NCBI GenBank assembly: GCA_963702725.1
Contig: CAVPDT010000001.1
Coordinates: forward strand, 41,803-105,802
Origin: an uncultured Solirubrobacterales bacterium
GTDB taxonomy: Bacteria; Actinomycetota; Thermoleophilia; Solirubrobacterales; Solirubrobacteraceae
Direction of reading: 5' to 3'
Length of the DNA: 64,000 bases
Positions 1 through 64,000 of the stretch are shown here, piece by piece; positions within the stretch are counted from its first letter, which is position 1; each line of letters opens with the position of its first letter. Both the position numbers and the translations under genes were made by a program. Under the pieces are notes generated by a model, which was not told the DNA's origin, did not search any database, and worked only from the letters and a program-made list of their open reading frames with translations.

Positions 1-712
1 CCCCGAGATCGGGACGGTGATCGAGGATCGAGGTGGCGCGCTCGGCCGACTCGGCGTAGGCGATCGAGGAGCGGATCGGGGTGTCGAACACGCGCTCGCC
101 GAAGCGCTCCTTCAGCGAGACGAACGCCTCGCGCGAGTGCACGGTGCGCATGTCGGCGAGGTTCAGCAGCACGCCTAGCAACTCCAATTTCGGGTTGAGA
201 CCGTCCCGGGCGAGCTCGATCACCTCCATCGCCTGCTCGACGCCCTGCAATGCGAAGTACTGCGCCTCGGCCGTCACCAGCGCGCGATCGGCGGCCACGA
301 GCGCGTTGACCGTCAAGAGCCCGAGCGAGGGCGGACAGTCGATCAGGATCAGCTCGTACCCGTCGCCGACCTGCGCCAACGCGCGGCGCAACGTCAGCTC
401 GCGGCCCATCTTTGCGCCCAGCATCAGCTCGGCCTCGGCGAGGCTCAGGTTGGCGGGGATCAGATCGTCGTGGACCGCCTCGGCCGCGGTCGCCCGGCCG
501 CAGAGCACGTCGGAGATCGTCGGCTCGACCTCGGGCGGCAGGTCGAAGTAGTCCGAGAGGTTGCCCTGCGGATCGAGATCGACGGCGAGCGTGCTGATCC
601 CGGCGCGGCGAAACGCGTCCGCGAGCGTGCGCACGGCGGTCGTCTTGCCTGTCCCGCCCTTCTGCGACAGCACCGCGATCGTTGTCGTCGTCATCGTTCC
701 GGTGGCCGTCAT
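1..712 (-). CDS. ParA/Soj family ATPase (3' end runs off the window start)
   Basis: Manual translation of the minus strand from ATG 712: MTATGTMTTTTIAVLSQKGGTGKTT (deviant Walker A), VDLDPQGNLS, ILIDCPPSLGLLTVNAL; TAGTAT -10 8 nt upstream. Not in the ORF track because it is incomplete. Confidence 0.9.
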   Translation of the reverse strand, partial: MTATGTMTTTTIAVLSQKGGTGKTTAVRTLADAFRRAGISTLAVDLDPQGNLSDYFDLPPEVEPTISDVLCGRATAAEAVHDDLIPANLSLAEAELMLGAKMGRELTLRRALAQVGDGYELILIDCPPSLGLLTVNALVAADRALVTAEAQYFALQGVEQAMEVIELARDGLNPKLELLGVLLNLADMRTVHSREAFVSLKERFGERVFDTPIRSSIAYAESAERATSILDHRPDLG

Positions 713-827
713 GAGGCGCGATACTACGCGCCGCGCGCCCGCGCCGGGATGCGGTGCTATCCGGCCCGAGCCGAGGTGTTCGAAGGTGTCGGAGCGAGTC
801 GCCGCGCCACGTCGGCGAATGGCCGGT

Positions 828-1556
828 TCAACCGGCGCCGTGCAGGGTCTTCGCGCCCCGGGCGCCATCAAGCTGGGCGGGGATGCTCAGAAACCGCAGC
901 CGGTAGCGGCCGACGAGGATCTCGTCGCCGTCCTGCAGCACCTTCCGCTCGATCCGCGAGCCGTTCACGAACACGCCGTTGAGGCTGCGATCGTCGAGCA
1001 CCCTGACCCCGTCGGCCTGACGCACGACCAGCGCGTGGCGGCGGGAGACGGTCGGATCGTCAAAGCGCACGTCCGCAGCGAGGCTGCGCCCGATGCGCGT
1101 CCACTCGCGCGTCAGCGCGACCGTCTTCAACTCGTCGCCGTCTTCGTAAGCGAGATACTCGCCGGACTCCTCCAGTTGTCCGCGGGCGTGCTCGAGCCAC
1201 GCCTCGCCGTCGACGGGCTCGGGGCGCGACAGCGAGCCGGCGCGCACGGCGCCGGTCCTGAGCGTGTCCGCGCAGTTCATTCGCCTGCCGGCGCCGGCGG
1301 CGCTCGCCTTGCCTGCGCCCATGCGCCCGGCGAGGATCGGATCGTCTGCGCCGGATACGCCCGACCGGGCCGGACCGGTGATGCGGCCACGGGCCAGACC
1401 GCCGGCGCTGAACAGCGACGCCCGCACGAAGTCATGGCCGCCGCAGCCGGGACAATCGCTCAGCGTGTCGGCGCCCGCGAGCGTAAGCACGTATCCGCAG
1501 TGCCCGCACCGGAACGAGCCGGCGCCTGCCATGGTGCCCGAAGTAAGCGATTCCAT
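828..1556 (-). CDS. FHA domain protein with N-terminal zinc ribbon
   Basis: CGHC-x14-CPGC at the N-terminus; FHA motifs RIGRS...VSRRHA...SLNGVFVNG...LQDGDEI. Confidence 0.85.
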   Translation of the reverse strand: MESLTSGTMAGAGSFRCGHCGYVLTLAGADTLSDCPGCGGHDFVRASLFSAGGLARGRITGPARSGVSGADDPILAGRMGAGKASAAGAGRRMNCADTLRTGAVRAGSLSRPEPVDGEAWLEHARGQLEESGEYLAYEDGDELKTVALTREWTRIGRSLAADVRFDDPTVSRRHALVVRQADGVRVLDDRSLNGVFVNGSRIERKVLQDGDEILVGRYRLRFLSIPAQLDGARGAKTLHGAG

Positions 1557-1841
1557 CCTGTGTTCACGCCCCTTTCTGCTGTCTGGTTTCCCCAGGGTGC
1601 CACGCCAGTCAGGACGAACTCGTGGCGATCATAACAAGCTCGGCAACTTGGTGTAAGCCACGGTCGCGAGTTCTGGCAAGAGAAATTTAGCACTCGGTCT
1701 CCGATCATGAATCCGCAGGCGCCCGCCGTACGCCTATAGCTTTTCTACCCATGCTCAAGTCCGTGTAAACCCGGGGCTTCGCAGACCTTCTCGATGCTTT
1801 CGAGGGCAGGAGTGTCGCCGGCTCCGGCGAACCCAGCCCCA

Positions 1842-2105
1842 ATGAGCCGCCCCGCCGAGCGTGACATCGAGCAGTTCGAGCGCTTCCTATTGCGTCGCGG
1901 GGTCTGCGCGCTGGAGGCCGATCGCGATCGCTGCGCGGACTGCGGTCGCACTCCGCTCGTGGGCGAGCACGTCCACCTGCATTCGAGCGTCCCGGGCATC
2001 GTCTGCGAGCTGTGCAGTCCGCTGCGCCGCGAGCATCCGGTCGCGACCGAGCTCGTGCGCCACTCCGAGCACGGTCACACCGTGCGCCTGCGGCGCGCCG
2101 CCTAG
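1842..2105 (+). CDS. small Cys-rich hypothetical protein (CxxC-x20-CxxC)
   Basis: ATG 1842, MSRPAERDIEQFERFLLRRG...CADC...CELC; host-like codon usage. Confidence 0.65.
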   Translation: MSRPAERDIEQFERFLLRRGVCALEADRDRCADCGRTPLVGEHVHLHSSVPGIVCELCSPLRREHPVATELVRHSEHGHTVRLRRAA

Positions 2106-2158
2106 ACGCTTCTTCGTTACGGCAATCGCCGCGCGCGCCGATTAGACTGGCGGCGCAT

Positions 2159-2653
2159 ATGGACCCCATGACCGTGTCGATCGTCGTCGACCGCCCGCGC
2201 GAGCAGGTGTTCGACTACCTGCAGGACATCGCCAACCATTCGGAGTTCACCGACCACTACCTGGTCGATTGGCGTTTGACCCGCATCGACTCGGTCGGTC
2301 GTGGCGCCGGCGCGCGCTTCCGCCTGAAGGCCCCCGGCGCGCGATTCGCATGGGGGGACGTCACGTTCGTGGAGGTCGATCGTCCCCACCGGATCGTCGA
2401 GGCCGGTCGCACGGGCAAGAACAACCGCGTGCGCACGCGCGGAGTGTATGAGTTGGCGGCGGGCGCCTCGGGGACGACGCGGGTCCGGTTCACGGTGCAG
2501 ACCCAGCCCGCGACGCTCGCCGATCGCCTGCTTGAGGGGTTCGGCGCGCGTGGCTGGATGCGCCGTCAGAACAACCGCGCGATGCGTCGCCTGCGCACTA
2601 TCCTCGAGTCCGGCGAGGGCCGCGGCCAGCGCGTCACGGTCGCCGGTGGATAG
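2159..2653 (+). CDS. SRPBCC/polyketide cyclase-like family protein
   Basis: MDPMTVSIVVDRPREQVFDYLQD...GVGRGAGARF pattern typical of SRPBCC. Confidence 0.8.
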   Translation: MDPMTVSIVVDRPREQVFDYLQDIANHSEFTDHYLVDWRLTRIDSVGRGAGARFRLKAPGARFAWGDVTFVEVDRPHRIVEAGRTGKNNRVRTRGVYELAAGASGTTRVRFTVQTQPATLADRLLEGFGARGWMRRQNNRAMRRLRTILESGEGRGQRVTVAGG

Positions 2654-2665
2654 ACTGCCGCGCGC

Positions 2666-3259
2666 ATGTTCAGCCGCCGCCTGCGCAAGCCGACGCTACC
2701 CCTCGCCCTCTTGCTGCTCGCAGCGCTCGCGCTGAGCGCCTGCGGGAACTCGGACACGAAGGTCACGACCGGCACCTATGCCGGTGAGTCGGGCCAGAAC
2801 GCCCCGTATCTGAACGTCGGCCCGCTCGTCTACGAGGTTCAGCTCTCGCGGGAGCTGAACCCCGCGAACGTCGAAGACTCAGCCTATCTGCAGGGCTTGA
2901 CACCGCTGCAGCGCAAGCTCGTGCCCGGGCAGGAGTGGTTCGCGGTATTCATCCAGGTCTACAACCACTCCTCCGTGGCCCACCTCGGCGCGAACGCGAT
3001 CGCGATCAGCGACACGCAGAACAACTTCTACGCCCCGATCGTCCCGAACCAGACCAACCAGTTCGCCTACCGCGGCGGGTTCATCCCTCCCAACAGCCAG
3101 ATCCCGGCGCCCAGCACGATCGCCGCCAACGGCGGCACCCAGGGCGCGCTGCTGCTGTACAAGATCCGCGTCGTCTCGCTCGACAATCGGCCGTTGACGA
3201 TCCACATCGTCGATCCAAAAGACGCCACACAGCGGGCTTCAGCCGAGCTCGACGTCTGA
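2666..3259 (+). CDS. hypothetical lipoprotein
   Basis: Basic N-terminus, hydrophobic stretch, lipobox LSA-C. Confidence 0.75.
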   Translation: MFSRRLRKPTLPLALLLLAALALSACGNSDTKVTTGTYAGESGQNAPYLNVGPLVYEVQLSRELNPANVEDSAYLQGLTPLQRKLVPGQEWFAVFIQVYNHSSVAHLGANAIAISDTQNNFYAPIVPNQTNQFAYRGGFIPPNSQIPAPSTIAANGGTQGALLLYKIRVVSLDNRPLTIHIVDPKDATQRASAELDV

Positions 3260-3315
3260 TCTGACGGGTGTCTCCTCGCCCCTGGCGGCGTCCTTACCGA
3301 TCGGCGCGGCCGGGG

Positions 3316-5163
3316 TCAGCCGCTCGCGTGCAGTCCCGCCTCGATGACTTCCCGCGCGACCGGCGCCGCGGTGGCGCCGCCGGCGCCGTCTTTGACCATC
3401 AGCACGCAGACCGCGATACGGGGATGCAGCGCGGGCGCGAAGGCCGCGAACCAAGCGTCGGTGTTGCTCGGATCGCTGGCCGCGCCCTGACAGCTCGAGC
3501 CGTGTGATTCTTCTGCGCTCGCGCTTTCCTTTGTCCCGCCTTCTTCGCCGCTGCCCGAGCACGAGTTCGCGGTGCCCAGTTCGGCCGTGCCGGTCTTCCC
3601 CGCGACCGTAACGCCAGGGATCGCGGCCGCGGTGCCGGTGCCTTCGCGCACGACGCCGATCATCAGCCGCCGGACGGTGTGAGCCACGCTCGCGCTGGTC
3701 GCGCTCGTGACCGCATGAGTGTGCGCGTCGAGCGCGAACGTCGCTTGCGGGCGGTGTCCGCCATCGGCGATCGTGGCGGCGACGGTCGCCATCTGCAGGG
3801 GACTCGCCTGCACCTCGCCCTGGCCGATCGCGGTCGAACCGACTTCCAGTTCGCCCTGGATTCGCGAAGCTGCCGGCAGCGTGCTTTCGACCGCCCCGGG
3901 GACCCCCGGCGGGTGGTTGAAGCCGTACGCTTCGGCCATCGCGACCAGTCGCGGCGCACCGAGCTTGACCCCGAGCGGCGTGAACACCGAGTTGCACGAG
4001 ACCGCGAACGCCAGCGCCAGCGAGCCGCCGCATTCCTCGCCGTTGGCGTTGCTCAGCTTGACCCCGTCGAGCGTTGCATAGGTGGCGTAGGGGAACGTCG
4101 TGCGCGGGTTGGCGACACCGGCCTGCAGAACGCCGCTGAGCGTGATCATCTTGAAGGTCGAGCCCGGCGGCTGCAGGTCGTCGATGCCCAGGCCGGCGAC
4201 CGCGAGGATCTGGCCGGTGCCGGGCTGCATCGCCACCACCCCGCCGAGCTGACCGCCGAGCGCGGTGACGGCCGCGCGCTGCACCGCCGGGGAGATCGTC
4301 GTATGCACCGCCGGCGCCGCTTTCGGCACGGCAATCGCCAGCACGCGGGTCGATCCGCCCGACTGCGATCCGTCGGCGAGCAGTTCCCCTCCGGGCGTGC
4401 CGCGCAGGCGCGCGTCCAGGGCAGCCTCGATACCGCTGACTCCGACGAGTGCGTCGGCGGGCACTCCTTCGGCTTCCAGTCGGGGCGCCAGCGCGGCCGG
4501 CACCGGCCCGACTTCGCCCAGCACCGCGCCGGCCGCGGCGCCGAGCGGCGACTCGCGCTGCCCGGCTTCGGTCGCGGAGCCTTCGCCCAGCACCGACCCG
4601 TCTCGCGCCAAAACGCTCGCGCGGCGCGGCAGGGTCATCTTGCGGGTAAGCACCTCGCCGGCGCGCAGGCCGGGGAACTCCAGCGAGCGCGACCACACGA
4701 TCCCGCGGGCGCCGGCGCTCCCGCCGGCGATCTTCATGACGAACGCCAGCTGCAGCGTGCCGAACAGGCGGGTGTGCACGCGCACCGGAATCGCCACGAG
4801 CCCTCCGGGCGCCGCGTGCGGCTTGCCGGTCGCCAGCAGGCGCGTGGCGGTCGCGGTACGCAGCGCGTGCCGGTAATCGTCCGCCAGCTCCTGCGCAGAG
4901 ACGGCCCGTTTCGAGCTCGCGTCGATGTCACCGTACATCGTCGCGTAATCCCCACGGGTCCATGCGTCGACGAAGTGGCCCGCGAGCGCCTGCGCGGGGT
5001 TGGGGCCGTGGCCGGCGCCGACGATCGCCCCGATCACGAACGCGACCGCCGCGAGCGCGATCACCGGCCGCGCGCGCATCGCGCGCCGGCGGCGATCGTG
5101 GTCCCCTGGACGGAGACCGCCGCCCGCGGCGCCCGCACGTTCGCCGGCGGATGTCGCGTTCAC
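3316..5163 (-). CDS. penicillin-binding protein (NTF2-like N-terminal + transpeptidase domain); start uncertain (5079, 5163 or 5232)
   Basis: TM anchor; SxxK (PGSTFK), SxN (SCN), KTG motifs. Confidence 0.9.
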   Translation of the reverse strand: MNATSAGERAGAAGGGLRPGDHDRRRRAMRARPVIALAAVAFVIGAIVGAGHGPNPAQALAGHFVDAWTRGDYATMYGDIDASSKRAVSAQELADDYRHALRTATATRLLATGKPHAAPGGLVAIPVRVHTRLFGTLQLAFVMKIAGGSAGARGIVWSRSLEFPGLRAGEVLTRKMTLPRRASVLARDGSVLGEGSATEAGQRESPLGAAAGAVLGEVGPVPAALAPRLEAEGVPADALVGVSGIEAALDARLRGTPGGELLADGSQSGGSTRVLAIAVPKAAPAVHTTISPAVQRAAVTALGGQLGGVVAMQPGTGQILAVAGLGIDDLQPPGSTFKMITLSGVLQAGVANPRTTFPYATYATLDGVKLSNANGEECGGSLALAFAVSCNSVFTPLGVKLGAPRLVAMAEAYGFNHPPGVPGAVESTLPAASRIQGELEVGSTAIGQGEVQASPLQMATVAATIADGGHRPQATFALDAHTHAVTSATSASVAHTVRRLMIGVVREGTGTAAAIPGVTVAGKTGTAELGTANSCSGSGEEGGTKESASAEESHGSSCQGAASDPSNTDAWFAAFAPALHPRIAVCVLMVKDGAGGATAAPVAREVIEAGLHASG

Positions 5164-5280
5164 GGTCGATCCCGCGGTGGAGTGTTCACGTCGCAGAACG
5201 GTAGAACATGACTCGGTGACACATGGCTCCACGAACCTGCTCTCGGGCGGCGGCGACGGTCGCGATCGGCGGGTGGGCGC

Positions 5281-6441
5281 GTGACGAGGATCGACTGGGC
5301 GATCGTCGCCTTCGCGGCGCTGCTGGCGGGATTCGGATTCCGGCGGGGGTTCATCGTGGGCGCGCTCTCGTTTGCGGGTTTTGCACTTGGTGCATTCATC
5401 GGAACTCGCCTCGGTCCTCTTCTGTTGGGGCGCGGATCGTCCTCGCCGTATGCGCCTGCATTCGGGCTGATCGGCGCGCTGCTGGCCGGGGCGATCCTGG
5501 CGAGCGGCCTGGAGGGGGTCGGCCTCAGGCTGTCGCGCCGCACGCTGATCGTTCCGGGGGCGGGCCTGCTCGACGGTCTGCTCGGGGCGGCGCTCGGCGC
5601 CGCGCTGGGCCTGGGCATCGTCTGGATCGTGGCGGCGGTGGCGGCGCAGACACCCGGAGCGGGACGGCTGCGCGCAGACATCCAGCGCTCGGTCGTCCTG
5701 GGCGAACTCAACCGGGTGCTGCCACCGTCGGGGCCGATCCTGAACGCGCTTTCGCGCTTGGATCCGTTGCCGCAGCTCGCGGGTCCCTCGCCGGACGTCG
5801 CGGCGCCGCTGCCGCGGATCGGACGTGCTCCGGGTGTGCGCGGCGCCTCACGCGGCGTGGTGCGCGTGCTCGGCAGCGCCTGCGGGCTGGCGATCGAGGG
5901 CTCGGGCTGGGTCGCGCGCCCGGATGAGGTCGTCACGAACGCGCACGTGGTCGCCGGCGAGCGAGACACGACCGTCGAGGTCGGCGGCCACCCGCCCGCT
6001 CTGGCGGCGCAAGCGATCTTGTTCGATCCGACCGATGACATCGCGCTGCTGCGCGTTCCCGGACTCGGCGAGAGCCCGTCGCTGCGCGTGGTGGGCGAAC
6101 CGGCGTCTGCCAGCGCCGGCGCGATCCTCGGCTATCCCGAGAACGGCCCCTATGACGTGCAGCCTGGGCGTATCGGCCGCACCCAGACGGTGCTCACCGA
6201 CAATGCCTACGGACAGGGACCCGTGCGTCGGCTGCTGACGCCGCTGCGCGGACGGGTGCGACCGGGCAACTCCGGCGGACCGCTCGTGGACTCAAGCGGT
6301 GCGGTGTTGACGACCGTGTTCGCCGGGACCGTCGGCGGCCATCCCGCCGGAGGCTACGGTGTGGCCAACGCGACGGTCGTGCGTCTGTTGGCTCGGGCGG
6401 GGTCAGCGGCGGTGAGCACCGGTCCGTGCGCGGCCGGATAA
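5281..6441 (+). CDS. marP: MarP-family membrane serine protease (CvpA-like TM region + trypsin domain)
   Basis: Four TM segments, TNAHVV, DIALL, GNSGGP catalytic motifs. Confidence 0.85.
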   Translation: MTRIDWAIVAFAALLAGFGFRRGFIVGALSFAGFALGAFIGTRLGPLLLGRGSSSPYAPAFGLIGALLAGAILASGLEGVGLRLSRRTLIVPGAGLLDGLLGAALGAALGLGIVWIVAAVAAQTPGAGRLRADIQRSVVLGELNRVLPPSGPILNALSRLDPLPQLAGPSPDVAAPLPRIGRAPGVRGASRGVVRVLGSACGLAIEGSGWVARPDEVVTNAHVVAGERDTTVEVGGHPPALAAQAILFDPTDDIALLRVPGLGESPSLRVVGEPASASAGAILGYPENGPYDVQPGRIGRTQTVLTDNAYGQGPVRRLLTPLRGRVRPGNSGGPLVDSSGAVLTTVFAGTVGGHPAGGYGVANATVVRLLARAGSAAVSTGPCAAG

Positions 6442-6442
6442 C

Positions 6443-7288
6443 TCAGGTCCCGGCGGCGGCCGGGCGCGCGGTGGAGCGGGATCTCGCCGGCCGTTTAGCG
6501 GGGGCTGGTGAGGTGTCCGTGGCGGCGCCCGACTTCCGATCGGCCAACTCGCCCGCGGCCCGCTCGTCGATTGCGCTCTGCACTTGCGCCAACCGGCGCA
6601 CGAGCCCGGAGCGGACGCTCTCGAGCTCGGGGGCGCTCAGCAGCGTCGGGCCGGGGCCGCGACGGGTGGCGGTCGATCGCGGGGCGACGCCGGGATGTTC
6701 GGCTTCCATCTCGGCGATCGCCCGCTCGAGCGTGGCTATCTGCGTGCGCAACGCGCGCCGGCGCGCAGCCGCCTCGTCGGCCTCGGCGCCGACGCTCTGC
6801 GCCGGTATCTCGACCGCGCCGCTCGTCGACGCTGCGTCCGCATGGCCGCTCGCAGGTGGGACGCCGGCGCTCGGCTGGTCCGCCGGCATGGCGACGTACA
6901 GCGCCGCGGCGACCTCGCGCGGGTCCACGCCGATCGCCTCGGCTTCGCGGGCCGCGTCGGCGGCGATCGTGCCGATCGCCGAGGGGCGGCGCAGCGTCGA
7001 TGAGACGAACGTGCCGCTGCCCTGGCGGCTTTCGAGCAGGCCCCGCTGTTCCAGGCGCTGATAGACGGCGCGGACGGTGTTGACGTTCAGGCCGCTCGCC
7101 TGGGCCATCTCGCGCAGGCCCGGCAGGCGCTGGCCGGGACGGAGCTCACCGTCGTGGATGCGGGCCGAGAGCGCCCACCCGAGTTGCAGTCCGATCGGCA
7201 CGTCGGCATCGCGGTCGATCGCCGCCGCGAACTCCTCCAGGCGACGCTCGGTCGGCGCTGCGAGATGATTTTCGGACTGAGCGTTCAC
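6443..7288 (-). CDS. GntR family transcriptional regulator (YtrA-like) with long C-terminal extension
   Basis: PGQRLPGLREMA...VNTVRAVYQRLEQRGLLESRQGSGTFV. Confidence 0.9.
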   Translation of the reverse strand: MNAQSENHLAAPTERRLEEFAAAIDRDADVPIGLQLGWALSARIHDGELRPGQRLPGLREMAQASGLNVNTVRAVYQRLEQRGLLESRQGSGTFVSSTLRRPSAIGTIAADAAREAEAIGVDPREVAAALYVAMPADQPSAGVPPASGHADAASTSGAVEIPAQSVGAEADEAAARRRALRTQIATLERAIAEMEAEHPGVAPRSTATRRGPGPTLLSAPELESVRSGLVRRLAQVQSAIDERAAGELADRKSGAATDTSPAPAKRPARSRSTARPAAAGT

Positions 7289-7321
7289 ATCCCAACGGTA
7301 GCGCCTCGGTCGCTCAAAAGA

Positions 7322-7349
7322 CCAGTGTGTTGGTCAACTAGTACACTGG
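7322..7349. promoter_or_regulatory. palindromic operator overlapping the TACACT -10 of the yrbE-like gene (candidate YtrA/GntR site)
   Basis: CCAGTGT-gttggtcaactagt-ACACTGG, between the divergent gntR and permease starts. Confidence 0.6.
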
Positions 7350-7353
7350 CAGA

Positions 7354-8145
7354 ATGAATCGGGCGTTCTTGCCGGCACGAGGCCTGATGGAGGAAGTGGG
7401 GGACATGATGATCCTCACCGCCAGGACGGTTTCCTCTGCCCTGTTGCCCCCGTATCCGTACGGTGAGGAGTTCGTGTCGCAGTTTCTGTTCGCGCTGCGG
7501 CTGTGCTGGCTGCCGCTGTTGATCTCCAGCGTGGCGATCAACTACGCCGTGCCCGGCATGCAGGCGGTGAACTTCTTTTCGCTCTTTGGCGCGCTGGACC
7601 GCGTCGGGGGCATTTTCGTGCTCGCCGCGCTGCGCGAACTCGGGCCGGCCGTGACCGCGATCGTGCTCGCGGGCGTCGCGGGCACGGCGATCACCGCTGA
7701 CCTCGGGGCGCGCAAGGTGCGCGAGGAGCTCGACGCGCTGCAGGTGCTGGGCGTGGACCCGATCAAGAATCTGGTCGTGCCGCGCTTTCTGGCGCTGATG
7801 CTCGCGACCGGTCTGTTCGACATCTACGCGGTCCTGTTCGGCATCTTCGGTGGTCTGCTCGCGGAGCTCGTCAACGGTCAGCCGCTGGGACCGTTTTGGA
7901 CGACTTTCTTCGCCAACGCGGACGTCACCGATCTGTGGGGGTCTGTACTGAAGACGCTGATCTACGGGGCGATCATCGCGATCGTGTGCTGCTACAAGGG
8001 CATGACCGCCTCCGGCGGCGCCGAGGGCGTGGGCAGGGCGGTTAATCAGGCGGTGGTGATCTCTTTTCTGGGCTTGGGCGCCTTCAACTACGCCTTCACG
8101 CAGATGCTGCTCGCCACGCATCCCCAGATCCTCGTCATCAAGTGA
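7354..8145 (+). CDS. MlaE/YrbE family ABC transporter permease
   Basis: RELGPAVTAIVLAG...ADLGARKVREELDALQVLGVDPI...PR; GGAEGVGRAVNQAVV. Confidence 0.9.
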   Translation: MNRAFLPARGLMEEVGDMMILTARTVSSALLPPYPYGEEFVSQFLFALRLCWLPLLISSVAINYAVPGMQAVNFFSLFGALDRVGGIFVLAALRELGPAVTAIVLAGVAGTAITADLGARKVREELDALQVLGVDPIKNLVVPRFLALMLATGLFDIYAVLFGIFGGLLAELVNGQPLGPFWTTFFANADVTDLWGSVLKTLIYGAIIAIVCCYKGMTASGGAEGVGRAVNQAVVISFLGLGAFNYAFTQMLLATHPQILVIK

Positions 8146-8213
8146 TCGCACCGGCAGGGCGCACCGACGGGATGAAAAGCCCGCGGGCGGAGCCACCCGC
8201 TACGCTGACCGCC

Positions 8214-10541
8214 ATGTCGAAGACCCTGCTGATAGCCGAGAAGCCCTCCGTGGGGCAGGACCTGGCGCGCGTGCTGAAGGGACCGTTCCAGAAGAAGGAG
8301 GGGTGGCTGGAGGGACCCGAGCACGTCGTTACGTGGGCGGTCGGCCATCTCGTGCAGCTGGCCGAGCCCGACGAGTACGACAAGAAGTTCAAGCGCTGGC
8401 GGATGGAGGATCTGCCGATCGTGCCCGAGAAGTTCAAGCTCGTGGTGCGCGACGAACGTTCGCGCAAACAGATGACGGTCGTGACCGCGCAGCTCGGGCG
8501 CGAGGACGTCGATCTGGTCGTCAACGCCTGCGATGCCGGGCGCGAGGGCGAGCTGATCTTCGCGTATCTGTATGAGAAGGCGAAAGGCAACAAGCCGATC
8601 AAACGGCTGTGGCTCAGCTCGATGACGAACGCGGCGATGAAAGCCGCGCTCGACTCGCTGCGCCCGGCCGAGGAATTGGCGTCGCTTGAGAAGGCGGCCC
8701 GCTCGCGTTCGGAGGCGGACTGGATCGTGGGCATGAACGCGACGCGCGCGGCGACGATCCGCCTGCGCAGCTCCTTTGACGGGGCGGTGTCGCTCGGACG
8801 GGTGCAGACCCCGACGCTTGCGATCGTCGCGCGCCGCGAGGAGGAAATCAAGGCGTTCAAACCCGAGCCCTACTGGTTGGTCGACGCGACGTTCGCCGCG
8901 GATCCGCTTGCCGACGCGGACGTCAACGGCGACGGCGAGGCGGGCGAGCGCGTCTATCGCGGTCGTTTTCACGCGGGCGCCAAGCCCCGGATCGCGAGTG
9001 AGGCCGAGGCGGTGGCGATCGTTGAGGCGTGCGAGGGCTCGACGGCGAGCATCACGAAGCTCGAGAAGAAAGAGCAGCGCGAGAAAGCGCCGATGCTGTA
9101 TGACCTGACGACGCTCCAGCGCGAGGCGAACACGCGCTACGGGTTCTCCGCGAAACGGACGCTGGCTGCGGCGCAGCGCTGCTACGAGGAGCACAAGGCG
9201 CTCACTTATCCCCGCACGAACTCGCGTTATCTGACCAAAGACATGGTCGCGGAGATCAAGCCCACGGCCGAGCTGGTGGGCTCGCACCCCGACTATAAAA
9301 AGGCCGCGGAGTACGTCACGAGCCTCGATCTGCTGCCGCTGGGACGGGTCGTGAACGACGCGAAGGTGACCGACCACCACGCGATCATCCCGACCAAGTC
9401 AGAGCACGACCTGGACCGGATGGGCTCGGATGACAGGCGCATCTACGACATGGTCACGCGGCGCTTTCTGGCGGTGTTCCACCCGGAGGCGGTGTTCGAG
9501 AACACGCGCGTGGAGACCACGATCCCCGCGGGCGAGGACGAGCGCGACGGCGGATACGTGTTCCGCACGCGCGGCAAGCTCTTGCTCGTGCCGGGCTGGC
9601 GCGGGGTCTACGACGAGGTCTCCGCGGCCGCCGGCGCGGCGAAAACGAGCGGCGGCGCGCGGGCCGAGGGCGAGGAGGACGAGGGCGCCGATCAGCAGCT
9701 GCCGAAGCTCGAGCAGGGCGAGAGCGTGCGCACGCGCGAGATCAAGAGCGCGCGCAAGGAAACGAAACCGCCGCGGCGCTACTCCGACGCGTCGCTGCTG
9801 GGCGCGATGGAGACCGCGGGCAAGCTCGTCGACGACGAGGAGATGCGCGAGGCGATGAAGGACTCGGGCATCGGCACGCCGGCGACGCGGGCGGCGATCA
9901 TCGAGCGGCTGATCACGGTCGGCTACATCGAACGCGACGGGCGTTCGCTGGTGGCCAGCGAGAAGGGCGTGAACGTGATCCGCCTCTTGAACGAGCACGC
10001 GCTGACCTCGCCCGGGCTGACCGGCGACTGGGAGAACCGCCTGGGCAAGATCGAGCGCGGGGAAGATTCGCGGGAGAAGTTCATGAGCGACATCGCGGGC
10101 TTCGCCAAAGAGACGATCGCGGAGCTCGACGAGAAGCTCAAGGACGTGCGCATACCCCGCGCGAACCTCGGTCCGTGCCCGGTGTGCGGGCACGAGATCA
10201 TGGAAAACCGCAAGGGCTATTCGTGCTGGGCGCGTAACGATCCGGGCTGCGGGTTCGTGATCTGGAAGGGGAAAGCCGGCAAGCAGCTGCCCGCGGAAGT
10301 CGCGCGCGAGCTGATCAAGACCGGCTACACCGCGCGGGCGATCACCGGGTTCAAAGGACGCAGCGGGCGCAGCTTCAAAGCGCACCTCGCACTCGAGCAG
10401 ACCGAGGAGGGCAAATGGCGGGTCGAGTTCGACGAGCCGTGGGCGAAGGCGGGCGCCAAGCCGCCGGACGCCGAGGTCGAGGCCCAGACGCCCGTGACCG
10501 CGCGGGCGGAGAGCGACATCGAGGCTCGCACTGCCGCTTAG
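8214..10541 (+). CDS. topB: type IA DNA topoisomerase (topoisomerase III-like)
   Basis: IAEKPSV TOPRIM, CDAGREGE, GRVQTPT, active-site LTYPRT, GIGTPATRAAII, C-terminal CPVC zinc/repeat domain; TACGCT -10 7 nt before ATG 8214. Confidence 0.92.
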   Translation: MSKTLLIAEKPSVGQDLARVLKGPFQKKEGWLEGPEHVVTWAVGHLVQLAEPDEYDKKFKRWRMEDLPIVPEKFKLVVRDERSRKQMTVVTAQLGREDVDLVVNACDAGREGELIFAYLYEKAKGNKPIKRLWLSSMTNAAMKAALDSLRPAEELASLEKAARSRSEADWIVGMNATRAATIRLRSSFDGAVSLGRVQTPTLAIVARREEEIKAFKPEPYWLVDATFAADPLADADVNGDGEAGERVYRGRFHAGAKPRIASEAEAVAIVEACEGSTASITKLEKKEQREKAPMLYDLTTLQREANTRYGFSAKRTLAAAQRCYEEHKALTYPRTNSRYLTKDMVAEIKPTAELVGSHPDYKKAAEYVTSLDLLPLGRVVNDAKVTDHHAIIPTKSEHDLDRMGSDDRRIYDMVTRRFLAVFHPEAVFENTRVETTIPAGEDERDGGYVFRTRGKLLLVPGWRGVYDEVSAAAGAAKTSGGARAEGEEDEGADQQLPKLEQGESVRTREIKSARKETKPPRRYSDASLLGAMETAGKLVDDEEMREAMKDSGIGTPATRAAIIERLITVGYIERDGRSLVASEKGVNVIRLLNEHALTSPGLTGDWENRLGKIERGEDSREKFMSDIAGFAKETIAELDEKLKDVRIPRANLGPCPVCGHEIMENRKGYSCWARNDPGCGFVIWKGKAGKQLPAEVARELIKTGYTARAITGFKGRSGRSFKAHLALEQTEEGKWRVEFDEPWAKAGAKPPDAEVEAQTPVTARAESDIEARTAA

Positions 10542-10553
10542 CAGGTTGACAGT

Positions 10554-11573
10554 TTGGGGAGGCACGCTTACGGCCGGTCGGTTCGACCACCCGTAGTGGC
10601 GCCGGCCACCGCACCTGACGGCGTATCGGGAGCGGCGCTCACAGCGCCGGGAACGGGCCCGGCGCCGTTGCGCGATGCACGCGTCCTCGACGAACTGCGC
10701 GCCAGGCCGTGGTCGGCGTCTTCGCTGGAGCTGTGGATCTCGTGCCCGGCGCGGTGGTTCGTCGAGCGGATGCTGCGCCCGGACAGTCCCGAGCCCGATC
10801 CCGAGCCCCTGACGCGCGGGGGGCTGGCGCACGCGGCGCTGCGCGACACGCTGGAGGGATTGCGCGAGCGCACCGGCTCGGCGCGGGTGACACAGGCGCG
10901 GCTGGGGCCGGCGCGCGAGCTGCTCGGCGAGGCCCTGGAGCGCCATGCGCATGAGTTCCCGCTGTCGGTGCGCGCGGAGCGCGTACCGAGCGCGCGCCGC
11001 CGGCTGGAGGCCGACCTGGAGCGCTATCTGGCGCACGCCGCGGCCCAGGACAGTCCGCTCGAGCCCATGTGGCTGGAGGCGGGTTTCGGGTTCGACGGCG
11101 AGGAGGGCGCTCTGCCGGCATTCGATCTCGGCGACGGGGTGCTGTTGCGCGGGCGGATCGATCGCATCGACGTCCTGCCGGGGGGAGAGGCGGCGGTCGT
11201 CTACGACTACAAGGGCGCGCGCGTCACGCCCGGCGCTCGCTGGATCGAGGACGGCAAGATCCAGCTCGCGCTGTACATGCGCGCCGCCGAACGACTCCTC
11301 GGCCTGCGCGTGGTCGGAGGGCTGTATCAGCCGCTGGGCGGCGTCGATCTGCGCGCCCGGGGGGTCCTCGACGCGGCGGCGGGCGTGGGGGTGGAGTGCG
11401 TGCGCACGGACCTGCTGGAAGGGACCGAGATCGAGGAGCTCGTGCAGGAGGCCGTCGAAGTGGCGCGCGCGGCCGCGGCGCAGGCGGTGGCGGGAAAGAT
11501 CGAGGCACGGCCGCTGACTTGCGCGTTCACGGGCGGGTGTTCGCACCCGTCGATCTGCCGTTCAGGGCGCTGA
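10554..11573 (+). CDS. PD-(D/E)XK nuclease, AddB C-terminal-domain-like (start uncertain: 10554 TTG or 10596 GTG)
   Basis: SASSLE..CP..W, GRIDRID, DYK, QLALY, C-terminal C-x5-C-x5-C (Fe-S staple-like Cys set). Confidence 0.8.
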   Translation: MGRHAYGRSVRPPVVAPATAPDGVSGAALTAPGTGPAPLRDARVLDELRARPWSASSLELWISCPARWFVERMLRPDSPEPDPEPLTRGGLAHAALRDTLEGLRERTGSARVTQARLGPARELLGEALERHAHEFPLSVRAERVPSARRRLEADLERYLAHAAAQDSPLEPMWLEAGFGFDGEEGALPAFDLGDGVLLRGRIDRIDVLPGGEAAVVYDYKGARVTPGARWIEDGKIQLALYMRAAERLLGLRVVGGLYQPLGGVDLRARGVLDAAAGVGVECVRTDLLEGTEIEELVQEAVEVARAAAAQAVAGKIEARPLTCAFTGGCSHPSICRSGR

Positions 11574-11575
11574 GC

Positions 11576-14200
11576 GTGGAGCGGTTGACCGGATGGGAGC
11601 TCGTCGATCCCGAAGCCGGGAGCGCGAGCGGTCCGGAGCGGGCGGGCGAGCCCGAGCCCGCGACCGCCACGGTGGCGCCGAGCAGGCTGACGGCAGAGCA
11701 GGAGCAGGCGGTGGCGCGGCGCGGCGAGCCGCTGCTGCTGGCGGCGGGCGCCGGGAGTGGCAAGACCTCGGTGCTGGTCGAGCGGTTCGTGCGGGGCGTG
11801 CGCGAGGACGGGATCGCGCCCGAGCGGATCCTGGCGATCACGTTCACCGAGCGCGCCGCGGGCGAGCTGCGCGAGCGGGTGCGCGCGCGGCTGCTGGGAC
11901 TCGGTGAGACGGGCGCGGCGCGCGCTCTCGACGGCGCGTTCGTCGGCACCTTCCACGGGTTCTGCGCGCGGATCCTGCGCGCGCACGCGCGCGAGGCCGG
12001 CCTGGGGGAGGGGCCTCACGAGATCCTGGACGAGGGGCTCGCGGGACGGCTGCGCCGCCGCGCGTTCGCCGGTGCGCTCGGCGAGTTCGTCGGCGACGGG
12101 AATCGCGGCGAGGCGGTCGATCTGATCGCCGCATATACCGCCGATCGGGCGCGCGCGATTGTGTTGGGGGTCTACGCCGAGCTGCGCAGTCATGGGCAGC
12201 GCTCACCGCGGCTGCCCGCGCCCCGGCCCGGGCGCGCGCCTGTCGGACAGGCCGAGCTGTCGGCGGCGGCGGAGTTGGACGAAAAGAGCAGGCTGCAAGC
12301 ACGGGCCGTGGAGGAGACGGGCGCCCGTGCGATCGCGCTGTGGGACGAGCTGCTGAGGCGCTTCGGGGAGCGCTACGAGGCCGCCAAGCGGGCCCGCGAG
12401 GGCGTTGACTTCGACGATCTCGAGCTGCTGGCGGGCGAGCTTCTGAAAGGCGACGAGCGGATCCGCGGGAGCTGGTCGGAGCGGTTCGAGCTGCTGATGG
12501 TGGACGAGTTGCAGGACGTCAATCCTCGCCAGCTTCAGCTGGTGAGCATGCTGGAGCGCGAGAACCTGTTCACGGTCGGCGACGAGTGGCAGTCGATCTA
12601 CGGGTTCCGTCACGCCGACGTCGGTCTGTTCAGGGATCGCGACGCGCGCTTGGCGCCGCGCGGGCAGAGCCTGCGGCTGGCGCACAACTTTCGCGGCAGG
12701 CCGCAGCTGCTTCAGGCCGTGAACGCGGTGTTCGCACGGCGATTCGGCGAGACCTACATACCTTTGCGCGCAGGACGCGAGCGCGACCGCGAGTCCTCGG
12801 CGCGGCGCGAACCGCATCTCGAGCTGCTGCTCACGGATCGCCGTGGCTGGAGCGGCGCGGGGGCTCGGCTCGCGGAGCTCGGCGGGGTGCGAGGCACGGG
12901 CGCGGCGGACTGGCGCCAGGCGGAGGCGCTCGCGCTGGCGCGGCGCGTGCGGGAGCTGATCGAGGATGGGCGCACGCGGGCGGGTCAGGTGGCGGTGCTG
13001 CTGCGGGGCATGGGCGATATCGACTGCTACGAGCAGGCGCTGCGCGCGCAGGGTCTGCGCACGCTCGCGAGCGCCGGGTCGTTCTGGGCGCGCCAGGAGG
13101 TGGCCGATTTGCTCGCGTACCTGCGCGCGCTGGCCGATCCCGGCGACGAGTTGGCGCTGTATGGCGCGCTGGCCGCGCCGCCGGTGGGATTGTCCAGCGA
13201 CACGCTGGCGCTGCTGGCGCGCGCGGCGCGGGAGCGGGAGTGCGGCGTGTGGGAGGTGGTCCGCCGGCCCGAGGTCCGCGCCGCACAGGGGGCCGGCGCC
13301 GCAGGCCCCCTGACGGACGCTGAGCGCGAGCGTGCCGGCGCGTATTGCGCATGGCTTGAGGCCGAGCGTGAGCTGGTGGACGAACGCACGCTCGCAGAGC
13401 TGCTGGAGCGGGCGATCGAGCATGGCGCTGACACGGCGCGAGTGCGCGCGGACGCGGACGAACCGCGTAGGCTCGCGAACGTGCGCAAGCTGATCGGGCT
13501 GGCGGGAGAGTGGGAACGCAGCGAAGGCCACGACCTGCGCGGGTTCCTGGACGAGGCCGCCTTCCAACAGGGCGCGGGCGGCATGGGCTTTCTCGCGAGC
13601 GCCGACACGTCCGCCGAGCCCGACGCGCCCGGCGATGACCAGGCGCAAGTCGAGGCTGTGCGGCTGATGAGCGTGCATGGGGCCAAGGGGTTGGAGTTCG
13701 ACGTGGTGTGCGTGGCCGATCTCGGTCGTGCGCCGAGCGTCGGCGTGCCCGACCTGCTCGTCGAGGGCGATCGCGTGGGGGTGCGACTGCTCGAGCTCGC
13801 CGATCCCGAACCGCGCCCGGCGCTTGACTATGCGCAGCTGGCCGAGGAGCGTCGCGAAGCTCAGGCCTCCGAGGAGGATCGGATCGTGTACGTCGCGATG
13901 ACTCGCGCGCGCGAGCGGCTGCTGCTGAGTGGGGCGGTGGACTTCGCCGCGTGGCCGCGCGAGCGCCCGGGCGCGCCGCCGATCGCGTGGCTGGGGCCGG
14001 CGCTCGCGCCCGAGCTGCCCGCGCTGTGCGCGCAGGCCGTCCGAGGGCACGGCTCCGAGGATGCTCGACCGCCTGTGGACCCGGTCGATCTCCCGGGCCG
14101 GGATCGCGCGAGGAGGGATCGACCGGCGCCCGCGCTGAGCGTCGACGGAACCGACGTGCCGATGCGCTGTCGCCTGAACACTCCGATGGCGGCCCCATGA
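11576..14200 (+). CDS. UvrD/AddA-like SF1A helicase lacking a C-terminal nuclease domain
   Basis: AGAGSGKT, ITFT, GTFHGF, DFDDL, VDELQD, VGDEWQSIYGFR, SVHGAKGLEF, YVAMTRARE; GTG 11576 just after the nuclease stop. Confidence 0.88.
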   Translation: MERLTGWELVDPEAGSASGPERAGEPEPATATVAPSRLTAEQEQAVARRGEPLLLAAGAGSGKTSVLVERFVRGVREDGIAPERILAITFTERAAGELRERVRARLLGLGETGAARALDGAFVGTFHGFCARILRAHAREAGLGEGPHEILDEGLAGRLRRRAFAGALGEFVGDGNRGEAVDLIAAYTADRARAIVLGVYAELRSHGQRSPRLPAPRPGRAPVGQAELSAAAELDEKSRLQARAVEETGARAIALWDELLRRFGERYEAAKRAREGVDFDDLELLAGELLKGDERIRGSWSERFELLMVDELQDVNPRQLQLVSMLERENLFTVGDEWQSIYGFRHADVGLFRDRDARLAPRGQSLRLAHNFRGRPQLLQAVNAVFARRFGETYIPLRAGRERDRESSARREPHLELLLTDRRGWSGAGARLAELGGVRGTGAADWRQAEALALARRVRELIEDGRTRAGQVAVLLRGMGDIDCYEQALRAQGLRTLASAGSFWARQEVADLLAYLRALADPGDELALYGALAAPPVGLSSDTLALLARAARERECGVWEVVRRPEVRAAQGAGAAGPLTDAERERAGAYCAWLEAERELVDERTLAELLERAIEHGADTARVRADADEPRRLANVRKLIGLAGEWERSEGHDLRGFLDEAAFQQGAGGMGFLASADTSAEPDAPGDDQAQVEAVRLMSVHGAKGLEFDVVCVADLGRAPSVGVPDLLVEGDRVGVRLLELADPEPRPALDYAQLAEERREAQASEEDRIVYVAMTRARERLLLSGAVDFAAWPRERPGAPPIAWLGPALAPELPALCAQAVRGHGSEDARPPVDPVDLPGRDRARRDRPAPALSVDGTDVPMRCRLNTPMAAP

Positions 14201-14976
14201 GCCACGCCTCGCCTTCGGACGGCGAGCTGTTCGCCCGGGCGCGTGCGGGCGAGACGCGCGCGCGCGAGGAGCTCATCGAGCGCTACCTGCCGCTGGCGCG
14301 GCGGCTGGCGCGTCGCTACCAGCGCAGCGAGGAGCCGCTCGAGGATCTGATGCAGGTCGCCTCGTTGGGGCTTTTGAAGGCGGTGGACCGCTATGACACG
14401 AGCCGAGAGACGGCGTTTTCGAGCTTCGCGGTGCCGACGATCCTGGGCGAGCTGCGCCGCCATTTTCGCGATCGCACCTGGTCGGTGCGGGTCCCGCGCG
14501 AGCTCCAGGAGTTGGCGCTGGGAGTGGACAAGACCGCGACGGCGCTCTCCACCGAGCACGGCCGCGCCCCGACGGTCGCCGAGATAGCCTCCTCGATGGA
14601 AGTCAGCGAAGAGCGGGTGCTGGAGGCGCTGCAGGCCGCCGGCGCCTATCGCGCGGGATCGCTGGACGCCCCGCGCGCGGGGGGCGGGGAGGACTCCTCT
14701 TCGGGGGAAAGCGTGGGCGATGCGATCGGCGCGCGGGAGGACGGGTTCGAACGCGCCGAGGAGCGTGCGACGCTGGGACCTATGTTCGCCAAGATCACCG
14801 AGCGCGAGCGGTTGGTGCTGACGCTGCGCTTCGCCGAGGATTTGACCCAGGGGGAGATCGGCGAGCGGATCGGCGTCTCGCAGATGCAGGTCTCGCGGCT
14901 GATTCGTCAGGCGCTCGCGCGGTTGCGAGAGACCCTGAAACAGGACCCTGCCCGGGAGGATCCGCCCACGGGTTGA
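14197..14976 (+). CDS. SigB/SigF/SigG-family RNA polymerase sigma factor
   Basis: EDLMQVASLGLLKAVDRYD, FSSFAVPTILGELRRHFRD, SQMQVSRL; ATGA overlap with the helicase stop. Confidence 0.93.
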   Translation: MSHASPSDGELFARARAGETRAREELIERYLPLARRLARRYQRSEEPLEDLMQVASLGLLKAVDRYDTSRETAFSSFAVPTILGELRRHFRDRTWSVRVPRELQELALGVDKTATALSTEHGRAPTVAEIASSMEVSEERVLEALQAAGAYRAGSLDAPRAGGGEDSSSGESVGDAIGAREDGFERAEERATLGPMFAKITERERLVLTLRFAEDLTQGEIGERIGVSQMQVSRLIRQALARLRETLKQDPAREDPPTG

Positions 14977-15001
14977 CATCGGCGGGCCTACGTCCGACAC
15001 T
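14973..15001 (+). promoter_or_regulatory. candidate sigma70-type promoter for leaderless ku
   Basis: TTGACA (14973-14978) - 17 bp - GACACT (14996-15001), 6 nt before ATG 15008. Confidence 0.45.
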
Positions 15002-15007
15002 GTGCCG

Positions 15008-15913
15008 ATGCCCCGATCGATGTGGATGGGCACGCTCAACTTCGGCCTTGTGAGCATGCCCGTGAAGCTGTACAGCGCCGTCACGAACAAGAGCGTGCAC
15101 TTCAACCAGCTGCACGGCGCCGATCACGCGCGCATCCAGCAGAAGCGCGTTTGCTCGGCCGACGGCGAGGAGGTGCCGTTCGAGGAGATCGTCAAGGGCT
15201 ACGAACTGGCGCCCGAACGGTACGTGGTGATCGAGGACGCAGAGCTTGCGGCGCTCGCGCCGGAGGCCACGCGCACGATCGAGATCGAGGACTTCGTGCA
15301 GATCGAGGAGATCGACCGGATCTACTTCGACCAGCCCTACTACGTGGTCCCCAACCGCGGTGGCTCGCGCTCCTACAGGCTGCTGTTGCAGGCGATGCGC
15401 GAAACCGGCAAGGTCGCGATCGCGCGGGTGGTGCTGCGCTCGCGCGAGCGCCTCGTCGCGGTGCACCCGCGCGAGGACGTGCTGATGATGACCACGCTGA
15501 CCTACGCCGACGAGGTCAACCCGGCGAGCGAGCTGCGCGAGCTGGGCGGCGAGGAGGAGTCGGCCGCCGTGGGCGAGCGCGAGCTCGACGTGGCCAAGCG
15601 ACTGGTGGAGTCGCTGGCCGAGCCGTTTGACATCGGTCGTTATCGCGACACCTACCGCGAGGCCGTGCTCGACCTGATCGACCGTAAGGCCGGTGGCGAG
15701 GAAATCGTCGTGCAGCCGCGCCCTGCGGTGGAGGCGCTGCAGTCCCCGGATCTGATGGGGGCTTTGCAGGCGAGCCTGGAGCGTGCGCGCGAGCGCGACG
15801 GTGGCGGCGTGGCGCCCAACGGCAAAGCCGGGGCTCCCAAGAAGTCCTCCGCGAAGAAGGCGCCGGCGAAGAAAGCTCCGGGCAAGCCCGCCACGAAGGC
15901 CAAGACCGGCTGA
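15008..15913 (+). CDS. ku: Ku protein (NHEJ)
   Basis: MPRSMWMGTLNFGLVSMPVKLYSA, IVKGYE, YFDQPYY, Lys/Ala/Pro-rich C-tail. Confidence 0.95.
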   Translation: MPRSMWMGTLNFGLVSMPVKLYSAVTNKSVHFNQLHGADHARIQQKRVCSADGEEVPFEEIVKGYELAPERYVVIEDAELAALAPEATRTIEIEDFVQIEEIDRIYFDQPYYVVPNRGGSRSYRLLLQAMRETGKVAIARVVLRSRERLVAVHPREDVLMMTTLTYADEVNPASELRELGGEEESAAVGERELDVAKRLVESLAEPFDIGRYRDTYREAVLDLIDRKAGGEEIVVQPRPAVEALQSPDLMGALQASLERARERDGGGVAPNGKAGAPKKSSAKKAPAKKAPGKPATKAKTG

Positions 15914-15996
15914 GCGCATCGGCCGCTTGGTCCGCGCTCCCGGCGAGCTGCGCGCCCGCGTCTGCGAAGGCGAGGTGCGGAGCGGGATAGGCCTTA

Positions 15997-16154
15997 GGGC
16001 CTATCCCAAAAGGGCGTGCGGCTGGGGCGTTCGAGGGTCGAGCGGAGCGCGGACGCAAGGGCGAAGGCATGGTGGTGCCATGTCGAGCCCGAGGACAAAG
16101 CTCCGCGAAGGCCATCGGGCGCATCCAGACGTGCGGCCCTTGCGGGATAGGCCC
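15997..16154. mobile_element. 158-bp MITE, copy 1 (IS5/Harbinger-like ends)
   Basis: TIR GGGCCTATCCC/GGGATAGGCCC (17 of 19 bp when extended), TTA duplicated at 15994-15996 and 16155-16157; identical by eye to 63304-63461. Confidence 0.9.
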
Positions 16155-16583
16155 TTAGGCGAACGGGATCGTGAGGATGAGCTCCTCGCCGCCACCGTCC
16201 GCGGCGGGCTCGACGCGGCGTTGCCGGGAGTAGCGCTCGATCACGTTGCCGATGTCCGGAAGCGCGGCGTCCTCGATCATCCCCGCCGCGCCGCCCGGGC
16301 TCAGCTCGGCGACGCGCAGCTCGAGGGCGCGCTCCTGTGCTGTCAGCGTGTAGGCGAGATGGCCATCGCGCACATGAGCGGGGGCGTGCGCGGAGATCGC
16401 GTCGCACAGGATCAGCACGTCGTCGAAGCGATCCAACGGGCAGGAGGCGCGCGCCAGGACCATCGAGGCGACGCGGCCCAGCACCGGTCCCGCGAGCGGG
16501 CCGCTGGCCACGCGCAGCGATACCGGACCGGGCGGTCCGGGGGTCGACGAGGCGTCCGGCTCGGGCTCGCTCGCGGCGCTCAC
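16155..16583 (-). CDS. hypothetical protein, degenerate anti-sigma (RsbW-like) domain
   Basis: GTGA overlap with the upstream rsbW stop; LGRVASMVLARASCPLDRFDDVLILCDAI resembles the N-terminal helices of HATPase_c_2 but lacks clear N/G boxes. Confidence 0.6.
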   Translation of the reverse strand: MSAASEPEPDASSTPGPPGPVSLRVASGPLAGPVLGRVASMVLARASCPLDRFDDVLILCDAISAHAPAHVRDGHLAYTLTAQERALELRVAELSPGGAAGMIEDAALPDIGNVIERYSRQRRVEPAADGGGEELILTIPFA

Positions 16584-17080
16584 GTCCGTGCGGTCGGGTC
16601 GATCCGGTCGTCCTGGCCACCGGCCCGAGAGCCCTCCTGCGCCGAAGACGTCGAGGACGCTCCGTTGCGAAGGCCATCGGAAAGCGGGAACCTCATGCAC
16701 ACCTCGGTGCGTTCCTGATCGTCGCGCCCGAGCTGCACGGACTCCGCCAACGAAGCGATCAGCGGCAGCCCCAGGCCGAGGCCGGGGCTGTCCGGGTGCG
16801 GGGCGATGCCCGATCCCTCGTCGCGTACGACCACGGTGAGGGCGCCGTCGTCCACGGTGGCGAGGACTTCCAGCGGGCCGGGGTCCTCGTCGGGGTAGGC
16901 GTGGACGACGACGTTCGAGCAGGCCTCGGTGACCGCCAGGCGCACGTCGGAGAGCAACTCCTCCTCCACGGCCAACGCCTCGCCGAGCGCGCCGAAGGCG
17001 TGTCGGATCAGCGCGATGTTCTCTGCTCGCGCCGGGAGCGCCAACTCCATGTCCGGCGTCATACTCGCCGCTGGGGTCAT
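16580..17080 (-). CDS. rsbW: anti-sigma factor / Ser-Thr kinase RsbW family (HATPase_c_2)
   Basis: LPARAENIALIR, DVRLAVTEACSNVVVHAY, VRDEGSGI, GLGLGLPLI. Confidence 0.88.
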   Translation of the reverse strand: MTPAASMTPDMELALPARAENIALIRHAFGALGEALAVEEELLSDVRLAVTEACSNVVVHAYPDEDPGPLEVLATVDDGALTVVVRDEGSGIAPHPDSPGLGLGLPLIASLAESVQLGRDDQERTEVCMRFPLSDGLRNGASSTSSAQEGSRAGGQDDRIDPTART

Positions 17081-17262
17081 CTGGTTGCCTGCATCATCAC
17101 TGATGGTGCCCGATCACGGCGATTCTCACACACCGGAGCATACGCGAGCGCTCATCCGAACCCCGCGCGCACTGATACCCTTTCGGGCTCCGCCTCAGGT
17201 GTCCGCCCGTGCCCGCGCGATGAGTGTTCGTGTGGACTGCACCGCCCCCAGGGAGCACTTCC

Positions 17263-22016
<4,754 letters not shown>

Positions 22017-22017
<1 letters not shown>

Positions 22018-23642
22018 TGGGCAAGCTCGGCGGCTTCCTGCAGATCGAGCGCCACGGGATCCCCTACCGGGACCCCGACGAGCGCGCGCGCGACTATCGC
22101 GAGTTCCTGCTCACACGCCCGGTGCAGGAGCTGCGCGAGCAGGGCGCGCGCTGCATGGACTGCGGCGTGCCCTTCTGCCACAACGGCTGCCCGCTCGGCA
22201 ACCTGATCCCCGACTGGAACGACCTCGTCTATCGCGATCGCTGGCAAGACGCGATCGTCCAGCTGCACGCCACCAACAACTTCCCCGAGCTCACCGGCCG
22301 TCTTTGCCCCGCCCCGTGTGAGGCCGCCTGCGTGCTCGAGATCCGCGAGAACGACGCGGTCACGATCAAACAGATCGAGCTCGCGATCGTCGACCGCGCC
22401 TGGGACGAGGGCTGGATCGTCCCGCGCCCGCCCCGGCATGAGACCGGGCAGTCGGTCGCCGTGGTCGGCTCGGGACCCGCCGGCATGGCCGCCGCCCAGC
22501 AGTTGCGCCGCTCGGGCCACCGCGTGACGCTGTTCGAGCGCGACGAGGCCGCCGGCGGCCTCGCGCGGTTCGGGGTTCCCGACTTCAAGATCGAGAAGCG
22601 CATCGTGCAGCGGCGTGTCGAGCAGCTCGTCGCCGAGGGTGTGGAGCTGCGCTGCGGCGTGGACGTCGGCGGAACCGATTTTGGCGGCCCGAGCGCGGAC
22701 GGCGCGGGCCCCGGGCGCGAGGTCCTGGCCGTGCAGGAGCTGCGCGGATCGTTCGACGCGGTCGTCCTGGCCACCGGCTCGCGCGTGCCGCGCGACCTTC
22801 CGGTGCCCGGCCGTGAGCTGGACGGGGTGCACTTCGCGATGGACTACCTCTACGGACGCAACCGCTGGGCCGCGCGCGAGTTCGGCCCCGTTCCGGACGC
22901 TGGGCAGCCGGCGCAGGACACGCCGATCAGCGCGGCGGGCAAGGACGTGGTCGTGATCGGCGGCGGCGACACCGGAGCGGACTGCGTCGGCAACGCGCTG
23001 CGCGAGGGCGCGCGCTCGATCGTCCAACTGGAGCTGCTGCCCGAGCCCCCGACCAAGCGTCCGGACGACCGCACGCCGTGGCCGCAGTGGCCGCTCAAGT
23101 ACCGCATGAGCTACGCGATGGAGGAGGCGCTGAAGGAGGGCGTGGGCGAGCAGGACTATTCGATCGCCACTACCCACCTCTCCGGCGACGCCGATGGCCG
23201 GGTCGCGGCGCTGCACATCGCCCAGGCCGAGCCCGCGCCCCCGTTCGGGCCGGTGCCCGGCACCGAGCGCGAGCTGCCCGCTCAGCTGGTGCTGCTGGCG
23301 ATGGGTTTCCTGCACCCCGAGCCCGCGCTGCTCGATCAGCTCGGCGTGGAGAAGGACCCGCGCGGGAACGTCAAGGCCGTCAAGCCCTACATCACCTCCG
23401 TCGAGGGCGTCTTCGCCGCCGGCGACGCCCGCCGCGGGCAGTCGCTGATCGTGTGGGCCATCAACGAGGGCCGTCAATGCGCCCGCATGGTAGATCGCTA
23501 TTTGGCGGGCAAGCGCAACGGCGTGCCCGCCGACGGCGCGCCCGCCCTGCCCGAAGACCAGGCGCGGGCCGGTCACGCCGACGCCGACGAGGGCCCCGAG
23601 GGCCCCCCCACGCACGTCACGCCCGGTGTCCCCGCCGAGTAG
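22017..23642 (+). CDS. gltD: glutamate synthase small subunit
   Basis: RCMDCGVPFCHNGCPLGNLIP, GRLCPAPCEAAC, VGSGPAG, IGGGDTGADC, FAAGDARRGQSL; TGATG coupling with gltB. Confidence 0.97.
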
Positions 23643-23662
23643 GACGAGCCCGCTCCTCAGTG

Positions 23663-23685
23663 TGGTAGGAATCTGGCGCTACCAT
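23663..23685 (+). promoter_or_regulatory. inverted repeat TGGTAG-N10-CTACCA overlapping a TACCAT -10
   Basis: Seen directly; the -10 lies 7 nt before ATG 23693. Confidence 0.5.
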
Positions 23686-23692
23686 TTTGCGG

Positions 23693-23782
23693 ATGCCTGT
23701 TCACAAGGTCTCCATTTCCCTGGATGAGCCCGTGCTTCTGGCTGCTCGTGAGGTCGCCAAGCGCCGTCTCGGATCGCGGTAG
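23693..23782 (+). pseudogene. truncated ribbon-helix-helix (CopG-like) antitoxin, 29 aa
   Basis: MPVHKVSISLDEPVLLAAREVAKRRLGSR*: RHH strand (KVSISLD) plus helix A, stopping where the repeat array begins. Confidence 0.6.
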
Positions 23783-23849
23783 GTCATTGACTCGGATTGC
23801 GGAAGGAAAAGGTCTCGAATTGCGGAGAGTTTTGCCCTCGGATTGCGGA
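23768..23849 (+). repeat. four direct repeats CTCGGATTGCGGA at an exact 23-bp period
   Basis: Copies start at 23768 (2 mismatches), 23791, 23814 (1 mismatch), 23837; 10-bp unique spacers. Confidence 0.9.
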
Positions 23850-23869
23850 GAATGCCATATAGTGGGGGG

Positions 23870-25144
23870 ATGTCAGCGGTTCTGAGCGAGATCGTCGAGC
23901 GCCGGCTCGGCGAGGTGGTGGACCGGCGGATGCACGACGAGCCCGTGATCGTGCTGCAGGGTCCGCGGGCGGTGGGGAAGTCCACGCTGCTGCGGGAGCT
24001 GGCGCGCGTACGAGAACGGGAGGTCATCGACCTCGACGATCTGGGCGCCCGCGAGGCGGTGCGTGCCGACCCGGCGCTGTTTGTGCGTGGTGCGGCCCCC
24101 GTGTTGATCGACGAGTTCCAGCACGTGCCCGAGCTGCTCGACGCGATCAAGGCCGAGCTCAACCGCGACGGCGCCCCGGGACGGTTCGTGCTCACCGGCT
24201 CGACGCGGTATACGACGCTGCCGGCGGCTGCGCAGGCGCTTACTGGTCGCGCCCATCGTGTCGATGTCCTACCTCTTTCCCAGGGAGAGATCGCGGGAGT
24301 GCGTGAGGACTTTGCCGAGATGCTCCTGAGCGAACCATCCTCGCTGGTGGAGTCGAGCCCGCCCGAGACTGCGCGCGAGGAGTACCTGAGCCGGGTCGTC
24401 GCGGGTGGCTTCCCGATGGCGTTGTCCCGTGCGCGGCCGGCCGATCGCGCGCGCTGGTTCGACGACTACCTGGAGCTGGTCCTCGAGCGCGACGTTCTGG
24501 AGCTCTCGCGCGTGCACCAGCGCCGGCAGCTGCCGCTCCTGTTGCGCCGCCTGGCCGGGCAGACCGCACAGGTGCTCAACATCGCAGACGCGGCGAGGGC
24601 GATCGGCATGGAGAAGTCCACCGCCGAGAGCTATACGAAGCTGCTGGAGACCGTTTTCCTCGTCTATCGACTGCCGGCATGGGGCACGACGCTTGGCCCG
24701 CGCGTCGGCGCGGCGCCCAAGGTTCATGTCGTGGACAGCGGGCTTGCTGCGCGCCTGTTGCGTTTGACCGAGCCCAAGCTCGGGGCGGCCACCGCGCCCG
24801 CGCTCACCGAGTTCGGGCATCTGCTGGAGACGTTCGTCGTGGGGGAGGTATGCAAGCAGCTCGACTGGCTCGACGCCCCCGTCGCACGGGGGCACTGGCG
24901 CACCCACGACGGGGATGAGGTCGACCTGGTCATCGAGCGCGAAGACGGCGCGCTCGTCGCGGTGGAGGTCAAGGCCGCTTCGCGCGTTACTGCCCGCGAG
25001 CTGCGCTCTCTGTTGAAGTTGCGAGCCAAGCTGGGAAGTCAGTTCGTGGGGGGCGTGGTGCTCTACACCGGCGCGCGCGCATATACACACGAAGGGATTC
25101 AGATCCTGCCGATCAGCCGGCTCTGGCGAGTCGGGCGCCGCTGA
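23870..25144 (+). CDS. AAA_14 ATPase + DUF4143 (restriction-endonuclease-like) protein
   Basis: QGPRAVGKST, LIDEFQ, FVLTGS, C-terminal HWRTHDGDEVDLVIE...AVEVKA; TATAGT -10 6 nt before ATG. Confidence 0.9.
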   Translation: MSAVLSEIVERRLGEVVDRRMHDEPVIVLQGPRAVGKSTLLRELARVREREVIDLDDLGAREAVRADPALFVRGAAPVLIDEFQHVPELLDAIKAELNRDGAPGRFVLTGSTRYTTLPAAAQALTGRAHRVDVLPLSQGEIAGVREDFAEMLLSEPSSLVESSPPETAREEYLSRVVAGGFPMALSRARPADRARWFDDYLELVLERDVLELSRVHQRRQLPLLLRRLAGQTAQVLNIADAARAIGMEKSTAESYTKLLETVFLVYRLPAWGTTLGPRVGAAPKVHVVDSGLAARLLRLTEPKLGAATAPALTEFGHLLETFVVGEVCKQLDWLDAPVARGHWRTHDGDEVDLVIEREDGALVAVEVKAASRVTARELRSLLKLRAKLGSQFVGGVVLYTGARAYTHEGIQILPISRLWRVGRR

Positions 25145-25445
25145 GCTGCTCGCCGGCTCGCCCGGTTTCGCTCCGCAGAGCGGTGCGCGCAGCGTTCTGT
25201 AGTGGCACGCGCCGAGGGCCTTGCGAGCCGCCCCGGCGCATCCTGAGGAGTGAGCGCCGGCGCCGCCGCGCTGTCCACGTCCGGCCCCGAGGCGCCGACG
25301 ACCCGCATCCGCTCAGCAGGACCCATTTTGCGAGCGCTCTCTTTGGCGCACGCGCACGACCGCGGACACTCCGCGTCAGACTCGCCTCCTCGCCGGGTCT
25401 CGACACCCCCGGCACCGGCCGTGTGTTTCTTCTACGCTTGCTTCC

Positions 25446-26783
25446 ATGCCCTCCGCCAACGGATCGCTTCCCCGAGCGTGCGTGATCGGCGCGGGCTCAT
25501 CCGGCATCGCCGTCGTCAAGGCGCTGCACGAGCGCGGCATTCCCTTCGACTGCTTCGAGAAGTCAGATCAACTCGGCGGCAACTGGGTCTTCGGCAACCG
25601 CAACGGCATGTCCGCCGCCTACCGCGACCTCTTCATCAACGTCTCGCGCGAGCGCATGGCCTACTCGGACTTCCCCATGCCCACCTCCTATCCCGACTTC
25701 CCCCACCACACCCACATCCGCGAGTACTTCAACGACTACGTCGACCACTTCGGCCTGCGCCCGCACATAACATTCGAAACCGGCGTCCAGCACGCCGTTC
25801 CCCGCGAGGACGGAACTTGGGAGATCACCCTCGAGGGCGGCGAGACGCGCACCTACGACGCCCTGCTCGTCGCCAACGGCCACCACTGGGACCCGCGCTG
25901 GCCCGAACCGGCCTTCCCCGGCGCCGACGCCTTCGCAGGCGAGCAACTGCACGCCCACTCCTACGTCGACAACTCCCTCTTCGTCGACCGCAACGTCGTC
26001 GTCCTCGGCATGGGCAACTCCGCCATGGACATCGCCGTCGAGTCCTCCTACGTCGCCGCCAACACCTATTTGTCCGCCCGCCACGGCGCCTGGATCATCC
26101 CCAAGTACGTCTTCGGCAAACCCGTCGACCAGCTCCCCCAAGACCCCCGCGTCCCCTTCGCCATCCGCCAGCGCATGATCCACCAGATCGTCAAGAGCTA
26201 CACCGGCGACCCCGAGCGCTACGGCCTGCCCAAACCCGACCACAAGTTCGGCGAATCGCACCCCACCGTCTCCGGACGCATCCTCGACCGCATCGCCCAC
26301 GGCACGATCGCGCCCGTCCCCAACATCGCCGCACTGGAAGGCTCCCACGTGCGCTTCACCGACGGGCGCGCCGTCGACGCCGACGTCGTCGTCTACTGCA
26401 CCGGCTACCGCATCACCTTCCCGTTCCTCGACCCAGACCTCGTCTCCGCCCCCGACAATCACATCGAGCTCTACCGGCGTGTCTTCCATCCCGACATCCC
26501 GGGCCTCTACTTCATCGGCCTGCTCCAACCCCTCGGCGCGATCATGCCTCTGGCCGAGGCCCAGGGCCAATGGGTCGGTGACCATCTGCTCGGCGACTAC
26601 GTGCTCCCGTCTCCCTCCGAGGTGCGCGCCGATATCGCCGCCGACCAGGCCGCGATGGCCAAGCGCTACGTCGCCTCCAAGCGCCACACCATCCAGGTCG
26701 ACTTCGACGACTACCTGCGCGACATCGCCATCGAGCGCCGCGCCGGAGCCCAGCGCGCTCGGGCGCGGCTGCTGGCGGCGTAA
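25446..26783 (+). CDS. flavin-containing monooxygenase
   Basis: IGAGSSG, FAGEQLHAHSY (FxGxxxHxxxY), VLGMGNSA, VYCTGY. Confidence 0.92.
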   Translation: MPSANGSLPRACVIGAGSSGIAVVKALHERGIPFDCFEKSDQLGGNWVFGNRNGMSAAYRDLFINVSRERMAYSDFPMPTSYPDFPHHTHIREYFNDYVDHFGLRPHITFETGVQHAVPREDGTWEITLEGGETRTYDALLVANGHHWDPRWPEPAFPGADAFAGEQLHAHSYVDNSLFVDRNVVVLGMGNSAMDIAVESSYVAANTYLSARHGAWIIPKYVFGKPVDQLPQDPRVPFAIRQRMIHQIVKSYTGDPERYGLPKPDHKFGESHPTVSGRILDRIAHGTIAPVPNIAALEGSHVRFTDGRAVDADVVVYCTGYRITFPFLDPDLVSAPDNHIELYRRVFHPDIPGLYFIGLLQPLGAIMPLAEAQGQWVGDHLLGDYVLPSPSEVRADIAADQAAMAKRYVASKRHTIQVDFDDYLRDIAIERRAGAQRARARLLAA

Positions 26784-26934
26784 GCGGTCGGGATCGCGCG
26801 GCTCCTTGGGGCTTCAGGTCGATTCATGCCGTCATTATTGACGGCTATCTTTCGAAACAAGCTGCATCTATTGCAAGATAGCTTCCAATATCGCCAGCAG
26901 TAATCGGGGATGACTGCTACTCTCCAGACTACCG

Positions 26935-28389
26935 ATGGCACTCTCGGATGAGCAGATCTTCGCTCAGAATCCATGGTGGACGAGCGTTGCCTGGCGAGCG
27001 TCAGATCCACACCTGGCGCTGCTCGAGGCACATCCGATGCGCCTCGCCGCGGACTTCGCCTCCGGACTGGACCTGAACGCTCCCGGTGTTCACATCCTGC
27101 GCGGACCGCGCCAGGTCGGCAAGAGCACCGATCTGAAGCTGCTCGTCGAGCGCGCGCTCGCCGCCGGCCTGCAGCCGAGGGCCGTCGTATACCTCGCACT
27201 CGACCTGCTCGAGGGCCGGCATCTCTCGGAGCTGGCCACGACCGTACGGCGCGCGCTTGATCTCGCCGGGGGTGACCGCGCCGAGGCTCCAGGCCTCCTG
27301 CTGCTCGACGAGGTGACCGCCGTAAATGGTTGGCAGACCGCCGTCAAGTCGCTGTGGGACGACGGCACGATACGCGGGGAGGTCGTCGTCTGCACGGGAT
27401 CTTCGGCGATCGATCTCCAGCACGGGGCCGTCGAGCGGTTGCCGGGGCGGCGGCAGGCGGGCGTCGATCACCTCGCTCTGCCGCAGGGTTTTGCCGGCTT
27501 CGCTCGCGCCGTCACCGGCGACATCCCGCCGTCCCCACGACTGACCGTCGCCGACCTGTGTGGACCGGATGGCCAGGCGCTCATCCGCGACATGCGCGCG
27601 TATGCGCCGGCGCTCGAAGCGGCGCTCGAGCGATACCTGCGCTTCGGCGGGCTGCCCGCCGCCGTCGCCGAGGCGGCATCCGGAGCCCGCGAGCCCTCGC
27701 GGGAGGTCAAGCGGATCCTGTACGACTCGCTCGTAAGAGAGCCGCAGCGCAGAGGCGCGAGTATCCCCGCCGGCCACGCGCTCCTGGAGCGAGTGGTGCG
27801 CTCCCTCGGGTCGAAGATCAGCTGGAGCAGCATGGCTCGAGAGATGGACGTTCCGCTCGGACGTGGCACGGGACGGCCGAGTCACCAGACCCTGCGTGAC
27901 TACATCGAGCTGCTGGCCGGCGGTTACTTCCTGTTCGTGACCTACTTCTGGCGAGCCGGCTCGCACGCCAACGAGCAGTCCCGGGACAAGAAGGTCTTCC
28001 TCGCCGACCCGCTGCTGCACACGGTCGCCCTCGACGGGGCGCCCGGACTTCCGTTCGACATGCCCGCGCTCGTCGAGAGCACAGTCGGGATGGCTCTGCT
28101 GCGACGCTACGAGCCGGCCGATCGCCTGCTCGAGACGTTCATCCTGCCCGAGCGCCTGCACATCTGGCAGACAGCACGCGGTGGAGAGATCGACTTCGTC
28201 TGCGGTCCGCGCCGCGAACTCGACGTCGTGGAGGTCAAGTACCGCGAGAACCCGAGCCTCGCGGCGGCCGCGGCCGCCGCGAGAGCACATCCGGGACGCC
28301 CGATCGCGATGATCACCAAAAGCACGTTTCAAGTCGCCGAGCGATACGTCCTCCTGCCTGCGCACACGCTCCTCTGGGCACTCGGCTAA
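26935..28389 (+). CDS. second AAA_14 ATPase + DUF4143-like nuclease protein
   Basis: QNPWW N-terminus, RGPRQVGKST, LLDEVT, VCTGSS, KKVFLADP, GEIDFV...VVEVKY. Confidence 0.88.
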   Translation: MALSDEQIFAQNPWWTSVAWRASDPHLALLEAHPMRLAADFASGLDLNAPGVHILRGPRQVGKSTDLKLLVERALAAGLQPRAVVYLALDLLEGRHLSELATTVRRALDLAGGDRAEAPGLLLLDEVTAVNGWQTAVKSLWDDGTIRGEVVVCTGSSAIDLQHGAVERLPGRRQAGVDHLALPQGFAGFARAVTGDIPPSPRLTVADLCGPDGQALIRDMRAYAPALEAALERYLRFGGLPAAVAEAASGAREPSREVKRILYDSLVREPQRRGASIPAGHALLERVVRSLGSKISWSSMAREMDVPLGRGTGRPSHQTLRDYIELLAGGYFLFVTYFWRAGSHANEQSRDKKVFLADPLLHTVALDGAPGLPFDMPALVESTVGMALLRRYEPADRLLETFILPERLHIWQTARGGEIDFVCGPRRELDVVEVKYRENPSLAAAAAAARAHPGRPIAMITKSTFQVAERYVLLPAHTLLWALG

Positions 28390-28408
28390 GGGCTATGGAA
28401 AGCGCGAA

Positions 28409-28470
28409 TCTCCAGAGACATCGCGCCGGTGCCCGCGTCTCCAGAGACATCGCGCCGGTGCCCGCGTCTC
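28409..28470. repeat. 29-bp perfect tandem duplication
   Basis: TCCAGAGACATCGCGCCGGTGCCCGCGTC at 28411-28439 and 28440-28468. Confidence 0.95.
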
Positions 28471-28506
28471 GCCCGGCGGCCTTCTTCTACGCTGTTTCCC
28501 ACAGCC

Positions 28507-29568
28507 ATGCCCACCTTCTGCCGGCACAACCGCTTCATCGATCGCTGCCCCATCTGCAGCAAGACCCTGCCCGGCGCCGAGCCGGTGACCGGCGTCGGCA
28601 AGCGACGGTCCTCGCGCGGCGCAACCAGCGCGTCCTCGCCCTTGCGCGGCGCCTCGGCCGCCGCGCGCCAGCGTCGCCTGCGCGCCGGTGGACGCGAAGT
28701 GCGCGTCCACCGCGAGACGCGCGCCCAAGAGGACGGCTACGAGCACCCGCTCATCCCCGGTCTGCGCTCCTCGCAGGACGCCGCACGGCTGGCCGAGGAG
28801 ATCGCTTTCGCGTCCGGTCGCCTGCTGCGCATGCACGCCGCGCCGCCCGGCTTCCTCAACGAGATTCGCGCCCTCGCGGGCGACGGTCAGCTGGAGCGCG
28901 CCACCTGGCTGTGCTTCCTCGCCGTCTACCTCTCGCCGCTGCAAGGCGAGGACCCGTTTGCCGGCGTGCGCCTCGTGCTGGAGCGCGAGGGCGACGGCAG
29001 CGGGTCCGAGGACGCCGCGCAGCGCGAAGGCTCCCCGCTCGACGGCGTCCCGCTCGGACCGCGCACCTCCCACGATCCCGCGCGCGGATCGGAGACCGTG
29101 CACGCCTACCGTCAATGGGCGTCGCACGCCGGCTCCCAAGTGGAGGGGCTCCTCGGCGAGGCGTCCTGGACACCCCAGCGGCGCTTCGAGCGGGCGTTCG
29201 AGCGCCTGGCCCTGCCCGGCTTCCCACGCATGGGCCGCTACGAGCTGCTCGTCACCCTCGGACGGCTCGGCCTGTACGAGATGCAGGCCGACTCGCTGCA
29301 CCTCGCCGTCGGACGCGCCGGCCTGCAGGACCCGACGACGATCGCCGCCAAGCGCATACTCGCCGTCGGCGACCCCATCTACCTCGAGCGCCGCGCGTCC
29401 GCGTTCGCGCAGGCGCTCGCCGTGCCGATCGACGTACTCGACCTCGCCTTCGCCAACTGGGGCACAGGCGAGCGCGCGACCCTCGGCTTCAAGCCCGACG
29501 TCACCGACCGCCACGCGCGCCAGCGCGTCCGCGAAGCGTTCGACCTGGGCCCTCCGAGCGCCGACTGA
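28507..29568 (+). CDS. hypothetical protein; N-terminal Cys/His motif, C-terminal similarity to aGPT-pyrophosphorylase clade 3 (HhH-GPD-like fold)
   Basis: CRHNRFIDRCPIC; ATWLCFL...FERAFERL..PGFPRMGRYELLVTLGRLGL...VLDLAFANW. Confidence 0.6.
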   Translation: MPTFCRHNRFIDRCPICSKTLPGAEPVTGVGKRRSSRGATSASSPLRGASAAARQRRLRAGGREVRVHRETRAQEDGYEHPLIPGLRSSQDAARLAEEIAFASGRLLRMHAAPPGFLNEIRALAGDGQLERATWLCFLAVYLSPLQGEDPFAGVRLVLEREGDGSGSEDAAQREGSPLDGVPLGPRTSHDPARGSETVHAYRQWASHAGSQVEGLLGEASWTPQRRFERAFERLALPGFPRMGRYELLVTLGRLGLYEMQADSLHLAVGRAGLQDPTTIAAKRILAVGDPIYLERRASAFAQALAVPIDVLDLAFANWGTGERATLGFKPDVTDRHARQRVREAFDLGPPSAD

Positions 29569-29668
29569 CGCGCATTTTGCAGCGCATTTCCGGTGCTCGC
29601 GGAGTTTGGCGCCACCGCTGGGGAACGGCACAAAAATGCCGTCCACCCCGCCGCCTACAGTCTGCGCA

Positions 29669-30124
29669 ATGGCGCTGTGCTTCATCGAGCCGCAGGACGC
29701 AATCCGCGTGATCGCCGAGTCCGTCGGGCGGGAGGCCCGCCGCCAGCTCGTGGGCGAGGTCGTACGCGCCTGGGTCGACGACATCCCCGACCAGGAGCTC
29801 TCAGTCCACTACGCCCGCGCGATCGCCGATCTCGACCAGGACGACCTGCACCTGCTCGCCGCCTGGCACGCCTCGCTCGAGGTCGGCCAGCCGATCCCCA
29901 ACACCGACTTCCTCGTCGGCGTGTTCGGAAGCCTCGGCGACAACCGCCGCGAGGCCCTGAAGATCGCCGCCGGCTTCCGCGGCGAGGAAGCCTTCCAGGC
30001 CGGCGTCTCCGAGGAGCAGGCCCTGGACACCGTGCTCCCCTGCCTCTCCCGCGAGCGGGCGATCGAGCTCGCGCACGAGTGCATCCAGCTGTACGCCTGG
30101 GATCGGTTGGGTTCGGATAACTGA
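29669..30124 (+). CDS. hypothetical protein (151 aa)
   Basis: TACAGT -10 7 nt before ATG 29669; host-like codon usage; acidic, helical. Confidence 0.7.
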   Translation: MALCFIEPQDAIRVIAESVGREARRQLVGEVVRAWVDDIPDQELSVHYARAIADLDQDDLHLLAAWHASLEVGQPIPNTDFLVGVFGSLGDNRREALKIAAGFRGEEAFQAGVSEEQALDTVLPCLSRERAIELAHECIQLYAWDRLGSDN

Positions 30125-30165
30125 GCCTCCGGGAGGGGCGCCTGCGCGCCAGCTAGACTCGGGCC

Positions 30166-30480
30166 ATGTCCGATCTTGCCGCTGCACCCACGGTCGATGA
30201 CGTGATGGACGCGCTCTCGAACGTGATCGACCCCGAGCTGGGGCTCGACTTCGTCGAGCTGGGGCTCATCTACGGCGTCGAGGTCGACGACGGCCACGTC
30301 AACGTCACCTTCACGCTCACCACTCCCGGCTGTCCGATCGGTCCGCAGGTGACCGAACAGATCGACGAGTTCGTCGGCGAACTCGACGGTGTCAAGACGA
30401 TCGACTCCGAGATGGTCTTCACGCCGCCGTGGTCGCCCGAGAAGATGAGCGAGGACGCGAAGTTCGCCTTGGGGTACTAG
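30166..30480 (+). CDS. sufT: metal-sulfur cluster assembly factor (SufT/DUF59)
   Basis: VIDPELGLDFVELGLIY, TLTTPGCP, FTPPWSPEKMS. Confidence 0.9.
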   Translation: MSDLAAAPTVDDVMDALSNVIDPELGLDFVELGLIYGVEVDDGHVNVTFTLTTPGCPIGPQVTEQIDEFVGELDGVKTIDSEMVFTPPWSPEKMSEDAKFALGY

Positions 30481-30494
30481 AGGGTCGTGAGGAG

Positions 30495-31910
30495 TCAGGC
30501 CGGCGCCGCGATTGACTCGCGCGCCAGCGCCACGAGCGTGGCGAGTTCCGCCGCGATCGTCTCGCCGATCAGGTCGATGTCCGGCAGCGCGTCGAAGTCG
30601 CCGAGCAAACCGAAGTTCATCTGGCCGTTGTAAGACATGATCGCGATCGCCAGCGCATGGTTTTCCGGCAGAAACGCGACGGGGTAGGCGGCCAGCATCT
30701 CCCGGCCGAGCACATACAACGGGAACTGCGGTCCCGGCACGTTCGTCACGATCAAATTGAACAGGCGCGTAGAGAAGTTCAACCGCGACGCCTGCGCCAG
30801 GATCGTCGGCGGCGCGAAGTTCTGTGCGCCCGCGATCACCTCCGCGCCGAGCGCCTGCTTGGACTCCTTCAGCCCGTCCATCGCGTAGGAGACGAACCGC
30901 AGCCGCTGCACCGGGTCGGCGATGTAGACCGGCAGCGGACCGCGCATCACCACGATGCGGTTGCCGCCCTGATGGTGCTCGTCCTCGGCGCGCACCGACA
31001 CCGGCACGAGCGCACGCAACTCCACGCCCTCCGTGCGCAACCCCCGAGAGATCAGGAACTCGCGCAACGCGCCCGCGACGACCGCCAGCACGACATCGTT
31101 GACGGTGCCGCCGAACGCGTTCTTGACGAGCTTGAAGTCATCCAGCGGGTTGCCGATCCCCATAAAGCGCCGATGCGGGCCGATATGGACGTTCAGCGGC
31201 GTCTCCGGCGCCGGGTTCAGCCCGGCCCACACGATCTCCCCGATCCCCTCCGCCGCCTCGCGCGTGCGCGACAGCGCGCGATCGGGATGGGTGAGCGCGT
31301 CCAGGGCGCCCTCGGCCAGCTCGATCCCGGCGCGCACCGCGCCCTTCAAACCGGCCGCCACCAGCTCGGGCGTGCCCGGTTCGGAGTGCGGGCGCCAAGC
31401 CCGTCCCGAGTGCTTGATCGGGGGTGGGTCCGGGCTGAGGTCGAACAGCACCGTCGCCAGATCGATCCCCGCGATCCCGTCGATCAACGAATGATGGGTC
31501 TTTGAGATCAGCGCGAAGCGATCGTCTTTCAAGCCCTCGATCAGCCACATCTCCCACAGCGGCTTCGAACGGTCCAGCTGCTGGGAGAAGATCCGCGCCG
31601 TCAGCCCGCGCAACTGCTCGGGCTCACCAGGCGTCGGCAGCGCCGTATGGCGCACGTGATACTCGAGGCTGAAGTTCGGATCGTCGATCCACACCGGCCG
31701 CCCGCTGTCGAGCGCCGTGAACGCGAGCTTGTGGCGGTAGCGGGGCACCAGATGCAAGCGCATGCGGATCTGTTCCAGGAACTCCTCCATCGGCGGCGGC
31801 GGACCTTCGACGATTGTCAGCCCGCCGACGTGCATGTGCGAGTTCGCGCCCTCCTGATGCAGGAACGACGCGTCCACCGGGGTCAGCCTGTCGAGGTGCT
31901 TTTGCGCCAT
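30495..31910 (-). CDS. wax ester synthase/diacylglycerol acyltransferase (WS/DGAT)
   Basis: LDRSKPLWE, HHSLIDG (HHxxxDG), TVNDVVL, VTNVPGPQ. Confidence 0.93.
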   Translation of the reverse strand: MAQKHLDRLTPVDASFLHQEGANSHMHVGGLTIVEGPPPPMEEFLEQIRMRLHLVPRYRHKLAFTALDSGRPVWIDDPNFSLEYHVRHTALPTPGEPEQLRGLTARIFSQQLDRSKPLWEMWLIEGLKDDRFALISKTHHSLIDGIAGIDLATVLFDLSPDPPPIKHSGRAWRPHSEPGTPELVAAGLKGAVRAGIELAEGALDALTHPDRALSRTREAAEGIGEIVWAGLNPAPETPLNVHIGPHRRFMGIGNPLDDFKLVKNAFGGTVNDVVLAVVAGALREFLISRGLRTEGVELRALVPVSVRAEDEHHQGGNRIVVMRGPLPVYIADPVQRLRFVSYAMDGLKESKQALGAEVIAGAQNFAPPTILAQASRLNFSTRLFNLIVTNVPGPQFPLYVLGREMLAAYPVAFLPENHALAIAIMSYNGQMNFGLLGDFDALPDIDLIGETIAAELATLVALARESIAAPA

Positions 31911-32028
31911 ACACGGTTAGCGTACCCGGCCGCGCCCGTGAACTCTCGCCGATCTTCGCGCCGATCGCTCCCGTCGCGGTCACACCGCGCGCGCGGTCGC
32001 CTCACGCTCCCCGCCTACAATGTGCAGG

Positions 32029-33009
32029 GTGTCAGACCCCGCGACCGCGTCCAACACGATCGAGCGCCTGCTGCTGGCCGCGCCGCGCGGATACTGCGCC
32101 GGCGTCGATCGCGCCGTGCAGACCGTCGAACGCACGCTCGACGAGCACGGCCCGCCCGTCTACGTGCGCAAGCAGATCGTCCATAACCGCCACGTCGTCG
32201 AGCGGCTCACCGAGCGCGGCGCCGTGTTCGTGGAGGACGTGCGCGAAGTGCCCGAGGGCGCCATCACCGTCTTCTCCGCCCACGGCGTCGCCCCCAGCGT
32301 GCGCGAGGCCGCCAAGCAGCGCAACCTGCAGACGATCGACGCCACCTGCCCGCTCGTCACGAAGGTCCATCGCGAGGCCGCGCACTTCGCCCAGGAGGGC
32401 TACACGATCGTGCTCGTCGGCCACCAAGGCCACGAGGAGGTCGAAGGCACGATGGGGGAGGCCCCCGCGCGGATCGTGCTCGTACAAGACGAGGCCGATG
32501 TTGACGCGCTACAGGTCGAGGACCCCGAGCGGGTGGCCTACGTCACGCAGACGACCCTATCCGTGGACGAAACCGACTCGATCGTCGCGCGCCTGCGCGA
32601 GCGCTTCCCGCGGATCACCGGTCCTCGCACCGACGACATCTGCTACGCCACCACCAACCGTCAAGCCGCCGTCAAGCAGCTCGCCGGCGACTGCGACCTG
32701 ATGCTCGTAATCGGCTCGCGAAACTCCTCCAACTCCGTACGCCTCGTCGAGGTCGCCCAAGACTGCGGCACCGACGCCCACCTGATCGACAACGCCTCCG
32801 AAGTCCGCGAGGAGTGGCTGGCCGGCAAGCGCGTCGTCGGCATCTCCTCCGGCGCCAGCGCCCCGGAGAACCTCGTCTCAGAGCTCCTCGACTACTTCCG
32901 CGCGCGCGGAGTCTCAGACATCTCAGAGGTCGACGTGATCCGCGAGAACGTCCGCTTCATGCTCCCCAAGCCCGTACGCGAGTTCGCCGCCTCCGGCGCC
33001 TCCACCTGA
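32029..33009 (+). CDS. ispH: 4-hydroxy-3-methylbut-2-enyl diphosphate reductase
   Basis: PRGYCAGV, IVHN, SAHG, DATCPLV, ICYATTNRQ, SSNS; TACAAT -10 7 nt before GTG 32029. Confidence 0.97.
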   Translation: MSDPATASNTIERLLLAAPRGYCAGVDRAVQTVERTLDEHGPPVYVRKQIVHNRHVVERLTERGAVFVEDVREVPEGAITVFSAHGVAPSVREAAKQRNLQTIDATCPLVTKVHREAAHFAQEGYTIVLVGHQGHEEVEGTMGEAPARIVLVQDEADVDALQVEDPERVAYVTQTTLSVDETDSIVARLRERFPRITGPRTDDICYATTNRQAAVKQLAGDCDLMLVIGSRNSSNSVRLVEVAQDCGTDAHLIDNASEVREEWLAGKRVVGISSGASAPENLVSELLDYFRARGVSDISEVDVIRENVRFMLPKPVREFAASGAST

Positions 33010-33025
33010 GCCGACACCGCCCTTC

Positions 33026-34198
33026 GTGACGCGCACCCTGATCGTCTCCGACCTGCACCTGGGCGGGCTCTCCGGGATCGACCTCTTGCGCCGCCCCGAG
33101 CTGCGCGCTCCGCTACTGGAGGAGATCGATGGCGTCGATCGCCTCGTGCTGCTCGGCGACGTGCTCGAGCTGCGCCACGGACCGCCCCACCAGGCGCTGC
33201 TCGCCGCGCGCCCCTTCTTCGAAGACCTCGGGCGCGCGCTCGGGCGCGAACGCGAGCTGATCGTGACCGCCGGCAACCACGACCACCTGATGGTGTCCGC
33301 GTGGCTGGACGCCCGCGCGTTGCGCGAACCGGCGCCCGACGCGCTCGGCGCCGAGCAGCGCTTCGACCCCGCCGAGGCCTCGCCGATGCTCGCCCAGATC
33401 GCGCGCTGGGCGGCTCCCGCCCGTGTCAGCACCGCCTACCCCGGCCTATGGGTGCGCCCGGACGTGTATGCCACGCACGGCCACTTCCTCGACGCCCACC
33501 TCACCATCCCCACCCTCGAGCGCATCGGCGTCGGGGTGATGGGACGGTTGCTCGAACGGCCCCCCTACGGCGACGCCTTCGACAGCGTCGAGGATTACGA
33601 GTCGGTGACCGCCCCCATCTACGCCTGGCGTGACGCGATCACCCGCTACGGCGCCGCCGGGCCGGTGCTCAACGGGCTGGCCACCGCCCGCGCGTGGCGC
33701 GCCCTGAGCGCCGGTCGCAACGGGACCGCTCGAGAGGGCACGAGCGGCGGCAGGCATCTGCTGCGCTCGGCGCGCGTCGCGGCGAGCAGGACCGCGATCA
33801 AGCGCGCGTTCCCGCTGATGGTCGGAGGACTCAACCGCGCCGGGCTCGGCCCCGTCAACGCCGACATCTCACGCACCGAGCTGCGCCGCTCCGGACTGCG
33901 CGCGATAGGGGAGGTCGCCGCGCGCCTGGATCTTGGTGAGGCCTACGTCGTCTTCGGCCACACCCACCGCGCCGGCCCCTTCCCGGAGGATCCCGAGTCG
34001 GAGTGGCGCGGGCGCGGCGGAGCGCGCCTCGTCAACTCGGGCTGCTGGACGTATGACTCGATCTTCCTCACGCCCACGCCGGGCGAGTCCCCCTACTGGC
34101 CGGGGACATGCGTGCTCGTGGAGGACACCGGGCCTCCGGTCCTCAGGCGGCTGCTGCTCGACCGCACGCACGCCGAATTGAAGCCGGTCGCGGGGTAG
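33026..34198 (+). CDS. calcineurin-like metallophosphoesterase
   Basis: SDLH, LGD, GNHD, THGH, FGHTH. Confidence 0.88.
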   Translation: MTRTLIVSDLHLGGLSGIDLLRRPELRAPLLEEIDGVDRLVLLGDVLELRHGPPHQALLAARPFFEDLGRALGRERELIVTAGNHDHLMVSAWLDARALREPAPDALGAEQRFDPAEASPMLAQIARWAAPARVSTAYPGLWVRPDVYATHGHFLDAHLTIPTLERIGVGVMGRLLERPPYGDAFDSVEDYESVTAPIYAWRDAITRYGAAGPVLNGLATARAWRALSAGRNGTAREGTSGGRHLLRSARVAASRTAIKRAFPLMVGGLNRAGLGPVNADISRTELRRSGLRAIGEVAARLDLGEAYVVFGHTHRAGPFPEDPESEWRGRGGARLVNSGCWTYDSIFLTPTPGESPYWPGTCVLVEDTGPPVLRRLLLDRTHAELKPVAG

Positions 34199-34238
34199 GT
34201 GGCCGGCCTGAGGATGCCTCGGGTGCTGCTCGCAGTCG

Positions 34239-34991
34239 CTATGTCACGCCCGGGGTGAAGCACGTCGCGTAGCACTCCACGCCCGCGCCGAGCTCCAGCT
34301 CCAGCACGCCCGCGGTGTGGCGCTCGTGCTCGATCAGCGAATACGCGCCCGGGTGGGTCACCTTCAGCTCGCGGCCGTTCACCCGCACGCTCCCCTTCCC
34401 GGAGAGCACCGCCCACACCCCGCCCGCCTCATACGGTCCCGAGTACGCGCCGGGCTGATCCTCCGTCTGGGGCGCCAGCAGCACGCCCGGCGCGTCCTCT
34501 GGACGCAGCGCTCCCAACGGCTCGCGCTCAACGCCCAGCAGCTCCTGGATCGCCAGCTCCGTTTCGGCATAAGCGCCCTCGCCGTAGTGGTACTCGAACA
34601 GGCGCGCATGCCCGTCGAACACATAGCGCGCCGGCCAGCCGAGGTTCTCGTACTCCTGCCATACCGTCAGCTCGCCATCGATCAGCACCGGATACTCGAT
34701 CCCCAGTCGCGCGACAGCATTCCTGACCGACTGCTCATCGCGAGAGGGGTCGAAGCCGGGGGAGTGCACACCGATGACGCGCAGCCCGTGCTCGGCGTAG
34801 CGCTCGTGCCACGCTTTTACATAAGGCAGCGTACGCAGCGAGTTCGGGCGGCAAAAATCCCAGAACTCGACCAGCATCGGCCGCCCTCGCTGGATGATGC
34901 TCGCCTGCGCTCCCTTACCGCCAGGGACGTTGACCCACGACGTCTTCGTCGGGAACAGCGGCGCGGCGATCGTGTTTACAGGAGCGCGCAA
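34239..34991 (-). CDS. DipZ C-terminal-like redoxin (thioredoxin fold + beta domain), TTG start
   Basis: LVEFWDFCRPNSLRTLPYVKAWHERY, IGVHSPGF, WPARY, GEGAY. Confidence 0.8.
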   Translation of the reverse strand: MRAPVNTIAAPLFPTKTSWVNVPGGKGAQASIIQRGRPMLVEFWDFCRPNSLRTLPYVKAWHERYAEHGLRVIGVHSPGFDPSRDEQSVRNAVARLGIEYPVLIDGELTVWQEYENLGWPARYVFDGHARLFEYHYGEGAYAETELAIQELLGVEREPLGALRPEDAPGVLLAPQTEDQPGAYSGPYEAGGVWAVLSGKGSVRVNGRELKVTHPGAYSLIEHERHTAGVLELELGAGVECYATCFTPGVT

Positions 34992-35008
34992 TGAGGATCA
35001 GGACGCCC

Positions 35009-35113
35009 CTGAGACGTGCGAGGGGCAAGCATGGCAAGGACGCAGGGAGCGTGGCGTACTCGGTACGCGAGCGACTGAGGACGCAGCCAGTCGCAGCCCA
35101 TCGCACGTCTCAG
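35009..35113. repeat. 105-bp palindromic REP/MITE-like element
   Basis: Terminal inverted repeats CTGAGACGTGCGA(G/T)GGGC (17 of 18) and a central CGTAC-tcg-GTACG hairpin; right end overlaps the sufB stop. Confidence 0.7.
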
Positions 35114-36510
35114 CCGATGGAGCCGACCATCTCCAACTGTATAAGGCGGTTCAGCTCGACCGCGTACTCCATCGGCAGCTCCTTCGTCACCGGCTCGATG
35201 AAGCCGTTGACGATCATCGCCGCGGCCTCGTCCTCGGTGAACCCGCGCGAGCCCATGTAGAAGAGCTGATCGTCGGAGATGCGCCCGACGGTGGCCTCGT
35301 GGGCGACCGTCACGTGCGGGTTCTGGATCTGGATGTCAGGCCAGGTGTCCGATTTCGATTCGCCGTCCATCATCAGGCCGTCGCACTGCACGCGCGATTT
35401 CGAGCCCGCCGAGTGCTGGCCCATCTTGACGAGGCCCCGGTAGCCCATGATGCCGCCGTCCTTGGAGATCGACTTGGCGAGGATGTTTGAGGTCGTGTTC
35501 GGCGCGAGGTGCACGACCTTCGCGCCCGTGTCCTTGTGCACTCCCTTGCCGGCGACGCCTACGTTCAGATGGTCGGCGCGCGCGCCCTCGCCCATCAGAT
35601 AGGAGCCCGGGTAGAGCATCACGTACTTCGCGCCCATCGACCCGCCGACCCACTCGACGGTGCCGTTCGCGTCGACCATCGCGCGCTTGGTGTTGAGGTT
35701 GTAGACGTCCTTCGACCAGTTCTGCACGGTCGTGTAACGGGCCTTCGCGCCCTCATGCACGAAGATCTCCACCACGGCGGAGTGCATCGAGTTCACGCTG
35801 TACGTCTGCGCGGTGCAACCCTCGATGTAGTTCACCTCGGCGCCCTCGTCGGCGACGATCAGCGTGTGCTCGAACGTGCCCTCGCCCGCCCCCTCCATGC
35901 GGAAGTAGGACTGCAGCGGCAGGTCGCACTTGACGCCCTTGGGGATGTAGCAGAACGCTCCGCCCGACCAGACGGCGCCGTGCAGAGCGGAGAACTTGTT
36001 GTCCTGCGCCGGCACGCACTTGGTCATGAAGTATTTCTGCACCAGCTCCGGATACTCGGTGATCGCCGTGTCCATCGAGCAGAACAGGATCCCCTGCTTG
36101 GCGTACTCCTCCTTCAGCCCCTCATACACCGGCTCCTGGCGCCACACTCCGACCACGCCCGCAAGGTGCTCGCGCTCGGCCTGGGGGATCCCCAGATCCT
36201 CATACGTCTGCTTCATCTCCGCCGGCACGTCCTCCCAGCTGTTGAAGCGCCCGGCCGTCGGCGGCGAATACAGCACTAGATCGTCCAGGTTCAACCCGCC
36301 GAGGTCCGGACCCCACGTCGGGATCGGCTTGCGTTCGAAGATTTCCAGCGACTTGATCCGTTTCTCCGCCATCCAGTCGGGCTCGTCCTTGATCTTCGAC
36401 AGCTCGCTCACGACCTCGCGCGAGATGCCCTGGCGGGCGCGCAACTGCCCCTGGTCGTCCTCGACGATCGGGCTGGGCTTGGCGATCCTGACTGTGTCCG
36501 TAGCGGCCAT
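35110..36510 (-). CDS. sufB: Fe-S cluster assembly protein SufB
   Basis: DNKFSALHGAVWSGG, FEHTLIVAD, YIEGCTA, HEATVGRI, IVNGF. Confidence 0.96.
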   Translation of the reverse strand: MAATDTVRIAKPSPIVEDDQGQLRARQGISREVVSELSKIKDEPDWMAEKRIKSLEIFERKPIPTWGPDLGGLNLDDLVLYSPPTAGRFNSWEDVPAEMKQTYEDLGIPQAEREHLAGVVGVWRQEPVYEGLKEEYAKQGILFCSMDTAITEYPELVQKYFMTKCVPAQDNKFSALHGAVWSGGAFCYIPKGVKCDLPLQSYFRMEGAGEGTFEHTLIVADEGAEVNYIEGCTAQTYSVNSMHSAVVEIFVHEGAKARYTTVQNWSKDVYNLNTKRAMVDANGTVEWVGGSMGAKYVMLYPGSYLMGEGARADHLNVGVAGKGVHKDTGAKVVHLAPNTTSNILAKSISKDGGIMGYRGLVKMGQHSAGSKSRVQCDGLMMDGESKSDTWPDIQIQNPHVTVAHEATVGRISDDQLFYMGSRGFTEDEAAAMIVNGFIEPVTKELPMEYAVELNRLIQLEMVGSIG

Positions 36511-36526
36511 GAAGCTCCTTCTCTGG

Positions 36527-36555
36527 GAATCCCGTGCTCGGAAGTAGGAATTCTA
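36527..36555. promoter_or_regulatory. candidate Rrf2-type operator next to an internal TAGAAT -10 for sufB
   Basis: GAATCCCG-N10-TAGGAATT; minus-strand TAGAAT at 36555-36550. Confidence 0.4.
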
Positions 36556-36599
36556 TCGCGTGTCGCGGATCGTGCTCGGCCGGAGGCTCCCAACGACAC

Positions 36600-36980
36600 T
36601 CACTCGGGCCAGGCACGGTCGCCCGTGACGGCCCCGCGCACGACCTTCAGGTTCAGCAGCGCGCACTTGCGCCGCGTCGCCGACACCGGGATGCCGAGCA
36701 GCTCGATCATCCAGTCGGCATTCAGCTCGCCGACCTCGTCAAGCTCCATCCCGATCAACTCCTGCGACGCGATCGACGCCGAGGCCTGCGAGATCGCGCA
36801 GCCGTGGCCGTGGAAGCGCAGATCGGCGATGCGCCCGTCCTGCACCTTGATATGCACGCCCAGCTCATCCCCGCACAGCGGGTTGTGCTCGTGGTTCTCC
36901 AGGTCGTGCGGCTCCAGCTCGCCGAAGTTGTGCGGGCGCTTGTAATGCTCGAGGATGTAATCGCGGTAGAGGTCGTCCAT
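36600..36980 (-). CDS. sufU: SufU (NifU-like) sulfur transfer protein
   Basis: LYRDYILEHY, NPLCGD, GCAISQASAS, RRKCALL. Confidence 0.95.
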   Translation of the reverse strand: MDDLYRDYILEHYKRPHNFGELEPHDLENHEHNPLCGDELGVHIKVQDGRIADLRFHGHGCAISQASASIASQELIGMELDEVGELNADWMIELLGIPVSATRRKCALLNLKVVRGAVTGDRAWPE

Positions 36981-36985
36981 GGCGA

Positions 36986-38245
36986 TCAGAGTCCGAACAC
37001 CTCGCGCCCGGCCAGCAGCGCGTCCACGAGCGCATCGACGTCCGCGGGCTCGTTGTAGACGCCGACGCTCGCCCGCGCCGTCGCGCCCACGCCCAGACAG
37101 CGCATCAACGGCTGCGCGCAGTGGTGGCCCGCGCGGATGCACACACCGCCGCGATCGGCCAGCTCGGCGACGTCATGCGGGTGGATGCCCTCGATCGTGA
37201 ACGACGCGAGCCCTCCGCGGCGCTCGGCCTCCGGCGGGCCGACCACGCGCAGCCCCGGCACCTCGCCGAGGCGTTCGAGCATGTACGCGGTCAACGCCCG
37301 CTCGTGCGCGCGCGCGCGCTCCATGTCCAGCGCGGACAGGTAGTCCACGGCCGCGCCCAGGCCGACGGCCTCGGCGATCGGGGGCGTCCCGGCCTCGAAC
37401 TTGTACGGCAGCTCGTTCCACTCGGCCGACTGGAAGTCGACCGAGGAGATCATGTCCCCGCCCGTCATGAACGGCTCCATCGCCTCCATCATCTCCGCGC
37501 GGCCGTGCAGCACGCCGATGCCCGTCGGCCCCAGCGCCTTATGTCCCGTCCAGGCGTAGAAGTCCGCGCCGATCGCGTCCACGTCCACGGGCATGTGCGG
37601 CACCGCCTGGGCCCCGTCCACCAGCGACACGGCGCCCGCGGCGCGGATGCGCGCGCACATCTCCGCCACCGGCACGATCGTCCCGAGCACGTTCGACACG
37701 TGTGCAAACGCCACCATCCGCACGTCGCCCCGCGCGAGCTCCGCGTCCAGCTGCTCCGGCGACAGCTCCCCGCGCTCGTCCACCTCCAGGTAGCGCAGGC
37801 TCGCGCCGCGCTCACGGCAGAGCATCTGCCAGGGGACGATGTTCGCGTGGTGCTCCAGCTGGGTGATCAGCACCGCGTCGCCCGGGCCGACGTTCGCCCG
37901 CCCATCGGTCTCGCCGCGCCCCCACGCGTAGGCGACGAGGTTGATCGCCTCGGTGACGTTCTTCGTGAACACAGTCGTCCGCGGCGAGGCGCCGACGAAC
38001 GCGGCGACGCGGCGGCGCGCCCCGTCATACGCGGCGTCGGCCTCCTGCGCCAGCGCATACACGCCCCGGTGAACATTGGCGTTGTGCGAGCGCAGATGCT
38101 CCGCCAGCGCGTCGATCACGACCGCGGGCTTTTGCGAGGTGGCGCCCGAATCGAGGTAGATCAGCGGCCGGTCGTCGAAGCGGCGGCCAAAGATCGGGAA
38201 GTCGGCTCTGACGTTCAGCGAGGTGGCGCTAGCGACTGGTGGCAT
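36986..38245 (-). CDS. sufS: cysteine desulfurase SufS
   Basis: YLDSGATSQKP, EHHANIVPWQ, TGHK, FEAGTP, RAGHHCAQP. Confidence 0.96.
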   Translation of the reverse strand: MPPVASATSLNVRADFPIFGRRFDDRPLIYLDSGATSQKPAVVIDALAEHLRSHNANVHRGVYALAQEADAAYDGARRRVAAFVGASPRTTVFTKNVTEAINLVAYAWGRGETDGRANVGPGDAVLITQLEHHANIVPWQMLCRERGASLRYLEVDERGELSPEQLDAELARGDVRMVAFAHVSNVLGTIVPVAEMCARIRAAGAVSLVDGAQAVPHMPVDVDAIGADFYAWTGHKALGPTGIGVLHGRAEMMEAMEPFMTGGDMISSVDFQSAEWNELPYKFEAGTPPIAEAVGLGAAVDYLSALDMERARAHERALTAYMLERLGEVPGLRVVGPPEAERRGGLASFTIEGIHPHDVAELADRGGVCIRAGHHCAQPLMRCLGVGATARASVGVYNEPADVDALVDALLAGREVFGL

Positions 38246-39608
38246 ACGTCTCGATGTCCTCGCGAGCGGAGGCCAGCTTGGCCGCGAGCTTCGTGCGGAT
38301 GAGGTCTTCCAAGGGCTCGTCGTTCAGCTGCGCGAGCACCGGCTCGAAGAAGCCCTCCACGAGCAGCCGCACCGCCGCGGGGCGGTCCAGGCCGCGCGAC
38401 TGCATGTAGAAGATCGCCGCCTCGTCGAGCTCGCCGACGGTCCCCCCGTGCGAGGCGGAGACGTCGTCGGCGGAGACGAGCACCGAGGGGATCGCGTCCA
38501 GGCGGGCCTTGGGAGAGAGCATCATCGTGTGGATCTGCAGGTAGGTGTGGGTCTGCTGGGCGCCGGGGTCGATCTGGATGAGGCCCTCGAACGACGCGCG
38601 GCTCTCGCCGGTGGCGGCGCCGCGCCAGTGCACGTCCCCGCCGGAGGGGCCGGTCTCGTGCAGGTCCACCGCGAAGGCGTCCAGGTGCTCGTCCGCCTCG
38701 GTGAAGAACAGGCCGCGGAAGGCCATGTCGCCGCCGGGCGCGGTCACCGCCAGCTCCAGGTGCTGGCGCACGAGATGCCCACCCAGCAGCGAGGGCAGCC
38801 AGTGACAGTACGCATCACGCCCGACGCCAACGTAGCGGGTGGACACGTCGTAGACCTCGCCGGAACCCCAGTCCTGGAACTGTGCCAGGCGACAGCGCGC
38901 GCCGTCGCTCAGATACAGCTCGAACGCGCCCGCGTGCAGCGCCTGACCGTCGAAGTCCTCGGCGAGGTCGTACTCGTGCACGCGAAACTCGCTCGTGCGA
39001 TCGCCCACCACGAGCGTGCGCCCGTACTGCGCCACACCCGCACGGTCGATCGCATAGACGATCTCAAACGGGTCCTCCACGACGACGCCCGGCGGCACAT
39101 ACAGGAACGCCCCGCCCATCCAGAACGCCGCGTTCGCCGCCTCCAGCTTGTGGCGGTCGATCGTCAAGCGCTTGGAGTAGTACGTGGAGGCGAGCTCGCC
39201 GTGATCGCGGAAGGCGTCCTCAAGTGAGCACAGGATCACGCCGCGCTCGGTCAGCGCCGGGTCGAGCTCGACGTGCACGACCGCGCCGGCGCACTGCACG
39301 ATCCGTCCGGCGTGGGGACGGTCGGGGAGGGTGCGCGCCACGACGTCGGGCACGACCGGGTCGATTCCCGCGGGCGCCGTCTCCAGCGCGTCCAGATCGA
39401 GCGTCTGCAGGCTCGTCGTCCAGAACCCCGAGCGCCGCCAGACGGGCAGCTCGGAGGTGAAGAAGTGCGCGAGGGCGGCCTCGCGCAGCTGGGAGAGCGT
39501 GCGCTCGGGGCCGTGGCCCGCGCCGGCGCCGTGCAGCGCGTGGTAGAGGGTCGCCTCGCGGTGGCGACCGGGCTTAACCGCCACGGGCTGTGCCGTGCCC
39601 TCAGGCAC
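38229..39608 (-). CDS. sufD: Fe-S cluster assembly protein SufD
   Basis: ASFEGLI, DDVSASHGGTVG, FYMQSRG, beta-helix region; position in the sufCDSUB operon. Confidence 0.9.
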   Translation of the reverse strand: MPEGTAQPVAVKPGRHREATLYHALHGAGAGHGPERTLSQLREAALAHFFTSELPVWRRSGFWTTSLQTLDLDALETAPAGIDPVVPDVVARTLPDRPHAGRIVQCAGAVVHVELDPALTERGVILCSLEDAFRDHGELASTYYSKRLTIDRHKLEAANAAFWMGGAFLYVPPGVVVEDPFEIVYAIDRAGVAQYGRTLVVGDRTSEFRVHEYDLAEDFDGQALHAGAFELYLSDGARCRLAQFQDWGSGEVYDVSTRYVGVGRDAYCHWLPSLLGGHLVRQHLELAVTAPGGDMAFRGLFFTEADEHLDAFAVDLHETGPSGGDVHWRGAATGESRASFEGLIQIDPGAQQTHTYLQIHTMMLSPKARLDAIPSVLVSADDVSASHGGTVGELDEAAIFYMQSRGLDRPAAVRLLVEGFFEPVLAQLNDEPLEDLIRTKLAAKLASAREDIETYATSR

Positions 39609-40356
39609 CGGCCCCCACCTCCTGGCGGATCTGATCGTAGCCTTCGCGCTCCAGGCGTTCGACCAGCTCGACGCCGCCCTCCAGCACGATGCGCCCGTCC
39701 ATCAGGATGTGCACGAACTCGGGCTTGACGTAGTGGAGGATGCGCTGATAGTGGGTGATGATCAGCGCGCCAAGGCCTTGCTCGTCGTGCAGGCGCTGGA
39801 CGCCCTCGGCGACGGTGCGCAGCGCGTCGATGTCAAGGCCCGAGTCGGTCTCGTCGAGGATCGCGATGTCCGGTTTGAGCATCGCCATCTGCAGGATCTC
39901 CGCGCGCTTCTTCTCGCCGCCCGAGAACCCGTCATTGAGGTGGCGCGAGGTGAACGAGCGATCGACGTCCAGCAGGTCGATCGCATGTTGCAGTTCGGTA
40001 CGGAACTCCTTCACCTGGATCGGCTCCTCGCGCTGGGCGTTGATGGCCATGCGCAGGAAGTTCGCGACCGACACGCCCGGGATCGAAACGGGGTACTGGA
40101 ACGCCAGGAACAGGCCCGCGTGGGCGCGCTCGTGAGGCGCGGCCTCGGTGATGTCCTGCCCCTTGAACACGATCGTGCCCTCGGTGATCTCATAGGAGGG
40201 ATGGCCGAGCAGGGTGCTGGCGAGCGTGGACTTGCCCGAGCCATTCGGGCCCATCAGCGCGTGGATCTCACCTCGCGAGATGTCCAGGTCCACGCCTCGC
40301 AGGATCTCGCGCTCCTCGATGCGCACGTGCAGGTCTCTGATCTCTAGGTCGGCCAT
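39601..40356 (-). CDS. sufC: Fe-S cluster assembly ATPase SufC
   Basis: GPNGSGKST, LAFQYP, FSGGEKKR, DETDSGLDIDA, THYQRIL. Confidence 0.97.
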   Translation of the reverse strand: MADLEIRDLHVRIEEREILRGVDLDISRGEIHALMGPNGSGKSTLASTLLGHPSYEITEGTIVFKGQDITEAAPHERAHAGLFLAFQYPVSIPGVSVANFLRMAINAQREEPIQVKEFRTELQHAIDLLDVDRSFTSRHLNDGFSGGEKKRAEILQMAMLKPDIAILDETDSGLDIDALRTVAEGVQRLHDEQGLGALIITHYQRILHYVKPEFVHILMDGRIVLEGGVELVERLEREGYDQIRQEVGAGA

Positions 40357-40404
40357 ATCGCTGGTTCGGGCTCCGGTCGTCGGGGGTTGGATTGATGAAG
40401 GCTG

Positions 40405-40938
40405 TCAGGCCGCCGGCGTGGCGGCGCGAGCGGCGGCGGCGGCGGCGGGCAGCGTGGGCAGGGTGGCAGCGCGCGTCTGGGCGGGAAGTCCACCGGGGAG
40501 ACCGCCCAGAGACGGTCCGAGCACGAGGTCCGCCAGCGTGGTGTCCTGCAGCGTGCGCACGATCGCGCCGCGCACGCGCGTCCACAAGAGCTTGGTCGGG
40601 CACACGTGCCCGGGGTCGGACTCGCGCGAGCACACGATCGAGCCGTCGGAAGCCTGGGAGATGCACTCGATCGGCGCGATCGAGCCCTCCAGTGCCTCGA
40701 CGACCTCGGCCATCGTGATCTCGGTGGGCGAGCGCGCGAGCAGATAGCCCCCGCGCGATCCCCGCCGCGAATCGACCAGCCCGGCCTTGCGCAGTCGCGC
40801 GACCAGATGCTCCAGGTAGGCCAGCGGCATCCCGTCGTGCTCGGCGATCTCCGCCAGCGGAACGGGCTCATCGCCGGCTCGTCGAGCCAACTCGACCATC
40901 ACGCGCACGCCATACTCCGCCTTGGTTGAAAACATCAT
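40405..40938 (-). CDS. Rrf2 family transcriptional regulator (IscR/CymR-like) with three Cys
   Basis: FSTKAEYG, YLEHLVARLRKAGLVDSRRGSRGGYLL, C...C...C. Confidence 0.92.
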   Translation of the reverse strand: MMFSTKAEYGVRVMVELARRAGDEPVPLAEIAEHDGMPLAYLEHLVARLRKAGLVDSRRGSRGGYLLARSPTEITMAEVVEALEGSIAPIECISQASDGSIVCSRESDPGHVCPTKLLWTRVRGAIVRTLQDTTLADLVLGPSLGGLPGGLPAQTRAATLPTLPAAAAAARAATPAA

Positions 40939-40945
40939 CTCTCAA

Positions 40946-40969
40946 ATACCTACCTGAGAGCTAGGGTAT
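40946..40969. promoter_or_regulatory. candidate Rrf2 autoregulatory operator
   Basis: ATACCTACCTGAGAGCTAGGGTAT, imperfect palindrome 8 nt upstream of the rrf2 start. Confidence 0.5.
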
Positions 40970-41673
40970 CAGCCGGCCGGCCGTGGCTCGTGGACTTCGG
41001 ATCGGCCGTCGCGCAGCAGGCGCATGTCGTGTGAGAGTCCTTCGGGGGTCAGCTGTTCGAGCCCGAACGCGACGCGCTCGTTGCCGGCTCGGCCGATCAG
41101 CAGCACTGTCGTGGCAGCTTCGGAAGCCGCCCTGCCGGCGCTCGGCGGCGAGACCCGGTAGGCGCGCCACACCGCTCGCAGCCGTGTTGAGCTTGCGCTC
41201 AGATAGACCACTCGATCGGCGAGCCCCGTCGCGGCTAGGAAGCGCTGCACATGCGCGTGCGTATCCGCGTGAGGGTCGGTGCTCACGAACACGACCTGCA
41301 TCGCCGGGATGGCCGTTCCCCTGCCATACGTGGGCGTGGCAGCCAGTTCGTCGAGCGCGCCGCGCACCTGTTGAGCGGCGAGGACGCACGTACGGCAGGC
41401 GCTCGACACGAACGCCAACACGACCACCCGCCCTCTGAACGCGCTCAGCGACACGCGTCTCCCCAGCTCGTCCGTGAGCGTGAAGTCCGGGGCCCGCACT
41501 CCCAGCGGATAGGCCGCGCCGTCGAACCCCGAGGAGCTCTTGGTTGCGGAGTCTGCCCCGGTCGAGGACGCGCCGTCATGCTTGGAGGGCGTGGCCAAGA
41601 TCGCGACGAGCGCGATCGCCACGGCGAGCGTGGCGGCGAGTCCAAGCAGGAGTAGATGAGGACGCCGGCGCAT
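40969..41673 (-). CDS. SCO-like protein (membrane-anchored thioredoxin fold)
   Basis: APDFTLTDELGRRVSLSAFRGRVVVLAF, CRTC, FVSTDP..DT. Confidence 0.8.
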   Translation of the reverse strand: MRRRPHLLLLGLAATLAVAIALVAILATPSKHDGASSTGADSATKSSSGFDGAAYPLGVRAPDFTLTDELGRRVSLSAFRGRVVVLAFVSSACRTCVLAAQQVRGALDELAATPTYGRGTAIPAMQVVFVSTDPHADTHAHVQRFLAATGLADRVVYLSASSTRLRAVWRAYRVSPPSAGRAASEAATTVLLIGRAGNERVAFGLEQLTPEGLSHDMRLLRDGRSEVHEPRPAG

Positions 41674-41739
41674 CGGTCGCCAAGAGTAGAGCGCTTGCAA
41701 GGGCTCCGAGCAGCGCTATACTTTGTGAAGTCTCCCCGA

Positions 41740-41763
41740 ATCCCGACCATGATTTAGGAGTAT
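41740..41763. promoter_or_regulatory. candidate Rrf2-type operator downstream of a TATACT -10, over the moeZ RBS
   Basis: ATCCCGACCATGATTTAGGAGTAT; TATACT at 41717-41722. Confidence 0.4.
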
Positions 41764-41767
41764 CGCG

Positions 41768-42949
41768 ATGAGCCCGTCAGGCGCGGAGCTGCTCAAACAG
41801 ATCAAGTCCCAGATCACCGAGATCGATCCCTCGCGCGTTCGCGAGCTGATCGGCGAGGGCGTGGCGATCGTCGACGTGCGCGAGACCGACGAGTTCGCGG
41901 CCGGTCATCTGACCGGCGCCAAGCACGTGCCGCGCAGCTATCTCGAGACCCGCATCGAGGGGGTGGTCTCCGATCGCGACGCGCAGATCGTGCTCTACTG
42001 CCAGTCGGGCAACCGCTCGGCGTGGGGCGCGCGCACGCTCGAAGATGACCTCGGCTACACGAACGTCGCCTCGATGACCGGCGGCATCACGCTGTGGAAG
42101 GATCGCGGCTATGAGGTCACGGTGCCGCGCTCGCTCAGCGCCGAGCAGCGCGAGCGCTACTCGCGCCATCTGCTGATCCCGGAGATCGGCGTGGAGGGGC
42201 AGCAGAAGCTGCTCGACGCGAAGGTGCTCCTGCTGGGCGCGGGCGGCCTGGGCTCGCCCACGGCGCTGTATCTCGCGGCGGCCGGTGTCGGCACGCTCGG
42301 GATCGTGGACGACGACGAGGTCGACCTGTCCAACCTCCAGCGCCAGGTGATCCACTCCACCCAGCGCGTGGGCATCCCCAAGGTGGACTCCGCCGAGGAG
42401 TCGATCCATGCGCTGAACCCGGACGTGGACGTCGTCAAGTACCCCGTGCGGATCGACTCCTCGAACATCATGGAGATCATCTCCGGCTATGACGTGATCG
42501 TCGACGGCGTCGATAACTTCCCCACGCGCTACCTGCTCAACGACGCGACCGTGCGCCTGAAGATCCCCGTCGTCTCCGCCTCGATCCTCGGCTTCGACGG
42601 TCAGCTGTCGGTGTTCAAGCCCTACGAGGGCCCCTGCTACCGCTGCCTCTTCCGCGAGCCCCCGCCGGCGGAGCTCGCGCCCTCCTGCGGCGCCAACGGC
42701 GTGCTCGGCGTGCTGCCCGGCACGATGGGGCTCTTGCAGGCCACCGAGGTCGTCAAGCTGATCCTCGACATCGGCGAGCCCGCGATCGGCCGCCTGTTGC
42801 TCTACGACGCGCTGGGGGCGACGTTGACCGAGGTCAAGGTCCACCGCGACCCCGACTGCCCGATCTGCTCGCGCGAGCCCGAGGAGATCTCCGACGAGGA
42901 GATGGGCTCCTTCCCCGACTACGAGGCGTTCTGCGCGGCCGCAGGGTAA
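41768..42949 (+). CDS. moeZ: MoeZ/MoeB-type sulfur-carrier adenylyltransferase with N-terminal rhodanese
   Basis: YCQSGNRS rhodanese; RYSRHLL, LLGAGGLG, SNLQRQ, CYRC, SCGANGVLG, DPDCPIC. Confidence 0.9.
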   Translation: MSPSGAELLKQIKSQITEIDPSRVRELIGEGVAIVDVRETDEFAAGHLTGAKHVPRSYLETRIEGVVSDRDAQIVLYCQSGNRSAWGARTLEDDLGYTNVASMTGGITLWKDRGYEVTVPRSLSAEQRERYSRHLLIPEIGVEGQQKLLDAKVLLLGAGGLGSPTALYLAAAGVGTLGIVDDDEVDLSNLQRQVIHSTQRVGIPKVDSAEESIHALNPDVDVVKYPVRIDSSNIMEIISGYDVIVDGVDNFPTRYLLNDATVRLKIPVVSASILGFDGQLSVFKPYEGPCYRCLFREPPPAELAPSCGANGVLGVLPGTMGLLQATEVVKLILDIGEPAIGRLLLYDALGATLTEVKVHRDPDCPICSREPEEISDEEMGSFPDYEAFCAAAG

Positions 42950-42963
42950 TCTGCCCGACCGGT

Positions 42964-43239
42964 ATGGCGACGATCAAGATTCCTCCAGTGCTGCGCGCGT
43001 CAGTGGGCGGCGAGAAGCAGGTGAGCGCCTCCGGCGAGAACGTCGGCGACGTGCTGCGCGACCTCGCCTCCAATCATCCGGCGACCCGCGAGCAGCTGTT
43101 CGCGGCCGACGGCGAGCTGAACCGCTACGTAAACGTGTATCTCAACGACGAGGACGTGCGCGTGCTGGGCGGGTTGGACACGGCCGTGGGAGACACGGAC
43201 ACTCTCGTGATCCTGCCGGCGATGGCCGGCGGGGCCTGA
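42964..43239 (+). CDS. MoaD/ThiS/CysO-type ubiquitin-like sulfur carrier ending GG-Ala
   Basis: VNVYLNDEDVR, ILPAMAGGA*. Confidence 0.92.
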   Translation: MATIKIPPVLRASVGGEKQVSASGENVGDVLRDLASNHPATREQLFAADGELNRYVNVYLNDEDVRVLGGLDTAVGDTDTLVILPAMAGGA

Positions 43240-43315
43240 CTTCTCGCGCGAGCCGCGCTCGCTCTACGTCCTTCAAGATCGGAATTCCGCGCGGGCGTTT
43301 TGTTGGGAGGTTTGC

Positions 43316-43333
43316 GATATACTTTTATATATC
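43316..43333 (+). promoter_or_regulatory. AT-rich palindrome GATATA-ctttta-TATATC overlapping the -10 of the HTH gene
   Basis: Ends immediately before ATG 43334; TATACT inside. Confidence 0.55.
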
Positions 43334-43666
43334 ATGCAGGCTGGAGATCTGATCCTTCAACAGCGCGACCGGCTCGGTATCAGTCAGCGTGCGCTTGCCC
43401 GTCGCGCGGGAACCACGCAGGCCGCCGTCAGCCGGATCGAGCGTGGCCTGACGGCGCCGACCTGGGAGACCGTGCGGGCGCTCCTGCTGGCGATGGGCTG
43501 CGAGCCCGAGCTGCACGCACGCCCTCTCTCGGGGCGATGGGATCCACTCCATCTAGCCGCCTCGCGCGAACGTTCACCGACCGAACGACTCGAACTGGCC
43601 ATCTCCGCGAACCGTATGGCGGGGCGCCTGCGGCGGGCGGGTGCCGAGGCGGTTCATGGAGCCTGA
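43334..43666 (+). CDS. XRE-family HTH protein (putative antitoxin)
   Basis: LGISQRALARRAGTTQAAVSRIERG..PT. Confidence 0.85.
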   Translation: MQAGDLILQQRDRLGISQRALARRAGTTQAAVSRIERGLTAPTWETVRALLLAMGCEPELHARPLSGRWDPLHLAASRERSPTERLELAISANRMAGRLRRAGAEAVHGA

Positions 43667-44141
43667 GACGCCGCTCGACGCCGAGCGTATCCTCGAAGCG
43701 CTCGCCGAACACGAGGTCGACTATGTCGTTGTCGGCGGGCTCGCGGTGCAGGCTCACGGCCACGTGCGAACGACCGTCGACATCGACGTGTTTCCTCGCC
43801 CGGACCCGTCGAACCTGGCGCGACTGGCGGATGCTCTGAACGCACTCGACGCGCGGGTGCTCAATCCCGGAAGTGAGGGACTGGAGATAGACGCCGCGAT
43901 GTTGCCGCGCGCGACCCCGTGGCAATTTGCCACGCGGCATGGTGCGATCGACGTGCTGCACGATGCGCCCGGCGCTCCGCCCTACGAGGCGCTTCGCGTC
44001 GGGGCGCTGGAGATTCGGCTCGGGGATCTGAAGCTCGCCGTCGCCGGCCGCGACGACCTGATCGGCATGAAGCGCGCAAGCGGGCGCCCCGTCGATCTGG
44101 AAGACATCGCCGCGCTGACCGAGCTAAGCCGCGGTGACTGA
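43656..44141 (+). CDS. nucleotidyltransferase (DUF6036/AbiEii-like), putative toxin
   Basis: VVVGGLAVQAHG..RTTVDID, IDVL, LIGMKRASGRPVDLED; overlaps the HTH gene by 11 bp. Confidence 0.75.
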   Translation: MEPETPLDAERILEALAEHEVDYVVVGGLAVQAHGHVRTTVDIDVFPRPDPSNLARLADALNALDARVLNPGSEGLEIDAAMLPRATPWQFATRHGAIDVLHDAPGAPPYEALRVGALEIRLGDLKLAVAGRDDLIGMKRASGRPVDLEDIAALTELSRGD

Positions 44142-45752
44142 CTCTGAGGCCGGCTCGCCGGCCATCCCCGCCACCGGCACGTGGCTCATCGCGTGCTCGG
44201 CCAGGGCGGTGATCGTGAGCGAGGGGTTGACGCCGACGTTGGCGGGGATCGCCGAGCCGTCGCAGACGAGCAGGTTCTCGTAGCCGAACACGCGTTGGCG
44301 GGCGTCGACCACGCCGCGAGAGGGGTCGGAGGCGATCACCGCTCCGCCGAGGATGTGCGCGGTCGTGGGGATGTTGAACAGGGCCTCGGTGACGGAGCTC
44401 TGGGCGACCCCGCCCGTGCGCTGAGCGAGCCATTCGGCGGCCTGGTTGGCGACCGGGATGAACGTCGGGATCGGCTTCTGCGGGTCCTGCTCGGTCTTCA
44501 GCCACAGCGAACCGAACGGACCCTGGCGCGGGCGCAGCGCGATCGCGTTGTCGAGCGTCTGCATCACGAGCACGATGATCGTGCGCCGTGACCAGTGTTT
44601 GGGGAATAGGACCTGCACGAAGCGCTTGGGGTGGCGCAGGATCTGTGCGAGCAGCTTCAACGGGCGCGTCAGGCGCGTGCCGTCGCCGACCAGCAGCGTG
44701 TACAGGCGGTGCATCGAATCGCCATCGTCGCCATAGGTGACGGTCTCGATGTGGGTGTGCGGGTCGGGGTAGATCGAGGAGGTGATCGCCACGCGTTTGA
44801 TCAGGTTCTCCGGGTAGTCCTCTGGCACGGTCACGGTCAGGATCGACTCGCTGTTGGTGCGCACCAGCTCGCCCAGGCGCTTTGAGAGCTTGCCCAACGA
44901 GCCGTTCAGGCGGCAGCGCTGCAGCAACCTGTTGGTGCCCAGCGGGCCGGCCGCGACGACGACGCCGCGCGCGCGCTGTATTTGACGATCCTTGCGCAGC
45001 CACGCGCCTGAGCGCACCGATTCGACCTCGTAGCCCTCGGCGCCGTCGGCGCCCCCGAGCGGGCGAACGTCCACGACGGTGCGTTCGGCCATCACCCGCG
45101 CGCCGCGCTTCTCGGCCAGGTAGAGGTAGTTCTTGACGAGCGTGTTCTTCGAGCCGTGCGGGCAGCCGACCATGCAGCGCCCGCATTCCCGACAGCCGGT
45201 GCGGTCCGGTCCCTCGCCGCCGAAGAAGGGATCCGGGACGGTCACGCCGGGTTCGCCGAAATAGACCCCGACGGGCGTCTTTTTGTACGTCTCGCCCACG
45301 CCCAGCTCCTCGCCGAGCTCGCGCAGCAGCTGATCGGCGGGGTCGTCGGTGGGCGTCTGCACGACGCCGAGCATCCGTTGCGCTTCGGCGTAATGCGGAG
45401 CGAGAGCCGACTCCCAGTCGTTCATGTCCGCCCACTGAGGGTCCTCGAAGAACTGCTTCGGCGGCACGTACAGCGTGTTGGCGTAGCCGAGGCTGCCGCC
45501 GCCGACGCCGCAGCCGGAGACAACGGAGACGTCTTTGAAGGTGGTCAGGCGAAAGATTCCCTTCATGCCCAGCAGCGGATTCCAGAAGTAGCGCTTGAGG
45601 TCCGCGGTCGAACTCGGCAGTTCGTCGTCGGCGAAGCGGCGTCCGCACTCCAGCACGCCCACGGAGTGGCCTTTCTCGGACAGTCGCAGCGCCGAGACGC
45701 TGCCGCCGAAGCCCGAGCCGATGACCAGCCAGTCGAAGTCGAAATCACGCAT
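44124..45752 (-). CDS. GMC oxidoreductase, cholesterol oxidase (ChoD)-like
   Basis: IGSGFGGSV, GCGVGGGSLGYAN, CMVGC, KNTLVKNYL, TAHILGG, GVNPSLTI. Confidence 0.9.
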   Translation of the reverse strand: MRDFDFDWLVIGSGFGGSVSALRLSEKGHSVGVLECGRRFADDELPSSTADLKRYFWNPLLGMKGIFRLTTFKDVSVVSGCGVGGGSLGYANTLYVPPKQFFEDPQWADMNDWESALAPHYAEAQRMLGVVQTPTDDPADQLLRELGEELGVGETYKKTPVGVYFGEPGVTVPDPFFGGEGPDRTGCRECGRCMVGCPHGSKNTLVKNYLYLAEKRGARVMAERTVVDVRPLGGADGAEGYEVESVRSGAWLRKDRQIQRARGVVVAAGPLGTNRLLQRCRLNGSLGKLSKRLGELVRTNSESILTVTVPEDYPENLIKRVAITSSIYPDPHTHIETVTYGDDGDSMHRLYTLLVGDGTRLTRPLKLLAQILRHPKRFVQVLFPKHWSRRTIIVLVMQTLDNAIALRPRQGPFGSLWLKTEQDPQKPIPTFIPVANQAAEWLAQRTGGVAQSSVTEALFNIPTTAHILGGAVIASDPSRGVVDARQRVFGYENLLVCDGSAIPANVGVNPSLTITALAEHAMSHVPVAGMAGEPASESVTAA

Positions 45753-45814
45753 CCGACCCCATCCTAATGCCTCGACCGCACCGCCGCCAGACCCTCGCTA
45801 TATTCTCTGAAGTA

Positions 45815-46786
45815 ATGGCCGTTCCGCCACTGAAGAACCGGCCCTGCGGAGGGCGCTATGGGGATGTCGTGCAGTCGATCGGCAACACGCCGCTGGTCGA
45901 ACTGCCGCGTCTGTCGCCCAAGCCGTGCGTGCGCATCTGGGCGAAGCTCGAGTCGCGCAATCCGACCGGCTCGGTCAAGGATCGCGTCGCGCGGGCGCTG
46001 ATCGAAGACGCCGAGGAGAAAGGGGCGCTCTCGCCGGGGCAGACGATCCTCGAACCGACCTCCGGCAATACCGGGATCTCGCTGGCGATGATCGCCAAAC
46101 GCAAGGGCTATGAGCTGAAGGTGGTGATGCCCGAGAACGTCACGCCCGAGCGCACGCAGCTGTTGGAGATGTATGGCGCTGAGATCGTCTATTCCGACGG
46201 CTCGCTCGGGTCCAACGGCGCCGTCGAAAAGGCCCTGGAGATGGCCCAGGCGGACTCCTCGGTGTATATGCCCTACCAGTACGGCAACGAGGCCAACCCG
46301 CTCGCCCACTACAACGGCACGGCGCTGGAGATCCTCGACGAGCTCGACGAGGTCTCGGCGTTCGTCGCGGGCCTCGGCACGGGCGGCACGCTGATGGGCA
46401 ACGGGCGACGCTTGAAGGAGACGTTCGGCGATGCCGTTAAGATCGTCGCGGCGGAGCCGATGCAGGGCGAGCCCGTCCAGGGCCTGCGCTCGCTGGACGA
46501 CGGGTTCATCCCGCCGATCATCGACATCTCGCTGCTGGACCGCAAGATCTTCGTCACCAACCGCGACGCGATCATCTGGACGCGCAGGCTGCTCGACGAG
46601 GAGGGCGTGTTCGCGGGCGTCTCCAGTGGCGCGATCGCATCCATCGCCGTGCGCATAGCCGGCGAGATGGACGAGGGCAACGTCGTGTTCGTCGTGGCCG
46701 ACGACGGCTGGAAGTATCTGTCGAGCGGCATCTACACGCTGCCGGTCGACGAGGTCGAGAACCTCGACGCCACCGTCTGGTGGTAA
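45815..46786 (+). CDS. cysM: PLP-dependent cysteine synthase (CysM/CysO-thiocarboxylate type by context)
   Basis: IGNTPLV, KLESRNPTGSVKDR, PTSGNTG, GLGTGGT, GVSSGA, DDGWKYLS. Confidence 0.88.
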   Translation: MAVPPLKNRPCGGRYGDVVQSIGNTPLVELPRLSPKPCVRIWAKLESRNPTGSVKDRVARALIEDAEEKGALSPGQTILEPTSGNTGISLAMIAKRKGYELKVVMPENVTPERTQLLEMYGAEIVYSDGSLGSNGAVEKALEMAQADSSVYMPYQYGNEANPLAHYNGTALEILDELDEVSAFVAGLGTGGTLMGNGRRLKETFGDAVKIVAAEPMQGEPVQGLRSLDDGFIPPIIDISLLDRKIFVTNRDAIIWTRRLLDEEGVFAGVSSGAIASIAVRIAGEMDEGNVVFVVADDGWKYLSSGIYTLPVDEVENLDATVWW

Positions 46787-46798
46787 GGGTCCCAGTCG

Positions 46799-47212
46799 GT
46801 GCTCATCGAGCAGGTCCTGCTGGATGACGTGATCGCGCACGCCCGCGAGGAGTACGACGCGGAGTGCTGCGGCATGATCGCCTACGCTCCCGCCGGGCCC
46901 GACGGCGAGGTGTGCGCGACACGCGTGCATCGCGCCAAGAACGTGTTCACCTCGCGCAAGCGCTTCGAGATCGACGGCAAAGAAGTGCTGCGAACGATCG
47001 ACGCCTTCGAAGACGAAGGTTCGGATCTCGGCGCGATCTACCACTCTCACACCCACACCGCCCCGTATCCGTCGCAGACCGACATCAACTTCGCGGCCAA
47101 CTGGCCGGGCCTTGAGTGGGTGATCGTCGGTCTCGCCGAGGACGAGCCGGACGTGCGCTGCTATCTGATCGAGGATGGCGCCGTGCGGGAGGTTCAATTG
47201 CGGGTGCGGTGA
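46799..47212 (+). CDS. Mov34/JAB (JAMM) metallopeptidase, Mec-like
   Basis: ECCG, YHSHTHTAPYPSQTD (HSH-x7-S-x2-D). Confidence 0.92.
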   Translation: MLIEQVLLDDVIAHAREEYDAECCGMIAYAPAGPDGEVCATRVHRAKNVFTSRKRFEIDGKEVLRTIDAFEDEGSDLGAIYHSHTHTAPYPSQTDINFAANWPGLEWVIVGLAEDEPDVRCYLIEDGAVREVQLRVR

Positions 47213-47613
47213 TGGACGGCGTTGCCGACGATCATCTCGTGTGCCCGTCCTGCGGGCGCGAGCACCGCTCCAGCGAGCGCTTTTGCGCCGCCTGCGAGAT
47301 GCCGCTCGTCCATCCCGAGGGCGCGGCCGGCGCCGACGATGTGGCCGAGCCCGGTGAGCGTCGCGAACACGCTCGCAAGATCAAGCCCCAGTACAGCGAA
47401 GGCCGGCTCGTGAAGGTCGCCTATGCCCAGAACCTGCCGGAGGCGCAGCTGATTCAGGGGCTGCTGCTGGAGGAGGGCATTCCCAGCATGGCCCGCCGCG
47501 CGCCCGGCTTCGATGTGCCCGACTTCCTGGCGGCCGGTCCGCGCGACATCCTCGTGCCCGAGTCCGGTGTGCAGGCGGCGCGCGAAACGCTGACAGCGCC
47601 ACTCGCTGATTAG
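47212..47613 (+). CDS. zinc-ribbon + DUF2007-like putative signal-transducing protein
   Basis: CPSC-x10-CAAC; EAQLIQGLLLEEGIPS...RDILVP; TGATG coupling. Confidence 0.7.
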   Translation: MDGVADDHLVCPSCGREHRSSERFCAACEMPLVHPEGAAGADDVAEPGERREHARKIKPQYSEGRLVKVAYAQNLPEAQLIQGLLLEEGIPSMARRAPGFDVPDFLAAGPRDILVPESGVQAARETLTAPLAD

Positions 47614-47691
47614 TCGAGGTCGGAGTGGATCGATCGGCTGCCCAGAGGGTCGCTGGGCGAGCGAGACACGGAGGCGCCGCCCAGCGGCCGT

Positions 47692-48327
47692 TTAGGCCAG
47701 GACGGGTTGGCCGGCCTCGCTGGTGGTGATCGCCTCGATCTCCTCGGAGGCGCGCTCGAACTCGGCGTCGGAGAGCACGGGGGTGCCCTCGAAGGGCAGT
47801 TCGCGCTGAAGCTCGACCCAGGCCTGCGCGCCGTTGTACTCGTCCTTGACCTTCACGGTGACCGGTCGCGGGATGCGATAGGTGCGCAGCAGCAGCACGT
47901 GCAGCGGCTGCTGACGGCGCCAGCCCAGGCGTCGTTCGGCATAGCTCGGCGTCCACACGTAGAAGGGGGAGAGCGCATCGACGCAGCGAGGATCGGTGAT
48001 CGTGAAGTGCCCCGCGACCTCGGCCCACGCGCGGATGCGTACGCGGTCGGGCTGCTGGATGGGCGCCCCGGAGGTGAACGCGTGCATCGGCGGCTCTCCG
48101 TCGCTCCAGACGCCCTCCTCGAGCGCGCGGCGCAACTCGGGCTGGTGGGACTCGCGTACGAGGTCGCCGCTCTGACTGTCGAACGTCGGATATAGGAAGA
48201 AACGTTCGTGGGCGAGCCGGAAGGGCTTGCCGGAGTCACGCAGGACGCCCTTACGGAGCGTCAGCAGCTGCTCGCCTTCCGCGAGGGCGCGGACGGTGAC
48301 AGCCCACTCTTTGAAAGCAATTGGCAT
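47692..48327 (-). CDS. DUF1802 family protein
   Basis: AFKEWAVTVRALAEGEQLLTLRKG, FFLYPTF, SWV-like C-terminus. Confidence 0.8.
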   Translation of the reverse strand: MPIAFKEWAVTVRALAEGEQLLTLRKGVLRDSGKPFRLAHERFFLYPTFDSQSGDLVRESHQPELRRALEEGVWSDGEPPMHAFTSGAPIQQPDRVRIRAWAEVAGHFTITDPRCVDALSPFYVWTPSYAERRLGWRRQQPLHVLLLRTYRIPRPVTVKVKDEYNGAQAWVELQRELPFEGTPVLSDAEFERASEEIEAITTSEAGQPVLA

Positions 48328-48505
48328 GGGGGAAAACCGGTGGATGGTTGAGGGGGGACTTCTTGATGTATGCCCTGTGTGCCGTCCGCGCTAACAAGGA
48401 CGGTCAGCGCTTTAAAGATACGAAATCCCGGCGGAAATCCCAAATCCCCTGCAAATGAGTTAGTTTTTTGGGCATATCGACGTGCTGGGCAAGCCTCGAC
48501 GGCGC

Positions 48506-50055
<1,550 letters not shown>

Positions 50056-50059
<4 letters not shown>

Positions 50060-51960
50060 GAGGGCCCTCGCCGGAGGTGCACCGTGCCCCACTCGTCCAC
50101 CCTGCCCGACCAGCCGGCGGGAACGTAGAGCGTGGCCTCGGGCAGCGGACACACCGCCGGTCCCTCGATCGGAGTGCCATCGGCGCCCTCGACGCTTCGC
50201 AGGCTCAGCCGCGCAGTCGCGCCCCAGACCGAGAGGCGAATCGTCACCAACTCAACATCGCCCGAGTCGTCGCGATGGCCGTAACGTCGCTCGTGCTCCC
50301 GGGCGAACTCCTCGCGCAGGATCGCCGGGTCGATGCAGTCCGACTCGACGGGCAGCTCGTGCGACTGGCCGCGGTAGCGCAGCTCATAGACCGTTCGCTC
50401 GCGCCCGCCCTGCGTGAGAGGCGCCTGTGCGCGCAGATCTTGGCGCGCGTTCGCAAGAGCCCGCGTGGTCAGCTGCGATCCGCGCAGCATGACCGTACGC
50501 GAAACGTCGCGCCTTGGCGTCGCCGCGGCCAATCCGAGCGCGCACAGCACGCCGGAGGCGCGCGGGCAGAGCACGCGCTCGATGCCAAGCTCAGCCGCGA
50601 GCGCGCACGCGTGCAACGGTCCGGCGCCCCCGAAGGGCATGAGCGCGTACTCGCGCGGGTCGATGCCGCGCTCGACGGTCATCACGCGCAGCGCCCGCAA
50701 CATCTCGGCCTCGGCGACGCGCACGATCCCGGCGGCGCATTCGCGCGTGTCCAGCCCCAGTTCTTCCGCGATCGCGGCCACCGCGCGCTCGGCCGCGGCG
50801 ACGTCGAGCGCGAGCCCGCCCGCCAGGGGCGTGTCCACCGGCAGGCGTCCGAGCAGCAGGTTGGCGTCGGTGACCGTCGCGCGCTCGCCGCCCTGCCCGT
50901 AACAGGCCGGCCCGGGCACGGCGCCGGCCGATTCGGGGCCGACCCGCAGCGCGCCGCCGCCGTCGCGCCAGGCGATCGAGCCTCCGCCGGCCCCGACCGT
51001 GTGGATGTCGAGCGCTCCCAGCGCCAGGGGACGACCGGCGACGGTGCGCTGCGCGGTCTCTGAGACCTGCCCGCCCGAGATCAGGCAGACGTCGCAGGAG
51101 GTGCCGCCCATGTCGAAGCACAGCACGTTCTCCTCGCACGCCAAGCCCGCGAGCAGCAGCGCGCCGCCGACGCCGCCGGCGGGCCCGGAGAGAATTGTGA
51201 GCGCCGCATGAGACGCCGCACGGTCAGCCGAGGCGAGCCCGCCCGAGGACTGCATGATCTCGGGCTCCGGCAGGCCCTGCGCGGAGGACTGCGCGGCCAG
51301 CCTGCGCAGATAGGCGCCGACGAGCGGGCTGAGCGCGGCGTCGAGCACGGTCGTGGCCGTGCGCTCGTACTCGCGAAACGTGCCCACGAGCTCGCTCGAG
51401 ACCGACACGTGCGTCGCAGGCGGCAAGCGCTCGGCGAGCAGGCGCCCGAGCAGGCGCTCATGCTCTGGGTGCGCGTAGGAATGCAGCAGCGCCACCGCCA
51501 CCGCCTCCGGAGCAGCCGCCGCGACCTCGTCGACCAGCGCACCGGCCGCGGCCGGATCGAGCGCGAGCAGCGGACCGTCCGGCCCGCAGCGCTCGGGTGC
51601 GGCGAATCGCAACTGTGCCGGCACCAGCGGCGCGGGCGCGGCGTCACACAGCCTGTAGAGATGCGGGCGCGCCTGGCGTCCCAGCTCGATCACGTCGGTG
51701 AACCCGGCCGTGGCGATCAGCGCGGTGCGCGCCGCGCGCCCCTCCAGCAGCGCGTTCGTCGCGACGGTCATTCCGTGCGCGAAGCCGCTCACCTCGCCCG
51801 GCACGGCCCCTGCCCGCGCGAGCACCTCGCTCACCGCTTCGAGCACACCTGCGGACTGATCTTGGGGCGTCGTCGGGACCTTCGCGGAGTGCACCGCACC
51901 GTCCGCGTTAACGAGCACCGCGTCGGTGAACGTCCCGCCTACGTCTACGCCAAGAAGCAT
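50056..51960 (-). CDS. hydantoinase A / 5-oxoprolinase family protein
   Basis: GVDVGGTFTD, HGMTVATN, EYER, SGPAGG, DMGGTSCD, GAGGGS, GPACYG. Confidence 0.93.
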
Positions 51961-52056
51961 TCACGACAGCGTATGCGGGACCGGACGTCCCGCGCCCCCG
52001 GCCGCGGTCCGCGCACAAAACATGCGCGGACGCGACCCACCCCCGACAACCCCCAA

Positions 52057-52536
52057 TCAGGCCGCCGCCAGCTCCCGATCCTCGGTCTCGGCGAGGTGCT
52101 GATGGGAGGGGCAGTAGCCGTTGTGCGCCAGCGGCACGCGCTGGCAGGCCGAACCCTTGCGGGTCGTCGCGCGACATCGCGGCGCCTGGCCGCTGACGGC
52201 TGTGTATGCCGCGACCGGATTCTCGACGAGAAAGCGCTGGGCGTAACCGATGTAGCGGTTGACGACGCGGTGCACGTGACCCTGCTCGCTCATCGCGAAA
52301 TAGCTGCGGATGTCGCAATAGAGCGTGCGCGCGGGATAGGCGAAGTAGTGACGGTCGGTCGCCATCCGCTCGACGACCGCCTCGCATGCGTGCAGCACGC
52401 GCTCGTGGTTCACGCTCGCGTTCTCGCCGTGCGCGGGCGGGAGGATGTGGGGCGAAAGCTCCCTGTAGATGGCCCGGCTGAATTGATACATGGCGTGGTA
52501 TGACCCCTCTCCTTGTCGATCTCTGAGCTTGAGCAC
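52057..52536 (-). CDS. hypothetical protein with C-terminal CCCH-type zinc finger
   Basis: CRATTRKGSAC-x10-CPSH; start may be the internal MYQF. Confidence 0.7.
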   Translation of the reverse strand: MLKLRDRQGEGSYHAMYQFSRAIYRELSPHILPPAHGENASVNHERVLHACEAVVERMATDRHYFAYPARTLYCDIRSYFAMSEQGHVHRVVNRYIGYAQRFLVENPVAAYTAVSGQAPRCRATTRKGSACQRVPLAHNGYCPSHQHLAETEDRELAAA

Positions 52537-52783
52537 ACCCGCCGTGTCCTTAAGACTCCGATCGTCCCCCGTTCTTCCACCACCTAGAACACCGGCGCTA
52601 CCAGAAAAGATGCGGTGTCGCGCCGGCAGGTTTATCCGTTTGGGGGGTGACCCATAGCCCGGCGGTCCCGACGGCGCCGCCGGCGCCGGTCACCGCACGG
52701 GCGGGCATGGTCGGGAGCGCCTTTTGCGGCGGTCCCGCGGTTGGCTTTGGGCCGGGCCCGAAGGGTGAGGCCCGAGCCTTCCA

Positions 52784-54325
52784 CTACTCCCAGGTCTCCC
52801 AGCTGACCTCGTCCTCGCCCGCGACGACCGCGTGACGGTGATCGAGCGCCGGATCGCGCTCGGGATGGTCAAGGCGCAGATGCGCGCCGCGGCTCTCCCT
52901 GCGCGCGAGCGCGCAGCGCGCAATCAGCCGAGCCAGCGGGTGGGTGTCCGCGAGCAGCCGGCGCAGGCCATCGCCCGTGCGCTCGATCCCCGCGTCGCGC
53001 CAGAGCCCCGCTCGCGTACCGGCCTCGGCGCCGGGGATCGGCGGAGTCTGCGCCAGCCTGCCGATCTCAACCGGGGTCGCGAGTCGCGGGGCGGGCTCTG
53101 ACAGGGCTGCGCCGACGGCGCGGCGCGCGAACACGAAACACTCGCTGAGCGAGTTCGACGCCAGCCGGTTGGCGCCGTGCAGTCCCGTGCAGGAGACCTC
53201 CCCGACGGCATACAACCCGGCGACGCTCGATCGCGCGTGCAGGTCGACGGCGATCCCGCCCATCGCGTAATGGGCGGCCGGCGCGACCGGCACCAGCTCG
53301 CGGGTGGGATCCAGGCCGGCGTCGCGCAGGGCGGCGAAGACGTTCGGGAAGTGCGCCGGGTCGATCGCGCGCATGTCCAGCCCGACCGAATTCGCGCCGC
53401 TCTCGCGCAATCGCGCCTGGATCGCCCTCGAGACCTCGTCGCGGGGCAGGAGCTCATCGACGAAGCGCTCGCCCGTACCGGAGTCGTGCAGCGTGGCGCC
53501 CTCGCCGCGGATCGCCTCGGTAACGAGAAAGCCTTCGCGCCCGGGCACGCCGTTTACGGCGGTGGGGTGGAACTGCAACAACTCCAGGTCGGCCAGTCGC
53601 GCCCCGGCGGCGTGCGCCAGCAGCAGGCCGACGCCTTGAGAGCCGGGCGGGTTGGTCGTGCGCGCCCACAGCGCCGCTGCGCCGCCGGTCGCGAGCACGA
53701 CAGCCCGCGCGGACACGACGCTCGCACGCCCGCTCCCCGGATGGCCGCGATGCCCGTTGCGCCAGTCCTCGCACAGCAGCCCGCGACAGCGAACGGCCGT
53801 GCCCGGCTGCGCGTCGAGGTCGGTCCACAGGGCGCGCGCACGGGCGCCCTCCAGCACGGTTATCCGCTCCTCGGCGGCGGCCAGCGCCGACAGCTGCCTG
53901 ACGACACGTCGCCCGGTAGCGCTGCCGCCGGCGTGCACGATGCGCCTGATCGAGTGCCCGCCCTCCAACCCGAGCGCGAGCCGCCCGAAGCGGTCGGCGT
54001 CGAAGCTCACCCCCAGCGACTGCAGGTCCTCGACGCACGCGGGCGCCTCGCGCACGAGGATCTCGGCCGCCGAGCGCCTGACAAGCTCACGCCCCGCACG
54101 CTCGGTGTCGGCGAGATGGAGCCGGGGCGTGTCATCGGCGGCGAGCGCCGCGGCGAGGCCGCCCTGGGCCCAGTAGCTGGCGGTCTGCGCCAGCGGCGTG
54201 GCCGACACCAGGACTACGCGAGCGCCGTCTCGGGCGGCGCACAGCGCCGCGTACAGCCCGGCAGCGCCCGCGCCCACAACCGCGAGGTCGGCCTCCGTGG
54301 TGGAGGTTTGGGAGATCGTGTTCAT
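52784..54325 (-). CDS. nadB: L-aspartate oxidase
   Basis: VGAGAAG, SYWAQGG, LEGGHS, QFHPT, TEAIRGEGA, AAHYAMGG, GLHGANRLASNSLSEC. Confidence 0.92.
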   Translation of the reverse strand: MNTISQTSTTEADLAVVGAGAAGLYAALCAARDGARVVLVSATPLAQTASYWAQGGLAAALAADDTPRLHLADTERAGRELVRRSAAEILVREAPACVEDLQSLGVSFDADRFGRLALGLEGGHSIRRIVHAGGSATGRRVVRQLSALAAAEERITVLEGARARALWTDLDAQPGTAVRCRGLLCEDWRNGHRGHPGSGRASVVSARAVVLATGGAAALWARTTNPPGSQGVGLLLAHAAGARLADLELLQFHPTAVNGVPGREGFLVTEAIRGEGATLHDSGTGERFVDELLPRDEVSRAIQARLRESGANSVGLDMRAIDPAHFPNVFAALRDAGLDPTRELVPVAPAAHYAMGGIAVDLHARSSVAGLYAVGEVSCTGLHGANRLASNSLSECFVFARRAVGAALSEPAPRLATPVEIGRLAQTPPIPGAEAGTRAGLWRDAGIERTGDGLRRLLADTHPLARLIARCALARRESRGAHLRLDHPERDPALDHRHAVVAGEDEVSWETWE

Positions 54326-54346
54326 CGCGGCGCGCGTGGGTGGAGG

Positions 54347-54937
54347 CTATTTTTTGGTGCGCGGCAAGAAGCCGGCTTTGCGCAGCGCTTCTTCGGTCGA
54401 GGGCGAGGCGCCGGTCCGCGTATTCGTGGGCGTGGTTACGGTCGGCGTGGTCGCGGGAGCGGTCGGGCTGCCGGTCGTGGTGGCCGTGGACGGATTGATC
54501 GTCGTCGGCGTGCCCGGCGTGACGGCGCCCGCGGTCGTGGGCGCCACCGCCCCGCCGAGGCCGGTCGCCCCGCTCGCGCCGGTCGTGGTCGTGGGGATCG
54601 TGCCCTGGGTCGCTCCCGAGAGCACCGGCGCCGCCGTCGTGATCGTCCGCGTTATCGGGGGTGGTGTGGTTGCGGTCGGCGAGCCGCCGCTCAGTTTGAC
54701 GAGCGCCGCCGCGAGCACTCCCAGTGAAAGCGCGGCGATCGCGGCGATCGCGACGATCGGGGCCTTCCAGTTGGTCGGCGCCGCCAGGCGCGTGCGCGCG
54801 GCGGCGCCGCAGCTCAGGCACCACTCCTGGCGAGGGTCCAACGGGGCGCCGCACAGCGGGCAGGACGCATCGACGGGCGGCGGCGGCGCCGCACTGTGCG
54901 AGGGGAGGGCCGGCGGCGGCGGAGTGGCGACGCTCAA
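54347..54937 (-). CDS. zinc-ribbon membrane protein with Thr/Pro-rich C-terminus
   Basis: TTGA overlap with the upstream stop; CPLC-x10-CLSC, then one TM helix. Confidence 0.7.
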   Translation of the reverse strand: MSVATPPPPALPSHSAAPPPPVDASCPLCGAPLDPRQEWCLSCGAAARTRLAAPTNWKAPIVAIAAIAALSLGVLAAALVKLSGGSPTATTPPPITRTITTAAPVLSGATQGTIPTTTTGASGATGLGGAVAPTTAGAVTPGTPTTINPSTATTTGSPTAPATTPTVTTPTNTRTGASPSTEEALRKAGFLPRTKK

Positions 54938-55785
54938 GGGTCTTTGACGGGTGGACGGACGATCTCTGTCGGCTCCTCCACGCTCGGGCCGTCCTTGCCC
55001 ACGGCGGGACCGTCGCTCGCGCTCGGCGTCGGGCCGGCGTCCTTGGCGGGTGTGGCGGTGCGCGGCGCCGGCGCCGCGGGCGCCGGAGTTGCGGTGGCGG
55101 GCACCGGGGGCGCGGTCGAGCTGGGCGCGAGCGCCGGGGATGTGGTGGCGCCCGCGGCGGGCTCCGGGGATGGAGGCCCGGCGGATGATGGAGTTCCGGC
55201 CGGGGCCGGGGCCGGCGTCGCCGGCCCCGGGGTGTGCACGGCGGTCGGAGACATCGCGGGCGCCGGTCCCGGCGCCGTCGGCGCTGGGGGAGACGTCGGC
55301 GTCGGCGCGGGCGCGGCCTGCGCCGCGGTCTGGGGACCGGCCATCGGACGCTCGGCGCGCAGGTCCATCGCCAGGCCGCAGTTGGGGCAGAAGCGGTCGT
55401 CGCTGCCATGGATCGCGGCGCAGCGCGGACACGCCGCGACGCCCGCTTCGCGCAGGACGGTCACCGGCCGGCGCTCGGCCAGGGTCGCTTCCAGGGCGCG
55501 CAACTCGGTGTCGATGCGCCCGATCGTCTCGAGCTTGGCGAGCACCAGCGCGTCGTTGCGTCGTCCGAAGCGGTGCAGGTCAAACACGAGCCCGCCGAGG
55601 TCGCGGTAGGCCAGCTCTCTGGCCTTGCGCAGGAAGCGCATGCGCCGGCGCATGCGCCCGCGCTCGCTGAACCCGGGCGGGCCGCTGGGCGCTTCGGGCC
55701 GGCTGTTCGGCGTGTCCTCGACCGTGGGCGCCGGTACGACACCGGTGTCGTCTGTCGCCGGACTGGTGGTCTGCGTGTCGTCCAT
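54934..55785 (-). CDS. zinc-ribbon domain protein with coiled-coil and Pro/Ala-rich tail
   Basis: ATG 55785; RELAYRDLGGLVFDLHR...; CPRC-x10-CPNC. Confidence 0.75.
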   Translation of the reverse strand: MDDTQTTSPATDDTGVVPAPTVEDTPNSRPEAPSGPPGFSERGRMRRRMRFLRKARELAYRDLGGLVFDLHRFGRRNDALVLAKLETIGRIDTELRALEATLAERRPVTVLREAGVAACPRCAAIHGSDDRFCPNCGLAMDLRAERPMAGPQTAAQAAPAPTPTSPPAPTAPGPAPAMSPTAVHTPGPATPAPAPAGTPSSAGPPSPEPAAGATTSPALAPSSTAPPVPATATPAPAAPAPRTATPAKDAGPTPSASDGPAVGKDGPSVEEPTEIVRPPVKDP

Positions 55786-55814
55786 TGACCGTCCCATGCT
55801 ACCCGGGCCCTGTG

Positions 55815-56780
55815 TCAGACGCCGCGTTCGCGCGCCGGCGCCCCACCCCGGCCGGCGTGCTCCAGGGCCGCGCGCCACGCCTCCAGCACGCGTTCTGCCA
55901 TGCGTGGCGCGGAGAACGGCTCGGCGTGGGAGCGACCGGCGATGCGCGGGTCGGGATCGCTCAGGTGCGGCGCCAGCGCAGCACGCCAGACGGCGAGGTC
56001 AAACCGCGCGCACAACGTGCCCGCGACGCCCTGCAGCGCCTGTGGATGTGTGCCCACGGGCGTGGCGAGCACCGGCACGTCACACGCCAGCGCCTCCAGC
56101 ACGGCCAACCCGAACCCCTCGCGCGCGCTGGGGACGATCACGGCGTTGGCGGCGTTGACCCATTGGGCGACGAGCTCGGGATCGACGTTGTAGAGCGCGC
56201 GCACTTCCACGTTCGCGTCGCGCGCCAGCTCGAGCGCCTGGTCGTAGTGCTTCTCCTTGCGGGAGGGCCGGGCGAGAAACAGCACGAACGGCTCGTCGGG
56301 GTCGAGCTTCAACTCGGCGCGGGCGCGGGCGCGGGGGATCGGGTGAAAGCGCCTCAGATCGACGCCGCACGGCAGCACCAGCGCGCGCTCGTCTTCGACG
56401 GGCAATCGTTGCGCAAGTTCGGTGGATGCCGCGGCGAGGAGGTCCATGCGCGGGATCACCTTCGCGGTAAGACGGCGCGTGCGCGGGTGGCTGAGGTCGG
56501 TGCCGTGCACCGTCAGCGCACGCACTCGCGCGCGTACCGCCAATGCGGGCCAGGCGGTGAGCCCGTAGTGGGCGTGCACGATGTCGAAGCGCTCGCGCCC
56601 GTAGCGGCGGCGCAGATTCCCGGCGGCGCGCACGAGCTCGCGCTTGCCGGGTGCAAACTCATGCAACTCCACATCCACGCCCTCGAGTTCGCGCAGCGAG
56701 TCGACCTGGTCGCGCACGAATCGCCCACGCTGGGGATGGGCCCGATCGGGCTGCATGTTCGAGACGACGAGCGCGCGCAC
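55815..56780 (-). CDS. glycosyltransferase family 4
   Basis: RALVVSNM.P, DIVHAHYG, EGFGLAVLEALACDVPVLATPVG. Confidence 0.88.
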   Translation of the reverse strand: MRALVVSNMQPDRAHPQRGRFVRDQVDSLRELEGVDVELHEFAPGKRELVRAAGNLRRRYGRERFDIVHAHYGLTAWPALAVRARVRALTVHGTDLSHPRTRRLTAKVIPRMDLLAAASTELAQRLPVEDERALVLPCGVDLRRFHPIPRARARAELKLDPDEPFVLFLARPSRKEKHYDQALELARDANVEVRALYNVDPELVAQWVNAANAVIVPSAREGFGLAVLEALACDVPVLATPVGTHPQALQGVAGTLCARFDLAVWRAALAPHLSDPDPRIAGRSHAEPFSAPRMAERVLEAWRAALEHAGRGGAPARERGV

Positions 56781-56805
56781 GGATCGCTCAACGTAGCGCT
56801 CTGAG

Positions 56806-57684
56806 ATGATGGCGCGCATGGACAGCGCTTCCAGTGGCGGCCGGGACGCGCGCGCGCGGCCGATCGCCGTGTTCGATTCGGGCGTGGGCGGGCTGACGGT
56901 GTTGCACGAGCTGCTCGTGCGCTTGCCGCGCGAGGATTTCGTGTATCTGGGGGACACCGCCCGCTTCCCCTACGGCGAACGCTCTCCCGATGAGATCGAG
57001 CGCTTCGCCGCGGAGATCGCCGAGGAGTTGCTGCGCCGCCAGGCCAAGCTGCTGGTCGTAGCGTGCAACTCCGCGACTTCGGCGGCCTTGCCGAGCCTCA
57101 GCGCGCGTATGCGCCAGACGACGCTCGGCATCGACGTGCTGGGGGTCGTTCGCCCGGAGGCGTTGCGCGCCGTCGCGGTCACTCGCAGTGGCCGTATCGG
57201 CCTGCTGGCGACGCCCACGACCGTGAACAGCGGCGCCTATGAGCGGGCTGTCGCGGCGGTCGATCCGCACGTGGCGCTGCATGCGGTCCCGTGCCCGACG
57301 CTGGCCTCGATCATCCAGGCTGGAGAGCAGTTCGACGAGCAGGCGGTGGCGAGCGTCCGCGCGGCATGCGAGCCGTTGCGGCGGGCGGGCGTGGACACGG
57401 TGATCCTCGGCTGCACGCACTACCCACTGATCAGTCCGCTGCTGCAGCGTACGCTCGGCCCGGAGGTTGAGCTGATCACTTCCGGAGCGGCGCTCGCGCG
57501 CCAGGTCGAGCACGCCCTCAGCACGCGCGAGCTGCGCAACCCCCGCGCAGCGGGCGAGGGCGAGTACCGGTTCCTGTGTACCGGCGACGTCGATGCCTTC
57601 CGCGAGCTGGGAACGCGCTTTCTGCAGATGCCGTTGGGCGAGGTCGAGCACGTCGAGCTGGCCGGCGTGGAGGCGATCGCGTGA
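56806..57684 (+). CDS. murI: glutamate racemase
   Basis: FDSGVGGLTV, PYG, VACNSAT, LGCTHYP. Confidence 0.96.
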   Translation: MMARMDSASSGGRDARARPIAVFDSGVGGLTVLHELLVRLPREDFVYLGDTARFPYGERSPDEIERFAAEIAEELLRRQAKLLVVACNSATSAALPSLSARMRQTTLGIDVLGVVRPEALRAVAVTRSGRIGLLATPTTVNSGAYERAVAAVDPHVALHAVPCPTLASIIQAGEQFDEQAVASVRAACEPLRRAGVDTVILGCTHYPLISPLLQRTLGPEVELITSGAALARQVEHALSTRELRNPRAAGEGEYRFLCTGDVDAFRELGTRFLQMPLGEVEHVELAGVEAIA

Positions 57685-57739
57685 GGCATACGGCGCATGA
57701 GGCGGCCGTCGCCATGGTCGCGGGAAGCGGGTGCCCGGC

Positions 57740-58477
57740 ATGAGCAAGCGCAGCCACGACCGCCGACCGGACGGCCTGCGAGCGACCACGATCGAGCCTG
57801 GGTTCGTGCGCGCGGCGACCGGCTCGGCGCTGATCTCGATCGGTGGGACGCGCGTCATCTGCACCGCCGCCGCCCAGGAGACGGTGCCCAGGTGGATGGC
57901 CGGCAAGGGCAAGGGCTGGGTCACCGCCGAGTACGCGATGCTGCCGGCCTCCACCGGCGATCGCAAGCCGCGCGACATCGCCAAGGGCCGCCCGGACGGG
58001 CGCTCGGTCGAGATCCAGCGCCTGATCGGGCGCTCGCTGCGAGGCGTCGTGGACTTCAAGGCCCTGGGAGAACGCACGATCTATCTCGACTGCGACGTGC
58101 TCGAAGCCGACGGCGGCACACGCTGCGCGTCGATCACCGGCGCATACGTGGCCCTGGCGCTCGCGTGCGCCAAACTGCGGGAGAAGGGTCGCCTGCAGGA
58201 GAGCCCCCTGACCGGCTCGGTCGCGGCGGTCTCGTGCGGGATCGTCGACGGTCAGCCGCGACTGGACCTCGACTATGGCGAGGACTCAAACGCAGAGGTC
58301 GACGCGAACGTCGTGATGACCGGCGACGGCGGCCTGGTCGAGGTGCAGGCCACGGCCGAGCGCACACCCCTCTCGCGCGCGCATCTGGACGAGCTGCTGG
58401 CGCTCGCCGCGGGCGGCATCGAGACGCTGCGCGAACTGCAGGCATTGGCGATCGCGCAAGCCACGGTCGCAGCGTGA
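57740..58477 (+). CDS. rph: ribonuclease PH
   Basis: [46 protein letters not shown]. Confidence 0.97.
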
Positions 58478-59055
58478 AAACACTGCTGCTGGCTACGCGT
58501 AACGAGCACAAGCGCCGTGAGTTCGCGCGATTGCTGCCGGGTTGGCACATCGAGACGCTGCCCGACGAGGTGCGGCTGCCGCCGGAGGACGGGGAGACGT
58601 TCGCGCAGAACGCGCTGCCCAAGGCCCGCGCGGCGGCCGCGGCGACCGGCAGGATCAGCATCGCCGACGATTCCGGCATCGAGGCCGCGGCGTTGGAGGG
58701 TAGGCCGGGCGTGCGCTCGGCTCGCTACGGCGGCGAGCACGCAAGCGACGAGCAGAACCTCGCCCTGCTCATGCGTGAGGCGCCGGCCGGCAGCGCGCTG
58801 CGGTACGTGTGCGCGCTCGCCTACGTGAACCCGCAGACAGGTGAGGAGCGCCTGTTCGAAGGTCACTGCACCGGCACGTTGGCCGCCGTGCCCTGTGGCG
58901 AGCGGGGCTTCGGCTATGACCCGGCGTTCGTGCCCGACGATTGGCCCGAGAAGGAAACGCTGGCCGAGCTGAGCGACGAGCAGAAGGATCGGATTAGCCA
59001 CCGTGGCCGCGCCGCCGAGGCGCTGCTGCAGTGGCTTGGGACTACGACAGGTTGA
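58474..59055 (+). CDS. rdgB: RdgB/HAM1 non-canonical purine NTP pyrophosphatase
   Basis: [39 protein letters not shown]. Confidence 0.95.
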
Positions 59056-59182
59056 TCGCGGCGGCCGCCCCTACGGCGGTGGACAACCCCGCATAGCCGG
59101 TGTAGCCCGCCAACAGCAGCAGCAGCGCCGTGAGCAGGGCTACGAACACCGTCAGGATCCATGCGACGCGTTCGAAGGTCAT
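59042..59182 (-). CDS. unannotated 46-aa membrane protein
   Basis: [46 protein letters not shown]; AGGA RBS; below the ORF-track cutoff. Confidence 0.6.
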   Translation of the reverse strand: MTFERVAWILTVFVALLTALLLLLAGYTGYAGLSTAVGAAAAINLS

Positions 59183-59286
59183 CGTCCTGATTGTCGCCGA
59201 TGCGGCGGTCGTGGCGCCAAATCGTCCGCAAACGCTGTTAGCGTCAGGAAAAATCGATCCTTTGAGCAGCCATGAAGGAGGGCGAA

Positions 59287-59565
59287 GTGACGAAGTCCGA
59301 GTTGGTCGATCAGGTGGCCGATCGCGCCGACCTGACCAAAGGCGAGGCGGCGCGCGCGGTCGAGGCGGTGCTGGGCACCGTTCAAGACACGCTGCGGCGC
59401 GGCAGCGAGATAACGTTGTCGGGGTTCGGCAAGTTCCACGTCGGCGAGCGCGGCGCGCGCCAGGGCGTCAACCCGCGCACCGGCGAGCGCATCCAGATCG
59501 CCGCCGCGCGCGTCCCGCGATTCACGGCCGGAACCGGTCTGAAGAACGCGGTCAAGGGCCGCTGA
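59287..59565 (+). CDS. hup: HU family DNA-binding protein
   Basis: MTKSELVDQVA, ITLSGFGKF, GVNPRTGE, PRFTAG; GAAGGAG RBS. Confidence 0.96.
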   Translation: MTKSELVDQVADRADLTKGEAARAVEAVLGTVQDTLRRGSEITLSGFGKFHVGERGARQGVNPRTGERIQIAAARVPRFTAGTGLKNAVKGR

Positions 59566-59578
59566 GCGCCGAGGCCGC

Positions 59579-60586
59579 GTGCCCGAGGCGCCCGCAGACG
59601 CCGAGGCCGCGAAGGCCGGCTCATTCGGCGACGCGCTGGCTGCGCGGGTTGGAGAACGCGAGTCGCAGATAGTGCTCGGGCTCGACCCCGATCCGAGCGC
59701 GCTGTGGCCGGGCATGGACGAGGCCGGGCGCGGGATCGGCGATCAGGACGCCGCCGGCGCCAACGGAGCCTCTTCGCCCGCCCAGCGGGCTGCGTGCGCC
59801 GTGCAGGCTCACTGCCTGGCGCTGATCGACGCGGCCGGACCGGCGTGTGTCGCGGTCAAGCCCCAACTCGCGTGCTTCGAGCGGCTGGGCGCCGTCGGTC
59901 GCCACGCGCTGGAGGGAGTGGTGCGGCACGCCCACGAGGCGGGACTGCTCGTGATCGCCGACGGCAAGCGCGGTGACATCGACGTGAGCGCCCGGGCATA
60001 CGCGCAGGCGCTGTTCGGCGGCCTGCGGACGCCGTTCGGCGAGGTCGCCGGCCTGGGCGCGGACATGGCGACGGTCAATCCACTGATGGGCAGGGACGCC
60101 GTCGAGCCGTTCGTCACGGCCGCGCGCGCGGCCGGAGGCGGCGTGCTGGCGCTCGTGCGCACGTCCAACCCCGGTGCGTCTGACGTCGAGGATCTGGAGT
60201 TGGCCGGGACGGGGAACGCGCCGGCAGGCGCCGGCGCCGGAACCGTCTGGGAGCGACTGGCGGAGATCGTGGACGAGTTGGGCCGCCCGGGCGTCGGGGA
60301 AAGTGGCCTCGGCGATGTCGGGGCCGTCATCGGCGCCACCGTCCCCGGCCACATCGCGCGAGCGCGCGAACTGATGCCCCACGCCGTGTTCCTGCTGCCC
60401 GGCGTCGGCGCGCAGGGCGGTCGCGTGCAGGACCTCGCCCCGGCGTTCGTTCCCTCTCGCGCGGGGGGGCTGGTGTCCGCGTCGCGCGCGATCGCGAACG
60501 CCTATCAGAGCGTTGGGGGCGAACCGGCGAGCGCGGCTCGTGCGGAGGCCGAGCGCCTGCGAGACCTCGCCTGGGAGTTGTCGTAG
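59579..60586 (+). CDS. pyrF: orotidine-5'-phosphate decarboxylase (type 2)
   Basis: LGLDP, VKPQLACFE, DGKRGDI, RTSNPG, VIGAT, LLPGVGAQGG. Confidence 0.93.
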   Translation: MPEAPADAEAAKAGSFGDALAARVGERESQIVLGLDPDPSALWPGMDEAGRGIGDQDAAGANGASSPAQRAACAVQAHCLALIDAAGPACVAVKPQLACFERLGAVGRHALEGVVRHAHEAGLLVIADGKRGDIDVSARAYAQALFGGLRTPFGEVAGLGADMATVNPLMGRDAVEPFVTAARAAGGGVLALVRTSNPGASDVEDLELAGTGNAPAGAGAGTVWERLAEIVDELGRPGVGESGLGDVGAVIGATVPGHIARARELMPHAVFLLPGVGAQGGRVQDLAPAFVPSRAGGLVSASRAIANAYQSVGGEPASAARAEAERLRDLAWELS

Positions 60587-60601
60587 TAGTCTGAACCCGC
60601 C

Positions 60602-61561
60602 ATGATCATCACGGTCACGCTCAACGCGGCGATCGACAAGTCCCTCTCGGTGCCGAACTTCCGGCTCGGGCGAAGACACCGCACCGTCGAGCAACGCACG
60701 ATGGCCGGCGGCAAGGGCGTTAATGTCGCACGCACTCTCAAGGTCCTCGGACAGCCGGTGATCGCGACGGGGTTCGCGGGCGGGGTCACCGGCACGCATA
60801 TCGTCGAGCAGCTCACCGACGAGGCGGTTCTCAACGATTTCGTGCGCATCCGTGAGGAGTCGCGCACGAACACCTCCGTGCTCGACCCGACGACCGGAGA
60901 GCAGACGGAGATCAACGAACGCGGGCCCTCGGTGTCCGAGCGCGAGGTCGAGCTGTTCGCGGACAAGCTGCTGTATCTCGCTCGCGGGGCCGCGATCGTC
61001 GTGTTCGCCGGCTCGCTGCCGCGCGGCGTGGAACCAGAGATATACGCCTCCCTGATTCGCGACCTGGCGCGGATGGAGGTCACGACCGTGATCGACACCG
61101 ACGGCGAGCCGCTGCACCACGCCGTCCGTGCCGAGCCCGACGTGGTCTCGCCGAACATCCTGGAGGCCGAGGAGCTGGTCGGCCACGAGTTCGCGAGCGA
61201 GGACGAGCGCTCGCTGGCAGTGCGCGAGATCGCAGCGCTCGGGCCTCGCGAGGCGATCATGACGCTTCCGGACGGGTGTTACGCACAGGTGCTCGTCGAC
61301 GGCCGGCCCTCGCTGAAGCGCGCACGGGTACAGACGCGAGAGCCCGTCGCCAAGAGCGGTTCGGGCGACGCGTTCCTCGCCGGATATCTCGCCGCGCGCT
61401 ATGAATCGCGCGCTCCCGACCAGTGCCTGCGCTTTGGCGTGGCCTGTGGGGCGGAGTCCACCGCCCGCCTGGGGGCCGGTCTGATCGACCCGCGCGAGGC
61501 GCGGCGACTGATCGGCGAGGTGGAGCTGACGGAGGTGGAGCTGCCTGCGGAGGTCGGCTGA
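60602..61561 (+). CDS. 1-phosphofructokinase-family hexose kinase (PfkB)
   Basis: VTLNAAID, GGKGVNVAR, SRTN, GSLPRG, SPN..E, GSGDAFLAG. Confidence 0.9.
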   Translation: MIITVTLNAAIDKSLSVPNFRLGRRHRTVEQRTMAGGKGVNVARTLKVLGQPVIATGFAGGVTGTHIVEQLTDEAVLNDFVRIREESRTNTSVLDPTTGEQTEINERGPSVSEREVELFADKLLYLARGAAIVVFAGSLPRGVEPEIYASLIRDLARMEVTTVIDTDGEPLHHAVRAEPDVVSPNILEAEELVGHEFASEDERSLAVREIAALGPREAIMTLPDGCYAQVLVDGRPSLKRARVQTREPVAKSGSGDAFLAGYLAARYESRAPDQCLRFGVACGAESTARLGAGLIDPREARRLIGEVELTEVELPAEVG

Positions 61562-61730
61562 ATCGCTCGCCGTTTTGCGATCTCCGGCGAGCCGACCGGC
61601 GCGGGCGTATCGCTGGGCTTGTATAGTGCCGACCTTCTGAATATCAGAAGGTCTCTGGCAGGAGGGCGAAATGGGGCGCAGGTTCGATGGGCAGGGCCGG
61701 TCAGGCGGCGGTGGCGTGAGGACGCCAGCG

Positions 61731-62504
61731 ATGGCTTTGGCGGCGGTGGCCGCATGTGTGTGCGCGGTCGTCGCGCTCGTCGGTTGCGGCGAAGGCTCCG
61801 GTGGAGGGTCGGCGAGCGTGGCCTCGAACACGACCCCTGCGAGTACGTCCACCGGGTCCACCGGGTCCACGGGCTCCACCGGATCCAGCGGGTCGACAAC
61901 GTCGACGACGCCCGCGACCACCTCCACGGCGGCCAAGCCGGCGCCCTCGAAATCCTCCGGTTCGTCCGCGAGCACGACCAAAACGACGACCACGCCCGCG
62001 GCGCCGGCGCCGGCGAAAAGCTCGAACAAACCCGCGACCAAAGAAAAAACGTTCGGCAAGATCAAAGTCACGAGCACCGCGTTCAAAGCGGGTGGTCCGA
62101 TCGCGGTCAAGTACACCTGCGACGGCGCGGGCATCTCGCCGCCGCTGCAATGGCAGGGTGTGCCGAGTGGCGCCGCGGAAGTGTTCGTGCTCGCGGTCGA
62201 CCTGAGCGGAGGCTCTCGTGAAGTGGTCCAATGGGCTATCGCGGGCATCCCTCCGAGCGCGACCAGCATCCCGGAAGGGAGTCTCCCCGCCGGTGCGTTC
62301 GCGGGTGTCAACAGCGCCGGCAAGGCGGGATGGGGAGGTATGTGCGGCGCCAAGGGCCAACTCCAGCACGTCGGATTTCTGTTCTATGCGCTGCGCCAGA
62401 AGCTGAAACTCAAGCCGGGCTTCAACCCGATCGAAGTGCGCGGCGGACTGAAGGGCGTGACGCTCGCGACGGGGTTGACGCTCGCGACGTATCAACGTCA
62501 TTGA
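61731..62504 (+). CDS. lipoprotein with Ser/Thr-rich linker and YbhB/YbcL (PEBP)-like domain
   Basis: Lipobox LVG-C; VTSTAFKAGGPIAVKYTCDGAGISPPLQW. Confidence 0.75.
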   Translation: MALAAVAACVCAVVALVGCGEGSGGGSASVASNTTPASTSTGSTGSTGSTGSSGSTTSTTPATTSTAAKPAPSKSSGSSASTTKTTTTPAAPAPAKSSNKPATKEKTFGKIKVTSTAFKAGGPIAVKYTCDGAGISPPLQWQGVPSGAAEVFVLAVDLSGGSREVVQWAIAGIPPSATSIPEGSLPAGAFAGVNSAGKAGWGGMCGAKGQLQHVGFLFYALRQKLKLKPGFNPIEVRGGLKGVTLATGLTLATYQRH

Positions 62505-62592
62505 CGTGCATCGGGGTGAGCCGGCGATAGTGCTGTCGGCAGAGCCCACGAGACGGCGATAGGCCGCTCTCTGCACTGTAGCCTGCGCGACG

Positions 62593-63243
62593 ATGGCGGA
62601 CACGAGCACGATCGCCTCGCTGGCCACTGCCGGTGGCACGCTGGTCCTTGCCGTGGCGACGTTCGCGTCGACCCGCTCGGCCAACCGTGCGGCGCGTGTG
62701 TCCGAGCAGGCGTTGAAGGTGGGGATGCGTCCCGTGCTGTTCAATGCCCGGCCGCAGGATCCGCCGCAAAAGGTCGGATATGGCGATGACCACTGGCTGG
62801 TGTTGCGCGACGGGCTCGCCGCCGTGCAGGAGGTCGACGGGAACATCTACTTCGCGCTGCCGCTGCGCAACGTCGCCTCAGGCATCGCCGTGCTGCACGG
62901 CTGGTATCTGTGGCCGCGCCGCGCCGGGATGGACGATCCACACCCGGAGATCGACGAGTTTCGCACGCAGACGCGTGACCTCTACGTCCCGGCCGGCGAC
63001 GTCAGCTTCTGGCAGGCGGCCCTGCGCGACACAGAAGACGATCTATACGCGCCGGCGCGCGAGGCGATCGCAGCGCGCATGCCACTCAGCGTCGACCTGC
63101 TCTACGGCGATCACGAGGGCGGGCAGCGTACGATCACGCGCTTCTACATGGTGCCGCGCACGGGCGATGAGGAGGACCATCGGTGGTTGTGGATCTGCTC
63201 GACCTCGCGCCACTGGAACCTCGATCGCGCCGATCCACGCTGA
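62593..63243 (+). CDS. hypothetical protein with N-terminal TM helix
   Basis: IASLATAGGTLVLAVATFAS; TAGCCT -10 8 nt before ATG. Confidence 0.75.
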   Translation: MADTSTIASLATAGGTLVLAVATFASTRSANRAARVSEQALKVGMRPVLFNARPQDPPQKVGYGDDHWLVLRDGLAAVQEVDGNIYFALPLRNVASGIAVLHGWYLWPRRAGMDDPHPEIDEFRTQTRDLYVPAGDVSFWQAALRDTEDDLYAPAREAIAARMPLSVDLLYGDHEGGQRTITRFYMVPRTGDEEDHRWLWICSTSRHWNLDRADPR

Positions 63244-63303
63244 TGGGCTTGGACGACCCGCACGGCGTCTCCGAGGCATAGCGTCGCTCGTGAATCTTGC
63301 TTA

Positions 63304-63461
63304 GGGCCTATCCCAAAAGGGCGTGCGGCTGGGGCGTTCGAGGGTCGAGCGGAGCGCGGACGCAAGGGCGAAGGCATGGTGGTGCCATGTCGAGCCCGAG
63401 GACAAAGCTCCGCGAAGGCCATCGGGCGCATCCAGACGTGCGGCCCTTGCGGGATAGGCCC
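63304..63461. mobile_element. 158-bp MITE, copy 2
   Basis: Same sequence as 15997-16154; TTA duplicated at 63301-63303 and 63462-63464. Confidence 0.9.
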
Positions 63462-63479
63462 TTAGCCCATAATTCGGGG

Positions 63480-64000
63480 GTGTCCGGATCGCGGCGCCCG
63501 AACCGCAGTGTCGCTGCGACCGTCGTCGCACTGGTCCTCCTGGCGACACCGCTGAGCGGCTGTGGCGAATCGGAACCAACTGCGATGATGTCCATGCAGC
63601 ACAGGCCCACCTCCGTGGCCCCGGCCGGCGCCTCGGCTACGGGGAGTACGCCGACGGCGTCCGGTGCCTCGACGACCGCGCCCAAGGGGCCACGATCGTC
63701 CCGTCCGGTCCCCGACGCCCATCCGATCCCGCCGGCGCACCCGGTGCCCGCTGCGTTCAGGCCCGCGCCCGGGGCGCCCTCGGATGCGGAGGTGCAGCGC
63801 GAGCTGGCGCAGATGGCCGCCGTCGAACGCCGCCAAGAGAAATTGCGGCTCAGTGCGGCCGCCGCCAACCTCGCGGGCCTGCTGCCGTGGTCGCTGGAGG
63901 CCAAGTCGGGGGTGCAGACGAGCGTCGCATCGGTGTTCACCGACTATGGCCTCGGCCTGGCCTGCGGCGGCGTGCTTGCTCGCAACCAGCTCGGGGTCGC
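63480..64000 (+). CDS. lipoprotein, probably with an RlpA-like DPBB domain (runs off the window end)
   Basis: Manual translation from GTG 63480: ...LLATPLSG-C lipobox, Pro/Thr linker, then VASVFTDYGLGLACGGVLARNQLGV; CATAAT -10 6 nt upstream. Confidence 0.65.
   Translation, partial: MSGSRRPNRSVAATVVALVLLATPLSGCGESEPTAMMSMQHRPTSVAPAGASATGSTPTASGASTTAPKGPRSSRPVPDAHPIPPAHPVPAAFRPAPGAPSDAEVQRELAQMAAVERRQEKLRLSAAAANLAGLLPWSLEAKSGVQTSVASVFTDYGLGLACGGVLARNQLGV

Follow-up and report, generated by a model that had tools for sequence, protein, structure and literature searches.

A divergent homolog of aGPT-Pplase clade 3 lacking the catalytic cysteine is conserved on chromosomes of Solirubrobacterales

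The gene and the parts of its product

The window (the whole 64-kb stretch of DNA analyzed here) contains a complete gene that encodes a 353-aa protein with an N-terminal zinc-finger-type motif and an aGPT-Pplase3-like domain. The gene is real and strongly conserved, and it belongs to the chromosomes of soil Solirubrobacterales. The features of the locus are as follows.

28507..29568, plus strand: complete gene of the 353-aa zinc-finger / aGPT-Pplase3-like protein (ORF list, homolog starts, Pfam PF18746)
28475..28506, plus strand: conserved leader of 32 nt immediately before the ATG (near-identical in loci L001, L004-L007 and L017)
28507..28572, plus strand: N-terminal CHCC knuckle, aa 1-22, MPTFCRHNRFIDRCPICSKTLP, with the ligands C5, H7, C14 and C17 (conservation, model)
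28573..28701, plus strand: Arg/Gly/Ser-rich basic linker, aa 23-65, of variable length and sequence (pI, pLDDT, alignment gaps)
28702..28770, plus strand: conserved extended arm, aa 66-88, with invariant D76-G77-Y78 and P84-G85 (invariant columns)
28771..29565, plus strand: all-alpha domain containing a helix-hairpin-helix (HhH), aa 89-353 (hhalign, Foldseek, fourteen helices in the model)
28984..29046, plus strand: variable acidic Gly/Asp/Glu-rich insert between helices, approximately aa 160-180 (pI, length variation)
29173..29265, plus strand: HhH element, aa 223-253, with invariant R226, F227, R241 and R244 (DSSP, hhalign, conservation)
29437..29460, plus strand: degenerate catalytic motif L311-D312-L-A-F-A316-N317-W318 (hhalign columns, canonical invariants)

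The reading frame ends with the stop codon at 29566-29568. The ORF 28507-29568, which was the one used in the earlier note, is enclosed in a longer ORF, 28429-29568, on the same plus strand. The homologs all begin with MPTFCRHNRF, and therefore we regard the ATG at 28507 as the true start. The GC3 of the gene is 0.89, which is typical for coding DNA in this window of about 70% GC.

Among the loci in which the leader is near-identical, the intergenic DNA outside these 32 nt diverges. The leader includes TACGCT (28488-28493), a -10-like hexamer of the TAnnnT type. A promoter-type function of the leader and of this hexamer is putative. The promoter/terminator consensus scan returned no match, and neither did the Rfam scan of the whole window. 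A search of sequencing runs for the gene returned no RNA runs; the matching runs were soil and rhizosphere DNA metagenomes only, each with about 10% of the words.

The AlphaFold model of the protein (pLDDT 88.3, pTM 0.79) consists of three parts: the knuckle with its Cys-His-Cys-Cys ligands, an Arg-rich tether that is disordered, and the all-alpha HhH domain. All motifs listed in the earlier note (the Cys/His finger, the basic linker, W-L-x-F-L and the others) are indeed present in the protein. In particular, it contains W134-L-C-F-L138, F227-x3-F231-x2-L234 and G238-F-P-R-M-G-R-Y-E-L-L-V-T-L-G-R-L-G255.

Conservation was counted in 88 orthologs with 38-87% identity. The knuckle has the spacing C5-x-H7-x6-C14-x2-C17, and each of its four ligands is present in 88/88 orthologs. 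It persists down to approximately 35-40% identity as F-C-[RP]-H-x-R-x5-C-x-[IV]-C. In the model it is confidently folded (pLDDT 89-92) as a hairpin and a short helix with C-P-x-C, a combination typical of zinc knuckles. Thus there are four conserved Cys/His ligands, two knuckles and a compact predicted fold, and the motif most likely binds zinc. Pfam assigned the N-terminal 70 aa to no family and gave only a sub-threshold match to DUF6093.

It is quite improbable that C-x-H-x6-C-x2-C instead binds an iron-sulfur cluster and makes the protein a redox-responsive DNA-scanning factor, by analogy with the cluster loop of EndoIII/MutY. That loop reads C-x6-C-x2-C-x5-C in EndoIII, so that H-x6-C-x2-C reproduces the spacing of its first three ligands, and a DUF59 Fe-S assembly gene and a suf operon lie downstream of the gene. 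However, C-P-x-C with the predicted hairpin and short helix argues for zinc, the motif is N-terminal with a disordered linker between it and the domain, and the adjacency to DUF59 is broken in loci L019, L028, L057, L092 and L093.

The linker (pI 12.0) is gap-rich in alignments of the homologs, and its residues 31-55 are disordered in the model (pLDDT <50). For the arm that follows, the model shows high confidence (pLDDT 93-98) and no regular secondary structure. As a whole, the globular domain is acidic (pI 5.6). Its acidic insert (pI 4.05, pLDDT 64-79) ranges in length from 0 to >60 residues across homologs. According to DSSP on the model, the HhH element is formed by a helix (223-233), the hairpin L-P-G-F-P-R-M and a second helix (241-253); hhalign places this element against the canonical motif F-G-R-x-A-R-F-D-Y-L.

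Relationship to clade 3 and the remodelled active site

The earlier note named, correctly, a resemblance to clade 3 of the aGPT-Pplase family. Pfam PF18746 (aGPT-Pplase3), which has a cutoff of 25 bits, matches the protein with 38.9 bits (E 8.9e-10), although only at positions 140-269 of the 279 in the model, i.e., in its C-terminal half. The same family is precomputed on 120/120 homologs among the matches listed. hhalign against a profile of 20 canonical clade-3 members gave a probability of 98.4% (E 6e-15, 229 columns), aligning residues 79-322 with canonical residues 29-309; against a single canonical clade-3 protein the probability was 95.2%. Within the aGPT-Pplase / amino-acid:DNA-transferase family, the domain is thus homologous to clade 3, from which it has diverged.

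The structural comparison points the same way. The best Foldseek matches in BFVD are phage amino-acid:DNA transferases (E 1.4e-3, probability 1.0, TM 0.40-0.53), and the best of them is named as an amino-acid:DNA-transferase-domain protein. In the PDB, the nearest structures are HhH-GPD glycosylases of the AGOG/Ogg2 type, namely Pab-AGOG (7OUE), Tm1821 (3N0U) and MjOgg (3KNT). These matches are weak (E 0.2-1.6, probability up to 0.87, TM 0.3-0.5 overall and 0.45-0.49 when normalized to the target), and the solved transferase 8Z2M is outside the top 50. By sequence, the protein alone found no match in the PDB, and a 40-sequence profile found only a chance match of the finger and linker to eL37 (E 5.4). 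The gene has no match in NCBIfam, PADLOC or PHROGs. Thus, because Pfam, hhalign and Foldseek all returned matches, to the transferases or to AGOG/Ogg2 glycosylases, the family assignment of the earlier note stands.

A feature that the protein may have in common with the AGOG/Ogg2 enzymes is an HhH-like element followed, in most close orthologs, by an Asp 18 residues past the basic residue of the second helix. This residue, D262 (counted from R244), is found in 79/88 orthologs. There are also differences: this Asp is lost in distant members of the family, the hairpin exceeds LPGVG in length, and K282, the invariant Lys, is not part of the HhH. Pfam HhH-GPD does not match the protein at E values up to 1.

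Canonical clade 3 proteins, e.g., WP_223995421.1 from a plasmid of Arthrobacter sp. NicSoilB11, are homologous to the protein over nearly the whole domain. They have in common P-G-[IL], E-A-x-W-L-x-F, Y-x-x-W, F-x-R-x-x-R-[FY]-[DE]-x-L, and the acidic residue and N-W of E-D-x-x-C-N-W. The distance between them is nevertheless considerable: the canonical protein scores 291 bits over the full length of PF18746, compared with the partial match reported above. The target adds the N-terminal zinc knuckle, the basic linker, the D-D-G-Y arm and the acidic insert. Canonical H-F-G-K, F-G-N-H-R-K-Y and T-G-P are aligned with Y-L-S-P, L-G-P-R-T-S-H and Q-D-P of the target. Most of the canonical invariant polar residues, as read from the alignments, are replaced in this lineage.

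The subfamily has an invariant set of its own, consisting of D76, D275, K282, R283 and R296. Together with G77, R226, F227, R241, R244 and W318, these residues are present in 88/88 orthologs, and such conservation of motifs is by far beyond chance.

A further replacement concerns the catalytic motif. Its canonical form is (I/L)-E-D-x-x-C-N-W, extended to E-D-x-x-C-N-W-Q-K, while the target has D312-L-A-F-A316-N-W-G-T; both the nucleophilic Cys and Q-K are lost. A316 aligns with canonical C303 and with C247 of PaMx11 gp46 (PUGT), the catalytic motif of which is EVETILC247KW. No Cys occurs at this position in any of the 88 orthologs, which have A (71), Y (8), W (4), S (3), F (1) or L (1). The second metal ligand, D300 in the canonical protein and T244 in PUGT, is Leu313 here. 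The residues flanking the former Cys are retained: D312 in 87/88, N317 in 85/88 and W318 in 88/88.

Clade 2 of the family comprises amino-acid:DNA transferases and a diamine DNA transferase, among them M6 gp51, ViI gp247, PaMx11 gp46 (PUGT, PDB 8Z2M) and 15599 DADT. The active site of clade 2 has an essential Cys, a Glu four residues upstream and metal ligands, and Cys, Glu and Thr are essential in Pplase2 enzymes (PMC8989533, PMC13458397, PMC11472151). The structures of Pplase2 enzymes resemble HhH glycosylases with TM 0.5-0.6 (PMC13458397, PMC8989533, PMC11472151). The target, like clade 2, is all-alpha, HhH-containing and DNA-glycosylase-like (for clade 2 see PMC8989533, PMC13458397), and the two fall into one superfamily by a Pfam match to ADDT (PF18724) that is sub-threshold (17.9 bits, where the cutoff is 26.2). 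hhalign of our family profile with PUGT detected no similarity (probability 0.3%), and the canonical clade-3 profile aligned with PUGT only in the 15-residue catalytic motif (E 0.059). Compared with clade 2, the acid is kept as D312, while the Cys and the Thr-type ligand are changed to Ala316 and Leu313.

These data bear on whether the protein is still an active DNA-base transferase of the amino-acid:DNA type that modifies the DNA of its own cell, either with another nucleophile such as C136 or by direct displacement, and with kinase and hydroxymethylase partners encoded elsewhere. Homology to the transferase family, retention of D312, which corresponds to the essential Glu, and of the N-W pair, and purifying selection on many polar residues are consistent with it. 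C136, in W-L-C-F-L, is found in 81/88 orthologs and might conceivably serve as a relocated nucleophile. However, distant members have A, G, S or L in its place, 88/88 orthologs lack the catalytic Cys, the second metal ligand is Leu, and F-G-N-H-R-K-Y, H-F-G-K and T-G-P are not conserved. The partners are missing from the window as well. The earlier note saw no kinase in the window, and Pfam confirmed it: none of the 64 kb encodes a 5-hmU DNA kinase, a thymidylate-synthase-like protein or a TET/JBP protein, although the rest of the genome could carry such genes. In relatives, the flanking genes that were inspected include none of them either. Altogether we consider this explanation rather improbable.

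Distribution and chromosomal setting

We found more than 2,554 homologs. Among 1.84 billion representatives there are only 502 clusters at 50% identity. At least 522 species genomes contain a relative; the best 80 of these matches are all from Solirubrobacterales/Thermoleophilia. The gene is single-copy and resides on Mb-sized chromosomes in the conserved order GltBD-FMO-gene-hyp151-DUF59-WS/DGAT-IspH. tblastn against 50,697 phage records gave no match, and against plasmids it gave one weak match, which is a canonical clade-3 gene. The gene is vertically inherited in this conserved chromosomal synteny of Solirubrobacterales and is not an island gene.

This setting differs from those of the known relatives. 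Canonical clade 3 is patchily distributed over plasmids and diverse taxa, whereas the target is inherited vertically within one order. Three canonical loci were examined (L089, L090 and L091), and in the module defined from them the transferase gene is preceded by a thymidylate-synthase-like gene and followed by a Peptidase_M78/ImmA gene. The target has neither nearby; in particular, an M78-peptidase partner is absent from the 64-kb window, and in relatives the syntenic positions hold other genes. Clade 2 genes are phage-borne and accompanied by a 5-hmU DNA kinase, while the target is cellular and chromosomal, with no kinase in the window.

Two adjacent genes of AAA_14/DUF4143 ATPase-nucleases match the PADLOC candidate PDC-S01, one of them with E 1.5e-148. 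The earlier note was thus right to call the neighbors candidate defence nucleases, but their association with the gene is incidental. Of the 83 related loci, essentially none has such ATPases between FMO and the gene; the sole exception is L008, which has a 28%-identical ATPase on the opposite strand. The pair represents insertions specific to this genome. A role of the protein in an anti-phage defence island together with the two ATPase-nucleases would agree with the PDC-S01 matches and with the prediction of aGPT-Pplase domains in candidate defence systems (PMC13092281). It is hardly credible given that the ATPases are missing from the relatives' loci, that the gene itself has no PADLOC or PHROG match, and that the synteny is fixed and of a housekeeping kind on Mb-sized chromosomes. 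Such linkage is essentially refuted by synteny.

The gene is directly followed by hyp151, encoding a highly conserved acidic protein of 151 aa, in 80/80 genome loci as well as in L001-L002 (the sequence of L003 does not extend far enough). Functional coupling was considered because this adjacency is universal in close relatives. It was downgraded: the adjacency is lost in the distant loci L084, L092 and L093 and interrupted by a sigma-factor gene in L086. The AlphaFold model of hyp151 is poor (pLDDT 50.9).

The adjacency also bears on the idea that the protein is a catalytically dead pseudo-enzyme, i.e., a DNA-binding or regulatory scaffold that does not flip bases and may work with hyp151. 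The canonical active site is lost, and the finger with the basic tether could suffice for DNA binding. On the other hand, D312, N317, W318 and further polar residues are kept at the frequencies given above, and hyp151 does not accompany the gene in the distant loci. A mere scaffold is unlikely.

Possible function

Since the catalytic Cys and the partner genes are lost, the protein probably handles DNA in some way other than thymine hypermodification. On balance, we favor the explanation that it is a domesticated Cys-less offshoot of the family, acting as a stand-alone DNA-binding and base-flipping protein, either a repair glycosylase or a reader, rather than as a thymine hypermodifier. The weak matches to glycosylase structures, the loss of D262 in distant members and the acidity of the globular domain speak against this explanation. 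The knuckle and the basic tether would hold the protein on DNA, and base flipping by the HhH domain would persist, into a pocket that is presumably retained. The Cys-dependent Michael addition of thymine hypermodification would no longer be possible, and therefore the protein would be either a glycosylase of the hydrolytic or lyase type, for which D275/K282 or D312 are the catalytic candidates, or a reader that recognizes a damaged or modified pyrimidine without catalysis. An enzymatic glycosylase seems slightly preferable to a reader because so many polar residues are invariant. Consequently, of the two activities proposed in the earlier note, DNA modification by the known chemistry is unlikely with the Cys replaced in 88/88 orthologs, while recognition of a modified base, or other base flipping, is plausible.

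A bolder version is unlikely. It holds that a hypermodification enzyme of mobile elements was domesticated throughout the order as a housekeeping gene and acquired new chemistry, as a new class of HhH DNA glycosylase/lyase with a D275/K282-type dyad or as a Cys-independent transferase, with the novel CHCC knuckle targeting it to DNA. A transferase of this kind could write a so far undetected mark on the chromosomes of Solirubrobacterales.

To our knowledge, aGPT-Pplase/AADT enzymes have been described only as phage tools for thymine hypermodification, and we know of no characterized member of clade 3. In this subfamily the fold has become a fixed part of the conserved chromosome in an abundant order of soil bacteria. 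The loss of the catalytic cysteine and partner genes and the gain of a zinc knuckle and a basic tether make it a natural experiment in the repurposing of a DNA-modifying enzyme. The protein is also a candidate for a new activity, in DNA repair or in base reading, from an actinobacterial lineage that has received little study, and the automatic annotation "thymine pyrophosphorylase" is probably functionally wrong for thousands of database entries.

The gene and its product

The six-frame ORF list contains a 379-codon ORF (28429-29568, + strand) that encloses the ORF of the earlier note. All homologs begin with MPTFCRHNRF; thus, the true start is the ATG at 28507, and the gene (28507-29568) encodes a 353-aa product. 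Its GC3 of 0.89 is as expected for coding DNA in a window of approximately 70% GC. Every motif quoted previously is present:

C5-x-H7-x6-C14-x2-C17, ligands of the N-terminal finger (CHCC knuckle)
basic linker following the finger
W134-L-C-F-L
F227-x3-F-x2-L
G238-F-P-R-M-G-R-Y-E-L-L-V-T-L-G-R-L-G
L311-D-L-A-F-A-N-W318

Chance is ruled out by conservation among 88 orthologs (87 related loci and the window; identity 38-87%). Each of C5, H7, C14 and C17 is found in 88/88, and D76, G77, R226, F227, R241, R244, D275, K282, R283, R296 and W318 are invariant as well. Remoter representatives (~35-40% identity) retain the finger as F-C-[RP]-H-x-R-x5-C-x-[IV]-C.

The C-P-x-C pattern and the predicted hairpin suggest that the knuckle binds zinc. 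It is quite unlikely that this motif holds an Fe-S center instead; such an exchange would concern the knuckle metal only and would be compatible with the rest of our interpretation. The tether behind the knuckle is basic (pI 12) and disordered, and together they may anchor the protein on DNA. The finger and basic tail (window 28507-28730, residues 6-75) also gave a non-significant profile match (E 5.4) to eukaryotic eL37, the likeness being RHN…C..C with a basic tail behind it. The match is probably compositional; an RNA-binding role of the N-terminus is possible.

Family assignment and predicted fold

The assignment to clade 3 of the aGPT-pyrophosphorylases, proposed earlier from the sequence, is upheld. 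Pfam PF18746 (aGPT-Pplase3) matches the protein with E 8.9e-10 and 38.9 bits (cutoff 25), although only over positions 140-269 of the 279 in the model. PF18724 (ADDT) stays under its threshold (17.9 against 26.2 bits), and searches of NCBIfam, PADLOC, PHROGs and PDB sequences gave no match. An Arthrobacter plasmid protein, initially a weak tblastn match, is a canonical clade-3 member (PF18746 full-length, 291 bits). The profile-profile comparison (hhalign) of 40 family sequences with 20 canonical members gave a probability of 98.4% and E 6e-15 over 229 aligned columns, canonical residues 29-309 corresponding to residues 79-322 here. As judged from these alignments, homology over the entire domain is secure.

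The AlphaFold2 model built on the 40-sequence family alignment (pLDDT 88.3, pTM 0.79) predicts an all-alpha HhH fold:

N-terminus, small hairpin and short helix (pLDDT ~90)
31-55, disordered stretch
66-88, extended arm, confidently placed
89-344, fourteen helices
223-233 and 241-253, helices joined by a hairpin, the HhH element

Among predicted viral structures, the first Foldseek match is an "amino acid:DNA transferase domain" protein of Mycobacterium phage LilMcDreamy (E 1.4e-3, prob 1.0, TM 0.40/0.47), followed by two further matches (prob 0.98-1.0) and haloviral endonuclease III. The best PDB matches, AGOG/Ogg2-type 8-oxoguanine glycosylases (7OUE, 3N0U, 7P8L, 3KNT), are weak (E 0.2-1.6), with TM normalised to our protein of up to 0.49. 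This level is comparable to the TM of 0.5-0.6 between solved Pplase2 enzymes and glycosylases (PMC13458397). Profile matches to aGPT-Pplase proteins and structural matches to transferases and, weakly, to glycosylases thus agree with the earlier family proposal.

The kind of protein is thus already known: Pfam captures the family, and some JGI records are named after aGPT-Pplase3. What is new is a cysteine-less subfamily fused to a predicted zinc knuckle, fixed in a conserved chromosomal synteny throughout one order and devoid of hypermodification partner genes nearby. A literature search found these features nowhere described; the 2013 paper that defined the clades lay outside its reach.

Remodelled active site and absent partner genes

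Clade 2 transferases depend on a Cys nucleophile and on the Glu four residues before it, and they require a divalent metal, which is held by an N-terminal Asp together with a Glu/Thr pair (PMC8989533, PMC11472151, PMC13458397). The equivalent motifs align as follows:

E243-T244-I-L-C247-K-W, PaMx11 gp46 (PUGT, clade 2)
E299-D300-x-x-C303-N-W-Q-K, canonical clade 3, invariant
D312-L313-A-F-A316-N317-W318, protein studied here

Position 316 is A in 71 of the 88 orthologs, Y in 8, W in 4, S in 3, F and L in one each, and Cys in none. The canonical invariant blocks H-F-G-K, F-G-N-H-R-K-Y, T-G-P and Q-K are not conserved either. The acidic D312 (87/88) and the Asn-Trp pair beside the lost Cys are retained, and D76, D275, K282, R283 and R296 form an invariant polar set particular to this family. 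We read this pattern as that of a pocket remodelled and still under selection rather than decaying.

The Pfam survey of the likely genes of the window revealed no 5-hmU DNA kinase, thymidylate synthase/hydroxymethylase or TET/JBP gene, in agreement with the earlier remark that a kinase partner is missing. The content is ordinary housekeeping: PBP, Ku, sigma factor, GltBD, ThiF/ThiS/JAB, hydantoinases, HU, PfkB kinase, and a SUF-like iron-sulfur gene cluster assigned by synteny with the related locus L002 and one Rrf2 match. The survey also showed a DNA-transaction gene cluster (8142-15913) lying 13-20 kb upstream of the gene, with GltBD between:

8142-10541, topoisomerase (Topoisom_bac/Toprim)
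10554-11573, PD-(D/E)XK nuclease
11069-14200, UvrD-like helicase ORF; it overlaps the nuclease ORF, so the true start is probably further downstream
13951-14976, sigma-70 family gene
15002-15913, Ku

Unlike this locus, canonical clade-3 genes of three unrelated taxa share one module:

L089, 5761-8783, Arthrobacter conjugative plasmid
L090, 4063-7030, Microbacterium oleivorans chromosome
L091, 3173-7022, Ignavibacteriae contig

In all three, a long gene of the thymidylate-synthase family lies upstream of the transferase gene or overlaps it, and a convergent Peptidase_M78/ImmA gene lies downstream; the Microbacterium locus has NUDIX genes and an SRA-ScoMcrA gene close by. The shared arrangement suggests a mobile module for base modification or defence.

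In this lineage the catalytic Cys is lost and no partner genes lie nearby. If the protein were still an active transferase, its partners would have to be encoded elsewhere or its nucleophile would have had to move. Just one other Cys is frequent, C136 (81/88), on a helix; its position holds Val in canonical clade-3 proteins and A, G, S or L in distant family members. We regard such a transferase as unlikely. Michael addition at C6/C5 of 5-phosphomethyl-dU would no longer be open to the protein, while a flipped base could still enter a pocket bordered by D312, N317 and W318. The remaining options would be hydrolytic or lyase glycosylase chemistry (candidate residues D275/K282 or D312) or non-catalytic recognition. 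With modest confidence we favor a DNA-anchored base-flipping protein, a glycosylase/lyase or a reader, that does not use Michael-addition chemistry. A pure scaffold that flips no base has a smaller, though appreciable, chance of being correct. Within the base-flipping interpretation we lean slightly to an enzyme, because many polar residues are invariant. The earlier interpretation is supported in part: the observation, the family and the fold match stand, DNA modification by the known transferase chemistry is unlikely, and a defence linkage is highly improbable.

Chromosomal setting

The family has few members, and its distribution is narrow. Among 1.84 billion representatives, a profile search found 502 clusters, 159 of them with E < 1e-30; in one-genome-per-species contigs, relatives occur in at least 522 species. 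The best 80 of these are all from MAGs of Solirubrobacterales, Solirubrobacteraceae or Thermoleophilia, and many lie on chromosomes of Mb size. Comparison of the neighbouring genes with 83 loci (tblastn) revealed a conserved order: GltB/GltD, FMO-like, the gene studied here, a 151-aa protein, DUF59 (FeS_assembly_P), WS/DGAT (opposite strand), IspH and metallophosphoesterase. The gene is inherited vertically within one order.

The 32 nt before its ATG (28475-28506) hardly vary among the closest relatives; they include TACGCT. In many other orthologs (L016, L018-L023, L026, L033, L036, L045) TAGACT or TAAACT stands just 5-9 nt before the GTG/ATG start, a spacing that suggests transcription from a promoter of the gene itself, with a short leader or none. 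A further clade (L002, L009-L014, L052) differs in that its GTG start and the end of the FMO gene overlap. A scan for the sigma-70 consensus gave no match.

29669-30124 (+), 151-aa protein gene, directly downstream

This neighbour comes directly after the gene in 80/80 genome loci and also in L001-L002 (L003 is not long enough to tell), and the pair is unbroken even in loci with inversions or interruptions of the synteny further on. In Solirubrobacterales loci the 151-aa protein is 85-99% identical, against 50-87% for the gene studied here and 78-92% for IspH; in the distant member L086 it is still 71% identical. It is acidic (pI 4.5) and all-helical; its AlphaFold model, at pLDDT 50.9, is unusable. 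Searches of Pfam, NCBIfam, PDB, PADLOC and PHROG gave no match, and every one of its ~3,261 clusters (90% identity) carries the name "hypothetical". It is an extraordinarily constrained, lineage-specific protein. Since a sigma-factor gene breaks the adjacency in L086 and the adjacency is absent in the distant members L084, L092 and L093, we treat it as lineage synteny that lends a functional link at most weak support.

Two ATPase genes flank the FMO gene inside this otherwise conserved housekeeping order:

23843-25144 (+), ATPase1, AAA_14 and DUF4143
26935-28389 (+), ATPase2, AAA_14 and DUF4143

They had been described as two candidate defence nucleases next to the gene. The label is reasonable since both match the PADLOC candidate PDC-S01 (E 1.5e-148 and 1.2e-24); their C-termini show weak YraN/UPF0102-like nuclease-fold matches. 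In the tblastn comparison with 83 loci they are missing from ~80 syntenic relatives, and only L008 has a 28%-identical copy, on the other strand. They are strain-specific insertions that have no conserved link to the gene and behave like single-gene cassettes, which makes a role of the protein as a defence-island partner highly improbable.

Short tandem repeats are present at the cassette edges. A 29-nt unit (TCTCCAGAGACATCGCGCCGGTGCCCGCG) occurs twice at 28402-28459, just after ATPase2 and before the conserved leader, and a 23-nt unit (…CTCGGATTGCGGA…) occurs three times at 23766-23849, just upstream of ATPase1. The word TCTCCAGA is also found just upstream of the ATPase2 start (26935). These repeats may be recombination or operator sites.
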